From an uncultured delta proteobacterium (GTDB lineage Bacteria; Desulfobacterota; Binatia; Binatales; Binataceae), in assembly GCA_963835905.1 (NCBI GenBank), contig CAWIHG010000008.1, positions 258,384 through 322,383 on the forward strand: a stretch of 64,000 bases of DNA. Direction: 5' to 3'. This document shows positions 1-64,000 of the stretch, in pieces. The position numbers were made by a program, and so were the translations under genes. Below the pieces are notes generated by a model. That model had not been told where the DNA came from and ran no database searches. It saw only the letters and a list, made by a program, of their open reading frames with translations. How positions within the stretch are numbered: position 1 is the first letter of the stretch; every line of letters starts with the position of its first letter.

Positions 1-858
1 TCGTAAAGAACCCGTGGATCATGCCGTCGTACCGGGTGACGGTGACCGGTACGCCCGCCTTGCGCAGGATTTCGCCGTAGGCTTCGCCCTCGTCGCGCAG
101 CGGATCGAACTCCGCGGTGATGATCAGCGCCGGCGGCAGTCCCTTGTGGTTCGCGGCGAGCGCGGGCGACGCGGTCGTGTCTTTGCGGTCGGCCTCGCCA
201 CGCAGGTAATGGCCGAGGAAATACCGAATCGAGCGATCGGTCAAAAAGTAATCGGTGAACGTCTTGTGCGAATACGTGTTGCAGGCCATGTCGGTGGCCG
301 GATAAACGAGCAGTTGAAAGGCGATTTTCGGGCCGCCGCGATCACGCGCCAGCAGCGGCACCACCGCCGACAGGTTTCCACCCGCGCTGTCGCCACCGAC
401 TGCAAGGCGCGCGGAGTCGCCGCCGAGTTCGCGCGCATGCTCGGAGACCCACTTCGCCGCGGCGTAACAATCGTCCACCGCCGCGGGGAACTTGTGTTCG
501 GGAGCGAGCCGGTAATCGATCGCGACCGTGATGCATCCGGCCTGATTGGTCAACGCGCGGCAGGCGGCGTCGTGACTGTCCAGGTCTCCGATTACGAACC
601 CGCCGCCATGAAAGAAGACCAGCACCGGAAGCGGGCCAGCGCCGGCAGGCTTGTAAATGCGCACGGGAATTTCGCCGGCGGGACCGGGAATCTTGCGATC
701 CTCAACCTGATGCACCGGCTCGGGCGTTCCGCCCTGCGCGCGGAACATCTGCGCGGTCACCTGACGCAGTTGAACGGGCGGCAGCGAGTCTATCTCGGGC
801 ATCCCCGCGGCCTTCATCTGGTCCATCATCGCCTTCGCGGCGGGATCAAGCGGCATGG
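1..858 (-). CDS. HSL-family esterase/lipase (alpha/beta hydrolase), 3' end truncated by the window edge
   Basis: Minus-strand translation shows HGGGF (oxyanion) and GDSAGGNLSAV (nucleophile) motifs; ATG at 858-856. Confidence 0.8.
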
Positions 859-957
859 CAATCCTCCGATGGGTGGATGTGCGCGGCTTGCGACAGGCAA
901 GGGCGCGGCGATCTCTATAGAACGGTTTTCGCGCGAATCACAAGCGCGCCGGTCGTA

Positions 958-1854
958 TCACAGGATGCTCGCGAGAATTGCGACCTCGCCCGGATAGCCT
1001 TCCACCCGCGCGCTGCGGACGATTGCAGATTCCCGCTGCAGGCGCGCCAGTGCGGAATCGACCAGCTCCGGCCCGATCGCGAGCAAGCGGGCCACGCTGC
1101 GCTCCGAGCCAAAGGCCGCGATCTCGAAGTAGCGCCGCGCGATTCGGTACGCCGCCTCGCGCGCGGTCAGCGCCCTCGCCTCGCGCATCGCGTCCGGCCA
1201 TCGATGCTCGACGGTGTCCCACACATAGGTGAAAGGGTCGTAGCGCTCCTCGACCTTGAGCGCGAGAAACTTCTCCTGCAACTCTTTCATCGCGCGGTCA
1301 AACGCGGTGCGCTGGCGCGGCTGCGCGTAACCGGAGGACAGTTTGAGCGCGCGCGTCTCGTGCGGTCCGCGCCGCGCGAGCGCATCCATCACGAGCTTGC
1401 CGCAGTGCGACAGGCCGCCGCGCTGGTAGAGCCGCCTGTATCCGCCGGGTGTAACCCGCAAGCGCAGGAACGCACCGAGCAGATCGCGCGCGATGAAGCC
1501 GGGGCGTCCGCCGATCACCTTGCCGTAGTACACCAGGCGTTTGGCCGGCAGTGTGTCCTTTATCTGCCAGGTCATCCCGATCGCGTAGTCGTGCTGGATG
1601 TGCTCGGGCAGCACGGGCTCGCGCGCGCCCGCAATCGCCTCGCGCAGGCAGGGCACGCCCAGGCCCGCGGTGAAGGCGGCGCAGAAGCCGACTTCCTCGA
1701 TAAAGCGCAGGGCGGTCTTTTCGCCCGAGACACGGCGCGAGGGCATGCGGCGGAAGTGGTGATCGCGATGGCGCTCGAGGCGGTCGAGCGCTTCGGCGGG
1801 AAGTCTGGCGGCCGCGGCGCCGCGGGCTTTCAATGCGAGGCGCGCCGGACGCAT
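958..1854 (-). CDS. Conserved hypothetical protein, possibly a winged-helix YcaQ/AlkZ-like family member
   Basis: 298-aa ORF co-directional with and overlapping the upstream kinase gene; family assignment is by weak resemblance only. Confidence 0.35.
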   Translation of the reverse strand: MRPARLALKARGAAAARLPAEALDRLERHRDHHFRRMPSRRVSGEKTALRFIEEVGFCAAFTAGLGVPCLREAIAGAREPVLPEHIQHDYAIGMTWQIKDTLPAKRLVYYGKVIGGRPGFIARDLLGAFLRLRVTPGGYRRLYQRGGLSHCGKLVMDALARRGPHETRALKLSSGYAQPRQRTAFDRAMKELQEKFLALKVEERYDPFTYVWDTVEHRWPDAMREARALTAREAAYRIARRYFEIAAFGSERSVARLLAIGPELVDSALARLQRESAIVRSARVEGYPGEVAILASIL

Positions 1855-3152
1855 TGCTCGAAAATCTGGCGGTAGTTGGCTCTGACGGCGAGCCGGCGGG
1901 TAATTCCCTCCAGCCCTATCAGCGCTCGAATCAGAAACACGCCGTGCGCCGGCGACTTGTACAGCTTGTGCTCGACCGCGATCTCACCGACCCGCGTGGC
2001 CTTGCCTACCGCGTCGTATTCCTGCGGGTCGAACTCGCGATCGGACATCATCGGCTCGAACAGGATCCGGATTATCTCGGCCATCGCCCTGCCGTCCTGA
2101 CCGCGCTCGAGCCATCCGAGCTTCAGCATCCCGGATGCGATCGTCGCGTTGTCGTCATCGAGGATTCCCTGCGCGACCAGAAGGTTGGCCTTGCGCACCG
2201 GCTCGGCGAAGCGGCGAATCGATCCGAAGTCCAGGACTCCGAGCAGCGGATGGTAGCTGACCAGAAAATTGCCGGGATGAAAGTCCGTATGCAGCACGCC
2301 GAACTCGAGGATTTGACGCCACAGGAGTTGATGGCATTTGCGCACGACCCATGAGCGCAGTTCCAGTTCGACCACCGGGTTCATCACGTCTTCGAGCGGA
2401 TAGCCGTCCACGTAAGTCATGGTCAGGACCCGGCGCGAGCTGCGCTCGGGCACCAGGCGCGGAATCACGACCTCGGCGTCGTCGGCGAACATCCGCCCGA
2501 ATTGCGTCAGGTTGCGCGCCTCGTTGACGTAATCAAGCTCTTCGCGCAGGCGGGTCTGCAGCTCCGCATAAATCGCGTCGGTGTCGATCTTCTGGCGCAT
2601 CACGTCGCGCGCGATCGCCTGCAAGGTGCGGAGCAGCAGCTTGAGGTTGCTCAGATCCTGCTCGACCGTGTTCTCCACGCCGGGGTACTGAACTTTGACC
2701 GCCACGTCGCCCCCGTCTCGCAGGCGCGCGCGATGCACCTGGCCGAGTGATGCGGCGGCGAACGCCGTCTGATCGAAGCTTTGGAACAACGCCTCGGGCC
2801 GCTTTCCCAGCTCGCGGCGGACCTGCTCGGAGATCATCGCGTAGCTCATCGGCGGAACGCTCGATTGCGTCGCCTTGAGCACCTCGAGCGCCTCTCCCGG
2901 CAACAGGTCCTGGCGCATCGAAAGCATCTGGATGAGCTTCATGAAGGCGCCGCGCAGATGCGTCGAGCTCTCGACGATGCGCCGGGCGTTCTTGATATGC
3001 GTGTCGAGCAGCTCGCGTTCCTGCTCGCTGCGGGAAAGAAATGGACGGCGCAACGAAGTCCACAGGTAGCTGGAGCCGACCTGCGAGGCGAGTTCGCCCA
3101 TTTTCATCGCGCGCCGGGCGCGGCCCTGCGTGATATGCGTGCGTTTGGGCAT
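1830..3152 (-). CDS. ABC1/UbiB (AarF-domain) atypical protein kinase
   Basis: Kinase-like core (VAVKVQYPGV, HTDFHPGNFLV, DFG) typical of the ABC1 family; start ATG at 3152-3150 overlaps the larB-like stop (ATGA). Confidence 0.85.
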   Translation of the reverse strand: MPKRTHITQGRARRAMKMGELASQVGSSYLWTSLRRPFLSRSEQERELLDTHIKNARRIVESSTHLRGAFMKLIQMLSMRQDLLPGEALEVLKATQSSVPPMSYAMISEQVRRELGKRPEALFQSFDQTAFAAASLGQVHRARLRDGGDVAVKVQYPGVENTVEQDLSNLKLLLRTLQAIARDVMRQKIDTDAIYAELQTRLREELDYVNEARNLTQFGRMFADDAEVVIPRLVPERSSRRVLTMTYVDGYPLEDVMNPVVELELRSWVVRKCHQLLWRQILEFGVLHTDFHPGNFLVSYHPLLGVLDFGSIRRFAEPVRKANLLVAQGILDDDNATIASGMLKLGWLERGQDGRAMAEIIRILFEPMMSDREFDPQEYDAVGKATRVGEIAVEHKLYKSPAHGVFLIRALIGLEGITRRLAVRANYRQIFEQCVRRASH

Positions 3153-3925
3153 CAGCCTTCGCCGTCGCGATCGATGCCGGCCCGATTTATCAAGGTGGCC
3201 GCCAGCGCCGCGCCGAAGCCATTGTCGATATTGACGACCGTAACTCCGCTCGCACACGAATTGAGCATCCCGAGCAGCGCGGCGATTCCGCCGAACGCGG
3301 TGCCGTAACCCACGCTGGTCGGTACCGCGATCACCGGACGATCGACGAGTCCCGCAACCACCGACGGCAGCGCCCCTTCCATTCCGGCCACCACGATCAG
3401 CACGCTCGCGCGCCGCACGCCATCGAGGTTGGTCGTCAGGCGATGAATCCCCGCCACGCCGACGTCGAACAGTCGGCGCACGCGATTGCCGAATAGCTCG
3501 GCGCAGATAGCGGCTTCCTCCGCGACCGGGATGTCGGAAGTGCCCGCGCTTATCACCATCACCTCGCCGTGACCACGCGGCGTGATCCGCTCCTTGATCG
3601 CGGTGCCGATGCGGGCGTCGGGATGGTAGCGGAGCGTGCGGATCGCGCGGCGGACGGCGCGCGCCTTTTCGGCGGACAGCCGGGTTACGATCAGATTGGT
3701 GCCCGAGGCGAGCACCCGCTTGCCGATTGCGGAGATTTGCGCGGCGCTCTTGCCCTCGCCAAACACCACTTCAGGTACTCCACGGCGGAGCGCGCGATGG
3801 CGATCGAGCTTGGCGAAGCCGAGATCCTCGAACGGAAGCTCCCGCAGCGAGCGCATCGCGGTCGCGGCCGTCATCCGGCCCGCCGCCACCCGCTCGATAA
3901 TCTGGCGGATGCGCTTTTCGGTCAT
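3152..3925 (-). CDS. LarB/PurE-like (COG1691) AIR-carboxylase-related protein
   Basis: 257 aa with a Gly-rich PurE-like core (VISAGTSD, VVAGMEGALP). Confidence 0.65.
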   Translation of the reverse strand: MTEKRIRQIIERVAAGRMTAATAMRSLRELPFEDLGFAKLDRHRALRRGVPEVVFGEGKSAAQISAIGKRVLASGTNLIVTRLSAEKARAVRRAIRTLRYHPDARIGTAIKERITPRGHGEVMVISAGTSDIPVAEEAAICAELFGNRVRRLFDVGVAGIHRLTTNLDGVRRASVLIVVAGMEGALPSVVAGLVDRPVIAVPTSVGYGTAFGGIAALLGMLNSCASGVTVVNIDNGFGAALAATLINRAGIDRDGEG

Positions 3926-5211
3926 CGCCGCTTTGTGGGTTCCGTCCGCAGCTGCCGGCTGAGCTGCAGGAGCACTTCGCGGACCGCGCGCAGATCGCTG
4001 CGCGTGACCGTAATCGAAGCTTCGCCGACCGTGAGTTGCTCTCCGGGCTGCGGAATGTGGCCGAGACGTTCGAGCACCAGGCCACCGATCGTAGCATACT
4101 CATCCGCCTCGGGCAGCTTGAGGCCGAATCGTTCATTGAGTTCAGCGATCGGCGCGCGGCCCATCACGGCAAGCGTGCGGCGGTTGATCACGCGCGCGAG
4201 CTCTTCGGCTTTGTCGTATTCGTCCTCGATTTCGCCGACGACCTCCTCGAGCAGATCCTCGAGCGTGATTATTCCGGCGGCGCCGCCGTATTCGTCCACG
4301 ATCACCGCCAGGTTCTCTCCGGTGCGCTGAATCGCGACCAGCACTTCGTCCAGCGGCATCGACTCCGGAAAATAGCTGACGGGGCGCGTCACGTCGCGCA
4401 CCGGGCGGGAGAGATCGGGTGCCTGCAGCAGGTCGAAGACGTGCACGATCCCGACGATATCAGTGATTCTGCGGCGAAAGACCGGCAGCCGGCTATAGCC
4501 GACCCTGCGCACCACTTCAATCGCGCGCTCCAGCGACATTTCTTCGGGCACCGCATCCACCCGTACCAGCGGCACCATCGCCTTGCGCGCATCGGCGCGA
4601 GAGAAACGAAAGATGCGGCTGATCATCAGGCGCTCGGCGGGCAGGATCGCGTCGTGCCCGTCGGCGGTGGCGGTTTCGGCGGGCCGGCGAAGAACCAGGC
4701 GCACCAGATCCTCGCGCGAAAGAAACACGCTGGCCGCTTCCGGCGCCACCCCCGCAAGCGCTCGCAGCGCTCGGCTCATCAGCGTTTCCGCCACCAGCAG
4801 CGGCGAAAGCAGCGCGGCCAGCAGGCGCAGCGGACGGGCGGCAATTCGCGCGAACCTCAAGGGATCGCGCAGCGCCAGCATCTTGGGAATCGCCTCGCCC
4901 AGCACGAGCGTGATCGGCGCAAGGATGAACGGCGCCCAATACGATAGCCGCCCTCCCATCGCGTGCAGGAACGCCGTCAGCATCACCGCTGCCAGCACGG
5001 TCGCGAGGTTATTGCTGGTAAGCGTGAGCGCGAGCAGTTGATCGCGGCGTTCGAGCAGAGAGCCCAGCATGCGCGCGGTCTTCTCGCCCTGCTCGCTCTC
5101 CGCGCGCACCTTGAGATCGTCGGCCGAGACCAGCGCGATTTCGCTGGCCGCGAAAAACGCCTGCACGAGCACGCATGCGCCCACCGCCGCGAGCAGCCAC
5201 ACGATACTCAT
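3922..5211 (-). CDS. HlyC/CorC (CNNM) family transporter, DUF21-CBS-CorC_HlyC
   Basis: N-terminal TM DUF21, tandem CBS region and C-terminal transporter-associated domain; 4-bp overlap with the downstream gene. Confidence 0.85.
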   Translation of the reverse strand: MSIVWLLAAVGACVLVQAFFAASEIALVSADDLKVRAESEQGEKTARMLGSLLERRDQLLALTLTSNNLATVLAAVMLTAFLHAMGGRLSYWAPFILAPITLVLGEAIPKMLALRDPLRFARIAARPLRLLAALLSPLLVAETLMSRALRALAGVAPEAASVFLSREDLVRLVLRRPAETATADGHDAILPAERLMISRIFRFSRADARKAMVPLVRVDAVPEEMSLERAIEVVRRVGYSRLPVFRRRITDIVGIVHVFDLLQAPDLSRPVRDVTRPVSYFPESMPLDEVLVAIQRTGENLAVIVDEYGGAAGIITLEDLLEEVVGEIEDEYDKAEELARVINRRTLAVMGRAPIAELNERFGLKLPEADEYATIGGLVLERLGHIPQPGEQLTVGEASITVTRSDLRAVREVLLQLSRQLRTEPTKRR

Positions 5212-6419
5212 CGGCTGAGCCTCACCAGTTCCACGGTCGCGCCGCGCACGCGTTCCACACGCGCGTCCAGCGGGCCCAGGCGCAGGGTTTCGCCGGGCGG
5301 CGGCACGCGCCCCAGCGTGCGGAGCACGATCGCGCTGAGAGTGCGGCCCGCGCCGGGCGCCGCGATCGGCGGCGACAACTGGAGGGCGGCGTTCAGACTA
5401 CGGACATCGATCGCGCCTGAGGCCATCCACTCGCCCGGCTTGATCTCCTGAAGCTCGGGTAAGTCGGTATCGAATTCGTCGCGCAACTCGCCAAACAGCT
5501 CTTCGAGCAGGTCCTCCAGCGTGACGAGCCCGAGCAGGCCTCCGTATTCATCGACCACCAGCGCCATCTGGAAGCGCCCGCGCCGCATCTCGTCGAACAG
5601 CCCGGCAAGCGGTCGGTTGGGCGGGATAAAGTTGGCCGGGCGCAGCAGACGCTCGGTTCGCGGCGCGGTGCCCTCGAGCCGGTGCACGACCAGGTCCTTG
5701 GCGTGCATGATTCCGACGACGTTATCGAGCTTTCCGCGATACAGCGGTACCCGCGAGAAATGCCCGTGCGCTATCTCGGCGGTAAGCTGCGCAAGCGGCA
5801 AATCGACGTCGAGCGCAAAGACCCGGTCGCGCGGCGTCATCACCTCGGACGCGCGCCGCGCGCCGAAGTCGAATACGCGATGGATGAATGCGCGCTCCTC
5901 AGGTTCGATCTCGCCGCCTTTCTCGCCCAGCCGCAGCAGCGCCTTGAACTCAGCCTCCGACACCGGCTCGGGACCCGGAGCAGGCTCCGCCGGTCCGAAA
6001 AAGCGCGCAACCGGGCTCAGAGGTCCGATCAGCGCCGCGAGCGGTCGCGCGGTAAGCCGGGCGACTCCCGCGGGATGCCCGAGCGCAAAGGTTTTCGGCG
6101 TGATATCGCAGAACAGGAGCACGATCACGAGCATTACCGGCGCCGCGACCCACGCGCCGACATCGCCGAGCCAGAGCAGGAACCAGGTGGTCGCAAGGCA
6201 CTCGGCAAACACGTTGCTGGTCTCGTTGATTCCGATCACGACGATCAGCGACTCGACCGGCCGCCGCATCAGGCGCTCGAGCGCGGAGCGAATCGGCCGG
6301 CTCATCTGCTCGCGCAAATGCTCCATCCGCGTCATCGCAAAAATGGCGGTTTCCGACGCCGCGAGCATCGCGCTCACGATGATCAGGACTCCCACGAGAA
6401 TCGGAAGGATTATCAGCAC
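5208..6419 (-). CDS. HlyC/CorC (CNNM) family transporter, tandem paralog
   Basis: Same DUF21-CBS-CorC architecture as its neighbour; 4-bp overlap. Confidence 0.85.
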   Translation of the reverse strand: MLIILPILVGVLIIVSAMLAASETAIFAMTRMEHLREQMSRPIRSALERLMRRPVESLIVVIGINETSNVFAECLATTWFLLWLGDVGAWVAAPVMLVIVLLFCDITPKTFALGHPAGVARLTARPLAALIGPLSPVARFFGPAEPAPGPEPVSEAEFKALLRLGEKGGEIEPEERAFIHRVFDFGARRASEVMTPRDRVFALDVDLPLAQLTAEIAHGHFSRVPLYRGKLDNVVGIMHAKDLVVHRLEGTAPRTERLLRPANFIPPNRPLAGLFDEMRRGRFQMALVVDEYGGLLGLVTLEDLLEELFGELRDEFDTDLPELQEIKPGEWMASGAIDVRSLNAALQLSPPIAAPGAGRTLSAIVLRTLGRVPPPGETLRLGPLDARVERVRGATVELVRLSR

Positions 6420-6423
6420 GCGG

Positions 6424-7452
6424 TCATCCCTGCGACTTCAACTGGTCCCAACCGGTAATCTTTGGTGCGCCGCCGCCGACGATGGCTGCCGACGAACCGC
6501 GGAGAATCCTGCCGATCCGCGCCACGCGGATCCCCAGCCGGCGCGACAGGCGTGCCGGTGAATGGCCGGGGCGCAGGCAGAATAGAAGCTCGTAATCCTC
6601 ACCGCCTCCCAGAGCGAGCGAACGGTCGTCGCCCACCACGGCGCGATAAGCGCGCGAGACGGGAATCGCGGCGGGATCGATTTCGGCGCCGACGCGGCTG
6701 CGCTCCAGGATGTGGGACAGATCCTGCCAGAGTCCGTCGCTGACGTCGATTGCGGCGGCGCTGGGGCGGATCTTCGCGAGCCGGCGCCCCGCCTCGAGCC
6801 GCGCGACCGGCGCCAGGTAGCGGCGCACCAGGTAGCTGCGCACGGAGCCGCGCGCGCGGAGCTGGCCGGCGAGTATCCGCCATCCCGCCGCGGCGTCGCC
6901 AAAGGTCCCGGTGACAAAGATCTCGTCGCCCACGCGGGCCGCGTCGCGCCGCAGAGGGCGCGTGGGCGCGTCGCCCAACAACGCAATCGTAATCGATAGC
7001 TGCCGCGCGGTGGTGATATTGCCGCCGACTATGTCCACCCCCGCGCGCCGCGCCTCGCCCGCCAGACCGGCATAGAGGCGATCGAGGAATCTGACCGCGA
7101 CGCCGGCCCCGACGGCGAGATTCACCACGCACGCGGTCGGCGTGCCGCCCATCGCGGCGATATCGCTCAGGTTGACCGCGAGCGCGCGCGCCCCAATCTG
7201 CTCGGGGGTTCCCCAGGCGCAGTTGAAGTGCACGCCCTCGACCATCGAATCGATCGTGAACAGTTGGCGGGCGCGGCGGGCGCTGAGAATTGCGCAGTCG
7301 TCGCCAATCGAAAGGATCGTCCGGCGGCTTGCCGGCAGGCGTGCACACAGGCGCTCGATCAATTCGAACTCGCCGGGCAGTTTGCGCCCGCCGGCGGAGC
7401 GCCGCACGCGTCTGCCTGTGGTGGAGGGCAAGTCCTCAGGGACGGTCCGCAA
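6424..7452 (-). CDS. thiL: Thiamine-monophosphate kinase
   Basis: EFELIERL...SIGDDCA N-terminal signature and AIR-synthase-related fold; the true start may be internal to the ORF. Confidence 0.8.
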   Translation of the reverse strand: MRTVPEDLPSTTGRRVRRSAGGRKLPGEFELIERLCARLPASRRTILSIGDDCAILSARRARQLFTIDSMVEGVHFNCAWGTPEQIGARALAVNLSDIAAMGGTPTACVVNLAVGAGVAVRFLDRLYAGLAGEARRAGVDIVGGNITTARQLSITIALLGDAPTRPLRRDAARVGDEIFVTGTFGDAAAGWRILAGQLRARGSVRSYLVRRYLAPVARLEAGRRLAKIRPSAAAIDVSDGLWQDLSHILERSRVGAEIDPAAIPVSRAYRAVVGDDRSLALGGGEDYELLFCLRPGHSPARLSRRLGIRVARIGRILRGSSAAIVGGGAPKITGWDQLKSQG

Positions 7453-7543
7453 TTTGCGTTTGGAGGCGAAGATCAGCGGTTACGAGCATGAACATCGATG
7501 ACGCTAATCGATCGGCGCAGAGCGGGCAATAGCAGGCTTCGAA

Positions 7544-8746
7544 TCAGCCGCGCGGGCCGGATCCGGCCGCATCGCGCATCGCCTCCACCGCAAAATCGAT
7601 TTCAGCGCGTGAAATATTGAGGGGCGGCGCAAGCCGCACCACGGTATCGGCATTCAGCGTCCAGTTAACAACTACACCGCGCTCAAGCGTGCGCGCGACG
7701 AAGCCCTGCGCTTCGGCGGCAGAGCGAAATTCTATCCCCGCGAGCAGTCCAAGTCCGCGAACGTCCGCGATCTCGCGGATAGCGAGTCCGCGCAACCGCT
7801 CACGCAGATATGCCCCCGATTCCTGCGCGCTCGCACACAGGTTTTCGCCCTCGATCACCTCGAGCGCCGCAAGTCCAGCGGCGCAAGACAGCGGATGTCC
7901 ACCGAAGGTCGTGATATGCCCAAGCGGAGGGTCATGCGCGAGCGTGCCGATCAGTTCGTCGCGGCCCGCGAACGCGCCCAGTGGAAGCCCGCCGCCCAGC
8001 GCCTTGGCCATCACCACGATATCCGGCACGACCCCGAAGTGCTCGAGCGCAAACATCCGGCCGGTGCGTCCGAAGCCGGTCAGGACTTCATCGAAGATGA
8101 GCAACGCGCCCGCGCGATCGCATCGCGCACGCAGCGCACGAATGAACTCCACACCCGGGATGCGCACGCCGGCTTCGGCCTGGACGGGCTCGATCACCAC
8201 TGCGGCGATGGAGTCGTCGATCGCGTCCAGCGCGCCGCAGTCGCCAAAGGGCAAATGCCGCACGTCCGCGAGCAGAGGCTCGAACGGCGCGCGGAAGGCG
8301 GGGTTTCCGGCCAGCGCCAGCGCGCCGGTGGTGTCGCCGTGGTATGCCCCTTCGAATGCGGCAAAGCCTGCGCGGCCAGTGAATTTGCGCGCGGCTTTCA
8401 TAGCGCCTTCGATCGCTTCCGTGCCGCTGTTGGTGAAATAGACGCGAGACAGTACCGGCGGCAGAAGCGCGGCGAGCCGCGCCGCGAGCCGCACCTGCGC
8501 CTCGATCACGTACTCGCCATAAACCATCACGTGCAGATGCCGGCGCGCCTGCGCATCGATCGCGGCGATTACGCGCGGATGCCCATGACCGAGCGCGGCC
8601 ACGCCGATTCCGGCGATCATGTCGAGGTAGCGCCTGCCGTCGGCCGCGTAGAGCCAGGCTCCTTCGGCGCGATCGATTTCCAAACCGATCGGGCTCGGCG
8701 AGGTCTGCGCGAGATTGCGCGCGAACAGGTCGCGAAGCTCGCTCAT
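7544..8746 (-). CDS. Class-III PLP-dependent aminotransferase (ArgD / omega-transaminase-like)
   Basis: Aminotransferase-III motifs (YFTNSGTEA, FDEV.TGFGRTG, MAKALGGG); ATG at 8746-8744 overlaps the upstream stop. Confidence 0.85.
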   Translation of the reverse strand: MSELRDLFARNLAQTSPSPIGLEIDRAEGAWLYAADGRRYLDMIAGIGVAALGHGHPRVIAAIDAQARRHLHVMVYGEYVIEAQVRLAARLAALLPPVLSRVYFTNSGTEAIEGAMKAARKFTGRAGFAAFEGAYHGDTTGALALAGNPAFRAPFEPLLADVRHLPFGDCGALDAIDDSIAAVVIEPVQAEAGVRIPGVEFIRALRARCDRAGALLIFDEVLTGFGRTGRMFALEHFGVVPDIVVMAKALGGGLPLGAFAGRDELIGTLAHDPPLGHITTFGGHPLSCAAGLAALEVIEGENLCASAQESGAYLRERLRGLAIREIADVRGLGLLAGIEFRSAAEAQGFVARTLERGVVVNWTLNADTVVRLAPPLNISRAEIDFAVEAMRDAAGSGPRG

Positions 8747-9969
8747 CCGCGCCTCGTAATCCAATCCAGAAACGCGCCGCCGCCGTGCCGCCAGGTCACA
8801 GGCGGGGATTGTATCGTGCCGGGAGCCGCCAGATGCGACACGCCGAGCGCACCCAGCAGCGCGCCCAGCTGCGCGGCTTCTGTCTCCGTGGCAGCCACCG
8901 AAAAGCCCTCCAGCCTCCCCTGCGCGGGACGCAACCGCGCCCTCAGGTCGTCCAGGCCCCGGAACTCGCTGACATGGACCGTGCGCAGGCCGGGCGACGC
9001 GGTGAAACTCGCGCCGGGATCGTAGATGACGGTCCACGCAAGCCTGGACCCTTCGAAAATTTCGACCGGTTCGCCGCCCAAACCGCGCCATCGCGCATGC
9101 TCGCGCGCAATCCGCAGCGCCGCGGAATCCTCGAGCTCGAGCGACGCGGGCGGCGGCAGAGCCCGGGCAATCTCGCCCATCTCCGATGAAAGTGCGCGGA
9201 CAAATTCCCGCCCGGCGGGAGCTTCGACGAATACGTGATGCGCCGAGAGGCATCCGAGTTGCTCGAATAGCGTCACGTCGCGCGCGAACCCGCTTGCGAC
9301 GGAGGCTTGCGTGCCGGCGCCGACCGAGCTGCGCATCGCGACCGCGCCGCTCAACCGTGCGCCAAATGCGAACAGCGGCCGCTTAACGTCCAGACTCGCA
9401 ATCGTAGCATCGTCGCCGTACGCGACCATCGCGTCGGTGGCGTCGCGCAGCGGGTTGGTCAACTCCGCCTGCTCGCGCGGCCAGGTGAATACGGAGATTC
9501 GCGCGGCGAGAGCGGGATCGTGCTCGGCAAGGGTGCGCAGGATCGCGCGAAACAGCACCGGCTCGGTGCTCGCGGTTTTGATAATCATCCCGGAGCCCGC
9601 AATCAGCGCGAGCGCGACCTCATGAAGTCCCGCGCCGGCGACGTTCCCCGCCATCACGAAACCCAATAGAGTGCGGCGTTCCGCCGCGCGCGCCGCGAAT
9701 GAACGCAAGGCATCCGCGCTGAACGGCGCGAGCAGCGCATCGAGCGAAGCCTCCAGCAGCGGCTCGGAAAATTGCCGCTGACGCGCGATCAGCGCGATGG
9801 CTTCGCGGCGCGCCGGCAGAGCGTGATGGCGCCATCGCGCGATCACTGCCGCGACGATCTCGGCCGCGTGCTCGGGACTGTGGGGTGTGGCGATGAATTT
9901 ACGGATCCGGGCGGCGGCTTCGGCGAGATCCCCGGGCGTCGGACCTTGGACCATCGTGAGCGCGCTCAC
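8743..9969 (-). CDS. LuxC-like acyl-CoA (acyl-protein) reductase
   Basis: About 400 aa with LuxC-type Rossmann region (GFVMAGNVAGAG) and a candidate catalytic Cys (QLGCLSAHH); GTG start overlaps the luxE-like stop (GTGA). Confidence 0.6.
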   Translation of the reverse strand: MSALTMVQGPTPGDLAEAAARIRKFIATPHSPEHAAEIVAAVIARWRHHALPARREAIALIARQRQFSEPLLEASLDALLAPFSADALRSFAARAAERRTLLGFVMAGNVAGAGLHEVALALIAGSGMIIKTASTEPVLFRAILRTLAEHDPALAARISVFTWPREQAELTNPLRDATDAMVAYGDDATIASLDVKRPLFAFGARLSGAVAMRSSVGAGTQASVASGFARDVTLFEQLGCLSAHHVFVEAPAGREFVRALSSEMGEIARALPPPASLELEDSAALRIAREHARWRGLGGEPVEIFEGSRLAWTVIYDPGASFTASPGLRTVHVSEFRGLDDLRARLRPAQGRLEGFSVAATETEAAQLGALLGALGVSHLAAPGTIQSPPVTWRHGGGAFLDWITRRG

Positions 9970-11120
9970 CGCCGCCCCTCTTGCGCATCCAGCTTAGCGC
10001 CGCGAGCGGCCGCGCTGAACTGATCGACGGCGAGCGCGCATCCGCGCGGCCCGCCTGCCTGCGCGCGGCCCAACAGGCGCACGCGGCTGCCTTCGACAAA
10101 TCCAAGGTCTTCGGTGACGACAGCCGAGACCGAGCACACGTTGGCGAGGTCGAAAAACCCGAGCATCCCGGCGCTCCCGTCCGGCGAGCGCTCGAAGGTC
10201 CGCGGATCGATAGCGACCGGGCGCATCCACTCCGGCGCGATCTTGACGCGCTGGTCCGCCGGCGCGACCTCGGCGCCGTTGAGCGGCGTCGCGTCATAAA
10301 GCTGCGAGCACAACTCCGTCATGCCGTACTCATTGATGACGTGGCTCGGGGGGATCCCGAGGCAGGCGCTCGCGCGTGCAACGACCTCGGCCGGTGCGAG
10401 CGGATCGAGTTGTCCCTTCGGGCCGCCGGTATCCATCATTCGCGACCCTGGCGCGAGCACGAATCCGGCGCCCCCCTCCACCATCCGGTGGAACATCGTG
10501 GCCGCCGCGGCCGTGGTCGCCAGGATGCAAACCGGCGCGGCGTCCGACTCCGCTTCGCGCAGAAAACCGAGCGCGGCATCGAGGTCAACGCGATGGCGGT
10601 CCGCGGCGCACATCACCGCTGCTTCGCCGAACTCCTCGATACACCAGGAGATCATCGTGGACAGCGACGACTCCGGCATCCGGTCCGCCGTCGCGTGAAG
10701 CGCGAGCATCCTCATCCGCGCCCCGTCGGCGAACATCATGCGGTGCAATTGCGCCAGCGCGGAGGCGCGGTATATTTCGGGAAATTCCACGACGTGGCGG
10801 CCGCGGCGCTCGCGCCCGATCGTAGTGCCGCTGGTCAGAAACGCGAGCGAGCCGGGACGCGCGGCGGCGCCGGAGGGCGCAAGGTCCGCGTACTTGAACG
10901 CCGCGGTGTTGACCATCGGTATTTCGTCCGCAGTCGCCACGCTCGTGGGAGTTCTGCCAATCGAGCGGCAGTATTCGCGATAGGGAGGCACTGAATCGAA
11001 CTGGTAAGCGAACACCTCGAGCGCCAACTCGTCGAACTTCGCCCGGTCGGGCCTGTGGATAAACGAAATGACCTTTTGATGGGTTGAAGTCACCGTGGCG
11101 ACGGCGGGCCCCGTCCTCAT
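9966..11120 (-). CDS. LuxE-like acyl-protein synthetase
   Basis: LuxE-family N-terminus (FDELALEVFAYQFDSVPPYREYC) and FLTSGTT adenylation motif; ATG at 11120-11118. Confidence 0.7.
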   Translation of the reverse strand: MRTGPAVATVTSTHQKVISFIHRPDRAKFDELALEVFAYQFDSVPPYREYCRSIGRTPTSVATADEIPMVNTAAFKYADLAPSGAAARPGSLAFLTSGTTIGRERRGRHVVEFPEIYRASALAQLHRMMFADGARMRMLALHATADRMPESSLSTMISWCIEEFGEAAVMCAADRHRVDLDAALGFLREAESDAAPVCILATTAAAATMFHRMVEGGAGFVLAPGSRMMDTGGPKGQLDPLAPAEVVARASACLGIPPSHVINEYGMTELCSQLYDATPLNGAEVAPADQRVKIAPEWMRPVAIDPRTFERSPDGSAGMLGFFDLANVCSVSAVVTEDLGFVEGSRVRLLGRAQAGGPRGCALAVDQFSAAARGAKLDAQEGRR

Positions 11121-11416
11121 TGCATAATGTCGCGGCTTTGGCGGCCGTTCAATGCCGCGAATCGTAGTGCGGGCGATTTGTGAAAAGCCATATTTACCGC
11201 GGGCTTGAAATCATCTAATATCTGTCCGGTGGCGGTGGTGGCGGCGTGGCACCGCAGGCGAAGTTAGCCGGGCGGTTGGTAGCTTCCGCGGGATTTCAAG
11301 CGTATCAAATCGAAAAACTAGCGGCCTCACCGCCGATACGGATGAAACCATTTTTGCAGGCTGTGCGTAATTCTGTTAATAGAACCGGTATCGGCGTCCG
11401 GGAGGGGCTTCGGTAA

Positions 11417-11830
11417 ATGAAGAAGTTCGTAGTGGGCGTAATGGTGGGCTTTCTCGCCAGTTGCGGCTTGGCACTTGCCTCAGCCGGTCTCGGCCACAAC
11501 GGGATGTTCTGGAACAAGCTCAGCACCCAGGCCAAGGACGGCTACGTCAACGGATACTCCGATGCGATGAAGGTCAGCGTCGGTCAGCTCGACAGCCTGC
11601 AGATCGCAGCCGACATGTTCCACTGGAAGGGCGCGCACAAGATCATCAAGCAGCTGAGCGGTGAGCTCTCGATGGCGGACCTGTCGCCGAACCAGGCGGT
11701 CTCCCGGCTCAACTCGCTTTACTCGAATCCGAAATACAGCGAACTCGACCTTGGACAGGCGCTGCAGTTGCTCACGTTGCGAGCCAACGAGACCGCGCTT
11801 CCGGCAGGGCGCGAATCGCACCGGAAGTAG
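11417..11830 (+). CDS. Hypothetical lipoprotein
   Basis: Signal peptide with a lipobox (LASCG); followed by a strong terminator. Confidence 0.55.
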   Translation: MKKFVVGVMVGFLASCGLALASAGLGHNGMFWNKLSTQAKDGYVNGYSDAMKVSVGQLDSLQIAADMFHWKGAHKIIKQLSGELSMADLSPNQAVSRLNSLYSNPKYSELDLGQALQLLTLRANETALPAGRESHRK

Positions 11831-11854
11831 CGGCTCCAATTTTCTTGAAAGCAG

Positions 11855-11887
11855 AGAGGCGAGTCCCCGGACTCGCCTCTTTTTTTC
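11855..11887 (+). terminator. Rho-independent terminator
   Basis: 11-bp perfect stem AGAGGCGAGTC/GACTCGCCTCT, CCCG loop, then TTTTTTT. Confidence 0.8.
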
Positions 11888-11961
11888 TGCACTCGCGGGC
11901 TTTGTCAACGCTTGAAACGCCGCGGGAGCGGTCCTAGCCTGATTGCCGGGAAGTCGTCGTA

Positions 11962-12870
11962 GTGAATGCTCCTATAATCCCGCTCGAGAAAGCGGTGCGC
12001 GCGACGGTCGGGGTTCATTCCCATGTACCGTCCACGCACGTCTCGACCGCGATTGGTCTCGGCACCGATCGCCGCGGCACCGGAACCATCGTCAGCCCCG
12101 ACGGCCTCATCCTCACCGTCCATTACCTGCTGCTTGGCGCGACCAACGTGATCGTGACGCTGCCGGGCGGCGAGCAGCATGAAGCCAGGATTGTCGGCAA
12201 GGATTACGGCACTGGGCTCGGGCTTCTGAAGATCGACGCGGGAGCCCTGCCGCACCTGCAAGTGGTCTCCTCGGAAACCTGCACCCCGGGCGAAGAGGCT
12301 TTCACGGTGGCGAGCCTGGGCGCCGAGAAGCGATGCGCCGATTGCGGCATTATCACCTATCTGGGGCCGTTCGACGCGGTCTGGGAGTTCGTGCTCGAGC
12401 GATGCATCTGCGTCACGGCGTCGTCGCTGCAAATCGGGCTCAGCGGCGGGCCGATCCTTAATCGCCGGGCGCAGATCGTCGGCGTGTCGTACCTGAACTT
12501 CGCCGATCTCGGCCGCGCAATTCTCGGCATCCCCGGCGAATACTTCCTTGCGGTGCGCGACGAATTGCAGCAGCACGGCCAGCGCATTACCGCCGCGCCG
12601 CGCGCCTGGCTTGGCGTGCTGTCCTACACCCTGCGCGAGCACGTCGTGATCGCGACCGTGATGCCGGGCGGACCGGCGGACAAGGCCGGGCTTCAGCAGG
12701 GCGACCTGGTGCTCGCGGTGGACGGCGCCGACGTCAGCGAACGCCGCCTGATGTATGACGCGGTGCGCAGCCATCAGCCAGGCGAACAGATAACGCTCAA
12801 GGTCCTGCGCAATAACCGCATCTACAACGTCGAAGTCCCCGCCATCCGTGCCGAGGACTACTTCGCCTGA
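11962..12870 (+). CDS. Trypsin-like S1C serine protease with C-terminal PDZ domain (HtrA-like)
   Basis: GTGTIVSPDGLILTVHY and GLSGGP catalytic-serine motif, PDZ-like tail. Confidence 0.75.
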   Translation: MNAPIIPLEKAVRATVGVHSHVPSTHVSTAIGLGTDRRGTGTIVSPDGLILTVHYLLLGATNVIVTLPGGEQHEARIVGKDYGTGLGLLKIDAGALPHLQVVSSETCTPGEEAFTVASLGAEKRCADCGIITYLGPFDAVWEFVLERCICVTASSLQIGLSGGPILNRRAQIVGVSYLNFADLGRAILGIPGEYFLAVRDELQQHGQRITAAPRAWLGVLSYTLREHVVIATVMPGGPADKAGLQQGDLVLAVDGADVSERRLMYDAVRSHQPGEQITLKVLRNNRIYNVEVPAIRAEDYFA

Positions 12871-12951
12871 GCCCGCATCCGCCGCGCCCGCAAGTGCGCC
12901 GCAATCGCGGCGCGCATGATCCGATCGCCGATTCGCAAAGGAGCTGCCCCG

Positions 12952-13794
12952 ATGAATGAACCGAGAGCGCGGCTGCGCGAGATGCTCGCGAAGCCCGCGA
13001 TGATCGTTGCCCCGTTCGTGTTCGACTGCCTGCAGGCGCGGCTGGCCGCGGAGGCCGGCTTCGAGGCGGTGTACATGACCGGATTCGGCACCGCCGCCGC
13101 GCGCGGCTATCCCGACCTGGGATTGCTGACGATGTCCGAGATGGCGGCGGCCGCGCGCGCGATCGCGAATTCCGTAGACGTCCCGGTAATCTGCGACGCC
13201 GATACGGGCTACGGAAATCCGCTCAACGTATGGCGCACGGTGCGCGAGTACGAAGACGCCGGCGCGGCGGCGCTCCATATAGAAGACCAGGTCTGGCCCA
13301 AGCGATGCGGCTTCCTGGCGGGAAAGCAGGTCATCCCGATGGAAACGATGGCGCCAAAGGTGCGCTCGGCATGCGACGCGCGCCGCGATCCCAACCTGGT
13401 CATCATCGCGCGCACCGACGCGCTCCAGCCGCACGGATGGGATGAAGTCGAGCGGCGCGCACGCGCCTATCGCGCGGCCGGCGCGGACCTGATCTTCGTC
13501 GACGGCATCCGCACACAGGACGATCTCAGGACGTATGCGGGGCGGCTGGGAGACCTGCCGCTGGTCTATAACGGCGACCTGCTGCCGGTCGATGAACTCG
13601 CCAGGTATCCGTTCAAGCTGACCATCCACATCGGCACGCTGCTCGCAGCGTACCGCACCACGCGCGACACGATGCGCGAGCTGCGCCGCTCTGGGCGCGT
13701 CGGCGCTGGGACGCGGGACGGGACATTCGAGGAATTCGTGCGCACCATGGGCGTGTCCGAGTACCAGGCGCTGGAGCGGAAGTATAAGGAGTAG
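12952..13794 (+). CDS. Isocitrate lyase / PEP mutase family enzyme (PrpB- or carboxyvinyl-carboxyphosphonate phosphorylmutase-like)
   Basis: DADTGYG and HIEDQ..PKRCGF motifs of the ICL/PEPM TIM-barrel family. Confidence 0.8.
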   Translation: MNEPRARLREMLAKPAMIVAPFVFDCLQARLAAEAGFEAVYMTGFGTAAARGYPDLGLLTMSEMAAAARAIANSVDVPVICDADTGYGNPLNVWRTVREYEDAGAAALHIEDQVWPKRCGFLAGKQVIPMETMAPKVRSACDARRDPNLVIIARTDALQPHGWDEVERRARAYRAAGADLIFVDGIRTQDDLRTYAGRLGDLPLVYNGDLLPVDELARYPFKLTIHIGTLLAAYRTTRDTMRELRRSGRVGAGTRDGTFEEFVRTMGVSEYQALERKYKE

Positions 13795-13860
13795 CGCCGG
13801 ACCGGTTTTGGGAATCCGCAGATTTCGCCGATGTCACGGATTATCGATCACAGTAAATTT

Positions 13861-13887
13861 CGGGCGGCGCTGGAACAGCGCCGCCCG
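13861..13887. terminator. Bidirectional hairpin terminator between convergent genes
   Basis: Perfect 12-bp stem CGGGCGGCGCTG/CAGCGCCGCCCG; sits between the ICL/PEPM-family gene (+) and ppdK (-). Confidence 0.5.
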
Positions 13888-13945
13888 ATGATTTCAGTGA
13901 AACTGTGAAATCGGTGAAATCTGCGGAGCGATATTTCCGCGCGGT

Positions 13946-16693
13946 TCAGACGTCCTTGAACGCCTTCTTTTTCTGCCTCGCCTGGACTGAAGCCTGCGCC
14001 GCCGCCAGCCGCGCGACCGGAATCCGGTACGGCGAGCATGATACGTAATCCAGGCCCAAACCGTCGCAAGTCCTGACGCTGGCGGGATCGCCGCCGTGCT
14101 CGCCGCAAATCCCGATTTTCAGCTTTCGATTGGCCTTGCGCCCGCGCTCGACCGCGATCTTCATCAGCTCGCCCACGCCGGGCTCGTCAAGTTCCTGGAA
14201 AGGGTCCTTCGGATATATTCCGCGCCGCAGATAATCGGGCAGAAACTTCGCCGAATCGTCGCGCGACAGCCCGTACGTCATCTGCGTCAGGTCATTGGTG
14301 CCGAACGAAAAAAATTCCGCCGCCGCGCCGATCTGCGCCGCCATCAGGCAGGCGCGCGGCACCTCGATCATGGTGCCGACCGTGAACGGCACCTTGACGC
14401 CCTGCTCCTTGAAGACCTCGGCCGCGACTTGTCGGATCTCGCCGGCCAGGATGTCGAACTCCTTACGCTCGCCGATCAGCGGGAGCATGATTTCCGGCAC
14501 CGCCTTGACGCCCTGCTTGCGCAGCTCGCAGGCCGCTTCCAGGATCGCGCGGGCCTGCACCTTGTAGATCTCGGGATAACTGATTCCGAGGCGGGAGCCG
14601 CGATGCCCCAGCATCGGGTTGAACTCGAACAGCCCGTCGCGGACGTTCTTCAGATGCTCGGGCGTGACGCCGATCTTGGCGGCCAGCTCGCGAATCTCCG
14701 CGTCCTCCTTGGGCAGGAACTCATGCAGCGGTGGATCGAGCAAGCGCACGGTCACCGGCAGCCCCGCCATCGCCTTGAAAATCCCGACGAAGTCCTCGCG
14801 CTGCATCGGCAGGATTTTCGCGAGCGCGGCGGCGCGCTGACGCGCATTCTCGGCCATGATCATCTGGCGCACCGCCTCGATTCGATCGGGCTCGAAGAAC
14901 ATATGCTCGGTGCGGCACAGCCCGATTCCCTCCGCGCCGAACTCGCGCGCAATTTTCGCATCGCCTGGCGTGTCGGCGTTGGCGCGCACGCCAAGCCTGC
15001 GCTCCTGGTCCGCCCACGACATGAATTTCTTGAAATGCGGCGGCATCTCGGGGCGCACGGTCGGCACCCGTCCCAAAATTACCTCGCCCGACGAACCGTC
15101 GAGCGTAAGATACTCGCCACGGCGAATCACCTGGCCGCCCGCGGTAAGGGTGCCGCCCGCGTAGTCCACGTCCAGCGCGGAGCATCCCGCAACGCAGCAC
15201 TTGCCCATCCCGCGCGCCACCACCGCGGCGTGACTTGTCATTCCGCCGCGTGCGGTGAGAATTCCCTCCGCGACCTGCATTCCGTGGATATCCTCGGGCG
15301 AAGTCTCGACGCGTACCAGGATGACGGGGCGTCCGGCGGCGCTGACCGCGACCGCCTCCTCGGCTGAGAACGCGACCTCGCCGAACACGGCGCCGGGCGA
15401 GGCGGGGAGTCCACGCGCGATTACCTGCTTGGGGCTGGACGGATCGAGCCGCGGATGCAGGAATTGCTCGAGCGATTCCGGCTCAACGCGGGTGAGCGCG
15501 ACCTTGCGATCGATCAGTTTCTCGTCGGCCATATCGACCGCGATTCGAACCGCGGCTTCCGCGGTGCGCTTGCCGCTGCGGGTCTGAAGCATGAACAGGC
15601 GGCCGCGCTCGATGGTGAATTCCATGTCCTGGCAGTCGCGGAAGTGCTTCTCCAGGCGCGCGGCAATCTTGAGCAGGTCCTTGTAAACCGCGGGAAAGCT
15701 CTCCTCCAGGGTCGGATATTTCGCGCGGCGTTCGTCCTCGCGAACGCTCATCATCGCGGCGCGCTTGCGTCCGGCCGCAAGGCTTATCTGGAGTGGCGTG
15801 CGGATTCCGGCGACCACGTCCTCGCCCTGCGCGTTGGGAAGAAATTCGCCGTAGATTCCCTTCTCACCGGTTCCCGGGTCGCGCGTGAATGCCACGCCCG
15901 TGGCGCAATCCGCGCCCAGGTTGCCGAAGACCATCGATTGGACGGTGACCGCGGTGCCCCAGTCGCCGGGGATATCGTTGATCCGCCGGTAGGTGATGGC
16001 GCGATCGTTGTTCCAGGAGCCGAACACCGCGCCGATCGCCTCCCAGAGCTGCTCCCACGGATCCTGCGGCACGTCGCGTCCAATCCGGCGCCGAATCAGC
16101 GCGCGAAATTCGCCGACCAGCTCCTTCAGGTCGTCAACGTTCAGATCGACGTCCTGCTGCACTCCGCGCGCGGCCTTCTTGCGATCGATCAGCTCCTCGA
16201 ACGGATCGGGATCGTGCTTGTCCTCGGGCTTGAGCTTGAGCACCACGTCGCCGTACATCTGGCAGAAGCGGCGATAAGAATCCCATGCAAAGCGCGGATT
16301 GTTGCTCACCGCCTCGAGGCCCTTGACGGTCTCGTCGGTCAGCCCGAGGTTGAGCACCGTGTCCATCATCCCGGGCATCGAGACCCGCGCGCCCGAGCGC
16401 ACCGAGACGAGCAACGGGTTGTGCGCGTCGCCGAACTTGCGTCCGAGCGCCTTTTCCACGCGCGCGACGCTTTTCTTCACGCCCTCGGCAAGGCCCTTCG
16501 GATATTTGCTCTGATGGTCGTAAAAGTAGTTGCAGACCCGGGTCGAGATCGTGAAGCCGGGCGGCACCGGCAGCTTTAGCGAAGCCATCTCGGCGAGATT
16601 CGCGCCCTTGCCGCCGAGCAAATCGCGCATCGCGGAGCGGCCTTCCGCCACCCCGGCGCCAAAGAAGTAGATTTCAGGATGCACACGAGCCAT
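13946..16693 (-). CDS. ppdK: Pyruvate, phosphate dikinase
   Basis: 915 aa with PEP-utilizing, mobile phospho-histidine and PPDK N-terminal domains (GGMTSHAAVVARG). Confidence 0.95.
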   Translation of the reverse strand: MARVHPEIYFFGAGVAEGRSAMRDLLGGKGANLAEMASLKLPVPPGFTISTRVCNYFYDHQSKYPKGLAEGVKKSVARVEKALGRKFGDAHNPLLVSVRSGARVSMPGMMDTVLNLGLTDETVKGLEAVSNNPRFAWDSYRRFCQMYGDVVLKLKPEDKHDPDPFEELIDRKKAARGVQQDVDLNVDDLKELVGEFRALIRRRIGRDVPQDPWEQLWEAIGAVFGSWNNDRAITYRRINDIPGDWGTAVTVQSMVFGNLGADCATGVAFTRDPGTGEKGIYGEFLPNAQGEDVVAGIRTPLQISLAAGRKRAAMMSVREDERRAKYPTLEESFPAVYKDLLKIAARLEKHFRDCQDMEFTIERGRLFMLQTRSGKRTAEAAVRIAVDMADEKLIDRKVALTRVEPESLEQFLHPRLDPSSPKQVIARGLPASPGAVFGEVAFSAEEAVAVSAAGRPVILVRVETSPEDIHGMQVAEGILTARGGMTSHAAVVARGMGKCCVAGCSALDVDYAGGTLTAGGQVIRRGEYLTLDGSSGEVILGRVPTVRPEMPPHFKKFMSWADQERRLGVRANADTPGDAKIAREFGAEGIGLCRTEHMFFEPDRIEAVRQMIMAENARQRAAALAKILPMQREDFVGIFKAMAGLPVTVRLLDPPLHEFLPKEDAEIRELAAKIGVTPEHLKNVRDGLFEFNPMLGHRGSRLGISYPEIYKVQARAILEAACELRKQGVKAVPEIMLPLIGERKEFDILAGEIRQVAAEVFKEQGVKVPFTVGTMIEVPRACLMAAQIGAAAEFFSFGTNDLTQMTYGLSRDDSAKFLPDYLRRGIYPKDPFQELDEPGVGELMKIAVERGRKANRKLKIGICGEHGGDPASVRTCDGLGLDYVSCSPYRIPVARLAAAQASVQARQKKKAFKDV

Positions 16694-16788
16694 TTCGGAT
16701 ATCGTCTCCAGTTCCCGCCGCGAGCGGGTTCGATGTTAGGAGTTAAATTGCCGCGATTTGTTCGCGGCTGCGATCCGGCACCACCGCA

Positions 16789-18087
16789 TCAACGGTACCA
16801 TCCGATCTTGTCGGTCAGTACTTCTACCAGCCGCGAGACTGGGAATCGCTCCTGCTGCGTGGTGTCGCGATCGCGCAGCGTCACGGTGTCATCTTCCATG
16901 GTCTGATGATCGATCGTCACGCCGAACGGCGTGCCGACTTCGTCCTGACGGCGGTAGCGCCGCCCGATCGAGCCGGCCTGGTCGTACGCGGTCGTGAAGT
17001 GGCGCGCGAGAATTTCGCGCACCGAGTGCGCCTTCTCGGGCTGCCCGGCCTTGCGCAGTAGCGGATAGATCGCGACCTTGACCGGCGCAAGCCGCGGGTC
17101 AAGCCGCAGCACGATTCGCTCCTCGTTCTCGACCACGTCTTCGTCGTACGCATCGAGCATGAAACACAGCATCGAGCGATCGACTCCGAGCGCGGGCTCG
17201 ATCACCCACGGGCGGTAGCGCTTTTTGGCTTCTTCGTCGAAGTAGGTCAGGTCCCTGCCGCTGGCGTTTGCGTGCTGGTCGAGATCGAAGCTGCCGCGCT
17301 TGGCGATCCCCTCCAGTTCGCCCCATCCGAACGGGTACAGAAACTCCAGGTCGGTGGTGCCGCTGGAATAATGCGAAAGCTCCTGCTGGCCGTGCTCGCG
17401 GCGGCGCAGATGCTCGGGTTTGAGGCCGTACTTTGTGTGCCAATTGAATCGGAACTCGACCCAGTAGCGGTACCACTTTTCCTCTTCCGCCTGGTCGGGC
17501 CGGATGAAGAATTCCATCTCCATCTGTTCGAACTCGCGGGTGCGGAAAATGAAATTCTCAGTGGTGATCTCGTTGCGGAATGACTTGCCGATTTGCGCGA
17601 CGCCGAAGGGCAGCTTGACGCGCTGGGTGTCCACGATGTTCTGGAAGTTGGCGAAGATTCCCTGCGCGGTTTCCGGCCGCAGATAGACGGTGCTCGCGGT
17701 CTCTTCGACCGGACCCATGAAGGTCTTGAACATCAGGTTGAACTGGCGCGCCGGCGTCAGCTCGCCGCCGCACTCGGGGCACTTGTCGCCCTGAATATGA
17801 TCGGCGCGAAAGCGCTGCTTGCAGCTTTTGCAGTCCACCAGCGGGTCGGTGAAATTCTTCAAATGACCCGACGCCTCCCAGGTGCGGGGATGCTGGAAAA
17901 TCGCGGAGTCCAATCCCAGCACGTCGGTCCGCCACTGCACCATCTCGCGCCACCACGCTTCCTTGACGTTGCGCTTGAGCTCGACTCCGAGCGGACCGTA
18001 GTCGAAGGTCGAGCCGAGGCCGCCGTAGATGTCGCCGGTGGGAAAAACGATTCCGCGGCGCTTGCAGAGATTGACCAGCTTTTCCAT
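16789..18087 (-). CDS. glyQS: Glycine--tRNA ligase (dimeric class II type)
   Basis: MEKLVNLCKRRGIVFP..IYGGL N-terminus and class-II aaRS core; ATG at 18087-18085. Confidence 0.9.
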   Translation of the reverse strand: MEKLVNLCKRRGIVFPTGDIYGGLGSTFDYGPLGVELKRNVKEAWWREMVQWRTDVLGLDSAIFQHPRTWEASGHLKNFTDPLVDCKSCKQRFRADHIQGDKCPECGGELTPARQFNLMFKTFMGPVEETASTVYLRPETAQGIFANFQNIVDTQRVKLPFGVAQIGKSFRNEITTENFIFRTREFEQMEMEFFIRPDQAEEEKWYRYWVEFRFNWHTKYGLKPEHLRRREHGQQELSHYSSGTTDLEFLYPFGWGELEGIAKRGSFDLDQHANASGRDLTYFDEEAKKRYRPWVIEPALGVDRSMLCFMLDAYDEDVVENEERIVLRLDPRLAPVKVAIYPLLRKAGQPEKAHSVREILARHFTTAYDQAGSIGRRYRRQDEVGTPFGVTIDHQTMEDDTVTLRDRDTTQQERFPVSRLVEVLTDKIGWYR

Positions 18088-18151
18088 CGTGACCGCGTTC
18101 TTGCGCGCGGTCAGCGGTTGCGATTCCGACAAACGACCCTCCTGGACTGAC

Positions 18152-18715
18152 TCAAGTTTGACCCGCGCTCCCGCGCCCCGGGACCAGCTCGATGATCTCC
18201 GCCGCCAGCACCCGGCCGTCCGCGATTTCAAGTATCGCCACCGTTCCCGGCACTCCGACCAGGTTGCGCGGCAGCGTCGCGCTGCCCGGATTTACCACCA
18301 GCGTCGCGCCATATCGCACCACGCCTTCCACGTGGCTGTGCCCCTGCACGACGACGTCCACCGGTCCGCCGAACTGCCGGTCCATCGCGCGGCGGAAAAC
18401 CTCTTCGGAGGTCTCGTCGGGAGTCGGAATCGCGTGGACCAGCCCGATCCGCAGCCCCTCGATTTCGACCAGGTGCGCCTCGCGCACACGCTCATCGGGG
18501 TCGAGGCGGAAGCGATGGCCGTCTAGACCCTCGTCGCCGTTGCCAAGCGCCGCGATTACCGGCGCTATCTCCGCAAGCTCGTCCAGCACCCGGTTCACAT
18601 AGACGTCGCCCGCGTGCATGACGAGGTCGATGCCGCGAAAGACCTCGAACACCTCGGCGGGCAAATGCTCGCAGGCTTCGGGGATGTGAGTGTCGGAAAT
18701 GAGACCGATGCGCAT
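18152..18715 (-). CDS. YfcE-like metallophosphoesterase
   Basis: MRIGLISDTH...HAGD...GNGD...GHSH phosphoesterase motifs. Confidence 0.8.
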   Translation of the reverse strand: MRIGLISDTHIPEACEHLPAEVFEVFRGIDLVMHAGDVYVNRVLDELAEIAPVIAALGNGDEGLDGHRFRLDPDERVREAHLVEIEGLRIGLVHAIPTPDETSEEVFRRAMDRQFGGPVDVVVQGHSHVEGVVRYGATLVVNPGSATLPRNLVGVPGTVAILEIADGRVLAAEIIELVPGRGSAGQT

Positions 18716-19001
18716 CGCGATGCGCCGCGAAAAACCTCGCGAGCGCGAAGGGTTAAGGCTACCATGCACGGCGCGCGTCGGCAATTTTGCGATTTTCGGC
18801 GGTTCCTTCGCATGTTTGTGCCAGCGTCGCGCCGGATTTGCCGCACTTCCCGCCGATTCGCGGCCCGAATGTGCAAAAACGTGAGCCCAGCGTTGATCCT
18901 TTCGGTGTCCACCGTGATAAAAGCGCACCAGCCGACGCCAGCCGCGATCCGGATCGTGCCCGACGCGACTACCTGAGCGGCGCCCGGCGGGGAGAGAAGA
19001 C

Positions 19002-19334
19002 ATGCGGCCCTTGACGATTATCATCGTGGGATTCGCCATCGGAACCGCGCTGGCACTGGCGGGATGCGGGCACAAGCTCGTCGCCACCACCGGTGAAAAG
19101 ACCGTCTCGATCTACCCCGACGAGGACACCTTTAAGAAAATTGCGCAGATGAAAGGCGAAGGCGGCGTCGCCGGGATGTTCGGCGGACTGGGCGAAAGCC
19201 TTGCCACCAAGAAGGTCGCCAATGACACCCCGGTGAAAATTATTTCCAGTGATGACCTCGGCTCCGAGATCGAAATCCTTGACGGAAGCGACAAGGGCCA
19301 GAAGGGGTTCGTTCCCAGGCAGAACGTCGACTGA
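19002..19334 (+). CDS. Hypothetical small lipoprotein
   Basis: Signal peptide with a lipobox (LAGCG). Confidence 0.5.
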   Translation: MRPLTIIIVGFAIGTALALAGCGHKLVATTGEKTVSIYPDEDTFKKIAQMKGEGGVAGMFGGLGESLATKKVANDTPVKIISSDDLGSEIEILDGSDKGQKGFVPRQNVD

Positions 19335-19432
19335 GCTCGGCGTCCACTCGCGCCGGTCTTCCCAGCCTCCAGGCGCCGCGCTTTCGAGGGCTCCGCCGCT
19401 TTGATAAATTCGAAGCTCCGGCATACACCGCG

Positions 19433-19972
19433 ATGGCGCTTCTCAAGATTCGAAAATTTCCCGACGACGTCCTGAAGCAGCCGGCCGAGCCGGTCGCCAA
19501 TATCGACGCAAAGCTCAATGCCCTGCTCGACAGCATGGCCCAGACCATGTACGCGGCTCCCGGCGTGGGGCTCGCAGCGCCACAGGTCGGAGAATCGGTG
19601 CGCGTCGTGGTGCTCGACACCGAGCACGAGGACCCTGGCAAGCATCTGCTTAAACTGATCAACCCGAAAATCGTCGAGGCCGAGGGCAAGATCACGTGGG
19701 AAGAGGGATGTCTGTCGGTGATCGATTACTCGGCCGAAGTCGAGCGCGCGGCGCGGGTGCTGGTGCGCGCGTGGACACCGGAGGAAAAGGAAATCGAGAT
19801 TGAGGCCGACGATCTGCTGGCGGTCGCCCTCCAGCACGAGATCGATCATCTCGAAGGCAAGCTCTTCATCGATCGCATCAGCCGTATCAAGCGCGAATTC
19901 TACCGCCGCAAACTCAAGAAAATGATCAAGGAGGGCAAAGCCGACGATCGTCCCTCCGCGGTCCGGATCTGA
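19433..19972 (+). CDS. def: Peptide deformylase
   Basis: GVGLAAPQ, EGCLS and HEIDHL motifs. Confidence 0.95.
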   Translation: MALLKIRKFPDDVLKQPAEPVANIDAKLNALLDSMAQTMYAAPGVGLAAPQVGESVRVVVLDTEHEDPGKHLLKLINPKIVEAEGKITWEEGCLSVIDYSAEVERAARVLVRAWTPEEKEIEIEADDLLAVALQHEIDHLEGKLFIDRISRIKREFYRRKLKKMIKEGKADDRPSAVRI

Positions 19973-20000
19973 AATCGCGGCGCCGCTGAAAATCATCTTC

Positions 20001-20927
20001 ATGGGTACGCCCGCGCTGGCGGCGCATATCCTCAAGGGGCTCGCCGCAGCGCACGATCCGCGCTTTGCAGTGGCCGCCGTCGTGACGCGGCCCGATGAAC
20101 CGCGCGGACGCGGGATGACGCTTCATCCGAGCGAAGTCGGCGCCGCTGCCGCGCGGCTGGGCCTGCCGGTGCTGAGGCCGGTCAAAATTCGCACCGCCGG
20201 GTTTCTTGCGGAGATCAGCTCTTATGAACCCGATCTGATCGTGGTTGCCGCGTACGGCCGGATCCTGCCGAATGAAATTCTCGATGCGCCCCGGATAGCG
20301 ACGATTAACGTCCACGCCTCGCTGCTGCCGCGTCTGCGCGGCGCCGCACCGATCGAAGGCGCGATCCTCGCGGGCGATTCGCAGACCGGTGTCACGATCA
20401 TGCGCGTGACCGAAAAAATGGACGCGGGTCCCACGATGCTTCAGCGCGCGATTCCAATCGCGCCGGACGACACCCAGGGCACGCTCAAGGAAAAGCTCGC
20501 CCGGCTCGGCGCCGCCGCGCTGCTCGAAGCGCTCGATTTGATCGCGCGGGATGCGGCGGTGTGGACTCCGCAGGACGAAAGCGCCGCCACTTACACCGCG
20601 CAGGTGAAGAAGGAAGACGGCTTTATCGACTGGAACCGGGACGCGGCGCAAATCGAGCGGATGACACGCGCGTACGATCCGTGGCCGGTCGCGCGAACCA
20701 CGCTCGACGCACAGCCGCTGATGATCTGGAGCGCGCGCGTCGATCCCGCCCCATCCGGCGCAGCCGCACCCGGCACCATCGTCGCGGTGAGTCCGGACGT
20801 CACCGTCGCTTGCGGCGCCGGACAGCTCGCGCTGGTCGAAGTTCAGGCGGCCGGACGCAAGCGGATGAACGCGGCGGATTTCGCGCGCGGGCGTAGAATC
20901 GAAGCCGGCCACCGACTCGGGACTTGA
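20001..20927 (+). CDS. fmt: Methionyl-tRNA formyltransferase
   Basis: Formyltransferase N-terminal fold (IFMGTP...) and Fmt C-terminal domain; immediately downstream of def. Confidence 0.9.
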   Translation: MGTPALAAHILKGLAAAHDPRFAVAAVVTRPDEPRGRGMTLHPSEVGAAAARLGLPVLRPVKIRTAGFLAEISSYEPDLIVVAAYGRILPNEILDAPRIATINVHASLLPRLRGAAPIEGAILAGDSQTGVTIMRVTEKMDAGPTMLQRAIPIAPDDTQGTLKEKLARLGAAALLEALDLIARDAAVWTPQDESAATYTAQVKKEDGFIDWNRDAAQIERMTRAYDPWPVARTTLDAQPLMIWSARVDPAPSGAAAPGTIVAVSPDVTVACGAGQLALVEVQAAGRKRMNAADFARGRRIEAGHRLGT

Positions 20928-22315
20928 ACGCTGTGAGCCGCAGCACGCGATCGCAGCCAGCGCTCCGCCCCACAGCCGGCCTTGCCGCGCGCAAGATCGC
21001 GCTGGAAATTTTGCTGGAAGTCGATCAGCAGGGCGCGTACGCCGACGCCTTGCTCGGAAGCCGGATTCCCGCTCTGGAAGCGGCCGATCGCCGCCTCGCG
21101 ACGCGTCTTGTGCTGGGCACTCTGGCCTGGCGCGCTCGCCTGGACTTCGAGCTCGAACGACTGACCGGCCGCGACCTTGGAAAGATTCAGCCCGCGGCGG
21201 TCGAGATCATGCGGGTTGGAATCTTTCAGCTCCGCTTCCTGGATCGGATTCCGAAGCATGCCGCGGTCTCTACTTCAGTCGAGCTGGCAAAGCAGACCGC
21301 AGAGGCGAAAGTTGCGGCCGGCTTCGTCAACGCCGTCCTGCGCCGCGCCGCGCGCGAGACGATCGCGCTGCCGGATCGCAAATCTGACGAGATCGGATAC
21401 CTCGCCGTCGCATACTCGCATCCGCGATGGCTCGTCGAGCGGATGGTCGATTGGTACGGGCGCGAGGGCGCGGAGAGCGCGATGGCGGCGAACAACGAGG
21501 CCGCACCCAACGCAATTCGTCTGAATCTTGCCCGCGCGACACGCGGCGAAATTGCCGCACGCCTTGCCGCCGATGGGATGGAAATCGATCGCGAGGGCCG
21601 CTTTCCCGAAACCGCGATTCTCGCCGGCGCGCCGCGATTTGATTGCGACTCGTATCGCCACGGCCTGTTCCAGCCGCAATCCGAGGCCTCGCAGATGATT
21701 GCGCGGATGCTCGCGCCGCGGGAGGGCGCGACGGCCCTCGATTTGGCCGCCGCGCCCGGCGGCAAGACGACTCATCTAGCCGAACTCGTCGGCGCTTCGG
21801 GACGGGTGATAGGACTCGACGTGAACTTCGGTGGCCTGCGCAAAGCGCGCGCTCTCGCCGCGCGGCTGGGTCATCGCAATGTCGCCTTCGTGCGCGCCGA
21901 CGCCGCCGCGGCCGTCCCGATGCGCTCGCAATGCGCCGGCGCGGTGCTGCTCGACGCGCCGTGCACGGGACTCGGCACTCTGCGCGAGCATCCGGAGATC
22001 CGCTGGCGCGTCGGTCCGGCAGACCCGGCGCGAATGTCCCAGCTGCAAGCCCGGATGCTGGCGAACGCCGCGGCGCTGGTGCGCCCCGGCGGGGCGCTGG
22101 TTTACTCGGTCTGCAGCATCGCGCCCGAGGAAGGCGAGCGGGTGGTCGGCGAGTTCCTGCTCAATCGCACCGAGTTCAGCCTGGCGCCGCCGCCCCCGGA
22201 GATCGCCGCGGCGCTCACGGATCTCATCGATGCGGACGGCTTCATGCGCACGCGGCCCGACCGCGGCAGCCTGGACGGCTTTTTCGCTGCACGCATTGTG
22301 CGGCGGGCCGATTGA
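20924..22315 (+). CDS. rsmB: 16S rRNA (cytosine967-C5)-methyltransferase
   Basis: NusB-like N-terminal domain plus SAM-dependent MTase with catalytic Cys motifs; TTG start overlaps the fmt stop. Confidence 0.9.
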   Translation: MNAVSRSTRSQPALRPTAGLAARKIALEILLEVDQQGAYADALLGSRIPALEAADRRLATRLVLGTLAWRARLDFELERLTGRDLGKIQPAAVEIMRVGIFQLRFLDRIPKHAAVSTSVELAKQTAEAKVAAGFVNAVLRRAARETIALPDRKSDEIGYLAVAYSHPRWLVERMVDWYGREGAESAMAANNEAAPNAIRLNLARATRGEIAARLAADGMEIDREGRFPETAILAGAPRFDCDSYRHGLFQPQSEASQMIARMLAPREGATALDLAAAPGGKTTHLAELVGASGRVIGLDVNFGGLRKARALAARLGHRNVAFVRADAAAAVPMRSQCAGAVLLDAPCTGLGTLREHPEIRWRVGPADPARMSQLQARMLANAAALVRPGGALVYSVCSIAPEEGERVVGEFLLNRTEFSLAPPPPEIAAALTDLIDADGFMRTRPDRGSLDGFFAARIVRRAD

Positions 22316-22420
22316 CCGCGCTGGGGGCTGGGGCAGGTGCGAAAAATATCGCTTCTCGCTTGATACAGCGTGAATCCTTGAGGAATCGCGCGGCCAGGCT
22401 GCAGCGAGGGCGAAAAATCT

Positions 22421-22449
22421 TTGCGCGTCACGGTTCCTGTCTCTACAAT
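22421..22449 (+). promoter_or_regulatory. Sigma70-like promoter TTGCGC-N17-TACAAT
   Basis: Read directly from sequence, upstream of the rlpA-like gene. Confidence 0.4.
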
Positions 22450-22505
22450 CAGGCCTGTTGTGGAGCGCGCGTCAACTTTCCTGCGGCTCCACGGCGGTTG
22501 GACCG

Positions 22506-23186
22506 ATGGCTGGTGGGAGCATCATTCGTAGCGTCCGGGTGAGGGCGAATCGCGTGCGTATCGGCGCGATCGCCGGCGCGATGATCGCGATGCTCGCGCT
22601 CGCGGGATGCTCCACGCAAAATATCGCGCCGCCTCCCGCAGCCTACAGCGGCCAAACCTCCGCTCCGCACATGGAAGTCGCATCGTGGTACGGACCCGGT
22701 TTCCAGGGTCGTCCGACCAGCACCGGCGAGCGCTACAACGAAAATGCGATGACCGCGGCGTCGAAGACGCTCCCGCTGGGCTCTCACGTGCAGGTCACCA
22801 ACCCCAACAACGGGCGCTCGGTCGTAGTGCGAATCAACGACCGCGGGCCCTACGTTCACGGACGCTCGATCGATCTCTCCAAGGCCGCAGCCGAGCGGCT
22901 CGGAATCAAGGAGCGCGGCGTCGCTCCGGTTGAAGTCGCTTCGCTGGGCTCGGCGCCGCGGATGATGCTAGCGCCGGAGACCCGTACCGCGCCCGAGCCG
23001 CGTCACTACGAGCATCCTTATCGCTTCCCTGCCTGGCGCCACGCGCGAACGGCGCCGATCCGCCGCGAGACGCACGAGATTCATCGCGTCGGATGGCACT
23101 CGCGTCGACGCTACGCTCAGCGCCGCACGCGGAGAGTCTGGAATCCGATTGGCGCGTGGATCGCCGGTGCGTTCAGCGGCCTTTGA
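22506..23186 (+). CDS. rlpA: RlpA-like (DPBB domain) septal lipoprotein
   Basis: Lipoprotein signal (MLALAGCS), then ASWYGPGFQGRPTSTGERY...VRINDRGPY double-psi beta-barrel. Confidence 0.8.
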   Translation: MAGGSIIRSVRVRANRVRIGAIAGAMIAMLALAGCSTQNIAPPPAAYSGQTSAPHMEVASWYGPGFQGRPTSTGERYNENAMTAASKTLPLGSHVQVTNPNNGRSVVVRINDRGPYVHGRSIDLSKAAAERLGIKERGVAPVEVASLGSAPRMMLAPETRTAPEPRHYEHPYRFPAWRHARTAPIRRETHEIHRVGWHSRRRYAQRRTRRVWNPIGAWIAGAFSGL

Positions 23187-23288
23187 TCCCCCGCGTGTAA
23201 ACCAGCATACGCCCGCCTTTACGCCTTTCGCACGCTTGGGGTAGTTCTACAATCAGTGCGCGGACACTTTCGCGCGCGAGGCGGTTCC

Positions 23289-24095
23289 ATGGAAAATGCG
23301 ATCGCGGGAAAGCTCAAGCGTCTCGACGACGCGATCTCGCGTCACGTCCGGCCCGACAGTTACCCAGTCGGGATCCGGATGCTCAAGCCGGGCGAGCCGG
23401 TGCCCGAGGGCCTGCGAATCCCCAGTCAGAGCATGGGCGAGAACTGGATCGTGTGCCAGTCGATCGGCGTTGCGCGGCGCTATGGATGGGGTATCGCGGT
23501 CGGAAAGGACGACGTGATCTGCCCTCTGTCCGCGATCGCGTTCGGATTTCGCAAACCCAACGACGAGTATCTAAGCGGCTTCGCGTCCAAGGGGATGTAC
23601 TGCGAAAACGAGGAAGCGGCCTCACGCCTGGAAGCGGGCGTCTGGCGCTTCGAGCCCGGCACCTACGACTACCTCTGCGTCGCACCGCTGGGGCGTGCCA
23701 CATTCGAGCCGCATGTCGTGGCGGTGTATGCGAACAGCGCGCAGGTGATGCGCCTGGTCAATGCCGCCCTGTACACCCGCGGCGGACGAATCGAGAGCAC
23801 CACCGGCGGGCGCCTGGATTGCGCGGAGATAGTGATCCAGACCATGACCGCGCGCGCGCCCAAAGTGATCATTCCGTGCAATGGCGATCGCGTTTTCGGG
23901 ATGGCGCAGGACACCGAGATGGTCTTCGCGTGCCCGTGGGAATTCACCGACGAGCTGCTCAAGGGGTTAGATGGGACGCACAAGGGCGGTGTCCGCTACC
24001 CGATTCCGGTCGCGATGCGCGGCACCGTCACGATGCCGAAGCATTACCAGGAACTCCTAAAGATGCTCGAGGATCGCGACAAGCCCGGCAAGTAG
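23289..24095 (+). CDS. DUF169-family protein
   Basis: Full-length resemblance to the DUF169 / COG2043 conserved family. Confidence 0.7.
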   Translation: MENAIAGKLKRLDDAISRHVRPDSYPVGIRMLKPGEPVPEGLRIPSQSMGENWIVCQSIGVARRYGWGIAVGKDDVICPLSAIAFGFRKPNDEYLSGFASKGMYCENEEAASRLEAGVWRFEPGTYDYLCVAPLGRATFEPHVVAVYANSAQVMRLVNAALYTRGGRIESTTGGRLDCAEIVIQTMTARAPKVIIPCNGDRVFGMAQDTEMVFACPWEFTDELLKGLDGTHKGGVRYPIPVAMRGTVTMPKHYQELLKMLEDRDKPGK

Positions 24096-24133
24096 CGCTC
24101 GCCGCGCGATTTATCCCGCGATATTGTGAGGCG

Positions 24134-24814
24134 ATGGAGCGAGAGGACAAAATCGCCCCCTCGATTCTCTCGGCCGACTTCGCCCGCCTGGGCGACGAAG
24201 TCGCCGCCGTCGAGCGCGCGGGCGCGGACCTGATTCACTTCGACGTGATGGACGGGCACTTCGTGCCGAACCTGTCCATTGGCGTGCCGGTGCTCGCGTC
24301 ACTCAAGAAGGTGACTCGGATTCCGCTTGACGCGCATCTGATGATTGACAACCCGGATAAGTACGTCGAGGTGTTCGTCAAAGCCGGCGCCAACTCCGTC
24401 TCGGTGCACGCCGAAGTATGCCGGGACATCCCGGCGATGGCGCGAAAGCTGCACGACCTCGGCGCTCGCGCTTCGATCGGAATCAACCCCGAAACCGACG
24501 TCGCGCGCGTGCTGCCCTTCGCCGAGCATCTCGACATGATCCTGATCATGAGCGTGCATCCGGGCTTCGGCGGCCAGGAATTCATCCCCGACGCGCTCGG
24601 CAAGCTGCGCGCAGTGCGCCGCGAGTTGGACCGTCGCGGCCTCAAGCTGGATATCGAAATCGACGGCGGCGTCAAGCTTGACAATATCGCGGAGGTCAAG
24701 GCCGCCGGCGCCAACGTCTTCGTCTCGGGCTCGGGGATTTTCGCGATGGACGATTACACGCGTGTGATTCGCCAGATGCGCGAGACCGTCGCGCGCACCC
24801 CGGTGATATTGTGA
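24134..24814 (+). CDS. rpe: Ribulose-phosphate 3-epimerase
   Basis: IAPSILSADFARLG...HFDVMDGHFVPN...DGGV motifs. Confidence 0.9.
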   Translation: MEREDKIAPSILSADFARLGDEVAAVERAGADLIHFDVMDGHFVPNLSIGVPVLASLKKVTRIPLDAHLMIDNPDKYVEVFVKAGANSVSVHAEVCRDIPAMARKLHDLGARASIGINPETDVARVLPFAEHLDMILIMSVHPGFGGQEFIPDALGKLRAVRRELDRRGLKLDIEIDGGVKLDNIAEVKAAGANVFVSGSGIFAMDDYTRVIRQMRETVARTPVIL

Positions 24815-24928
24815 CGGATGACTCGCCGCGGCGCGCGCTAGACGCGGGACAGTCGCCCAACGGGTGCCCTCGCGCGGCGGGGCGGCGGATGCTATAAAGT
24901 CGAGACTCCCGAAAAGCGCGATGGCATA

Positions 24929-25006
24929 CGGGGTGTAGCTCAGCCTGGCTAGAGCACTGCGTTCGGGACGCAGGAGTCGCTGGTTCAAATCCAGTCACCC
25001 CGACCA
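24929..25006 (+). tRNA. tRNA-Pro (anticodon CGG), CCA encoded
   Basis: 7-bp acceptor stem CGGGGTG/CACCCCG, D-arm GCTC/GAGC, anticodon loop TTCGGGA, T-loop TTCAAAT. Confidence 0.8.
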
Positions 25007-25031
25007 TCCATTTCTCAAGCGGCGCACGACC

Positions 25032-25640
25032 ATGCTGCAAATCGTTCTGCTGGCAATCGGATCCTACCTGGTCGGCTCGATTCCGTTCGGCGTGATCGTC
25101 GGGCGCCTGCGTGGATTCGATCCCCGGGCGGTCGGTTCCGGCAATATCGGGATGGCCAACGTGGCGCGCGCCGGCGGGGCCTCTGCCGCCGCGATAACCT
25201 TCGCCGGAGACGTCGCCAAGGGTGCGATTCCGGTGCTGGTCGCGCGCGCGATGGGCTTCGACCCGGCCGTCCTGGCGCTCGCCGCGTTCGCCGCATTCAT
25301 GGGCTCCATCTATTCGGTTTTCCTGCGCTTCTCGGGCGGCAAGGGGCTGTCTGCCGCGCTCGGAGTGTGGCTGGCGCTGTTCCCGATGGCGGTGCTGTTC
25401 GCGCTTGCCGCGTTCGTGGCCGTATTCGCGATCTTCCGCGTCATGTCGCTGTCCTCGATCTCGGCCGCGATCGTGATGCCGCCGGCGGTAGCGGCGCTGG
25501 GGGCCCCCCGCCCATATATCCTGCTTGCTATCGTGATCACCGCGCTGGTCCTGTTGCGCCATCACGAGAATATCGCGCGCCTGATCCGGGGCGAGGAACC
25601 GGTTTTTCAGCCGCGCAAACGCAACTCGCTGGCGGGTTGA
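25032..25640 (+). CDS. plsY: Glycerol-3-phosphate acyltransferase
   Basis: GSGNIGMAN and SGGKG motifs; multi-TM. Confidence 0.9.
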   Translation: MLQIVLLAIGSYLVGSIPFGVIVGRLRGFDPRAVGSGNIGMANVARAGGASAAAITFAGDVAKGAIPVLVARAMGFDPAVLALAAFAAFMGSIYSVFLRFSGGKGLSAALGVWLALFPMAVLFALAAFVAVFAIFRVMSLSSISAAIVMPPAVAALGAPRPYILLAIVITALVLLRHHENIARLIRGEEPVFQPRKRNSLAG

Positions 25641-25740
25641 GTCTGCCCGCAAAATAATCTTTCGCTCGCTTTCAAGGCATGGCGGTCCGCGTCGATGCCA
25701 TCAAAACTGGTCTGATTGCGCGTTAGACACGCCGCCGCGT

Positions 25741-25756
25741 TGGCATCGCGCTTGCT
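25741..25756 (+). promoter_or_regulatory. Candidate sigma54 promoter (-24/-12: TGGCAT-N5-TTGCT)
   Basis: Match to the TGGCAC-N5-TTGC spacing about 150 nt upstream of the P-II gene. Confidence 0.4.
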
Positions 25757-25871
25757 GCGTCATCGGATTAGACGCGCGACGGCTGATCGCCACGAGCGTC
25801 AGCGATCGCCGCTGGGGCTTGCCAATGCCGTAGCGATACGGACAAGCTTACGGTAGTTACGCGGTATCTGA

Positions 25872-26246
<375 letters not shown>

Positions 26247-26298
26247 AGGCGCGCTGCCCGCCCCGATGGCGCGGCGTCCAAATCCATAGCCTGCAAAA

Positions 26299-26338
26299 GC
26301 GGCGGCGGGGAGAAATCGAATCTCCCCGCCGCATTTTC
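26299..26338. terminator. Bidirectional hairpin terminator
   Basis: Stem GCGGCGGGGAGA/TCTCCCCGCCGC then ATTTT on plus and CTTTTG on minus; between P-II (+) and the ACAD gene (-). Confidence 0.6.
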
Positions 26339-26364
26339 ATCGCGAATTTATCCGATAGCGCCGG

Positions 26365-27597
26365 CTACCGCTCGCGGAAGGCGCGCGAGCGCACCCCCTG
26401 CGAGAAATCGAATTTTCTCCCCTTCTTGAACTCGCTCACGATCCGCCGCGACACCACCATCCGATGCACTTCGTCGGGGCCGTCGTAGATCCGCGCAAAT
26501 CGCGCGTGCCGGTACATCCGGGCCAGCGGCGTGTCCTCCGACACACCCATCGCGCCATGCACCTGGATCGCGCGATCAATAACGTCGTGGAGCACCTTGG
26601 CGCCGTAAAACTTGATGAGCGAGATCTCGACGCGCGCCTCGTCGCCCGCATCGATCTTCGCCGCCGCATTAAGCGTCAGCAGCCGCGCGGCCTGAATTTC
26701 GGCGGCGGAGTCCGCGATCCAGTTCTGAATCGTCTGCTTGTCGGCCAGCGGCCCGCCGAAGGTCTGGCGATTGATCGCCCGATTCACCAGCAGTTCGAAC
26801 GCACGCTCGGCCTGCCCGAGCCATCGCATGCAATGGAAGATGCGTCCGGGGCCCAGCCGTTTCTGCGCGATCTTGAACGCCTGCCCGCGCGGCCCAAGCA
26901 GGTTCGTCAGCGGCACCCGGGCGTCATTGAAGCGCACCTCGCAGTGTCCGCCGGTCGTCTCGCCCATGACCGGGACTACGCGCACTATCTCGAAGCCCGG
27001 GGTGTCGGTCGGCACCAGGATCATGCTGAAGCGCTCGTAGGTCGGCGCGTCGGGGTCGGTCACCGTCATCACCGTCGTGTACGCGGCGTGATTGGCGCCG
27101 CTGGAGAACCACTTGTGCCCGGTGATCACCCATTCGTCGCCGTCCTGGACCGCGCGGGTGCGCAGACCGGTCGGGTCGGCGCCCGAAACCTCAGGCTCCG
27201 TCATCGAGAAGCACGGATAGATGTCGCCGTTGACCAGCGGCATCAGGAAACGCTTTTTCTGCTCGGGACTGCCAAACATGTGGAGCATCGTCGCGTCCTG
27301 GGCGGAATGCGTCCCCAGCCCCGCGATCGCGAATTCGCTGCGCCCGACCAGCTCGTTGACGAACACGTAGGGCATGAATGGAAGCCCGCCGCCGCCAATT
27401 TCCTTGGGCAACCCGAGCGCCCACAGTCCGCGCTCCTTGGCCTTGGCCTGAATTGCCTTCATGGTGCGGCCGGACTCTTCGTCATAGCGCAAAAGGGCGG
27501 GCTCATTTGGATAGATGAATTCGTCAAGGAATTGATTGATCTTCGCGCGCAGGTCCTGGACTTCGGGACTTGCTTCGAGTTCCGCAACGCTCTGCAT
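26365..27597 (-). CDS. Acyl-CoA dehydrogenase
   Basis: ACAD N-terminal, middle and C-terminal domain signatures (YPCFSMTEP..SGAD). Confidence 0.9.
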   Translation of the reverse strand: MQSVAELEASPEVQDLRAKINQFLDEFIYPNEPALLRYDEESGRTMKAIQAKAKERGLWALGLPKEIGGGGLPFMPYVFVNELVGRSEFAIAGLGTHSAQDATMLHMFGSPEQKKRFLMPLVNGDIYPCFSMTEPEVSGADPTGLRTRAVQDGDEWVITGHKWFSSGANHAAYTTVMTVTDPDAPTYERFSMILVPTDTPGFEIVRVVPVMGETTGGHCEVRFNDARVPLTNLLGPRGQAFKIAQKRLGPGRIFHCMRWLGQAERAFELLVNRAINRQTFGGPLADKQTIQNWIADSAAEIQAARLLTLNAAAKIDAGDEARVEISLIKFYGAKVLHDVIDRAIQVHGAMGVSEDTPLARMYRHARFARIYDGPDEVHRMVVSRRIVSEFKKGRKFDFSQGVRSRAFRER

Positions 27598-27850
27598 ATG
27601 GGTGCCTCCTCGTATCGGCGGCGCGGCCCGGTGCGCTGGGCCGGCTCCGCGCCGATTGGGTTCGTGATTGATCCGCGTGGTCCTGCCGCCTGATTAGCGC
27701 GGCGCGCACCGCCCCGGCAAGCGCCGCGAATCCGGCGTCAGTTGCAAAATGATACCTTGCGCCGCTCCGCGCGGAAGCATACGGCTACGATCATCCGCTC
27801 GCGACCCGTCGCCGGGTCGCGAAATCCGCCAGCCAAGGGATATCACCACG

Positions 27851-28474
27851 ATGATCGATCTATACACCTGGACCACTCCCAACGGGCGCAAAGTCTCGAT
27901 CATGCTCGAGGAATGCTCCATCCCGTACCAGGTGCATCCGGTCAATATCCGCGAGGGCGCGCAGTTCAAGCCCGAGTTCGTCGCGATCTGTCCCAACAGC
28001 AAGATTCCCGCAATTGTCGATCGCTCAAGCGGGCTGTCGATCTTCGAGTCGGGCGCGATCCTGATTCATCTCGCCGAGCAGACCGGCAAATTCCTGCCCA
28101 AGTCCGATCCGGGCCGCGCCAAAGTCTTCGAATGGCTGATGTTCCAGATGGCGAACGTCGGGCCGATATTCGGGCAGGTGAACCATTTCATTAACGCCGC
28201 GCCCGAAAAGATTCCCTACGCCATCGAGCGCTACGTGAACGAATCGGTGCGCATCCTGAAGGTGCTCGACGGGCAGCTTGGCCGCACCGAGTACGTCGCG
28301 GGCGACTATTCGATCGCCGACATGGCGAACTATCCGTGGGTCAGCGCCGCGGTCGCGCCGCTGCGCTCGCTCAAGGCCGAGGCGCTCGGAGAGGCGCGCA
28401 ACCTTCAGCGCTGGATCGCCGCGCTCGGAGCGCGCCCCGCCGTGCAGAAGGGGATGGCGGTGCCCAAGCTGTAG
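27851..28474 (+). CDS. Glutathione S-transferase (Nu-class, YfcG/YghU-like)
   Basis: Thioredoxin-like GST N-terminus (IDLYTWTTPNGRKVSIMLEE) and C-terminal helical domain. Confidence 0.8.
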   Translation: MIDLYTWTTPNGRKVSIMLEECSIPYQVHPVNIREGAQFKPEFVAICPNSKIPAIVDRSSGLSIFESGAILIHLAEQTGKFLPKSDPGRAKVFEWLMFQMANVGPIFGQVNHFINAAPEKIPYAIERYVNESVRILKVLDGQLGRTEYVAGDYSIADMANYPWVSAAVAPLRSLKAEALGEARNLQRWIAALGARPAVQKGMAVPKL

Positions 28475-28539
28475 TCGCGCCGCTCGGTTGACATGGCGGG
28501 CGAGCGTGCGCTTCTATCGCGCTTGGGAAGGCCGAACCG

Positions 28540-29751
28540 ATGCGGTACAGCGCGCTGAGCGATCTGCGAGTCGTCGATCTGACCCACTTCATCGCGGGAC
28601 CTTACGCAACCAGGATGCTCGCCGATTTCGGCGCGCGCGTGGTCAAGGTCGAGCCGCCGGGCGGCGAAGGCGGGCGCAGGCTCGGCGCCGCGCGCGCGGG
28701 CGCCGATCGCGGAGCGCTGTTCGCCTTTCTTAATACCGACAAGCTCGGCGTTTCGCTTGATCTGAAGAGTGCGCGCGGACGCGATTTGATCCTCGAGATG
28801 CTCGCGAACGCGGACCTGATGGTTGAGAATTTCTCGCCGGGAACGCTGGCGCGGCTCGGGCTTGCCCCCGTCGATCTGCTCGCGCGCTTCCCGCGGCTTT
28901 CAATCGTCTCGATTTCCAATTTTGGCCAGGACGGCCCCGACCGCGACGCACCTCTCGACGATCTGACCCTGTTCGCGCGTGGCGGATGGACCTTTCCCGT
29001 CGGCGAGCGCACCCGCGAGCCGCTCACGCCACCGGGCTCGCTGGCGCAGTATATCGCGGGGCTGTACGGCGCCGTGGGCGCGATGCAGGCAACGATGGCG
29101 CGCGATCTCGGCGGCGCGCGCGGCCAGCACGTCGATATCTCACTGCTCGAGGCGACCGTCTCCACGATGATCTACGAGTCGGTCGGCTTCCAGTACAGCG
29201 GAATCCTGCGCGAGCGCGCGGGCCGCCGCTTTGCGATCGGCCCGTTCCTGATCGTCACGCTCAAGTGCAAGGACGGCTACGCCGGATTGCAGCAGGTGAC
29301 CGACAAGCAGTTCGAAGCGTTGTGCGACCTGATGAACCGGCGCGACCTGCTCTCCGACGCGCGCTTCACCACCGCGCGCGACCGGATGCTGAACAACGAC
29401 GCACTGCTCGAGATCGTGGCGGAATTCTTTCTCGACCGCGAACGCCAGTGGCTTTATCGCGAGGGCCAGGGGCGCGGACTGCCGCTGGTCCCGATCCCGA
29501 GTATCGCGGAGGTGCTCGAATGGGAGCAGACCCGCGCGCGCGGCTACTTCGAGACCATTGAAGATCCCGCGCTCGGCGCGATCCGGATTCCCGGCGCGCC
29601 GCTGCGCCTGATGTCGCATCGCGCGGCCCCCTCGCGGCCCGCGCCGCGCCTGGGCGAGCACAATCGCGAAGTGCTCGGCGCGGGACTGGGCCTGGATTCG
29701 TCCGCGCTGCGCGAACTCGCGGCCGCGGGCACTATTGCGGGGACCATATGA
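28540..29751 (+). CDS. Family III CoA-transferase (CaiB/BaiF)
   Basis: LRVVDLTHFIAGPYATRMLADFGARVVKVEPP N-terminus and conserved Asp region. Confidence 0.85.
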   Translation: MRYSALSDLRVVDLTHFIAGPYATRMLADFGARVVKVEPPGGEGGRRLGAARAGADRGALFAFLNTDKLGVSLDLKSARGRDLILEMLANADLMVENFSPGTLARLGLAPVDLLARFPRLSIVSISNFGQDGPDRDAPLDDLTLFARGGWTFPVGERTREPLTPPGSLAQYIAGLYGAVGAMQATMARDLGGARGQHVDISLLEATVSTMIYESVGFQYSGILRERAGRRFAIGPFLIVTLKCKDGYAGLQQVTDKQFEALCDLMNRRDLLSDARFTTARDRMLNNDALLEIVAEFFLDRERQWLYREGQGRGLPLVPIPSIAEVLEWEQTRARGYFETIEDPALGAIRIPGAPLRLMSHRAAPSRPAPRLGEHNREVLGAGLGLDSSALRELAAAGTIAGTI

Positions 29752-30998
29752 CGACGCCGTTTGACGGAAAAATCCGGGTGCTCGATCTCTCGATGGGATG
29801 GGCGGGGCCGCTTGCGTCCCAGATGCTCGCCGAGATGGGCGCCGAGGTAATCAAGGTCGAGGACACCCAGTACATCGACTGGTGGCGCGGGTCGCTCTCG
29901 ATGGGTCCGCCCGAGCTGCAGGTTCATGAGCGCGCCCCAACCTTCAACAGCGCAAATCGCGGCAAGCTCGGCGTGACGCTCGACCTCGCAAGCCCGCGCG
30001 GCATCGAGATCGTAAAGCGGCTCGTCGCGATCTCAGACGTGCTGGTCGAAAATTACAGCCCCGGCGTGATGGCGCGGTTCGGAGTCGATTGGCCGGTGCT
30101 GGAGCCGCTCAATGCACGGCTGGTGATGCTCTCGATGCCGTCGTTCGGGTACGGTGGCCCCGAAACCAACTCGCGCGGTTACGGCAACACGGTCGAGGCG
30201 ATGGCCGGCGTGACGACGCTCAACCGCTACCACGACTCCGAGCAGCCCTACACGCTCTCCAACGCGCTCGGCGATCCGGTCAGCGGAATCACCGGCGCCT
30301 TCGCGGTGCTCGCCGCACTGCACGAGCGCGAACGCACCGGGCGCGGCCAGTGGATCGAGCTTGCTCAGGTTGAGGCGGCAATCCCGCTGCTCGCCGGGCC
30401 GATTATCGACTCTCAGCTCACCGGTGCGCCACCGCGCGCGCGCGGCAATCGCCATCCGGAGCACGCTCCGCACGGTCTGTACCGATGCGCCGGCGATGAC
30501 GACTGGATCGCGATCTCCGCGGCCACCGACGAGCAATGGCGCGCGCTTGCCGCCGCCCTGGGCCGCGAAGATCTCACCCGCGATCCGCGTTTTGCCGATG
30601 CGCCCGGGCGCAAGGCCAACGAGGACGCGCTCGATGCGGAAATTACCCACGCGCTCGCGCAGACCTCGCAAGATGACGCCGTGACGAGACTTCGCGCCGC
30701 AGGGGTGTGCGCCGCGCCGGTCAATTCAGCGCCGGCGGTGCTCGGCGATCCGCAGCTTCAGGAGCGCGGGTATTTCGTCGCGATCGATCGCGCCGTCAGC
30801 GGCACGCACCTGTATCCGGGCGCAGTCGCGCGGATGTCGGGCACTCCGCTCAACGCCAGCGCGCCGGCTCCACTGCTCGGCGAGCACAACGCGCACGTGT
30901 TCGGGAATATTCTCGGGATGAGCGCGGCGGAAATTTCGGAGCTCGAAGAGGCGGGCGTGATCGGCACCAGCCCGCGCCAGTACCGGCAAGCGTCGTAG
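29748..30998 (+). CDS. Family III CoA-transferase (CaiB/BaiF), tandem paralog
   Basis: IRVLDLSMGWAGP...VIKVE signature; 4-bp overlap with the upstream gene. Confidence 0.85.
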   Translation: MTTPFDGKIRVLDLSMGWAGPLASQMLAEMGAEVIKVEDTQYIDWWRGSLSMGPPELQVHERAPTFNSANRGKLGVTLDLASPRGIEIVKRLVAISDVLVENYSPGVMARFGVDWPVLEPLNARLVMLSMPSFGYGGPETNSRGYGNTVEAMAGVTTLNRYHDSEQPYTLSNALGDPVSGITGAFAVLAALHERERTGRGQWIELAQVEAAIPLLAGPIIDSQLTGAPPRARGNRHPEHAPHGLYRCAGDDDWIAISAATDEQWRALAAALGREDLTRDPRFADAPGRKANEDALDAEITHALAQTSQDDAVTRLRAAGVCAAPVNSAPAVLGDPQLQERGYFVAIDRAVSGTHLYPGAVARMSGTPLNASAPAPLLGEHNAHVFGNILGMSAAEISELEEAGVIGTSPRQYRQAS

Positions 30999-31008
30999 CC
31001 GGGCGCAG

Positions 31009-31935
31009 TCAGGCCGGCACCGCTGCCAGCCCCAGCGGGGCGAGGAACGATTCCATCGCCGCGACGCACTTCTCGGGCTCCTCGATCTGCAGGAAGTGCG
31101 AGGTGCCGGGAATCGACTGGTACGGCAGCCCGTGCTCGCGCCCGAGCGCGCGCCCGATAAGCGCCGGTGGCATGACGTCGGGCGCGTCGGGATCGCCGCA
31201 CACCAGCTTCGCCGGCATCGGCAGCGAGCCCATCTTGCGCCACAGCTCGGGGTCGGCGTTGGTCGAAAAGACATTGGCTTCCAGCTCGCGCGGGCAGGCC
31301 AGGATCCATTGGCCCGAATGCGAATCGTGCCGCAGCGTCGCCTGCGCCATCAGCTCGTATGCCTCCGGACGCCATCTTTTGAAGCGCGCGCGGAACTGCG
31401 CGGCGAGGATCGACGGATCCGCATAGCGATCGGTGCGCCGACGCGCGCGCTCTGCCAGCGAATTCTTATCGCCCGCCTGATCGCGGCGCAGCGCGTGCCC
31501 TTCGGGCGGAAAGATCGGCGGGTCGAACAGCACCAGCGCCTCGAAACGCTTGCCGTGCCTGAGCGCGTGCATCGCGGCCGTCACGCCCGACAGCGAGTGA
31601 AACACGCCCGCCGTCGGACGGGGCCCCAGCTCGCGCTGGATCTCATGGAACACGATCTCCATGTCTTCGATGAAGCGCAGCCAACCATGCGCGTCCTCGC
31701 GATGAAACGGGTTGTGGCCGTGATTGCGGAAGTCGAACAGCACCACTTCGTAGCGCTCGCGCAGCGGTCCCCAGAACGGCAGGTAGCCGTCGATCGCAAG
31801 CCCGTTGCCATGACTCAGCACCAGCCGCGGCGCGCCGGGGAGGCCATGCTGGCGGACGCGGATGATTGCACCGTCGTCCATGCGGGCTTCGAAGCTGTGC
31901 CGCGCGCGGGGCACGGCGGAATGATGCTCGTTCAT
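31009..31935 (-). CDS. Alpha/beta-fold hydrolase
   Basis: HGNG oxyanion region and HSLSG nucleophile elbow. Confidence 0.7.
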   Translation of the reverse strand: MNEHHSAVPRARHSFEARMDDGAIIRVRQHGLPGAPRLVLSHGNGLAIDGYLPFWGPLRERYEVVLFDFRNHGHNPFHREDAHGWLRFIEDMEIVFHEIQRELGPRPTAGVFHSLSGVTAAMHALRHGKRFEALVLFDPPIFPPEGHALRRDQAGDKNSLAERARRRTDRYADPSILAAQFRARFKRWRPEAYELMAQATLRHDSHSGQWILACPRELEANVFSTNADPELWRKMGSLPMPAKLVCGDPDAPDVMPPALIGRALGREHGLPYQSIPGTSHFLQIEEPEKCVAAMESFLAPLGLAAVPA

Positions 31936-31948
31936 TGCGGATAGTCCT

Positions 31949-34456
31949 TCACAACATGCGTACCGGGTCGATATCGATTATCAGAAAAACCTGGTCGCGT
32001 TCAGCGCCCGGCCCGACCTCCGCGCGCATCGCGGCCAGCGCCGCGCGCATCGGCCTGAGCTCCTTCGACTTTATCATCACCTGCCATCGGTAGCGCTGCT
32101 TTAACCGTTCGATCGGCGCGGGTGCGGGTCCCAGCACGCGCAGCTTTTCCGGCGCGGCTGCGCGCCCGAGCGAGGCGGCTGCCGCGGCGGCCACGCGCGC
32201 GACCAGGCGCGGCTCCGCGCCTTCGATCCGCACCATCGCAAGGCGCGCGAACGGCGGATAGTCGAGCTCGCGCCGCAGCTCGAGCTCGCGGCGCATGAAG
32301 CGCGCGTAATCCTGATCGCGCGCGGCGCGGATACTGTAATGATGCGGCGCGTAGGTCTGGATAATCACGCGCCCCGGCCGCTCGCCGCGCCCCGCCCTGC
32401 CCGCCACCTGGGTCAGCAACTGAAACGTGCGCTCGGCGGAACGGAAGTCGGGCATGTTGAGGCCGAGATCCGCGAGCACCACCGCGGCCAGCGTAACGCC
32501 CGGGAAATCGAAACCCTTGGTGATCATCTGGGTGCCGACCAGGATATCGATCTCGCCTGCGCGCAGCGCCGCCAGGATTTGCGCGCGCGCGCCGCGCCGC
32601 CCGCTCGTGTCGCTGTCCATCCGCTCGATCCGCGCCTCGGGAAAATGCTCGCTTAACGCCTCGACCAGCCGCTCGGTGCCGAAGCCCTGCCCCTCCAACC
32701 CATAGCCGCGGCATTCCGGGCATACGTCGGGCGCGGCTGAGCGGCTGCCGCAGTAGTGGCATCGCAGCGATCGGTCGCGCAGATGGAACGTCATGCTCAC
32801 GCTGCAGTTGGGGCACGCGATCACGTTGCCGCACAGGCTGCATTGCAGAAAATTGTGGAAGCCGCGCCGGTTAAGAAACACCATCGCCTGCCCGTGCGCG
32901 GCGAGATTCGCCCGTATCGCATCGAGCAGCGCCGCCGACAGTGGCACCACATCCGCGCGCTTGTCCTCGCGCGCCGGTTTCGCGGCTGGCGCCGATGCGC
33001 CGTTGCGGTGGCCCTCCTCAACTTGAGCGGACGGCGCGCGCGCCTGGGCGCCGGCGCGGCGCAAATCGACGATCTCAACCTCCGCCATCGCGCGATCGCC
33101 CGCCCTGCGCGGCAGCCGCAGCATCCGGTAGCGCCCGCGCCGCGCATTGGCGAACGACTCGCCAGACGGCGTCGCCGAGCCGAGCACCACCGGGCAGGGC
33201 GCGAATCCGCCCATCGCGACGGCGAGATCGCGCGCGTGATAGCGGATGCCCTCATCGCTCTTGTAGGCGCCGTCGTGCTCCTCATCCACGACGATCAGGC
33301 CGGTGTCGTGAGTCGGCGCGAAGATCGCGGAGCGCGGACCGATCATGATCCGCGCCTCGCCTCCCAGCGCCGCCATCCAGCTCGCCCACCGTTCGGCCAC
33401 GTTCTGCGCGCTGTGCGCGATCGCGACCATCCGCCCGAACCGCGCGCGGAAAGAGCGCACCAGCTCGTCGGCGAGCGCAATTTCGGGAACCATCACCAGC
33501 ACCTGCCGGCCCGCTGCCAGCGCCCGCGCGGCGAGCGTGATATAAACCTCGGTCTTGCCGCTGCCGGTCACGCCCCACAGCAGGAACGTCTCGAAGCGGC
33601 GCGCGTCGATAGCCGGGGCGACCGCGTCGATCGCGATGCGCTGCTCGGCGCTCAGATCGAAATTCGGCGCGCTGATTTCGCTGACCTGCGCATGGGGCCG
33701 GTCTTCCGCCGCAACGACCTCGATCATCCCGCGCCGCTCGAGCGACTTGAGCACCGGTCGCGCACCGCGAATGCGCTCGGCGATCTCCTCCAGTGCGACT
33801 CCCGCCGCGCCGGCCTCGGTCACGATCGCAAGGACCTCACGCTGGCGCGGACCGCGCACCGTCGCGCTCGCCTCTGCGGCGCTCGCGCGAACCCGGGCGA
33901 GCAACTCCGCGGTCTCGCGATGGCGTCCGCGGCTTGCGTCGAAGCGCGCGACAATCCCCTCCTCCAGGAGCCTCGCGATTGCCGAACGCACCTCGGCGGG
34001 CGCGCCGAGCTTTTCCAGGCGGAGTACGGTCGCGGGGCGCCGGGCCACGGTCTCGATGATCCTGCGCTCTACCCTGCTCAAAGCCGCCTCGCGCAGCGGG
34101 TCGGGATGGCGCGCGAGCCGATAGCTCATCCGCGACTCCACGCGCGCCACCGACGGGATCACGCTGCGATACGCCTCGCCCAGCGTGCACATATAGTAGC
34201 TGGCCAGGAATTCGAGCAGGCGCAGGTGAGCGGCATCGAACAGCGGGCGCGCGTCCATCACCTCGCCCACCGGCTTGAGCGCGCCGGCAGAAAGGTTCTC
34301 GCCGGTCTCGAGCACCATCGCCGTGACCGTGCGCGAGCGCAGCGGGACCAGCACGCGATGACCCGGCGCGAGGCTGCTGGCAAGCGCGGGCGGGACGTCA
34401 TAGACAAGTTGATCGACGCCGCGCGCCGCTCCCACGATTACCACCTTGGCCTGCAT
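31949..34456 (-). CDS. priA: Primosomal protein N' (replication restart helicase)
   Basis: Walker A (GVTGSGKTEVY), DEEH box, and Cys4 zinc-binding region (CPNC...CHYC...CPEC). Confidence 0.9.
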   Translation of the reverse strand: MQAKVVIVGAARGVDQLVYDVPPALASSLAPGHRVLVPLRSRTVTAMVLETGENLSAGALKPVGEVMDARPLFDAAHLRLLEFLASYYMCTLGEAYRSVIPSVARVESRMSYRLARHPDPLREAALSRVERRIIETVARRPATVLRLEKLGAPAEVRSAIARLLEEGIVARFDASRGRHRETAELLARVRASAAEASATVRGPRQREVLAIVTEAGAAGVALEEIAERIRGARPVLKSLERRGMIEVVAAEDRPHAQVSEISAPNFDLSAEQRIAIDAVAPAIDARRFETFLLWGVTGSGKTEVYITLAARALAAGRQVLVMVPEIALADELVRSFRARFGRMVAIAHSAQNVAERWASWMAALGGEARIMIGPRSAIFAPTHDTGLIVVDEEHDGAYKSDEGIRYHARDLAVAMGGFAPCPVVLGSATPSGESFANARRGRYRMLRLPRRAGDRAMAEVEIVDLRRAGAQARAPSAQVEEGHRNGASAPAAKPAREDKRADVVPLSAALLDAIRANLAAHGQAMVFLNRRGFHNFLQCSLCGNVIACPNCSVSMTFHLRDRSLRCHYCGSRSAAPDVCPECRGYGLEGQGFGTERLVEALSEHFPEARIERMDSDTSGRRGARAQILAALRAGEIDILVGTQMITKGFDFPGVTLAAVVLADLGLNMPDFRSAERTFQLLTQVAGRAGRGERPGRVIIQTYAPHHYSIRAARDQDYARFMRRELELRRELDYPPFARLAMVRIEGAEPRLVARVAAAAAASLGRAAAPEKLRVLGPAPAPIERLKQRYRWQVMIKSKELRPMRAALAAMRAEVGPGAERDQVFLIIDIDPVRML

Positions 34457-34648
34457 TCGGATGCCCGCACTCGGACTTCCGCCGCCGGCCGCGCGCTCGC
34501 GTCGCGACGGGCCGGGGCGGCGAGTGCAATTTACTCCGCATGGGCCGCGGAGCAACGGCCTCGGCGCCCGGCTTCCACCGCCGCGCGGGGTCTGATTGAA
34601 TCGTGGTTTCCGGGCGGCCGGGTACCGCCCCGCGAACGGATACCGCAG

Positions 34649-35815
34649 ATGCTCCGCTTTCTAACCGCTGGTGAGTCGCACGGACCCGAACTCGTGGCCG
34701 TGGTCGAGGGCGTTCCGGCCGGTTTCGACATCGACCTTGCGGTAATCAATCACGACCTCGCGCGGCGCCAGAAGGGTTACGGACGCGGAGGCAGGATGCT
34801 GATCGAGAAGGACGAGGCGCGCCCGGTCTCCGGAATCCGCTTCGGCCGCACGATGGGCAGCCCAATCACCCTCATCGTCGTCAATCGTGACTTCAAGAAC
34901 TGGGAAAAGCGGATGTCGGCGGACCCGGCCGACCGCGGCGAGGCAAAGGTCGTCACCCGCCCGCGCCCCGGTCATGCGGACCTCGCCGGCGTGCTCAAGT
35001 ACAACCTCGAAGATATCCGCGACGTGCTCGAGCGCGCCTCGGCGCGCGAGACCACGGCGCGAGTCGCGATCGGCGGCCTGGTGCGCCAACTGCTGACCCC
35101 GTTCGGGATCGAAATTCTGGGCTACGTCGTCAGTATCGGCGCGACCCAGGTGCAGACGCCCGCTGACATGAGCCTGGAGGAGTTGCGCCGTGTGACTGAG
35201 GAGTCGCAGGTGCGCGTCGCCGATCCAGAAGCGGAGCGCGCGATAATCGCAGAGATCGATGCGTGCAAAAAAACCGGCGACACGCTGGGCGGCGTCGTCG
35301 AAGTCGTCGCGACCGGGCTTCCGGTCGGCCTAGGCTCGCACGTGCAGTGGGACCGCAAGCTTGACGGGCGGCTGGCGCACGCGCTGCTCAGCCTGCAGGC
35401 GGTCAAGGGCGTGGAGTTCGGGATGGGCTTCGAGTCGGCGCGGGTGCGCGGCTCGGCGCTTCACGACGAGATCGGCTACAACGCCGGTGAGCGCCACTTC
35501 ACGCGCCACTCGAACAACTCGGGCGGCACCGAGGGCGGCATGTCCACCGGCGAGCCGATGCGGGTGCGGGTGGCGTTCAAACCGCTCTCGACGCTGATGC
35601 GCCCGCTGCGCTCGGCCGATATCCGCAGCAAGGAAGAAGCGGTCGGAGCGATCGAGCGCTCGGATGTGTGCGCGATTCCGGCCGCGGCGGTGATCGCGGA
35701 GGCGGCGGTTGCTTTCGAGATCGCGGGCGCGTTTCTGGAAAAATTCGGCGGCGACTCGCGCACCGAAATTACCCGCAACTGGCGCGGCTACCTCGACCAG
35801 GTCCGCGATTTCTAG
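34649..35815 (+). CDS. aroC: Chorismate synthase
   Basis: MLRFLTAGESHGP and GRSSARETA-like signatures. Confidence 0.95.
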   Translation: MLRFLTAGESHGPELVAVVEGVPAGFDIDLAVINHDLARRQKGYGRGGRMLIEKDEARPVSGIRFGRTMGSPITLIVVNRDFKNWEKRMSADPADRGEAKVVTRPRPGHADLAGVLKYNLEDIRDVLERASARETTARVAIGGLVRQLLTPFGIEILGYVVSIGATQVQTPADMSLEELRRVTEESQVRVADPEAERAIIAEIDACKKTGDTLGGVVEVVATGLPVGLGSHVQWDRKLDGRLAHALLSLQAVKGVEFGMGFESARVRGSALHDEIGYNAGERHFTRHSNNSGGTEGGMSTGEPMRVRVAFKPLSTLMRPLRSADIRSKEEAVGAIERSDVCAIPAAAVIAEAAVAFEIAGAFLEKFGGDSRTEITRNWRGYLDQVRDF

Positions 35816-35834
35816 CCGGCCGGGGCGCGCCGCG

Positions 35835-36410
35835 ATGACGCCCAAACTGATCCTCACCGGTTTCATGGCCACCGGCAAAAGCGTGGTTGGCCCGCTGCTC
35901 GCGCGCCGGCTCGGATGGCGTTTCATCGACACCGACGCGATCATCGTCGCCCGGGAGCGCCGTCCGATCGAGGCGATTTTCAGCGAGGACGGCGAGCCGC
36001 GCTTCCGCGTGCTCGAACGTCAGGTGGTCGCCGCCATCGCCGCCGAGCGCCGGCGATGCCCTCAGTGCGGGGGCCCGCTTCCCGCCGTGGTCGCAACCGG
36101 CGGCGGCGTGATGGTGGATGAAGCGAACTGCGCCGCGCTGCGCCGCACCGGAGTGGTGATATGCTTGAGCGCGCGTCCCGAGGTGATCGCCGCGCGCGTT
36201 TCACGCTCGCGCGCCAGGCGCCCGAAGCTGATGGAGGGCGGCAAGCCGCTGGGCGAGCGCATTTCAGAGCTGATGGCCGAGCGCGCGGTCGCGTACACGC
36301 GCGCCCACGCGAGCGTGGACACCTCCGATCTACCCGTGGACGCGGTGGTCGAGCGCGTGCTCGAAGCGTTCGTCGCCGAGGCAAAACTGCGATGGAAACA
36401 TTCCGCGTAG
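35835..36410 (+). CDS. aroK: Shikimate kinase
   Basis: P-loop LTGFMATGKS; follows aroC directly. Confidence 0.85.
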   Translation: MTPKLILTGFMATGKSVVGPLLARRLGWRFIDTDAIIVARERRPIEAIFSEDGEPRFRVLERQVVAAIAAERRRCPQCGGPLPAVVATGGGVMVDEANCAALRRTGVVICLSARPEVIAARVSRSRARRPKLMEGGKPLGERISELMAERAVAYTRAHASVDTSDLPVDAVVERVLEAFVAEAKLRWKHSA

Positions 36411-37468
36411 AGCTGGGGCCGGCCTCGCATCCGGTCCACGTGGGAGCGGGAATTCTCGACGAGCTGGGCGCGCTCGCGCGGCGCGCGGGACTCGGCGCCG
36501 GGCGCGCCGCGATGATCACCGATTCCAACGTCGCGCGGCTATACGGCGAGCGCGCCGCGGCGGCGCTCGAGCGCGCGGGCTTCGCGCCGGTGACGATTGA
36601 GGTGCCGGCGGGAGAAGCGAGCAAGTCGCTCGCGATGCTCGAGAAGATCTACAACGGTCTCGCGGCCGCGGAGATCGATCGGGCCGGGGTGATCTTCGCG
36701 CTCGGAGGCGGCGTGGTCGGCGACCTCGCCGGATTCGCCGCGGCGACCTGGATGCGCGCAATCGCGCTGGTGCAGGTTCCGACCACGGTCGTCGCGCAGG
36801 TGGATTCCGCGCTGGGGGGAAAGACCGGTGTCAATCATCCCAGCGGCAAGAACCTGATCGGCGCGTTCCATCAGCCGCGCGCAATCGTCGCCGACGTAGC
36901 CTTGCTGGCAACGCTGCCCGAGCGCGAATTCCGCGAGGGCCTGGCCGAAGTGATCAAGTACGGCGCGATCATGGACGCCGCGATGGTGGGGGATCTGGAG
37001 GGCGCAATCGGCGCGATCCTGGCTCGCGACGCTTCGTCGCTGCAGATGATGGTTGCGCGCTCGCTGCGCCACAAGGCCGCGGTGGTCATCGCCGACGAAC
37101 GCGAAAGCGGTCTGCGCAAGACGCTCAACTTCGGTCACACCATCGGGCACGCGCTCGAGGCGAGCGCCGGCTACGGTAACTTTCTTCACGGCGAAGCGGT
37201 CGCGATCGGGATGGCGGCGGCAGCGGCTCTGTCGCAGGCGCGCGCCGGGCTGAGCGCGGACGAGGGTTCACGCCTGGTCCGGCTCATCGAGCGCGCGGGT
37301 CTCCCCTCCACGCTTCCGCCCGATGCGCGCAGCGCGGAGTTCGTGCGCGCGCTGCGCCTGGACAAGAAGCGCACCGCGGACGCGGTGGAATTCGTGCTGC
37401 TCGACAGGCTGGGACATGCCGTCACGCGCAAGCTGAGCTTCGAGGAGATTCTGGCCGCGGTCGGATGA
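36392..37468 (+). CDS. aroB: 3-dehydroquinate synthase
   Basis: GGGVVGDLAGFAAATWMRAI NAD-binding and metal-binding motifs; overlaps aroK by 19 nt. Confidence 0.9.
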   Translation: METFRVELGPASHPVHVGAGILDELGALARRAGLGAGRAAMITDSNVARLYGERAAAALERAGFAPVTIEVPAGEASKSLAMLEKIYNGLAAAEIDRAGVIFALGGGVVGDLAGFAAATWMRAIALVQVPTTVVAQVDSALGGKTGVNHPSGKNLIGAFHQPRAIVADVALLATLPEREFREGLAEVIKYGAIMDAAMVGDLEGAIGAILARDASSLQMMVARSLRHKAAVVIADERESGLRKTLNFGHTIGHALEASAGYGNFLHGEAVAIGMAAAAALSQARAGLSADEGSRLVRLIERAGLPSTLPPDARSAEFVRALRLDKKRTADAVEFVLLDRLGHAVTRKLSFEEILAAVG

Positions 37469-37995
37469 CCGGCGAATGACGCTGCGCGATGCCGAGCATT
37501 GCGTGCGCGGGCTATTCTTAAGCGTTCATCGCCGAACTCGCATCGCGTCGGGCGTGCAACGCCGACCTCTGGCGGTGAAGATCGAAATTCGCCGAAGCAA
37601 GCGACGCGGTGACCGCAAACCGATCCCGAATTCGTCTGGCCTGTGGAAAAGCCAGCAATAGGGGTCTTGCCATTCGATAGCAATTAGTAAGAAAATCCTA
37701 CGTAGTGAGACAGCAGTAACGACTGGCCGGCGGCCCTCACTTGAACAGCCTCAGATGCCGGCGGATTAGAAAATTGCGGGGAACAAGGCGGCACCGAATC
37801 CGGTGGACTTTACCGGCGGTGAAACAGTGGAGAAAATATATCAGCGGCTCTGGTCTTTTTTGCCGAATGAGTGTACACCGCCTGAAAAGCGTCAGTTTCG
37901 ACTCGGTTTAAGGTAAAGGCGCTGAAGACCTCCACATGCAACCGGATGACGGCTCAAGGCTTCAATTGGCAGAGATATCCGTGACGAGGTGAACC

Positions 37996-38229
37996 ATGGA
38001 TCGCATAGAGATACTGAACAGCAGGGTGCTGACGGTGCAGGAAGTCTCCAGCTACCTGCGTGTTCATCCTTCGACCATCTATCGGATGCTGAAGAAGAAC
38101 CAGCTTCCCGCATTCCGCGTCGGCAGCGACTGGCGCTTCACGGTCGAGGCGATTGACAAATGGCGTGAGCAGGCTGAGTCCGGCGCGCTGCTCGGAGCCG
38201 AGGTCATCGTTCCATCCGCCCACAAGTAG
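37996..38229 (+). CDS. Excisionase/Xis-type helix-turn-helix DNA-binding protein (HTH_17-like)
   Basis: LTVQEVSSYLRVHPSTIYRMLKKNQLPAFRVGSDWRF motif; sits after a ~0.5 kb lower-GC non-coding stretch. Confidence 0.7.
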   Translation: MDRIEILNSRVLTVQEVSSYLRVHPSTIYRMLKKNQLPAFRVGSDWRFTVEAIDKWREQAESGALLGAEVIVPSAHK

Positions 38230-38266
38230 CATCCGCAGGCTCGATCCGAGGAAGAGGACGCGCCGC

Positions 38267-39217
38267 TCAGCTGAAGTAGCGGCGCGGATTCTCCTCCAGC
38301 ATCGCACGGATCTTGTCTTCGCCGACGCCCGCCGCGCGCAGTGCGGGCACGATGTTCTTGAGCACGTGCGTCGGCTTCCAGTTTTCCACCAGCCGCGCGG
38401 TTTCGGGCGGCAGGCTGAGCCCGCGCCCGAGCCAGCAGGCGACCGTATCGTGCGACAGCACCAGCTGCTTTTCGTAGCCCACCCCGAGCAGTCCGATCAG
38501 CGCCGCCATCCGCAGCTTGTCCGGCTGCAGGAACTCCAGGCCGAAACGGTCGAAGCCCAGGATGCAGCCGCGGTCGAGCATGTCGGTGTGATAGCGCAGG
38601 TCCGAGGCGCCGCAGCTATGGCCGATCACCACGCGGGCGAGATCGACTCCCTCTGAGGCAAAGATGTCGAGCTGCTCGCGGCCCATCGTGCCGTCCTCGG
38701 TATGGGTCGTTATCGGCGCGCCGGTGCGCAGATGGGCGCGGGCAGCAGCGCGCAGGCAGTTCTGCTCATAGTCGGTGATCTGGCCCTTGCCGGTCGCGCA
38801 CTTTATTATGCCCGCCTTGATCCCGGTGTCGCCGATCCCTTTCGTTATCTCCGACGAATAGACCTCCGCGATCTCGTCCACGCTGCGCTGCTTGAAGTAC
38901 GGCGTGTTGCCGAGGTCTTCCTTGTAAAGCCCGGTGGCGCAGATGATCCGCATGCCCGAGGCGTCGGCGACCTCCGCCATGAAGCGCACGTCGCGCCCGA
39001 TATCCATCGGGCACGGATCGACGAACGTCCCCAGCCCGAGATCGCGCAGCTCCTTGAGCCGCTCGACGCAGTTGCGCATCGCCGCCTTGCGCTCGAAGCG
39101 CGGCGCGGCGCAATCCAGCTCCCATCCCGCCCATCCGATCATCAGATGCTCGTGCATCAGGGTGGTGCCGAGCTGTTCGGCCGTCGCGGTGCCGGTAACC
39201 GTGTTGATTGTCTTCAT
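38267..39217 (-). CDS. Phosphotriesterase-family (PTE/PHP) metal-dependent hydrolase
   Basis: GTTLMHEHL N-terminal HxH metal-binding motif and amidohydrolase TIM barrel. Confidence 0.85.
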   Translation of the reverse strand: MKTINTVTGTATAEQLGTTLMHEHLMIGWAGWELDCAAPRFERKAAMRNCVERLKELRDLGLGTFVDPCPMDIGRDVRFMAEVADASGMRIICATGLYKEDLGNTPYFKQRSVDEIAEVYSSEITKGIGDTGIKAGIIKCATGKGQITDYEQNCLRAAARAHLRTGAPITTHTEDGTMGREQLDIFASEGVDLARVVIGHSCGASDLRYHTDMLDRGCILGFDRFGLEFLQPDKLRMAALIGLLGVGYEKQLVLSHDTVACWLGRGLSLPPETARLVENWKPTHVLKNIVPALRAAGVGEDKIRAMLEENPRRYFS

Positions 39218-39307
39218 GGTGGCGCGCTCCCGGGCCCGCGCTTGGAGACGGGCCGCGAGCGTGAAATTAAACCCGCCGGGCGCGAAACGTCAAATCGCGC
39301 GGGGCGC

Positions 39308-39841
39308 TCAGGTCGATTCGCCGCCGCTGCCGAACAGCGAGGCGATCAGGATCAGCGCCACGCCGATCGTGATCGCGCTGTCGGCGACGTTGAAGATCGG
39401 ATAGCTCCATCCGTAGTAGTGGACGCGGATGAAGTCGATCACTTCGCCGCGGACGCCGCGATCGATCACGTTGCCCGCCGCGCCCGCGATTATCAGCGCG
39501 AATGCCACCGTGTTGAAGTCCACCCGCTCGCTGCGCGCGAGCAAAATCATCAGCACCACGATCGCGCCGAGATTCATCGCGACCAGGAAGGCGAGCCGGA
39601 ACCATGGCGGCAACCCGATGAACAGGCTGAACGCGGCGCCCGGATTGAGCATGTAGGTCAAGTCGAGGTAGTGCGGGACGAGCGGGATGCTCTGGTACAG
39701 GTCCATCCGCTCGCGCACCAGCATCTTGCTCAGTTGATCCAGCACGAGCACCGGAATCGTGATCAGGCACACCAGCCTCACCAGCGGCGATCTCGGCGCG
39801 GGCGTGGATGCGGACATCGCGGTGGCAGTCTCGGCGTTCAC
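39308..39841 (-). CDS. lspA: Lipoprotein signal peptidase II
   Basis: LspA TM topology with conserved NPGAAFS and FNVADS motifs; downstream of ileS. Confidence 0.9.
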   Translation of the reverse strand: MNAETATAMSASTPAPRSPLVRLVCLITIPVLVLDQLSKMLVRERMDLYQSIPLVPHYLDLTYMLNPGAAFSLFIGLPPWFRLAFLVAMNLGAIVVLMILLARSERVDFNTVAFALIIAGAAGNVIDRGVRGEVIDFIRVHYYGWSYPIFNVADSAITIGVALILIASLFGSGGEST

Positions 39842-39844
39842 GGC

Positions 39845-42733
39845 TCAGGCGCGCACCACGGCGCGGCATCGCGGGCACAACTCGGGGTCGCCGCCGTCGT
39901 CGAAGTAGCACCAGCATCGCTGGCACTTGACCCCGGGCGCGCGCCGTCCCTTAAGCGCGATCGCTAGCGATTGCGGCGCGCGGAACCAGGCGCCGTCCTC
40001 GGCGAACTCCTCGCGCCCTGGCGCGCGCGAGCGCAGCGCGTCCGCTCCAGCGGGCGGCAGGATCGTAACGTCGGAGACGATGAATAGCTCCTTGAGCAGA
40101 TCGCGATAGCGCGCGAGCGTCTCGGCCGCGCCGTTTGCGCCGGAAGATGCCGCGCCAATCTCCACCGCCGCCTCCAGCGGCGCGCCGATCGTGCCGGCCT
40201 TGCGCATCGCCTCGAGCAGCTTGAGCGCCTCGTCGCGGACCGCGAGCAGCGTTTCCCATCGCGCGACCAGCTCCGCGTCGGCCCACTCGGGATGCGGCGG
40301 TTGGAACTCGAGCAGATGCACGCTGTCCGCGACGCGGCCGGGCAGATACGAGTAGACCTCTTCGGCGGTGTACGGAACCAGCGGCGCGAGCAGCCGCACC
40401 AGCGCGTCGAGCGCGTGCCAGAGCGCGGTCTGCGCCGAGCGCCGGCTCGTGGAAGCCTTGCCGTCGCAGTAGAGCCGGTCGCGCGCCACGTCGATATAGA
40501 GCGAGCTCAAGTCCACGATGCAGTAATTCAGCAGCGCGTGGTACGCCGCCGAGTAGTCGAAGTTCTCGTACGCCCGGCGTACCTCGGTCTTGAGCCGCTC
40601 GGTGCGCGCCAGGATATAGCGGTCGAACTCCAGCATCGCGCCGTACTCGATCGCGTCGCGCGCGGGATCGAAGTCCGACAGGTTACCGAGCAGGTATTTG
40701 CAGGTATTGCGGATCTTGCGGTACGACTCCGCGACCGCATCGAACAGCGTCTTGCCCAGCGTCATCTCGCGGGTCGAGTCGATCGACGCGTACACCAGCC
40801 GGATCACGTCGGCGCCGAGCCGGTTCGCGACGTCGTACACGTCCTCGGTATTGCCGAGCGACTTCGACATCTTGCGCCCCTGCTCATCGACCGTGAGTCC
40901 GTGGCTGATCACGTTGCGGAACGGCGCCGCGCCGCGCTGCGCCACCGCGCAGGTCAGCGACGACCCGAACCATCCGCGCGCCTGCTCGACCGCCTCGAGG
41001 TACGCGTCCGCGGGCCAGGTCAGCTCCGGGCGCCGGGCGAGCACGGCGGCCTGCGAGCATCCCGAATCGAACCACACGTCGAGCACGTCTTCCTGCCTGG
41101 TGAATGAGGCGCCGGAGCATTGCGGGCACTTGAGCCCCGCCGGCATGAAGTCGACGGCGGGCCGCACGAACCACGCATCGGAGCTTTCGGCTGCGAAGAT
41201 CTCCTCGGCCCGCTTCATCACGCCCGCCTCCAGAATCACGTTGCCGCATCCGTCGCACTTGAGCGCCGGAATCGGAACGCCCCAGGCGCGCTGGCGCGAA
41301 AGGTTCCAGTCCGGGCGCGTCTCGGTCATGTTGCGGATTCGATCGCGCGACCACGCCGGCACCCACTTGACGCCGTCGATAGCCGCGATCACCCGCGCGC
41401 GCAGCCCGTCATGATCGATCCTCATGAACCACTGCTCGGTGGCGCGGAAGATGAGCGGGTTATGACATCGCCAGCAGTGCGGATAGCTGTGCGAGATTTT
41501 CCGCACCGCGAGCAGCGCGCCGGTCTCGCGCAGGCGCTCGACTATCGAGTCGTTCGCCTTGAAGACGTTGCTGCCCGCCCATTCGCCGCCCTCCGCCGTG
41601 AACACGCCCGCGTCGTTCACCGGCGTGAACGGCTCGACGCCGTACTGCGCGCCGACCACGTAATCCTCGTAGCCGTGACCGGGCGCGGTATGCACCAGGC
41701 CGGTGCCGGTATCGGCGGTGACATGCTCGCCGTACATCAGCTTGACGTCGCGGTTAAGGAACGGATGCCGAAAGATATCCTTGCCGTCGAGCGCGGCGAG
41801 CGCGTCGCTGCTGAGCGCGATCGTCTTGTCGATGCTGAGCGCGCAGTCCTTCGCGACCGCCTCGGCCAGGCGCGCGGCGACGATCAGGTAGCGCTCGCCC
41901 ACCTTGAGCGCCACGTACTCGAAGCTGCGGTTGAGCGAGATTCCGAGATTGGCCGGCAGCGTCCATGGCGTGGTCGTCCAGATTACGCCGTAAAGGCGCC
42001 CCACCTTGTGCGCAGCGGCAAGCTCCGCGCGCTCGCCCCCATTTGTCGCCAGCGCGCCTGCGTCGCCGGCGATGTGGTTGAGCGCGAACGCGACGTAGAT
42101 CGAGGGCGAGCTATGCTCCTCGTACTCGACCTCCGCCTCGGCCAGCCCGGTGCGGCAGTCGAAGCACCAGTGCACCGGGCGCAGCCCGCGATAGATGTAG
42201 CCGTGCTCGACCAGGTCGCGCAGCACGCCGATCTCGGCGGCGTCGTACTCCGGCGCCATCGTCAGATACGGATTGAACCACTCGCCGATACATCCGAGGC
42301 GCCGGTAGTCGGAGCGCTGCAGGTCGATCCACTTCTCGGCCTCGGCGCGGCACAGCTTGCGCAGCTCCGCCTTGGGCATCGTGCGCGCCTTGGGGCCCAG
42401 CCCGCGCGAGACCTTATGCTCTATCGGCATCCCGTGGCAGTCCCATCCGGGCACGAACGGAGTCCGAAACCCCATCATCGAGCGCGAGCGCACCACGAAG
42501 TCCTTGAGGATCTTGTTGAGCGCGGTGCCCAGATGAGCGCGGCCGTTGGCGTAGGGCGGCCCGTCATGGAGCACCCACGCCGGGCAAGCCTTGCGCGTCT
42601 CCATCAGGCGCGCGTAGAGGTCCATCTCGTCCCATCGCTTGAGCGTCTCGGGCTCGCGGCGGGGGAGATTCGCCTTCATCGGGAAGTCGGTCCTGGGAAG
42701 AGCGAGGGTGGATTTGTAGTCGGTTGCGGCCAC
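39845..42733 (-). CDS. ileS: Isoleucine--tRNA ligase
   Basis: 962 aa class-I aaRS with HIGH-type region (PYANGRAHLG), KMSKS, editing domain and C-terminal zinc finger. Confidence 0.95.
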   Translation of the reverse strand: MAATDYKSTLALPRTDFPMKANLPRREPETLKRWDEMDLYARLMETRKACPAWVLHDGPPYANGRAHLGTALNKILKDFVVRSRSMMGFRTPFVPGWDCHGMPIEHKVSRGLGPKARTMPKAELRKLCRAEAEKWIDLQRSDYRRLGCIGEWFNPYLTMAPEYDAAEIGVLRDLVEHGYIYRGLRPVHWCFDCRTGLAEAEVEYEEHSSPSIYVAFALNHIAGDAGALATNGGERAELAAAHKVGRLYGVIWTTTPWTLPANLGISLNRSFEYVALKVGERYLIVAARLAEAVAKDCALSIDKTIALSSDALAALDGKDIFRHPFLNRDVKLMYGEHVTADTGTGLVHTAPGHGYEDYVVGAQYGVEPFTPVNDAGVFTAEGGEWAGSNVFKANDSIVERLRETGALLAVRKISHSYPHCWRCHNPLIFRATEQWFMRIDHDGLRARVIAAIDGVKWVPAWSRDRIRNMTETRPDWNLSRQRAWGVPIPALKCDGCGNVILEAGVMKRAEEIFAAESSDAWFVRPAVDFMPAGLKCPQCSGASFTRQEDVLDVWFDSGCSQAAVLARRPELTWPADAYLEAVEQARGWFGSSLTCAVAQRGAAPFRNVISHGLTVDEQGRKMSKSLGNTEDVYDVANRLGADVIRLVYASIDSTREMTLGKTLFDAVAESYRKIRNTCKYLLGNLSDFDPARDAIEYGAMLEFDRYILARTERLKTEVRRAYENFDYSAAYHALLNYCIVDLSSLYIDVARDRLYCDGKASTSRRSAQTALWHALDALVRLLAPLVPYTAEEVYSYLPGRVADSVHLLEFQPPHPEWADAELVARWETLLAVRDEALKLLEAMRKAGTIGAPLEAAVEIGAASSGANGAAETLARYRDLLKELFIVSDVTILPPAGADALRSRAPGREEFAEDGAWFRAPQSLAIALKGRRAPGVKCQRCWCYFDDGGDPELCPRCRAVVRA

Positions 42734-43413
42734 TGGCGGATACGGCGGACGCGGCTGGCGCGCCCGATTCTTGTCTCCTTCGGATATCTGCTGCGATGGT
42801 CTTCAGCCTAAGATTAACTGACCGGTGGAAGACGCGCGAGACTGGCTTTCGGGACCGCGATCTGCGCTGTGGGCGGCTTCGAGGGCCGGGTGATCGGGGG
42901 TCGCGATCGGTTCGCGGACCTGCGCGATGGGTTTGGGATCCGGGTCGCCGGAGGGGGTGGCGGGGACGAGAATCCGCGCCGATGCTCGCGAATACCGCGC
43001 CGCCGCGATGGGTCCGTTTAATTTTCCGCCGGGAGATTTTTTTCTTTCTCCCGCCGCCTCAGCCGCTCCCGTGATTCTTGCGTGGCACTGACTTAAGTCT
43101 GTGCCCACTCCCGGACCGACGAATCCCCGCTCCGTCGCGGGCAAATAGACCGGGAATCCTCGCGCGCGCGACGCGGAGCGTCCCGTGAGAAACGAATCAC
43201 GCGCGGGGATGACAAAATCAAAAATCGATGGATCTTTACGAGAGGCGCCGCAGACTCTGCGGCTCGGAAGATTCGGACGGCGGGCGCCTGACATGGCGTC
43301 ATCCATCGCTGACGCCATTATACGACTTGCCGCCGCCGAATAACAGGGATCGCGATCTGTCGCCTATAAAGACCGATGAAGGCGGTCAGAGCAGGCACCC
43401 CCTCTTGTATTCT

Positions 43414-43435
43414 CCCCCATGTGAAAAAATGGGGG
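43414..43435. repeat. Hairpin CCCCCAT-GTGAAAAA-ATGGGGG
   Basis: Perfect 7-bp inverted repeat. Confidence 0.5.
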
Positions 43436-43494
43436 GGAAAATGAAAGGACAAAGATTCGCGAAGAAGCAGAAACTGGCCGCCTCAACTTCCGTT

Positions 43495-43522
43495 CCTCCC
43501 CCGTTCTTCGACACGGGGGAGG
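43495..43522. repeat. Hairpin CCTCCCCCG-N10-CGGGGGAGG
   Basis: Perfect 9-bp inverted repeat. Confidence 0.5.
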
Positions 43523-43547
43523 ATACAGAAGGGGGTGACTGAAGCAC

Positions 43548-43658
43548 CGCTCGCTGCGAGTGCCTCACAGGCTAAAGCCGATGCCACTCGCACCAAGTCA
43601 TCACAGGCTAAAGCCGATGCCACTGGTAGCAAGCGCAGACACGCGCTCGCAGCGAGCG
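43548..43658. repeat. Nested repeat unit: 15-bp inverted repeats (CGCTCGCTGCGAGTG / CGCTCGCAGCGAGCG) flanking two direct copies of TCACAGGCTAAAGCCGATGCCACT
   Basis: Inverted repeats at 43548-43562 and 43644-43658; direct repeats at 43565-43588 and 43600-43623 (one mismatch after the repeat). Confidence 0.7.
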
Positions 43659-43679
43659 CCACGCGCCTTCGGCGCGTCC

Positions 43680-43708
43680 AGTGAAAAGTGAAAAGTGAAA
43701 AGTGAAAA
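43680..43708. repeat. Tandem heptamer (GTGAAAA) x4
   Basis: cagtgaaaagtgaaaagtgaaaagtgaaaaagg. Confidence 0.8.
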
Positions 43709-43808
43709 AGGACCCTCACCAAACCGTGTGCCAGTGGCACGTCCCTAACAGGGAGAGGGCTCAGAAAGGAACACACGCGCGCGGTAACGACAGCAGCGAG
43801 CGCGACAG

Positions 43809-44966
43809 CTATCCGCGGATCGATTTTCCGGCGCCCACGTCTTTGAGAAACGCGAGCAGATGGCCGAAATACGCCTGCTGATCGTCGTACATCGCCAGAT
43901 GGCTGCCGTTCTCGCATACGGCGACGCGGCTGTTGGGAATCAGCCGGCCCATCTTCTGGATGTCATCGACCGACATGGTGCCGTGGCGCGCCGCGATCAG
44001 CAGGGTCGGGACCGAAATCCGGTGCAGGTCCGGCCATCGATTCCAATCCTTGTAATTCCCCGTGATTACGAATTCGCTGGGCCCCTGCATCTGGTTGTAG
44101 ATCTTCGCGTTCACATGGTTGAAGCCCATCATCATCGGTTCGGGCCACGGGTCGAGGTGGCACATGAAGCGGTGATAGACCTGGCCCATCAGCAACTCCT
44201 GATATTCGGGCGCGTCGTATTTCTTCTCCGCTTCGTATTTCGCCATCACGGTCTGCACTCTTTCAGGCAGACTCTTGCGCAGCGCATTGATGTGAGCGAC
44301 GTAGGACTTCATGCTCGCGGTCATGTTGGAGATGACGGCGGCCTTCAAATGATGGGGATAGGTTATGGCGTACTCCTGCACCAGCATCCCGCCCCATGAA
44401 TGCCCGTAGAGCACGAAGTCGGTGAGCCCAAGCCCGGCGCGCACTTCCTCGACCTCGGTGCGGTAGCGCGCGACGGTCCACAGCGAATCGTCGTCGGGAC
44501 GGTCCGAGTTGCCGCATCCGAGCTGATCGTAAAAGTAAAGCTCGTATCCGGTTGCGGGCAGGAAGTCTTGCAGGCATTCGAGGTACTCATGGGTCATTCC
44601 CGGTCCGCCGTGGAGCGCGAGGATCTTGAGGCCGCCATTGCCGACGCGCTGGGTCCAGACCCGATATTTTCCGCCGACGACCGGGATCATCCGGATTCCT
44701 GCCTGATGGACGCGGACCGCCGGGCCGTCGATCATCTTTTCGCCGTCGAAGCGGACCCGATGAAGGAGCGGAGCTTCGCTCGCCGGTGCTGCCGCGGGGG
44801 CCGGGCTCTGCGATGAAGCGCCCGACGCCGACGAAGTGCGGCCGATAATCGCGCAGGCTACCGCCGCAGCACTTGCGCCGATAAAGGCGCGGCGCCCTAT
44901 CGGTGTTGCAGCCTCGCCTGCACTGGCGTGCGTATCTTGATGCGTAAGGTTCGCTTGCTTTTTCAT
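43809..44966 (-). CDS. Proline iminopeptidase-like S33 alpha/beta hydrolase with Tat signal
   Basis: Twin-arginine signal (RRAFIGASAA), GHSWGG nucleophile elbow, PIP-family length. Confidence 0.8.
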   Translation of the reverse strand: MKKQANLTHQDTHASAGEAATPIGRRAFIGASAAAVACAIIGRTSSASGASSQSPAPAAAPASEAPLLHRVRFDGEKMIDGPAVRVHQAGIRMIPVVGGKYRVWTQRVGNGGLKILALHGGPGMTHEYLECLQDFLPATGYELYFYDQLGCGNSDRPDDDSLWTVARYRTEVEEVRAGLGLTDFVLYGHSWGGMLVQEYAITYPHHLKAAVISNMTASMKSYVAHINALRKSLPERVQTVMAKYEAEKKYDAPEYQELLMGQVYHRFMCHLDPWPEPMMMGFNHVNAKIYNQMQGPSEFVITGNYKDWNRWPDLHRISVPTLLIAARHGTMSVDDIQKMGRLIPNSRVAVCENGSHLAMYDDQQAYFGHLLAFLKDVGAGKSIRG

Positions 44967-45166
44967 TTAGCCTCTACCGAATTTGGCGAGATACGGCCGG
45001 AAATTGCGGCCGATTTCGAGTCCAGCGCCGTTGGCGGCGCGGCCGCTTGACTGCTAGTCTCATGCTGGAACAATTTCAATCCAAGTTCCATCCGGCTCGA
45101 CGCGCACGCCGCCAATCTCATCGGCGCAGGGCCACGGAAGCGTAAAGGTGCGGCCGCGCGGCCGGG

Positions 45167-45772
45167 GTGAGTGAACCTCTAGTGGCAGCGACGTACTCTT
45201 CACCGATCCATTCGATCATCCTGTACGCCGGCTTCTTGTGCTGGGTGATTTTTGAGATCTGGGTGTTATCCCGCGAGCGGGGAACGGGGCGGAGCAGCGC
45301 ACGCGATCGCGGCAGCACTGCGTTCGTGATCGTCGTCATCGTGGCCGGGCTGTTGCTTGCATTCAACGCACCGCGGATCGTGCCCGCGCTCGATGTCGGC
45401 AGGGGGCTGGCGATCGTCGTCGCGGTCGGCGTCGTTCTCATCTGGGGCGGGATGATATTTCGCTACTTCGCGATTCGGACGCTGGGAGAATTTTTCCGCA
45501 CTCAAGTCATCATCCAGCAGAGTCATGAGTTGATAACCACGGGACCTTACACGTATCTGCGCAATCCGGGGTACACCGGCAGCACGATTACGCTGGTCGG
45601 CTTCGGCTTCGCGGTGGGCAACTGGATGAGCGTAAGCGTGCTCGTGGCAGCGACGCTCATCGCGTACTCACGGCGGATCCCGGTCGAAGAGCAGGCGCTG
45701 CGCGATCGCTTCGGGGCGGAGTACGACGAGTATCGCAAGCGGACTTGGGCGCTGATTCCGCTGGTGTGGTAG
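45167..45772 (+). CDS. ICMT/PEMT-family membrane methyltransferase
   Basis: Multi-TM protein with C-terminal LITTGPYTYLRNPGY...AYSRRIPVEE motif of isoprenylcysteine carboxyl / phospholipid methyltransferases. Confidence 0.75.
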   Translation: MSEPLVAATYSSPIHSIILYAGFLCWVIFEIWVLSRERGTGRSSARDRGSTAFVIVVIVAGLLLAFNAPRIVPALDVGRGLAIVVAVGVVLIWGGMIFRYFAIRTLGEFFRTQVIIQQSHELITTGPYTYLRNPGYTGSTITLVGFGFAVGNWMSVSVLVAATLIAYSRRIPVEEQALRDRFGAEYDEYRKRTWALIPLVW

Positions 45773-45837
45773 CCGGCGCGGGGGTTTGAAAAGCGGCGCG
45801 CGCATTCGTATCATCGCTGTTCGCGGACGAACCATCC

Positions 45838-46092
45838 ATGGGACTCAGAAAAGTTACCTACTACGACAAACGCGGCACCGCCGAAGTTGAGGTGGACGAG
45901 GACGGCCAGGCCAAACCCTGCGTGCTGGGGGTGAGGTGGGTTAATCCCGACACCTTCGAGACTATCCGGGTCGTCGGTGGCAAGCGCACCGGCCCCAAGG
46001 GCGAGTTGCTGAAAGAAATCCCGCCCACGCTCGACACCAGCGCGTTCGCAATCGAGAACCTGGGCAAAAAGCCGCGGACCTTCGGCAAGTGA
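45838..46092 (+). CDS. Hypothetical small protein (84 aa)
   Basis: ORF whose stop overlaps (GTGA) the downstream CoA-transferase start; no recognisable domain. Confidence 0.4.
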   Translation: MGLRKVTYYDKRGTAEVEVDEDGQAKPCVLGVRWVNPDTFETIRVVGGKRTGPKGELLKEIPPTLDTSAFAIENLGKKPRTFGK

Positions 46093-47294
46093 GCGAGCCG
46101 GGCGCGCTTGCGGGTCTGCGGGTCCTTGACCTGAGCGACCATCGCGCGCAGCTATGCGCGCGAACGTTGGCCGACATGGGCGCCGACGTTATCAAGGTCG
46201 AGCCGCCGGGCGGCGACGCGGCGCGCCGGATCGGCCCGTTCGCCGGCGACCAGCCTCATCGCGATCGCTCGCTGTTCTTCTGGTTCTACAATCTCAACAA
46301 ACGCTCGCTCACGCTCGACGTCGCCACCGCGCGCGGCGCGGAAATTTTCCGCAAGCTCGCCGCATCGGCCGACGTGGTGATCGAAAGCTTCGCGCCGGGC
46401 ACGATGGAGCGGCTGGGGCTCGGGTGGGAGCGGCTTCATCGCGAGAATCCGGCGCTGGTGATGCTCTCCGCAGCGCCCTTCGGGCAAAGCGGCCCGTATC
46501 GCGACTTCCAGGCCGACGACACCGTGCTGACGGCGCTGGGCGGGATGCTCTACGTCAACGGATTTCCCGGGCACGCGCCGGTGCGTCCGCTGGGCCTGCA
46601 GGCTTATCATTCGGGCGCGTACTACGGCGCGATCGCCACGATGCTCGCGCTGCTCGCGCGCGACAATTGCGGCCAGGGCGCATTGATCGATCTCTCGATG
46701 CAGGAGGCGACCGCCAGCGCGGTGGAGCACGTGGCCGGCAGCTTCTTTGAGACCGGCACCACGGAGCCGCGCCGCGGCACGCTGCATTGGAGCCGCTTCT
46801 TCCGGGTCGGGCGATGCCGCGACGGCTATATCATGCACTGCACGCTCGGCGACTGGACCTCGCTTATCGAATGGCTCAAGGCCGACGGCAAGGCGGGCGA
46901 CCTGGTCGCGCCCGAGTACGACCAGGTGCTGCATCGGTACGCCAACGCCGAGCATCTGTTCGACGTGCTGGACCAGTGGGTCAAGGATTACGATCGCGAT
47001 GAGCTGCTGGAGCGGGCCCAGATGCTGCGGCAGCCGTATGCGACGGTGCGCGCGCCCGAGGCGCTGTTCGAAGACGAGCAGCTTGCGGCGCGCGGATTTT
47101 TCGCCGAGGTCGAGCATCCCGAGCTGGGCCGCAGCTTCAAGTATCCGGGCGCGCCCTACCTCTTCGGTGGCACGCCGTGGCGCGTCTATCGGCGCCCGCC
47201 GCTGGTCGGAGAGCATAGCGGCGAGATCCTGCGCGAGGACGCGGGACTGGACGCGGACGAGATCGCGGCGCTCGCGGCCGAGGGAGTGATCTGA
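46089..47294 (+). CDS. Family III CoA-transferase (CaiB/BaiF)
   Basis: LRVLDLSDHRAQLCARTLADMGADVIKVEPP signature. Confidence 0.85.
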   Translation: MSEPGALAGLRVLDLSDHRAQLCARTLADMGADVIKVEPPGGDAARRIGPFAGDQPHRDRSLFFWFYNLNKRSLTLDVATARGAEIFRKLAASADVVIESFAPGTMERLGLGWERLHRENPALVMLSAAPFGQSGPYRDFQADDTVLTALGGMLYVNGFPGHAPVRPLGLQAYHSGAYYGAIATMLALLARDNCGQGALIDLSMQEATASAVEHVAGSFFETGTTEPRRGTLHWSRFFRVGRCRDGYIMHCTLGDWTSLIEWLKADGKAGDLVAPEYDQVLHRYANAEHLFDVLDQWVKDYDRDELLERAQMLRQPYATVRAPEALFEDEQLAARGFFAEVEHPELGRSFKYPGAPYLFGGTPWRVYRRPPLVGEHSGEILREDAGLDADEIAALAAEGVI

Positions 47295-47296
47295 TC

Positions 47297-48499
47297 GTGG
47301 CCGCGATGCCGCTGGAGGGAATCCGGGTGCTCGATTTCACCTGGGTCGTCGCGGGACCGGTGGCGACGCGGATTCTGGCCGACCACGGTGCCGAGGTCGT
47401 CAAGGTCGAGCGCAAGGTGCCGCCACCGCTCGGCAACCGCAAGGTGGGACTCCAATGCGACCTTCATCGCGACAAGCTCTCGGTCGCGATCAACATGGCG
47501 ACGCCGCGCGGAGTCGAGCTCGCGCGCAAACTCGCCGCCAAAAGCGACGTCGTGATCGACAACTTCTCGGCGCGCGTGATGCGCGCGTGGGGGATGGATT
47601 ACGAGTCGCTGCGCGCGGTCAAACCCGACATTATTTGCGTCAGCATGTCGGGACTCGGTCATACCGGACCGCGCTCGAGCTACGTCAGCTACGGGCCGAC
47701 GCTGCAGGCGCTGTCGGGCTACACGCTTCTGATGGCGGAAGACGACGGCCGGCCGGCGGGCTACGGATATTCCTACGCGGACATGAGCGGTGGATATACC
47801 GGAGCGCTCGCGGCACTGATCGCGCTGTACAATCGCAAGCGCACCGGGCGCGGCCAGTTCGTCGATCTGTCGCAGTTCGAGGCGGTCACCGCCGTGGTGG
47901 GAACTTCGCTGCTCGATATCGCGGTCAACGGCCGCACGCAGACGCCGTTCGGCTACAAATCGCAGGAGGCGCCCGCCGCGCCGCACGGGGTTTACCGATG
48001 CCGCGCGCGCGGCGACGACGACGACAGGTGGATCGCGATCGCGGTGCGCACGCAATCCGAATGGGAGCGCTTCACCGCCGCGCTCGGCGCGCCCGCGTGG
48101 ACGAGCGATCCGAAATTCCGCACGCTTTACCTGCGGATGCGCAATCACGCCGAGCTCGACGCGCAGGTCACGCGCTGGACGCGCGAGCGCAGCGCGGAAG
48201 ACGCGATGGAGCATCTGCAGCGCGCGCAGATAGCGGCCGGGGTGGTCTCCAACGGGGCGGACCTGTGCGAGCGCGATCCGCAGCTCAAGGCGCGCGGATT
48301 TTACGCGCCGCTCGCGGCCGCTTCGGGAGCCTCGACCAGGGTCACCGGGATTCCGTTCCGCATCTCGTCGGGCTCGGGTGCGATCCGCACGATCGCTCCC
48401 GAGGTGGGCGAGAACAACGCGCACGTGCTGGGTCATATCCTGGGACTCAGCGCCGCGCAGCAGGCGGAGCTCGTCGAGCAGGGCGCCGTCTGGCCGTAG
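47297..48499 (+). CDS. Family III CoA-transferase (CaiB/BaiF), tandem paralog
   Basis: IRVLDFTWVVAGPVATRILADHGAEVVKVE signature. Confidence 0.85.
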   Translation: MAAMPLEGIRVLDFTWVVAGPVATRILADHGAEVVKVERKVPPPLGNRKVGLQCDLHRDKLSVAINMATPRGVELARKLAAKSDVVIDNFSARVMRAWGMDYESLRAVKPDIICVSMSGLGHTGPRSSYVSYGPTLQALSGYTLLMAEDDGRPAGYGYSYADMSGGYTGALAALIALYNRKRTGRGQFVDLSQFEAVTAVVGTSLLDIAVNGRTQTPFGYKSQEAPAAPHGVYRCRARGDDDDRWIAIAVRTQSEWERFTAALGAPAWTSDPKFRTLYLRMRNHAELDAQVTRWTRERSAEDAMEHLQRAQIAAGVVSNGADLCERDPQLKARGFYAPLAAASGASTRVTGIPFRISSGSGAIRTIAPEVGENNAHVLGHILGLSAAQQAELVEQGAVWP

Positions 48500-48513
48500 C
48501 GCGGCGGCTCTGC

Positions 48514-49076
48514 TTTTTTCATTCCAGCGCGTGTGGAGACCGGGGTCGCTCGACTTCGCTCGAAGACTCGCTCCGCTCGGGATGACACAAGGGCGCGCCG
48601 CGCCCGCGGCGAGTCCGTCATCTAGAATCGCCGGTTCCTTTATCTTGACCGATACCTCCGTCATCCTGAGCGAAGCGAAGGATCTCGCGCGGTCCTCCGC
48701 GCGTCGCTGCGAGACTTGACGCGGCCGCAAAAGGAGTCGGCCGCGAGATCCTTCGCCGTCGCAGCCGACAGAAGGCCCTCTCGCTGCGCTCAGGGCGCCC
48801 AGGCGGCGGCTCAGGATGACCGAGAAAGAGAGCGGCGAAGGGGATTGGAGCGGCGTGAACCGGCGGCGCGGCGCCGCCTCAGAATGAGAGACGGGGGCGC
48901 GCCCCTGTTTTGTCATTCCAGCGCGTGTGGAGACCGGGGTCCCTCGACTTCGCTCGAAGGTCCTTCGCTCCGCGCAGAACGTCCACTCGGTCGCGCGGCG
49001 CGGCGCTAGCGTCGTAATTCGGTCATCCTGAGACGAGTCTGCGAGGCGAAGGATCTCGCGCGGTCCTCTGCGCGCC
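48514..49076. repeat. Cluster of REP-like palindromic elements (A units near 48514 and 48906; B units near 48660 and 49022; inverted partial copies between)
   Basis: A unit is TTTTGTCATTCCAGCGCGTGTGGAGACCGGGGTCSCTCGACTTCGCTCGAAG; B unit is GTCATCCTGAGCGAAGCGAAGGATCTCGCGCGGTCCTCCGCGCG. Both occur in two direct copies plus reverse-orientation fragments. Confidence 0.8.
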
Positions 49077-49180
49077 ACGGCGATCGAATCACGAATAGTC
49101 GCTCACCCGCCATTTCGCGCTTACGAACTCTTGCGCTAAAGTCGGCTCCAGCCGCCAATCGCGGGCCAAGGGGGACCGGG

Positions 49181-50713
49181 TTGCTAGCCAGCGTAATCTC
49201 CAGCGCTCTGGCCGGAGTCGAGGCCTACCGGATCGAGGTCGAAATCGACATCAGCCCCGGCGTGCCTGGCCTCACGATGGTCGGGTTGCCGGAGCTATCG
49301 GTGCGCGAGGCGCTGGAGCGGATTCGCTCCGCCCTGCGCAACTGCGGCTACGATTTTCCCAATCGCAAGGTGACCATCAACCTGGCGCCCGCCGACACGC
49401 GCAAGGAAGGCTCGGCGTTCGACCTGCCGCTGGCGGTCGCGCTGCTCGGCGCCAACGGCCAGATTCGCGACCGCGACCGGCTGCGCAATTTCCTGGTGCT
49501 CGGAGAGCTGGCGCTCGACGGCCGGGTCAAGGGAATCAAGGGCGCGTTGCCCTCCGCGATCCTGGCGCGCGCACAGAAGTACGGCGGAATCGTGCTGCCG
49601 ACCGAGAACGCGAGCGAGGCGGCGGTGATCGGCGAGGGCGTCTCGGTCGTCGGCGTGGGCAACCTGCGCGAGGCGATCGAGTTTTTCGATGGCGCGCGCG
49701 AGATCCCGTCCACCACCGCCAATCTCGGCGAAATGTTCAACGGCGCCAGCCGTTACGAGGTCGATTTCAGCGAGGTCAAGGGACAGGAGCAGGCCAAGCG
49801 AGCGCTCGAGGTCGCCGCCGCGGGCGGCCATAACGTGCTCATGATCGGGCCGCCCGGTTCGGGCAAGACGATGCTGGCCAAGCGGCTGCCGACGATCCTG
49901 CCCGCGATGACCTTCGAGGAGGCGATCGAAACCACCAAGGTGCACAGCGTGATGGGCCTGCTCGACGGGCGGGCGCTGATCGCGACGCGGCCGTTCCGCT
50001 CGCCGCATCATACGATCTCCGACGCGGGGCTTATCGGGGGCGGTCCGATGCCGCGGCCGGGTGAAGTCAGCCTGGCGCACAACGGAATCCTGTTCCTCGA
50101 CGAATTGCCCGAGTTCCGCAAAAACGTCCTCGAAGTGCTGCGCCAGCCGCTGGAGGACGCGCGAATCACGATCGCGCGCGTGATGGGCACGCTCACGTTT
50201 CCGGCCAGCGTGATGCTGGTGGCGGCGATGAATCCATGCCCGTGCGGATTTTTCACCGACCCGACCCATGAATGCACCTGCTCGCCGCTTGCGATCCAGC
50301 GCTACCGCTCGCGAATCTCGGGCCCGCTGCTGGACCGGATCGATATCCATATCGAAGTTCCAGCGGTCAAGTACCGCGACCTGACCGACAAGAGCCCCGG
50401 CGAGCCGTCCACCGCAATCCGCGAGCGGGTCAATCGCGCCCGCCAGGTCCAGTTGCGCCGCTTCCACGGCGTCCGCATCTACAGCAACGCCCAGATGGGC
50501 GCCCGCGAGCAGCGCGAATACTGCCGGGTCGAGGCGGCGGGCGAGCGCCTGCTGGAACTCGCGATCAACCGGCTCGGACTCTCCGCGCGCGCCTACACGC
50601 GGATTCTCAAGGTGGCGCGGACCATCGCCGACCTCGACGGCGCCGACACGATCGCGGCCCATCATGTGAGCGAGGCGGTCCAGTACCGCTCGCTGGATCG
50701 CAGCGCGATGTAG
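49181..50713 (+). CDS. YifB/ComM-family Mg-chelatase-like AAA+ ATPase
   Basis: N-terminal ChlI-like domain, Walker A (GPPGSGKT), Mg-chelatase C-terminal region. Confidence 0.9.
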
Positions 50714-50766
50714 AGCTCCGTCGGCCGGCGGACTGACGGGGAAGCCGAAATCATTCCACGAAGGGT

Positions 50767-50795
50767 ACTTGCGAGTCCTGCGCCGCAGGTATACT
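50767..50795 (+). promoter_or_regulatory. Sigma70-like promoter (TTGCGA-N15-TATACT)
   Basis: Read from sequence; followed by a 10-bp perfect hairpin (50833-50860) and a strong SD. Confidence 0.35.
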
Positions 50796-50875
50796 GATTT
50801 TTCAGATAAGTCCGGGTTATGATCGCGCGCTCGGAGGACGCTCGGGAGTTGAGCGTCCTCAAGGGGAGGTCACCG

Positions 50876-50977
50876 ATGACTAGTTCAGTCAAAATGGCGA
50901 TCTTTGTCGTGCTCGGCAGCGCCCTGACCGTCGCAGCCCTGATGATCGCGAACTACCTGAACGCGGCGGCGGGCTGA
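50876..50977 (+). CDS. Small hydrophobic peptide (33 aa), single predicted TM
   Basis: ATG preceded at 6 nt by AAGGGGAGGT; product MTSSVKMAIFVVLGSALTVAALMIANYLNAAAG. Confidence 0.4.
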   Translation: MTSSVKMAIFVVLGSALTVAALMIANYLNAAAG

Positions 50978-51098
50978 GAGTAGCGCCGGCCGTCTCGCGG
51001 CCGGCGGCGGTATCGATTTCGATCCCCCGTCTGGCGGTATCACGGACCGCCCGGGATGATTTTGCGCGCCGCGCGGACTATCCTCCGGAAGGTCGCGC

Positions 51099-51986
51099 TT
51101 GCGCCCGGCGCGATTGCGGCCCTATTCCGTGAAGCCCGAATCCGCCGACTTCCACGCTATCCATCGCGCCGCGATCCGGCGCGTGTATCGCAAGGCGGGC
51201 GCCGCGCGATGGAACCTGGACGAAGCCGCGTTCGCGGCGGCGCTCAAGGCGGCGGTTGCCGATGCGGTCGCATCCGATCCGCGCGCCGACGCCGCGATCG
51301 ATTCGATCCACGCCGAAGACCTTGCACTCGCGTGCGCGTGCGCGGCGGGAAACGCCGCGGCGTGGGACTTCTTCGTCACCCGCTACCGGCCAATCCTCTA
51401 TGCGTCGGCGCGCGCGATAACCGGCGACGAATCCCGCGCACGCGAGCTTGCCGATTCGATTTACGCCGATCTATACGGGCTGGAAGTGCGCGAGGGGCGC
51501 CGCCGCTCGCTGTTCAGCTACTTCCACGGCCGCAGCCGGCTCGCCACCTGGCTGCGCGCGGTGCTCGCGCAGCGCCATGTCGATTACGCGCGCTCGGCGC
51601 GGCGCCTCGAGCCGCTCGACAAGATTCCCGAGCCGGCCGCTCCCGCCCCGGCCGATCCGCCCGACCCCGATCGCGCGCGCCTGGTCCGCGCGCTTGCCGC
51701 CGCGCTCGCCGCGGCGCTGGGCGCGCTGGAGGCGCGCGACCGGATGCGCCTGGGTCACTACTATCGCGACGGGCTCAAGCTGCGCGAAATCGGACGGCTG
51801 ATGGGCGAGAGCGAATCCGGCGTCTCGCGCCATCTCGAGCGCACCCGCCGCGCGATCCGAGCGTCGATCGATGCCGCGCTGAGCACCGCGCACGGTCTCA
51901 GCCGGGAGCAAATCGCGATGTGTTATCATTACGGGGCCGAAGATTTGCCGCTCGATCTCGGCCGCGCGCTATCGGAGGCGTCATGA
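51099..51986 (+). CDS. ECF-type RNA polymerase sigma factor
   Basis: Sigma-70 region-2-like segment (FFVTRYRPILYASAR...LADSIYADLY) and region-4 HTH (LKLREIGRLMGESESGVSRHLERTRRAI). Confidence 0.7.
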   Translation: MRPARLRPYSVKPESADFHAIHRAAIRRVYRKAGAARWNLDEAAFAAALKAAVADAVASDPRADAAIDSIHAEDLALACACAAGNAAAWDFFVTRYRPILYASARAITGDESRARELADSIYADLYGLEVREGRRRSLFSYFHGRSRLATWLRAVLAQRHVDYARSARRLEPLDKIPEPAAPAPADPPDPDRARLVRALAAALAAALGALEARDRMRLGHYYRDGLKLREIGRLMGESESGVSRHLERTRRAIRASIDAALSTAHGLSREQIAMCYHYGAEDLPLDLGRALSEAS

Positions 51987-52061
51987 TTATCGTGCCTCAG
52001 GATCCCGCGCAGGGCGGCGCGCAAGGAACGGCCGCCCACTCGTTCGAATACCAGGAACCCT

Positions 52062-53195
52062 ATGCCCGGCGCTGATAATCGACCCGACCCGCTCGACGCG
52101 ATCCTGGCGCGCGCGATGCGCTCCGCCGACGCGCCCGTGCGTCCGGATTGCCCCGAGCCCGCGATGCTCGCGGCGTGGTTCGATAAATCGATGGGCCGCG
52201 GCGGCGCGGAGCGCGTCGAGTCGCATCTCGGCGAGTGCCCGCGATGCCAGGGAATCGTGGCGGCGATGGCGCGTGCGGAATCCGCCGCATCCGCGCCGGC
52301 GCCGCAGGCCACCGAGCGAGCGCGCTGGCGGATGCTGTTCGAGATGCGGTTTCTCGCGCCGGCGATTGCGGGAGTTTTCGCGATCGTCACGCTGGCGACC
52401 GTGTTTCATCGCCGCTTCGGCCGCTATCGCAAAGCCGAGCGGGTCGCGATGCTCCAGGCGCCTCGCGCCGCGGCGAAGGCCGCGGAAACCCGGATGCTCG
52501 CGATGAACGAGGCCGCGCCCCCGCGGCGTCGGGTTGAACTCCAGGCCGAGAGGACGTCCCCGCCGCGCGAGCGATCGCAGCAGGCCGGAGTCGGCGCACC
52601 CCGCCCAGCGCCGCGCGGTTTCGCCGCCGGTGCATCCGGTGGCGCGATGCGCGCAGGCGCGGCAGGCGCCGCAGTCGCGCCCGGCGCTCCGAAGCCAGCA
52701 GGTGCGGCAGGCGTTGCTGAAGCACCCGCCGCTTCGATGGCGGCGCCCTCGCCACTTCATCACGTTCAAGCGGGAGCACAACTCAAGCGGCAAGCCGCGG
52801 GGCTCGTGGCGGCACCTCGGGAGGCCGCGATACAAAGTCCCGTCGCCGTGGAGTCGCCTGACGGCACCGCGACCTGGCACGTCGGCAAAAACGGTTTCAT
52901 CAGTATCGTGGCCGAAGAGGGCGGCCATTTCATCGTGGGAAAGCAGGACAGCGGCGTCACGACCGATCTGCTCGCCGGCTCCGCGGTGTCAGCGAAAGTG
53001 TGCTGGGTGGTCGGACGCGACGGCACGATCCTGCGCACGACCGACGGCGGATATCATTGGATGAGCGTCGATTCGCCGACTCACGCCGATCTCGCGGGCG
53101 TCACCGCGCAGAGCGCGGATTCCGCAACGATTCGGACCACGTCTGGCCAGCAATTTTCCACCGCCGACGCCGGCAATAACTGGAAATCAGAGTAG
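52062..53195 (+). CDS. Anti-sigma factor (zf-HC2) with single TM and C-terminal beta-propeller-like extracytoplasmic domain
   Basis: HLGECPRCQ zinc-finger anti-sigma motif, TM segment (AIAGVFAIVTLATVF), C-terminal DGGYHW/BNR-like repeats. Confidence 0.6.
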   Translation: MPGADNRPDPLDAILARAMRSADAPVRPDCPEPAMLAAWFDKSMGRGGAERVESHLGECPRCQGIVAAMARAESAASAPAPQATERARWRMLFEMRFLAPAIAGVFAIVTLATVFHRRFGRYRKAERVAMLQAPRAAAKAAETRMLAMNEAAPPRRRVELQAERTSPPRERSQQAGVGAPRPAPRGFAAGASGGAMRAGAAGAAVAPGAPKPAGAAGVAEAPAASMAAPSPLHHVQAGAQLKRQAAGLVAAPREAAIQSPVAVESPDGTATWHVGKNGFISIVAEEGGHFIVGKQDSGVTTDLLAGSAVSAKVCWVVGRDGTILRTTDGGYHWMSVDSPTHADLAGVTAQSADSATIRTTSGQQFSTADAGNNWKSE

Positions 53196-53225
53196 CGCCC
53201 GCCCGCCGCGCCGCGCGCGCCGGCG

Positions 53226-53356
53226 CCTTCGCTTCGCTCCCGGCTCGCGCCGCACCTGTTTTCGTCATTCCCGCGCGCGTGTGTCGCGTAGCGTCCAGTG
53301 AAATACGCGCGCGAGAGCCTGTCCTGAGCTTGCCGAAGGAAATCCCGCCTCCGCTT
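53226..53356. repeat. REP-like element variant (inverted B core, A-like unit, B-like unit)
   Basis: ccttcgcttcgctc... ttttcgtcattcccgcgcgcgtgtg ... gtcctgagcttgccgaaggaaatcccgcctccgc. Confidence 0.6.
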
Positions 53357-53444
53357 CTAATTTGTTCACTGAAATCTCCGCCAGCCACTTGGCGCTGCAA
53401 GAAATTCCGGGCTCGTCGTTCAGAGAGTCGAGGGAGACGACTCG

Positions 53445-54401
53445 ATGGACGCACAAACCTCGCCAGCCCCTGTTGCCGCCGCCGCTGCCGCCGCTCCGTG
53501 GCGATTTCCCGCGCTCGGGGCGTGGCTCCCCGCCGATCCGCGCGTCTTCCAAATCGCAACTCTCGGCGTGCTGCTGGCGGCGGGGGTATGGTTCCGCGAT
53601 TTCAGCCTGCGCCCGGCGCAGATTGCGCTGACCTTTGCCGCGGCGATAGCGGCACAGCGAATCGCGTGGGTATTCGCACCGCCGCAGTCGCGCTCGATGC
53701 GCAGCGCGGTGATTACGGCGCTCAGCCTGACGCTGCTGCTGCGCGCCGACAACCTGATCGCGCATCCGGCCGCGGCGGCGCTCGCTATTTTCTCCAAATC
53801 GGTTTTCAAAATCCGCGGCAAGCATCTGTTCAACCCCGCCGCGTTCGGGATCGTCGCCGCGCTGCTCGCGATTCCGGGAACCTGGGTGTCGCCGGGGCAA
53901 TGGGGACAGGACCTTGCGCTCGGCGGATGGCTGGTGGTGCTGGGCACCGCGGTGACGGCGCGCGCGCGTATCGGCGATATCAGTTGGGCGTTCCTCGGCT
54001 TCTATCTTGGCGGCGCGGCGCTTCGCGTCGAGGCTCTAGGCTATCAGTGGCCGGTCCTTACGCATGAGCTGACCAGCGGCGCTCTGCTGCTGTTCGCATT
54101 CTTCATGATCTCCGATCCGCGCACCGCGCCAGATTCGGCGCGCGGACGCGTCGCGCATGCGGCCGTGGTCGCGGCGATGGCGCTCGGGTGGCAATTCGGA
54201 CTTTACGCCAACAACGGACTCATCTGGGCGCTGGTGCTGTGCGCGCCCGCAATCCCGCTTTGGGACGCGCGCTTTCCGGCGCCGAGATTTCAATGGCAAT
54301 CGCAAGGAGGTCGTCATGAATCTTCCGCTAAAAGCCCGATTCCGGATCGCAGCCGCGGCGCTTGGGATCCTCGCCGTCGCGGCGCTCACGACGCCGCGTG
54401 A
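53445..54401 (+). CDS. RnfD/NqrB-family-like polytopic membrane protein
   Basis: Multi-TM; LLLFAFFMISDPRTAP resembles the FFMATDPVT FMN-site motif and KHLFNPAAFG the NqrB/RnfD signature. The 3' end overlaps the next gene by 86 nt. Confidence 0.55.
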   Translation: MDAQTSPAPVAAAAAAAPWRFPALGAWLPADPRVFQIATLGVLLAAGVWFRDFSLRPAQIALTFAAAIAAQRIAWVFAPPQSRSMRSAVITALSLTLLLRADNLIAHPAAAALAIFSKSVFKIRGKHLFNPAAFGIVAALLAIPGTWVSPGQWGQDLALGGWLVVLGTAVTARARIGDISWAFLGFYLGGAALRVEALGYQWPVLTHELTSGALLLFAFFMISDPRTAPDSARGRVAHAAVVAAMALGWQFGLYANNGLIWALVLCAPAIPLWDARFPAPRFQWQSQGGRHESSAKSPIPDRSRGAWDPRRRGAHDAA

Positions 54402-55707
54402 CGCGCGCGCGTTCTGCGGCTTCTTTGTCGGCAAAGCCGGCGCGAAGCTGTACAACCATGCCTCGCAGGTCGTGATGGTCCGGCACGACGACAAGACCGT
54501 CATCAGCCTAATGAACGATTACCAGGGCCCGCTTAACGAGTTCGCGCTGGTGGTGCCGGTGCCCGAGGTCCTGCAGCGCGGGCAGATCCATATCGGCGAC
54601 CGCGCGCTGTTCGAAAAGCTCGACGCGTACAGCGCGCCGCGCCTGGTCGAATATCACGATCCCGATCCGTGCCGGATTTACGAGCCGATGCAATTGCACA
54701 TGGGCATCGCCGGAGCGCCAGCCGCGATGAATAGCGCCGCCAAGGCGGAATCGAGCAAGGCGCTGGGCGTCACCGTCGAGGCGCAATACACCGTCGGCGA
54801 ATACGACATCGTGATTTTGAGCGCAAAGCAGTCAGATGGTCTGGAAACCTGGCTCGTGCAGAACGGCTACCAGATTCCGCAGGGCGCCAGCGCGGCGCTC
54901 GCGCCGTATATCCGGCAGGGGATGAAATTCTTCGTCGCGAGGGTGAATCTCAAGGAGCACAGGCGCACCGGGCTAAGCTACCTGCGCCCGCTGCAGTTCG
55001 CCTTCACCACGCGCAAGTTCATACTTCCCATTCGGCTCGGGATGATCAACGCCGACGGTCCGCAGGATTTGATCATCTATGCGCTCACCCGCGACGGCCG
55101 CGTCGAGACGACCAACTATCGCACCGTCCGGCTGCCGAGCGGGGACGAAATTCCGAATTTCGTGCGCGACGAGTTCCCGAAATTTTACCAGGCGATGTTC
55201 AACGAGCAGGTGCGCCGCAGCGACATGCGCGCCGTTTTCACCGAGTACGTATGGAACATGGGATGGTGCGATCCGTGCGCGGGACCGCCGCTGTCGCACG
55301 ACGAATTGCGCCAGCTCGGCGTGTTCTGGCTCGACCAGGGCGCGCAGCCGGGGCCGCAGCCGCGCTTTCGCGGGGCGCCGATGCTGTTTCAATACGGCGG
55401 CGCGACGCCGGTGATCCTGACCCGGCTGCATGTGCGCTACAGCGCCGACACGTTTCCCGAAGACCTCGCCTTCCAGGAAACCCAGGATCGCGAGAACTGG
55501 CAGGCGCGCTATGTCCTGCACGTGCCGTGGGAGGGTTCGCCCGATGCGTGCCCGGCCGCGCGCTCGTACTTCGACCGGCTGGAGCAGCGGCGCTCGCGCG
55601 AGGCGCGCAATCTCGCCGAGCTTACCGGATGGGATCTCGACGCGATCATGAAGCAGGCCGGCGCGACGACGCAGCCCGCGCCATGGTGGTCGCATCTGTG
55701 GGAATGA
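54316..55707 (+). CDS. Secreted DUF2330-like protein
   Basis: Perfect SD (AAGGAGG) 6 nt before the ATG; signal peptide then CGFFVGK motif; Cys-containing C-terminal region. Confidence 0.5.
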   Translation: MNLPLKARFRIAAAALGILAVAALTTPRDARAFCGFFVGKAGAKLYNHASQVVMVRHDDKTVISLMNDYQGPLNEFALVVPVPEVLQRGQIHIGDRALFEKLDAYSAPRLVEYHDPDPCRIYEPMQLHMGIAGAPAAMNSAAKAESSKALGVTVEAQYTVGEYDIVILSAKQSDGLETWLVQNGYQIPQGASAALAPYIRQGMKFFVARVNLKEHRRTGLSYLRPLQFAFTTRKFILPIRLGMINADGPQDLIIYALTRDGRVETTNYRTVRLPSGDEIPNFVRDEFPKFYQAMFNEQVRRSDMRAVFTEYVWNMGWCDPCAGPPLSHDELRQLGVFWLDQGAQPGPQPRFRGAPMLFQYGGATPVILTRLHVRYSADTFPEDLAFQETQDRENWQARYVLHVPWEGSPDACPAARSYFDRLEQRRSREARNLAELTGWDLDAIMKQAGATTQPAPWWSHLWE

Positions 55708-55726
55708 GAACCCCGTGTCGATAAAC

Positions 55727-55752
55727 AGCGGCGGGTCACCCGACCCGCCGCT
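55727..55752 (-). terminator. Hairpin terminator (11-bp perfect stem, ACCC loop)
   Basis: AGCGGCGGGTC-ACCC-GACCCGCCGCT; on the minus strand it is followed by TGTTTAT, downstream of the 55776-56282 gene. Confidence 0.45.
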
Positions 55753-55775
55753 CCCCTCGCCAGCCGAGACAGCGG

Positions 55776-56282
55776 TCAGGCGGCCGTCTGAGGAGCGGCG
55801 TTTACCTGCGGCCTGCGAGCGAGCGCGGTGCGCCTGGTCATCTTGATGAAGCGGTCAAGCTCGCCGCACAGCTTGACGACCTGGGCATGGCGCGCATGCT
55901 CCTGGTCGGCGACGCGGGTTTCGAAGTCGGTCAGCTTTCCGGCGTCGAAGTCCGAGATAAAATCGACGATCGGCGCCGGCAGCTTCACGTAAATCGAGCC
56001 ACCCTCGGCGGCCTGCTGGTTTAAGGGGTAAGCCGCGCCGAACCAGGCGCTGTGGATACGTTTTGCCAGCGCCATCACGTCCTGACCGCACGCCCCCAGG
56101 CGCAACCAGTTGCTCCCGACCGCGAGAAACAGCCATTGGTCGGCGCCGGCGCGAAACGCCCGCGCCATCGGATCGAACGACGGGCTGGCCCGCTCGCCGC
56201 GGGGAATGGAATCCAGCGGAGCGCATCCATAAGCCTCGCGCGCCGCGTTGATAAGTCTTAGTACTTCTTCGATATCGGTCAT
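55776..56282 (-). CDS. Hypothetical protein (168 aa)
   Basis: ORF with reasonable amino-acid composition; no recognised domain. Confidence 0.45.
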   Translation of the reverse strand: MTDIEEVLRLINAAREAYGCAPLDSIPRGERASPSFDPMARAFRAGADQWLFLAVGSNWLRLGACGQDVMALAKRIHSAWFGAAYPLNQQAAEGGSIYVKLPAPIVDFISDFDAGKLTDFETRVADQEHARHAQVVKLCGELDRFIKMTRRTALARRPQVNAAPQTAA

Positions 56283-56534
56283 GTTTCCACCGCTGGGATG
56301 GTTCCGTATTTACGAACAGGATCGAACGCAGAGGACGTGCCAGAAATTATCCAAGCGCCGCCGTCGGGCGGTTATGGCATCCTGCATCCGTCGGCATCAT
56401 AGCCGGGGTCAGTGGCTCAAATCGAAGCATCGCAAGGTCGCCCCCGTAACACAGCCGTAATACTGGCGGGGGCTTCATTTGCGCCTCATCCCGGTGTCGG
56501 CCGAGTCACGCGTCGGCGCGGTGGCGGGCTCGGA

Positions 56535-56563
56535 TTGACTCCTCCGGACTGCTGGCCTAATGT
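56535..56563 (+). promoter_or_regulatory. Sigma70-like promoter TTGACT-N17-TAATGT upstream of ffh
   Basis: Read from sequence; about 75 nt upstream of the ffh start. Confidence 0.4.
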
Positions 56564-56641
56564 TCGCCGTTTGCTACACTAATTGGGAATCCGGAAAGAC
56601 CAGCACTTCATCCTGCGACCCGCGCATATCGGCTCTGACCT

Positions 56642-57982
56642 ATGTTCGACACCCTCAGCGATCGACTCGACGGCGTCTTCAAGAAGCTCAAGGGGCAGGG
56701 ACGGATCAGCGAGCGCAATATCGAAGAGGCGCTCCGCGAGGTCCGGCTCGCGCTGCTCGAGGCCGACGTCAATATCCGTGTCGTCCGCGACTTTATCGAG
56801 CATGTAAAGAGCAAGGCGCTGGGACAGGAAGTGCTGCGCTCGCTCAGCCCCGAGCAGCACCTGGTCAAGTTCGTCGCCGCTGAGCTGACCCAGGTGATGG
56901 GCGGGCAGGCCCGCGAGCTCGACCTCAAGGTCAAGCCGCCGGTCAAGATCATGCTGGTGGGGCTGCAGGGCTCGGGCAAAACGACCTCGGCCGCCAAGCT
57001 CGCGCTGTGGCTCAAGAAGGATCGCAAGCGCCATCCGATTCTGGCCTCGACCGACGTCTACCGCCCCGCTGCGATGGAGCAGTTGCGCGTGCTCGGCGCG
57101 CAGGCCGGAGTGCCGGTGGTGGAGAGCCGCGAGGACGAGGACCCGGTCGTAATCGCGAGCCGCGCGATGGCGCGGGCGGACTCGGGCGGGCATGACGCGA
57201 TCATTATCGATACCGCGGGCCGCCTGCAGATCGACGAAGAGCTGATGGAAGAGCTCGAGCGCCTGCGCGCCGCGCTCAATCCGCATCATATCGTGTTCGT
57301 CGCCGACGCGATGACCGGGCAGGAGGCCGCCAACGTGGCCGCCGGCTTCCATGAGCGGCTCCAGCTCTCCGGCGTGATCCTGACCAAGCTCGACTCCGAC
57401 GCGCGCGGCGGTGCGGCGCTCTCGGTGCGCGCGGTGACAGGCGCGCCAATCCTGTTCGCCGCGATGGGCGAGAAGCTCGACGCCTTCGAGGTGTTTCATC
57501 CCGACCGGCTCGCCTCGCGGGTGCTCGGGATGGGCGACGTGCTGACCCTGATCGAGAAGGCGCAGGAGAATTACGACGCCAAGAAGGCCAAGGAACTCGA
57601 GCGCAAGTTCAAGAAGAACGAATTCACCATCACCGACTTCGCCGAGCAGATCCGGACCCTGCGCAAGATGGGCTCGCTGGGCGATTTGCTCGGGATGATC
57701 CCGGGAATGAAGAAGATGGCGGGCGCGGCCGACTCCGAGGAAGCCAAGCACGAACTGCGGCGGATCCAAGCGATCATCGACTCGATGACCGCGCAGGAGC
57801 GCGATAATCATCTGATTCTCAACGGCCGGCGCCGCGCGCGAATCGCAGGCGGCAGCGGGACCAGCGTGGCCGACGTCAACCGCTTTCTCAAGCAATTCGA
57901 GCAGACGCGCAAGATGATGAAGAAATTGACCCGGATGGGAGCCGGCCGAGCCATGATGCGCGGAATAGGCTTCGGGCGCTAG
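56642..57982 (+). CDS. ffh: Signal recognition particle protein
   Basis: N domain, SRP54 GTPase (GLQGSGKTT, DTAGR) and M domain. Confidence 0.95.
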   Translation: MFDTLSDRLDGVFKKLKGQGRISERNIEEALREVRLALLEADVNIRVVRDFIEHVKSKALGQEVLRSLSPEQHLVKFVAAELTQVMGGQARELDLKVKPPVKIMLVGLQGSGKTTSAAKLALWLKKDRKRHPILASTDVYRPAAMEQLRVLGAQAGVPVVESREDEDPVVIASRAMARADSGGHDAIIIDTAGRLQIDEELMEELERLRAALNPHHIVFVADAMTGQEAANVAAGFHERLQLSGVILTKLDSDARGGAALSVRAVTGAPILFAAMGEKLDAFEVFHPDRLASRVLGMGDVLTLIEKAQENYDAKKAKELERKFKKNEFTITDFAEQIRTLRKMGSLGDLLGMIPGMKKMAGAADSEEAKHELRRIQAIIDSMTAQERDNHLILNGRRRARIAGGSGTSVADVNRFLKQFEQTRKMMKKLTRMGAGRAMMRGIGFGR

Positions 57983-58003
57983 AATAATTTCGAGGAGACC
58001 TTA

Positions 58004-58258
58004 ATGGCACTGGTAATGAGACTGCGCCGTCACGGCAGCAAGAAAAGACCCTTCTTCCGCATCGTGGTCGCCGATTCGCGATCGCCGCGCGACGGGCGCT
58101 TTGTCGATCAGATCGGAACCTACGACCCGGCCTTCGATCCACCAAAAGTCACGATCAAGAAGGCCGAGGTCGATCGCTGGCTCAAGGCCGGCGCTAAACC
58201 CAGCGAGACGGTAAAGAAACTGATCAAGCGGGCATCTGGGGCGTCCGTCTCGGCTTAA
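58004..58258 (+). CDS. rpsP: 30S ribosomal protein S16
   Basis: MALVMRLRRHGSKKRPFFRIVVADSRSPRDGRF signature. Confidence 0.95.
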   Translation: MALVMRLRRHGSKKRPFFRIVVADSRSPRDGRFVDQIGTYDPAFDPPKVTIKKAEVDRWLKAGAKPSETVKKLIKRASGASVSA

Positions 58259-58285
58259 CATCACCCGGGGCCACGGGAGCCAACC

Positions 58286-58522
58286 ATGAAGGAACTAGTT
58301 CAGTTCCTGGCGCAGCAGCTGGTGAACAACCCCGACGCGGTGGAGGTCAAGGAAACCCAGGGCGACACCGCCTCGGTCCTCGAGCTGCGGGTGGCGAAGG
58401 AAGACCTGGGACGGGTCATCGGCAAGCAGGGCCGGACCGCGAAATCGATCCGGACCATCCTGAACGCCGTGGCGTCGCGGACCAACCGCAAGGTCGTCCT
58501 TGAGATCATCGAGGATAAGTAG
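58286..58522 (+). CDS. KH-domain RNA-binding protein (YlqC/UPF0109)
   Basis: VIGKQGRTAKSIRTI KH GXXG motif; conserved position between rpsP and rimM. Confidence 0.85.
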   Translation: MKELVQFLAQQLVNNPDAVEVKETQGDTASVLELRVAKEDLGRVIGKQGRTAKSIRTILNAVASRTNRKVVLEIIEDK

Positions 58523-58597
58523 CGCCGGCGCGGCCGGCCCGCGCGAAGGCCTCCGCGCCCGCCAGCGGCCCGAATCGGCCCGCGGCGCCCGGCGCGA

Positions 58598-59125
58598 ATG
58601 AACGACGCCGTCCGGCCCGTCGAGCTGATCCGGCTGGGCCGGATCTCCGGAGCGCACGGACTGCGCGGCGCGGTCAGGCTCCGCCTGGACAATCCCGCCT
58701 CCAACGCCCTGGCTCATCTCTCCCAAATCACGATTGAACATCGCGGCGAACGCCGCGAATACCGTATCCTGGATACCGCGCGGGCGGGCGCGGGCGGGAT
58801 TCGCGTCACGCTTGAGGGCGTCGCCGGCGTGGACGCGGCGCAGGCGCTGCGCGGGGCGGTCGCGATGGCGCCGGCCGGGGATCTGCCCGCGCTCGGACCG
58901 GGCGAATTCTATTATCGCGACTTGATCGGCTGCGAAGTCCGAACCACCGACGGCCGCTTGCTCGGCGCGGTAGCCGAAGTATTCTCGGCCGGCGCGAGCG
59001 AGGTGCTGGTGGTGCGCGACGGCAAGCGCGAAGTCCTCGTACCGGCGATCGAGGACGTGATCAAGTCGATGGATTTGACGGAGCGCCGCGTGGTGATCGA
59101 GCCGGTTCCCGGACTGCTCGATTAA
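58598..59125 (+). CDS. rimM: Ribosome maturation factor RimM
   Basis: RimM N-terminal beta-barrel (IRLGRISGAHGLRGAV) and PRC C-terminal domain. Confidence 0.85.
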   Translation: MNDAVRPVELIRLGRISGAHGLRGAVRLRLDNPASNALAHLSQITIEHRGERREYRILDTARAGAGGIRVTLEGVAGVDAAQALRGAVAMAPAGDLPALGPGEFYYRDLIGCEVRTTDGRLLGAVAEVFSAGASEVLVVRDGKREVLVPAIEDVIKSMDLTERRVVIEPVPGLLD

Positions 59126-59144
59126 GCCTCGCGCCGCCGCCCCG

Positions 59145-59720
59145 TCATCGGCACACCGCGGTCATCCGGCAATTCAGCTTGTTGCTGAAATGATCGCCGA
59201 AGTACTCCAGCCCCTTGTTCGGGCAGAACGTGAAAGCACCCGGATGGTACCATCCGCCCTCCATCGTCGCGTCGACCCCGGCCTCGCGCTTGTTGGGCGC
59301 GGAAGCAAGCCATGCCCCGTGCTCCTTGACCAGGTAGATATTAAGCGCGCTGGCCTCGGCGGGGGGCACGTCCTTGGTTTGCGGCTTGAACTCCACGGCC
59401 TGCACGACCGCGTCGTCGCTTGACGAGCGCAGCACTTTGACCTGGCCGTTATAGTCGACGGCGAGCTTGGGGCCGGTCGCAAGCGGCCGCAGCTCCTCCG
59501 CGGTGAGATGCTTGGCGTACTTGTGAACGGTGAGCGCCTTGACGGCGTCGAGGTTGTTGTCGGCGATCGCCTTGAAGAGCTTTTCGCCAGCCGCGGTGAT
59601 GGCCGCGTCCTCACTCGCACCGGCCGCGGCTTGGGCGCGCGCAATCGACGGCGCAAAGGCGAGCGCAATACCAAGCGCTGCGGACGCGGAAATCGCTACG
59701 AGCTGTCTGATTGAATTCAT
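59145..59720 (-). CDS. Secreted hypothetical protein (191 aa)
   Basis: Signal peptide (AFAPSIARAQA); antisense insertion between rimM and trmD. Confidence 0.5.
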   Translation of the reverse strand: MNSIRQLVAISASAALGIALAFAPSIARAQAAAGASEDAAITAAGEKLFKAIADNNLDAVKALTVHKYAKHLTAEELRPLATGPKLAVDYNGQVKVLRSSSDDAVVQAVEFKPQTKDVPPAEASALNIYLVKEHGAWLASAPNKREAGVDATMEGGWYHPGAFTFCPNKGLEYFGDHFSNKLNCRMTAVCR

Positions 59721-59854
59721 CCTGTTCCTCCGGCCTGAGCCTAACTAGCACTCAAAAAACGGCGGCTGCAAGAGCAGACGGCTGCGCGACGGCATCCGGG
59801 ACGCCGCGGCGGCGCGCGCTCCGTTCGCAACGTCAGGACCGGCGCCGCGCTCTT

Positions 59855-59996
59855 TTCCGTCATCCCGAGCGAAGCCGAGGGATCCCGGATCCGGGATTTC
59901 TCGACTCCGCCCGCAACGGGCTCCGCTCGAAATGACGGAGGGCCGCCCACTGCGGGCTCCGCTCGAAATGACGGAAGGCCGCCCGCAATGGGCGGA
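59855..59996. repeat. REP-like element cluster (one forward B-like core, CCGGATCCGG palindrome, two inverted 22-bp copies)
   Basis: gtcatcccgagcgaagccgagggatc, then gggctccgctcgaaatgacgga twice, which is the reverse complement of the core. Confidence 0.7.
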
Positions 59997-60072
59997 GCCT
60001 GCGCCGCGCCGGCTGGTCCGACGGTGCGCGCGCGGATAAATTAGGACCTGCGCCGGCCCGCGCGCTCCCCGG

Positions 60073-60759
60073 ATGGATTTCCACGTAATCACGCTGTTCC
60101 CCGAGATGTTCTCGTCGCCGTTCTCCTCGGGAATAATCGCGCGCGCAATCGAGCAGCAGATAATCGGCCTGAAGCTTCATCCGCTGCGCCCCTTCGGCCT
60201 GAGCAATTACCGGCAGGTCGACGACGCGCCGTACGGAGGGGGCAGCGGGATGGTGATGCGGCCGGAGCCGATCGCGGCCGCGATCGATTCGGTCACCGCC
60301 ACCAATCCCGCGCTGTGGAAGATCCTGATGACGCCGCAGGGCGAGGTCTTCGACCAGGCGCTTGCGCGCGAGCTGGCGGGCCGCGGCGGCGGGCTGCTGC
60401 TCGTGGCGGGGCGCTACGAGGGAATCGACGAGCGGGTGCGCTCGCTGGTGGACCAGGAAATCTCGATCGGCGATTACGTGCTGTCGGGCGGCGAGATACC
60501 CGCGATGGCGGTTATCGAGGCGGTCGCGCGGCTGGTGCCGGGCGTGCTCGGCAATCCCGACTCGCTTAGCGAGGAATCGTTCGCCGAGGGGACCCTGGAA
60601 TATCCGCAGTACACGCGGCCCGAGGAGTTCCGCGGGATGCGGGTGCCCGAAATCCTGCTCAGCGGCGACCATGGCAAGATCCGCGCGTGGCGGCGCGAGG
60701 AAGCCCGGCGCCGGACCGCGCGCCGGCGCCCGGACCTGGGCGTGCGGCGCAAACCGTGA
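60073..60759 (+). CDS. trmD: tRNA (guanine37-N1)-methyltransferase
   Basis: SPOUT knot motifs and TrmD-specific [16 protein letters not shown]. Confidence 0.95.
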
Positions 60760-61319
60760 GCACCGCCGATCTGTTCGTCGCCCTGCTCCACTATCCGGTC
60801 GTCGATCGCACCGGACGGATCGTGACCTCGGCGATCACCAGCCTCGACCTCCATGATATCGCACGCTCGGCGCGGACTTACGGCGTGCGCGGGTTCTTCG
60901 TCGTGCATCCGATTCCGGAGCAGCGCGGGTTCGCCGCATCCGTGATCGATCACTGGCGGTTCGATTTCGGGCGCGCGCACGACTCGCGCCGGCGCGAGGC
61001 GCTGGCGCTGGTCGAGATCGTCGCGGACCTCGACGCCGCGACCGCGGCGGCCGAGCGGATCGCGGGTGCGCGCCCGACCCTGGTCCACACCTCGGCGCGC
61101 AATCAATCGGGGCTGACCTTTGCCGAGTTGCGCGGCCGGATGGAAGTGGCGGGCGCCGCGCCGGTCATGCTCCTGCTCGGGACCGGATTCGGGTTCGCGC
61201 CGGCCATCCGGGAGCGGGCCGACCTGGCGCTGGAACCGATTGCCGGCGCGACCGATTACAACCATCTGTCGGTGCGCGCCGCCGTTGCGATCATGCTCGA
61301 CAGGCTGCGCGGGCGCTGA
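60756..61319 (+). CDS. SPOUT-superfamily RNA methyltransferase-like protein
   Basis: GTG start overlapping the trmD stop; C-terminal LLLGTGFG and [16 protein letters not shown] resemble SPOUT motifs 2 and 3. Confidence 0.45.
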
Positions 61320-61386
61320 GCGCCGCCCACGGCGCCGCTTCCCGTTGCGATGCACAAGGGGCATCATATCGGCGGAGCGCGACGCG

Positions 61387-61905
61387 ATGACGTGGAGACA
61401 TAATCCGCCGACACGGGGTTTGCTGTGCGCCGCGATCGCAGCGGCCACGATGCTCGCGGGATGCGCGACCACGGCGGTGCCCGTCGGCGGCTCCCGCGCC
61501 GGGGCCCTGCTGCCCGACCGCGCCCGCGCACTCATCCAGCATTGCCCCGAGCTTGCGTGTACCGCCGCCGAGGTGCCGGGATGCGGCTTCGGCGAGGACG
61601 TGGAAGCCGGCGGTATCACGATGCGCGCCGAGATCGAATGCGCCCGCGATGGCGCCGGGACCGCATGCGTGGAGCGGCGCAAGCCGGTGGGCGGCGAGAA
61701 TCTGACTCTGCAGAATCAGCGGCTGAACTTCCGATGCGCCGGCGATCCGCTGACCTGCGTGGTTACGGGCGGCAGCGCGATGTGGCCGGAGCCGGCGGCG
61801 ATAGCGGGCGGGGCGGCAAGCGGCCCCGAACTCTCTTGCCATGCACCGCGGCGGGCAGGACCCGCGCCGGCGCCGCACAGCATCCCCGGCCCCGACACCG
61901 CGTAA
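61387..61905 (+). CDS. Cys-rich hypothetical lipoprotein
   Basis: Lipobox (MLAGCAT); the last ~70 nt belong to the duplicated block that flanks the GIY-YIG cassette. Confidence 0.45.
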   Translation: MTWRHNPPTRGLLCAAIAAATMLAGCATTAVPVGGSRAGALLPDRARALIQHCPELACTAAEVPGCGFGEDVEAGGITMRAEIECARDGAGTACVERRKPVGGENLTLQNQRLNFRCAGDPLTCVVTGGSAMWPEPAAIAGGAASGPELSCHAPRRAGPAPAPHSIPGPDTA

Positions 61906-62061
61906 AGCGCGCGCGACGAGCGACGGCGCCAGGGTCTGGGGCGGATTGATCGCATGTGCGACACGCATCAGCGGCGTTCCTCGCGATCCCTAATGATACC
62001 CCGATTTTCCTCAACACCCGCCCGTAATGCTGAATACTTGGCCGTAATGCTGAACATCCGG

Positions 62062-62108
62062 CCATCATCCTGAACGAAGTGAAGGATCTCGCGCGGTCCT
62101 CCGCGCGC
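62062..62108 (+). repeat. REP-like element B, forward copy (left inverted repeat of the GIY-YIG cassette)
   Basis: tcatcctgaacgaagtgaaggatctcgcgcggtcctccgcgcgc; ends 9 nt before the GIY-YIG ATG. Confidence 0.8.
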
Positions 62109-62116
62109 TTCTGAAA

Positions 62117-62437
62117 ATGCGCCGCACCTATTGCGTGTACATCATGAGCAGCAAGTCCGGTGTGCTCTGCATCGGCTCGACCAGCGATCTCGAGCGACGC
62201 GTGATCGAACACAAGCAGGGATTATTCCCAGGCTTCACGAGAAAATACCGGGTGAACCCACTCGTGTACTTCGAAGAGTTCGAGCGGGCAACTCAGATGG
62301 TAGAGCGCGAGCGACGGCTGAAGGGCTGGACCAGGCAAAAGAAGCTCGAATTGATTCACAGCCAGAACCCCGAGATGGTTGATTACGCGCGGAGGACCGC
62401 GCGAGATCCTTCGCTCCGCGGACTTCGCTCAGGATGA
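62117..62437 (+). CDS. GIY-YIG nuclease family protein (small YhbQ/COG2827-like)
   Basis: YCVYIMSSKSGVLCIGSTSDLERRVIEHKQG..YFEEFE...RERRLKGWTRQKKLELI..NP matches the GIY-YIG/URI domain; the C-terminal 15 codons run into the inverted REP-like element. Confidence 0.85.
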   Translation: MRRTYCVYIMSSKSGVLCIGSTSDLERRVIEHKQGLFPGFTRKYRVNPLVYFEEFERATQMVERERRLKGWTRQKKLELIHSQNPEMVDYARRTARDPSLRGLRSG

Positions 62438-62438
62438 C
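62386..62438 (-). repeat. REP-like element B, inverted copy (right inverted repeat of the GIY-YIG cassette)
   Basis: Reverse complement is gtcatcctgagcgaagtccgcggagcgaaggatctcgcgcggtcctccgcgc; it contains the GIY-YIG stop codon. Confidence 0.8.
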
Positions 62439-62778
62439 GACTGGAGCTGGTGCGCCGTGGTTGAGCGCACGGGACATAAGCGGGGCTCGAGCGTCAGGCG
62501 CCGAGCTCTCTTGCCAGGCACGCGGCGGGCCGGACCCGCCCCGGCGCCGCACAGCATCCCCGGCCCCGACACCGCGCAAGGCGCGCGCGACGAGCGACGG
62601 CGCCAGGGTCTGGGGCGGATTGATCGCATGTGCGACACGCATCAGCGGCGTTCCTCGCGATCCCTGATGACACCCCGATTTTCCTCAACAATCGGCCGTC
62701 GCGCTGAACACGGCGCAGTCATGCTGCAGACCCGCCCGTCGTCGAGAACACCCGCCCGTCACGCTGAACGCTCTGTCC

Positions 62779-62823
62779 GTCATCCTGAGCGCAGCGAAGG
62801 ATCTCGCGCAGTCTTCCGCGCGC
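62779..62823 (+). repeat. REP-like element B, forward solo copy
   Basis: gtcatcctgagcgcagcgaaggatctcgcgcagtcttccgcgcgc. Confidence 0.8.
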
Positions 62824-62910
62824 CTGTTCGTCGGTTCACCGCTACGTGAAGCGTCCGGAGAAATACGACGACGCTCATTTGGGAGAGTATCGCCGGGCGG
62901 CACGCTAATT

Positions 62911-63150
62911 TTATCTGTCAATCTTAACCGCCCGCCGCCAGAGCCAACCCAGAAGCTCGTGCCAGTACCATCCGAATAGCCGCACCACAAACCAGCCGAA
63001 GCAGATCGCGGTGGCGATCGCGAAAATCACGGAAAGCCATCGCGTGCCGTATGCCGCTCCCGCCAGAATTCCGAAGACCCACGCCATGACGAGCGCAATA
63101 TAGGCGGACGGGCGAAGCCTGGGCCTGCCGTCTGGTTGCTGTGATGGCAT
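62911..63150 (-). CDS. Hypothetical small membrane protein (79 aa, 2 TM)
   Basis: ORF with two hydrophobic helices and a Trp-rich tail; no known domain. Confidence 0.4.
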   Translation of the reverse strand: MPSQQPDGRPRLRPSAYIALVMAWVFGILAGAAYGTRWLSVIFAIATAICFGWFVVRLFGWYWHELLGWLWRRAVKIDR

Positions 63151-63211
63151 AGCGCTGCGCCGATCAGGTTCGCCGGGAGTGGGTAAATTTTGGGGCGCGG
63201 ATTTTCATGTT

Positions 63212-63252
63212 GTCATTCTGAAGCTATACCGCTGCCCTTTCGAGGGCAGGCT
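63212..63252. repeat. REP-like element variant with tetraloop hairpin
   Basis: gtcattctgaagctataccg + CTGCCCT-TTCG-AGGGCAG. Confidence 0.5.
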
Positions 63253-63499
63253 CCACGCACGGGTAAGCGCGAGAGGCCCGGCGGCACTTGCACCAGGAGT
63301 CGGCCCAGCGATCCAAATCGGCGGGAAGCCGGGATTCTACCGGTCAAGCCAGCGCCAGCGCTGGCTTGGACCTTCACAATGTCAGCCTCCAGGATCGCCC
63401 CATCAAGATGAGCGATTGCCACGCCGCGCCCGCGCTATTGTTTCCGGCGCCACTATTCGATACGTTTCCTAGCTCGACCCCCGGCGGTCACAAACTCCC

Positions 63500-63844
63500 A
63501 TGAATAGCGTCATCAAGAAGCTCGAAGAGCGGGGGCTGCGCAGCGAACTCCCCGATTTCCGCGTCGGCGACACGGTCCGTTTGCAGGTCAAGGTCATCGA
63601 GGGCGAGAAGGAGCGCATCCAGCCCTTCGAAGGCGTCGTGATCCGGATCAACGGGGGCAGCAACCGCGCCACCTTCACCGTCCGCAAGGTTTCCTACGGC
63701 GTGGGCGTGGAGCGAATCTTTCCGGTCAATTCGAGCCGGCTCGAGAAAATCGAAGTGCTGAGCCGGGCCCGAGTCCGCCGCGCGCGGCTGTACTACCTGC
63801 GCCAGCGCTCTGGCAAAGCCGCCCGTCTCGAAACGAGATCCTGA
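63500..63844 (+). CDS. rplS: 50S ribosomal protein L19
   Basis: [13 protein letters not shown]...[10 protein letters not shown]...[14 protein letters not shown]...RRARLYYLR signature. Confidence 0.95.
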
Positions 63845-63872
63845 GCGCGGCGGCGCGCGATGCGCCGCCAAT

Positions 63873-64000
63873 CAGTCGGTCTTGGGACTTCGGGTCATCC
63901 GCACGTGGCCCCAGAGCTGCGCGCCCTCGCAAATCGTCAGGCTCTCGGTTTCGATATTGCCGTGGACTCTCCCGTGCGGCCCAATCACCACGCGCCGGGT
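63873..64000 (-). CDS. Bactofilin-family protein, C-terminal fragment at the window edge
   Basis: Minus-strand translation ...VVIGPHGRVHGNIETESLTICEGAQLWGHVRMTRSPKTD* has the bactofilin beta-helix repeat pattern. Confidence 0.55.

Follow-up and report, generated by a model that had tools for sequence, protein, structure and literature searches.

A GIY-YIG nuclease gene bracketed by inverted hairpin repeats in an uncultured delta proteobacterium is a probable member of the Ssn system

Introduction

Toward the end of the 64,000-nt stretch of DNA analyzed here (the window), a small GIY-YIG nuclease gene is bracketed by two inverted copies of a hairpin repeat, and this raises the question of whether the nuclease mobilizes these repeats, recognizes them, or is only incidentally placed between them. 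The first-pass annotation likened the arrangement to REP-associated tyrosine transposases (RAYTs) and assumed it to be new; such systems had been published in 2025 as Ssn, single-domain GIY-YIG nucleases flanked by cognate hairpin repeats termed SRM or NTS (Chenal et al. 2025, Nat Commun, PMC11893778), and no later Ssn paper was found in the literature. In that work, SsnA from Neisseria meningitidis binds and cuts the NTS as ssDNA only, upstream of the tag, and the ssDNA form is bound while RNA is not; the Ssn homologues tested do not cut dsDNA, and restriction of transforming ssDNA is the sole role demonstrated in vivo to date (PMC11893778). An SRM is present on both sides, within 500 bp, in 42% of Ssn homologues and is thus not an obligatory feature, and roughly 29% of the homologues lack one altogether (PMC11893778). 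Since this gene-plus-repeat pairing is already described, we read the locus as a new member of a known system, a GIY-YIG gene bracketed by inverted copies of its cognate SRM, and place the probability of this reading at roughly 80%.

Results

Anatomy of the locus

The gene lies between a forward repeat (62063–62107) and an inverted repeat (62386–62439), as the first-pass annotation had stated. The elements are as follows.

62063–62088, plus strand: left SRM core (inverted repeats I1 and I3; layout read directly against the Neisseria NTS)
62090–62107, plus strand: second hairpin, GC-rich (CGCGCGG TCCT CCGCGCG), separating the SRM from the gene (fold)
62117–62437, plus strand: ssn-like gene for a single-domain GIY-YIG nuclease of 106 residues (Pfam, BLASTP)
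62386–62403, minus strand: inverted GC-rich hairpin inside the coding region, codons 91–96, ARRTAR (inverted repeat and fold)
62405–62439, minus strand: right SRM, tag outward, with a 9-nt hairpin insertion; encodes ...DPSLRGLRSG and contains the TGA stop

A repeat search returned two pairs of inverted arms, 62075–62107/62386–62418 (33 nt, 94% complementary) and 62057–62080/62422–62445 (24 nt, 83% complementary), which combine into one imperfect inverted repeat of ≈51/59 nt whose right arm carries a 9-nt insertion. Aligned locally, the upstream sequence and the reverse complement of the downstream sequence scored 60, compared with a maximum of 21 among shuffles. The ATG begins 8 to 9 nt past the end of the left arm, whereas the right arm begins at codon 91 and encodes the C-terminal tail of the protein, such that the TGA stop (62435–62437) is the TGA within the terminal GGATGAC of the right repeat. 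Third-codon-position identity is 0.82 in this tail versus 0.57 in the core of the gene, and the DNA sequence of the 3′ repeat is itself under constraint.

What had been described as a 45-bp palindrome folds as two adjacent hairpins. The first, the left SRM, carries a CATC tag (usually CGTC or TGTC) that points away from the gene, followed by an ATCCT/AGGAT stem, tandem G·A pairs, a central ACGAAGT mini-hairpin, and a C after the palindrome; counted as pairs, the element has five Watson–Crick, two G·A, and two further Watson–Crick pairs closed by a 3-nt loop and followed by a CTC tail. GCGAAGC-type GNA mini-hairpins are classic stable DNA hairpins. Folded as ssDNA, positions 62060–62110 reach −12.6 kcal/mol (z = −2.66 versus shuffles). 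The second, GC-rich hairpin recurs at the cassette ends of loci L001–L006 and L083 and in the solo B copies of the repeat in the window, with arm-to-arm covariation in L005 and matching changes in both cassette arms in L003 and L005. The insertion in the right SRM is common to the cassettes of P0002, P0006, P0007, and P0076.

Family membership of the protein

The sole Pfam match above cut-off for the 106-residue ORF is PF01541 (GIY-YIG; residues 5–76, E = 2.6e-13). Chenal et al. recognize Ssn proteins as single-domain GIY-YIG proteins of at most 150 residues that match Neisseria SsnA by BLASTP with E<1e-10 over ≥75% of SsnA, and whose top CDD assignment is cd10448 (GIY-YIG_unchar_3) (PMC11893778). 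The window protein has the required size and single domain, and it aligns with the Neisseria gonorrhoeae ssnA orthologue (L081) with 40% identity over 84 residues (BLASTP, E = 1e-20), which corresponds to 84 of 92 residues (91%) of that orthologue fragment; tblastn across 7.3 Gb links the window protein and the Neisseria orthologue with E = 2e-11. These values fall within the published homology limits with the gonococcal orthologue, taken from a chromosome mislabelled as a plasmid, as the reference in place of the published N. meningitidis sequence, CAX49033.1, itself. The reference gene is itself flanked by eight canonical NTS repeats.

The label "YhbQ-like" given earlier is imprecise, as similarity to UPF0213/YhbQ is much weaker: the only PDB entries matched are distant UPF0213 structures (1ywl and 1zg2) at only about E = 1e-5 (8.7e-6 and 3.3e-4), far below the match to the SsnA orthologue, and no Ssn structure is among them. 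UPF0213 proteins share with the window protein a small stand-alone GIY-YIG domain but have no known repeat association, and we rejected membership in this family. No match was obtained in NCBIfam, PADLOC, or PHROGs, and exact-protein look-ups for P0001 and P0002 returned no record.

The repeats compared with published families

The window repeats resemble those of Ssn in that the gene for a ≈100-residue single-domain GIY-YIG protein lies between inverted hairpin repeats of which solo copies exist as well, and in the positions that govern cleavage and binding, i.e., the 5′ (C/T)GTC tag, the stem that starts with AT, and the C after the palindrome. This layout is present on both flanks, with the left tag reading CATC rather than CGTC. 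The published SRM pattern, HGTCWYN(0-2)YYVSBRHN(0-5)WNVSBRGN(0-2)RNCYNB (PMC11893778), has no match in the window and matches in only 1 of 80 relatives' loci, while the same expression finds eight NTS in the Neisseria locus; assignment as SRM is therefore made by layout and not by the authors' own test. The differences are structural. The window hairpin has a 5-bp stem, tandem G·A pairs, and a GNA mini-hairpin where Ssn repeats have a continuous stem of 8 to 9 bp, and it carries an extra attached GC-rich hairpin. The window tags point outward, in contrast to the inward tags of the one Neisseria locus examined, and the window 3′ repeat lies inside the ORF, to which it supplies the tail and stop codon.

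A broader relationship may be to the superfamily of CGTC-tagged REPs, which includes Neisseria dRS3 and Rickettsia RPE-4/6 and has been reported to lack a dedicated transposase (Di Nocera, De Gregorio & Rocco 2013, PMC3733652). The shared features are an unpaired CGTC/TGTC end tag, a stem beginning with A–T, frequent inverted dimers, and a mostly intergenic location. These families have 8- to 9-bp stems, 4- to 5-nt loops, and a CCA-like tail and derive mostly from Alphaproteobacteria (PMC3733652), whereas in the window element the stem is composite and mismatched, the loop is 3 nt, and the genome is Binataceae-like.

The parallel with RAYT/REP and REPIN systems, in which a GIY-YIG enzyme would stand in for the HUH enzyme, is supported, and Chenal et al. 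made the same comparison (PMC11893778): a usually single-copy nuclease gene lies between inverted short hairpin repeats that are scattered genome-wide, the ssDNA hairpin is recognized, and the tag gives the orientation. Membership in that family (REPtron) was rejected, as the protein is GIY-YIG rather than HUH/Y1, with no covalent tyrosine intermediate, and the tag is CGTC rather than GTAG.

Predicted recognition and cleavage

From its homologues tested in Neisseria and Wolbachia, the protein would be expected to bind the repeat solely in single-stranded DNA with an extruded hairpin. Recognition would rest on the GTC tag at the 5′ end, the stem, and the C that directly follows the palindrome on its 3′ side, and the enzyme would nick the bound strand a few nucleotides before the tag, on its 5′ side. 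Given that both tags point outward, the two predicted nicks would lie on opposite strands, each immediately beyond one end of the ≈375-nt cassette; this orientation is opposite to that of the Neisseria locus, and the consequences of cleavage may thus differ. Its additional targets would be the solo copies at other places in the genome. The suggestion that the repeats are the recognition sites of the nuclease gains support from the experiments on homologues (PMC11893778), to which the window protein is related at the published level of similarity.

The window copy is probably a crippled member. Residues Y6, Y17, and E64 of SsnA correspond to Y8, C18, and E65 here, with the equivalent of Y17 not retained; this tyrosine of the YIG motif is present in all 119 homologues compared, and Y18C and R48P are unique to the window protein among 120 proteins. 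In SsnA, the Y6A, Y17A, and E64A substitutions abolish cutting and retain binding (Chenal et al. 2025, PMC11893778), i.e., these residues are required for activity and not for Ssn membership. With Cys in place of the YIG tyrosine, the window copy probably binds but cuts poorly. Y18C could also stem from an error of assembly or sequencing, the genome being metagenome-assembled.

Repeat copies elsewhere in the window

Solo copies, which the first-pass annotation had also noted, fall in three intergenic clusters of the window and in either orientation. The core pattern matches at 48662, 62066, and 62781 (0 expected by chance), of which 48662 and 62781 lie outside the cassette, and insertion-bearing variants occur at 49022 (+) and 48820 (−).

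48659–48703, plus strand: solo B element (SRM and GC hairpin), the best preserved in the window (exact pattern match)
48748–48821, minus strand: B-like SRM with a long hairpin insertion, forming an inverted doublet with 48659–48703
49021–49074, plus strand: B element whose SRM hairpin carries an insertion (sequence pattern)
59858–59973, strand not assigned: cluster of other SRM subtypes upstream of trmD (sequence and fold)

The element at 48659–48703 folds as ssDNA to −13.9 kcal/mol (z = −3.03), with none of 200 shuffles as stable, while the predicted SRM fold of 49021–49074 is poor. The cluster upstream of trmD contains a forward ATCCC/GGGAT hairpin (59858–59885), an inverted ATTTC/GAAAT hairpin with an insertion (59896–59937), and an extra half-site that extends to 59973. 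The doublet at 48659–48821 has outward tags and no gene inside; its reading as an obvious deletion derivative was rejected, since by eye it has no similarity to the inner sequence beside the cassette arms.

Conserved architecture and cassette boundaries

The architecture is conserved among relatives, and repeats of this type were seen in metagenome-assembled genomes labelled Binataceae, Acidobacteriota, Firmicutes/Bacillota, Patescibacteria, Bacteroidota, and others. Outward-facing tags are present on both sides in 44 of 80 relatives' loci from many phyla, the stop codon lies inside the tag at the same position in 23 of the 80, and the core motif occurs 315 times in the 464 kb around these relatives versus about 21 expected. 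Repeat boundaries that failed to coincide with cassette ends had been named as evidence against a unit of this kind; they coincide in eight of eight close copies, among which similarity ends exactly at the outward-facing tags.

These boundaries bear on the strongest rival explanation, which overlaps with the preferred one: that the cassette is a selfish autonomous mobile element, with the GIY-YIG nuclease itself driving the copying of the cassette and of the solo and doublet repeats, as an analogue of RAYT/REPIN or IS200/IS605 and the missing "transposase" of the CGTC-tagged REPs. The eight close copies, in eight genomes, are discrete, tag-bounded units of 364 to 417 nt with unrelated flanks, as expected of such an element. 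Three pairs of within-genome paralogues, L063/L076 (90.6% over 436 nt), L078/L080 (94% over 535 nt), and L033/L037 (82% over 476 nt), are likewise similar over the unit only; Clostridium and Balneola relatives are among those with two copies. The gene is absent from 80 of 80 orthologous trmD–SPOUT–rplS loci, 58 of which span the SPOUT-to-rplS gap. Decayed copies are also known, i.e., a frameshift in the L006 cassette gene and Y18C in the window, and the gene-less inverted doublet would be a non-autonomous form. Finally, the terminal repeat includes the stop codon, an arrangement common to many insertion sequences. The IS analogy was raised for Ssn (PMC11893778), and CGTC-tagged REPs have awaited a transposase of their own (PMC3733652).

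Several observations stand against this explanation. A target-site duplication was sought at the ends of the eight cassettes, and none was found. GIY-YIG nucleases hydrolyze DNA and form no covalent intermediate, so the enzyme could not carry out strand transfer by itself; and with the arms inverted, each ssDNA strand would offer one cleavable site, unlike in IS200/IS605. One identical protein was read on 24 contigs, in the same locus and context each time, and thus gives no sign of recent movement, and the 64-kb window holds a single gene-bearing cassette. The one role established in vivo, restriction of transforming ssDNA, also points elsewhere (PMC11893778). Evidence for mobility of the cassette is thus indirect, and the claim that the enzyme generates or mobilizes the repeats is not established. 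That the cassette now is, or was until recently, a novel type of autonomous mobile element, with the solo and doublet repeats as its non-autonomous derivatives, we consider possible but doubtful. On the preferred reading as an Ssn locus, the cassette is a lineage-specific insertion between the lipoprotein gene and rplS; it probably came in as one piece and, since then, has either been retained or begun to decay.

A duplication of native sequence around the cassette

The gene sits inside a ≈290-nt duplication of native sequence.

61822–62108, plus strand: direct-repeat copy 1, ≈290 nt (D1, D3, D6, and alignment)
62013–62074, plus strand: three tandem 20-nt units resembling the tag and the 5′ half of the SRM (direct-repeat family D2)
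62497–62823, plus strand: direct-repeat copy 2 (repeat search and alignment)

Copy 1 runs from the 3′ end of the lipoprotein gene that lies upstream, through native sequence downstream of it and the half-site array, into the left repeat; its start is homologous to the 3′ end of the lipoprotein gene in L097 and L133, and the last 20-nt unit forms the 5′ half of the left SRM. In copy 2, the lipoprotein 3′ end is duplicated with a frameshift and is accompanied by five half-site units and by a solo SRM (62778–62803), which has a degraded GC hairpin and a weak fold (z = −0.19). Tandem arrays of 19- to 23-nt units adjoin SRMs in seven other loci, and an exact 31-mer from the duplicated segment had no match in metagenomes.

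This duplication could be the trace of repair-mediated insertion, as envisaged by a second explanation in which the protein is a free-standing homing endonuclease that cuts solo repeat sites in dsDNA, into which recombinational repair then copies its gene. Homing endonucleases of the GIY-YIG class are well documented, and the gene does adjoin a repeat that also occurs solo. The other seven cassette units have no flanking duplication, and many solo sites stay unoccupied. Assignment to the I-TevI or Seg type was rejected, as the protein is a bare 106-residue catalytic domain with no separate DNA-binding domain and no PHROG match. With dsDNA left uncut by the Ssn homologues tested (PMC11893778), the double-strand homing cassette suggested in the first-pass annotation is not established, and we regard it as improbable.

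Slightly less probable still is that the repeats act as RNA, as mRNA-stabilizing or terminating hairpins or through pairing of transcript 5′ and 3′ ends, with an incidental nuclease association: the elements are hairpins, the two arms covary within a cassette, and many REPs are argued to be transcribed (Di Nocera et al., PMC3733652), but the pairing with this gene family is found again in many phyla, SsnA binds ssDNA and not RNA (PMC11893778), solo copies occur in both orientations, the central mini-hairpin is of the DNA type, and the repeat is not a known RNA family, as Rfam gave one tRNA and nothing else in the whole window at the gathering threshold and no match in 61700–63000 even at E≤1. 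Reading the CUGA...GA core as hammerhead-like or as a kink-turn was rejected on misfit to the consensus and on the same Rfam result.

Discussion

Membership in the Ssn system best accounts for the window locus as a nuclease gene and its cognate repeats. The repeat type found here, which escapes the published search pattern, is shared by a large Ssn clade; the published counts of repeat association are thus probably underestimates. Repeats of the window type could offer new specificities for ssDNA tools. If the mobile-element reading were true, the outward tags, in-repeat stop codon, half-site arrays, and ≈290-nt duplication would be footprints of the insertion chemistry. The sharp ends, outward tags, ORF-fused 3′ repeat, and clean presence or absence at orthologous sites are the kind of evidence by which mobility can be tested, and the same kind of evidence bears on whether Ssn cassettes explain the spread of CGTC-type REPs.

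Identification of an Ssn locus

The sole GIY-YIG gene in the 64-kb window lies within an imperfect inverted repeat, and on sequence comparison this locus is a new member of the Ssn system of single-domain GIY-YIG nucleases and cognate repeats, not a new type of element.

62117–62437, + strand: GIY-YIG ORF, 106 aa (Pfam PF01541, E = 2.6e-13)

A repeat search of the window returned two inverted-repeat pairs, 62075–62107/62386–62418 (33-nt arms, 94% complementarity) and 62057–62080/62422–62445 (24-nt arms, 83% complementarity), which are collinear and thus represent a single imperfect inverted repeat of ≈51 and ≈59 nt, the right arm carrying a 9-nt insertion. Local alignment of the region upstream of the gene with the reverse complement of the gene end scores 60, and shuffled sequences reach at most 21. 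The ATG lies 8 to 9 nt past the end of the left arm; the right arm starts at codon 91 and encloses the TGA stop codon. The first-pass annotation had placed the nuclease gene between inverted REP-like repeats and noted scattered solo copies, both of which are borne out; the core pattern has three matches in the window versus none expected. Its central intuition, repeats recognized by the nuclease in an arrangement paralleling RAYT/REP, was sound, and the structure is real and nonrandom; the novelty of that structure as a kind of element does not stand, the Ssn system having been published in 2025.

SsnA of Neisseria meningitidis is a 94-aa single-domain GIY-YIG protein that binds the NTS repeat CGTCATTCCCGCGMAVGCGGGAATCYRG, exclusively as ssDNA and in one orientation, cuts a few nucleotides upstream of it, and is inactive on dsDNA and RNA (Chenal et al. 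2025, PMC11893778). A GTC directly 5′ of the palindrome is critical for cleavage and a C directly 3′ for binding; the widespread Ssn homologues (CDD cd10448) carry the Ssn-related motif (SRM) on both flanks in 42% of cases; Neisseria SsnA restricts transformation by NTS-containing DNA; and the authors likened NTS-ssnA-NTS to an insertion sequence and to RAYT/REP (Chenal et al. 2025, PMC11893778). The CGTC-tagged REP superfamily, defined by an unpaired CGTC/TGTC tag and stems beginning A-T and including Neisseria dRS3, was described as elements that “apparently lack a dedicated transposase” (Di Nocera et al. 2013).

Searched with tblastn, PLSDB yielded a match on a Neisseria gonorrhoeae chromosome mislabelled as a plasmid (H30), in which the ORF is surrounded by repeats that match the published NTS. 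The window protein aligns with this ORF by BLASTP at 40% identity over 84 residues (E = 1e-20, 84 of 92 residues covered) and thus falls within the published Ssn thresholds (E < 1e-10, coverage ≥75%); its PDB relatives are of the UPF0213/YhbQ type only (E = 8.7e-6 and 3.3e-4). Run as a regular expression, the published SRM pattern detected eight NTS repeats in the Neisseria locus, had matches in only one of 80 relatives' loci, and found none in the window. The window repeat is laid out like an SRM and has both of the positions that experiments showed to be critical, but is a structural variant beyond the reach of that pattern. The NTS tags of the gonococcal ssnA locus point toward the gene, whereas those in the window have the opposite orientation. 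The gonococcal locus corresponds to NZ_CP119142.1, 1880219–1883470, the PLSDB “plasmid” record being a 2.17-Mb chromosome, and its ssnA has no standard in-frame start codon ahead of the conserved N-terminus.

Anatomy and distribution of the repeat

In a single-stranded DNA fold, the window repeat (B element) forms two adjacent hairpins. The first, the SRM, comprises in order an unpaired (C/T)GTC tag, an ATCCT/AGGAT stem and tandem G·A pairs, with a GCGAAGC-type mini-hairpin at its center and a C directly after the palindrome; the second is GC-rich, CGCGCGG-TCCT-CCGCGCG. The left tag of the cassette (the gene with its forward left and inverted right repeats) reads CATC, not CGTC, with the same A in L005, a relative's locus, and the 9-nt insertion of the right hairpin is common to a small subclade. 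The left arm (z = −2.66) and the solo copy at 48656–48705 (z = −3.03) fold better than shuffled sequences, and degraded copies fold no better. All copies in the window are confined to three intergenic clusters.

48659–48703: solo B copy, core pattern match
62778–62823: solo copy, core pattern match
49021–49074, + strand: B copy with insertion
48748–48821, − strand: B copy with insertion
48550–48587 and 59858–59973: clustered copies of other subtypes (stems ATCCC/GGGAT and ATTTC/GAAAT, layout unchanged)

The 36-nt consensus of the Cycas mitochondrial Bpu repeat, AAGGTTATCCCTTTCCTGAGCGTAGCGAAGGGAAGG (PMC8297867), has a 15-nt core, CTGAGCGTAGCGAAG, in common with SRMs of Firmicutes relatives (e.g., locus L053). 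Bpu is likewise built of a stem, tandem G·A pairs and a mini-hairpin but lacks the GTCA tag, and the likeness may reflect convergence or a distant relationship. Separately, several long direct repeats (60–79% identity) in the window at 28563–30957 and 46170–48485 denote three paralogous genes, two adjacent at ≈28.5 to 31 kb and one at ≈46 to 48.5 kb.

Conservation of the cassette architecture

The protein has 158 database relatives (59–83% identity among the 120 listed), and the few with a name are annotated as Candidatus Binataceae. Nearly all end in ...DYARRTARDPSLRSG, the inverted repeat in translation, and over-extended gene calls start with MLRHPERSEGSRAVLRALRA, the forward repeat in translation. 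We fetched 80 genomic loci (464 kb) encoding relatives 41–75% identical to the window protein, with record titles naming Binataceae, “Deltaproteobacteria,” Acidobacteriota, Latescibacterota, Phycisphaerae, Firmicutes/Bacillota, Patescibacteria, Bacteroidota, Gammaproteobacteria and one alphaproteobacterium. The 10-nt motif core GTCAYYYYGA (fourth Y may also be G) occurs 315 times in these loci versus ≈21 expected. A forward copy ≤150 nt upstream is combined with an inverted copy at or just past the gene end in 44 of the 80, the tags thus facing outward; only five loci have the reverse arrangement. In 23 of 80, the terminal ...GGATGAC tag supplies the TGA stop codon.

Stems vary by lineage (ATCCT, ATTCT, ACCCT, ATTCC, ATTTC) with both halves co-changing, and some copies replace the mini-hairpin with a longer inserted hairpin. 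Lineage-specific changes are common to both arms of one cassette, as in L003, which carries GAAGGACCTC in one arm and GAGGTCCTTC in the other, and in L005, where the GC hairpin differs on both sides alike. In a codon alignment of the window gene with L001–L006 and L083 (first 41 codons only for frameshifted L006), the mean pairwise third-position identity rises from 0.57 in the core (codons 5–87) to 0.82 in the tail (codons 88–100), which indicates that the tail is constrained as nucleotide sequence, beyond the protein. In five loci from one peat-soil population (L085, L087, L088, L091 and L092), an Endonuclease_7 gene (PF02945) is encoded on the strand opposite the Ssn gene, ≈290 nt upstream of it.

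A substituted tyrosine in the window copy

Codon 18 (62168–62170) is TGC, encoding Cys, where all 119 other aligned proteins have the Tyr of the YIG motif. C18 aligns with Y17 of SsnA, and the SsnA substitutions Y6A, Y17A and E64A abolish cutting and retain binding (Chenal et al. 2025, PMC11893778). The window copy is therefore probably impaired in cutting, unless Cys18 is an assembly error. R48P is nearly unique among the 120 aligned proteins, at a position not conserved in Neisseria.

Probable past movement and local duplication

Several observations favor movement of the cassette as a unit in the past, which does not thereby identify the mechanism. Neither trmD, rplS nor the other window neighbors occur in any of the 80 relatives' loci, and P0007, a protein of the same subclade, is encoded after a radical-SAM gene. 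Eight close cassettes (364–417 nt) have mean pairwise identities of 96–100% in the last 10 nt within each end versus only 27–32% in the 40 nt beyond; no target-site duplication was found at their ends. Three genomes each hold two copies in differing contexts that resemble each other only across the cassette, at 90.6% (436 nt), 94% (535 nt) and 82% (476 nt).

A SPOUT-like gene is inserted between trmD and rplS (region 60687–61905 of the window), as is, in some relatives, a lipoprotein gene. Through the SPOUT-like gene adjoining trmD we recovered 80 orthologous loci from metagenomes, none of which encodes an Ssn relative. The SPOUT-to-rplS gap spans 63 to 1397 nt in the 58 loci with both genes visible, and the site is thus variable, versus 2180 nt in the window; one orthologous site, L107, holds solo repeats in this gap without a nuclease gene. 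One finding speaks against recent movement: a protein read in identical form on 24 contigs is encoded next to unchanged neighbors throughout.

A ≈290-nt direct repeat (61822–62108 and 62497–62823, mean column identity 86%) brackets the gene and duplicates the 3′ end of the lipoprotein gene lying upstream, native sequence beyond that gene and a solo repeat. The initial stretch has homology to the lipoprotein gene 3′ end and downstream sequence of related loci, and copy 2 has a 1-nt deletion relative to copy 1 that shifts the lipoprotein frame. From the left, the order is lipoprotein 3′ end, half-site array, repeat, gene, inverted repeat, 57 nt, pseudo-3′ end, half-site array and solo repeat. 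An insertion that duplicated a long stretch of native DNA would fit this arrangement, as would a tandem duplication followed by a deletion. The half-site arrays, whose tandem 20-nt units resemble the tag together with the 5′ hairpin half, precede each full repeat.

62013–62074: half-site array
62687–62788: half-site array

Similar arrays of 19- to 23-nt units also occur, immediately beside full repeats, in seven relatives' loci from different phyla (L005, L018, L026, L043, L044, L047 and L065), and we know of no mechanism that accounts for them. L063 and L076 have 17-nt arrays built from the hairpin 3′ half.

Possible further nuclease–repeat pairs

An Ssn paralogue clade (53–55% identity), represented by L032 from a Binataceae MAG and L031 from a “delta proteobacterium” MAG, is flanked by another repeat, TGTCATTCCCGCGCGTGG...CGCGCGAGGAAT. 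The window itself has two copies, 96% identical, of a CATTCCAGCGCGTGTGGAGACC... element (48514–48565 and 48908–48959). Together, these paralogues and element copies suggest several nuclease–repeat pairs per lineage.
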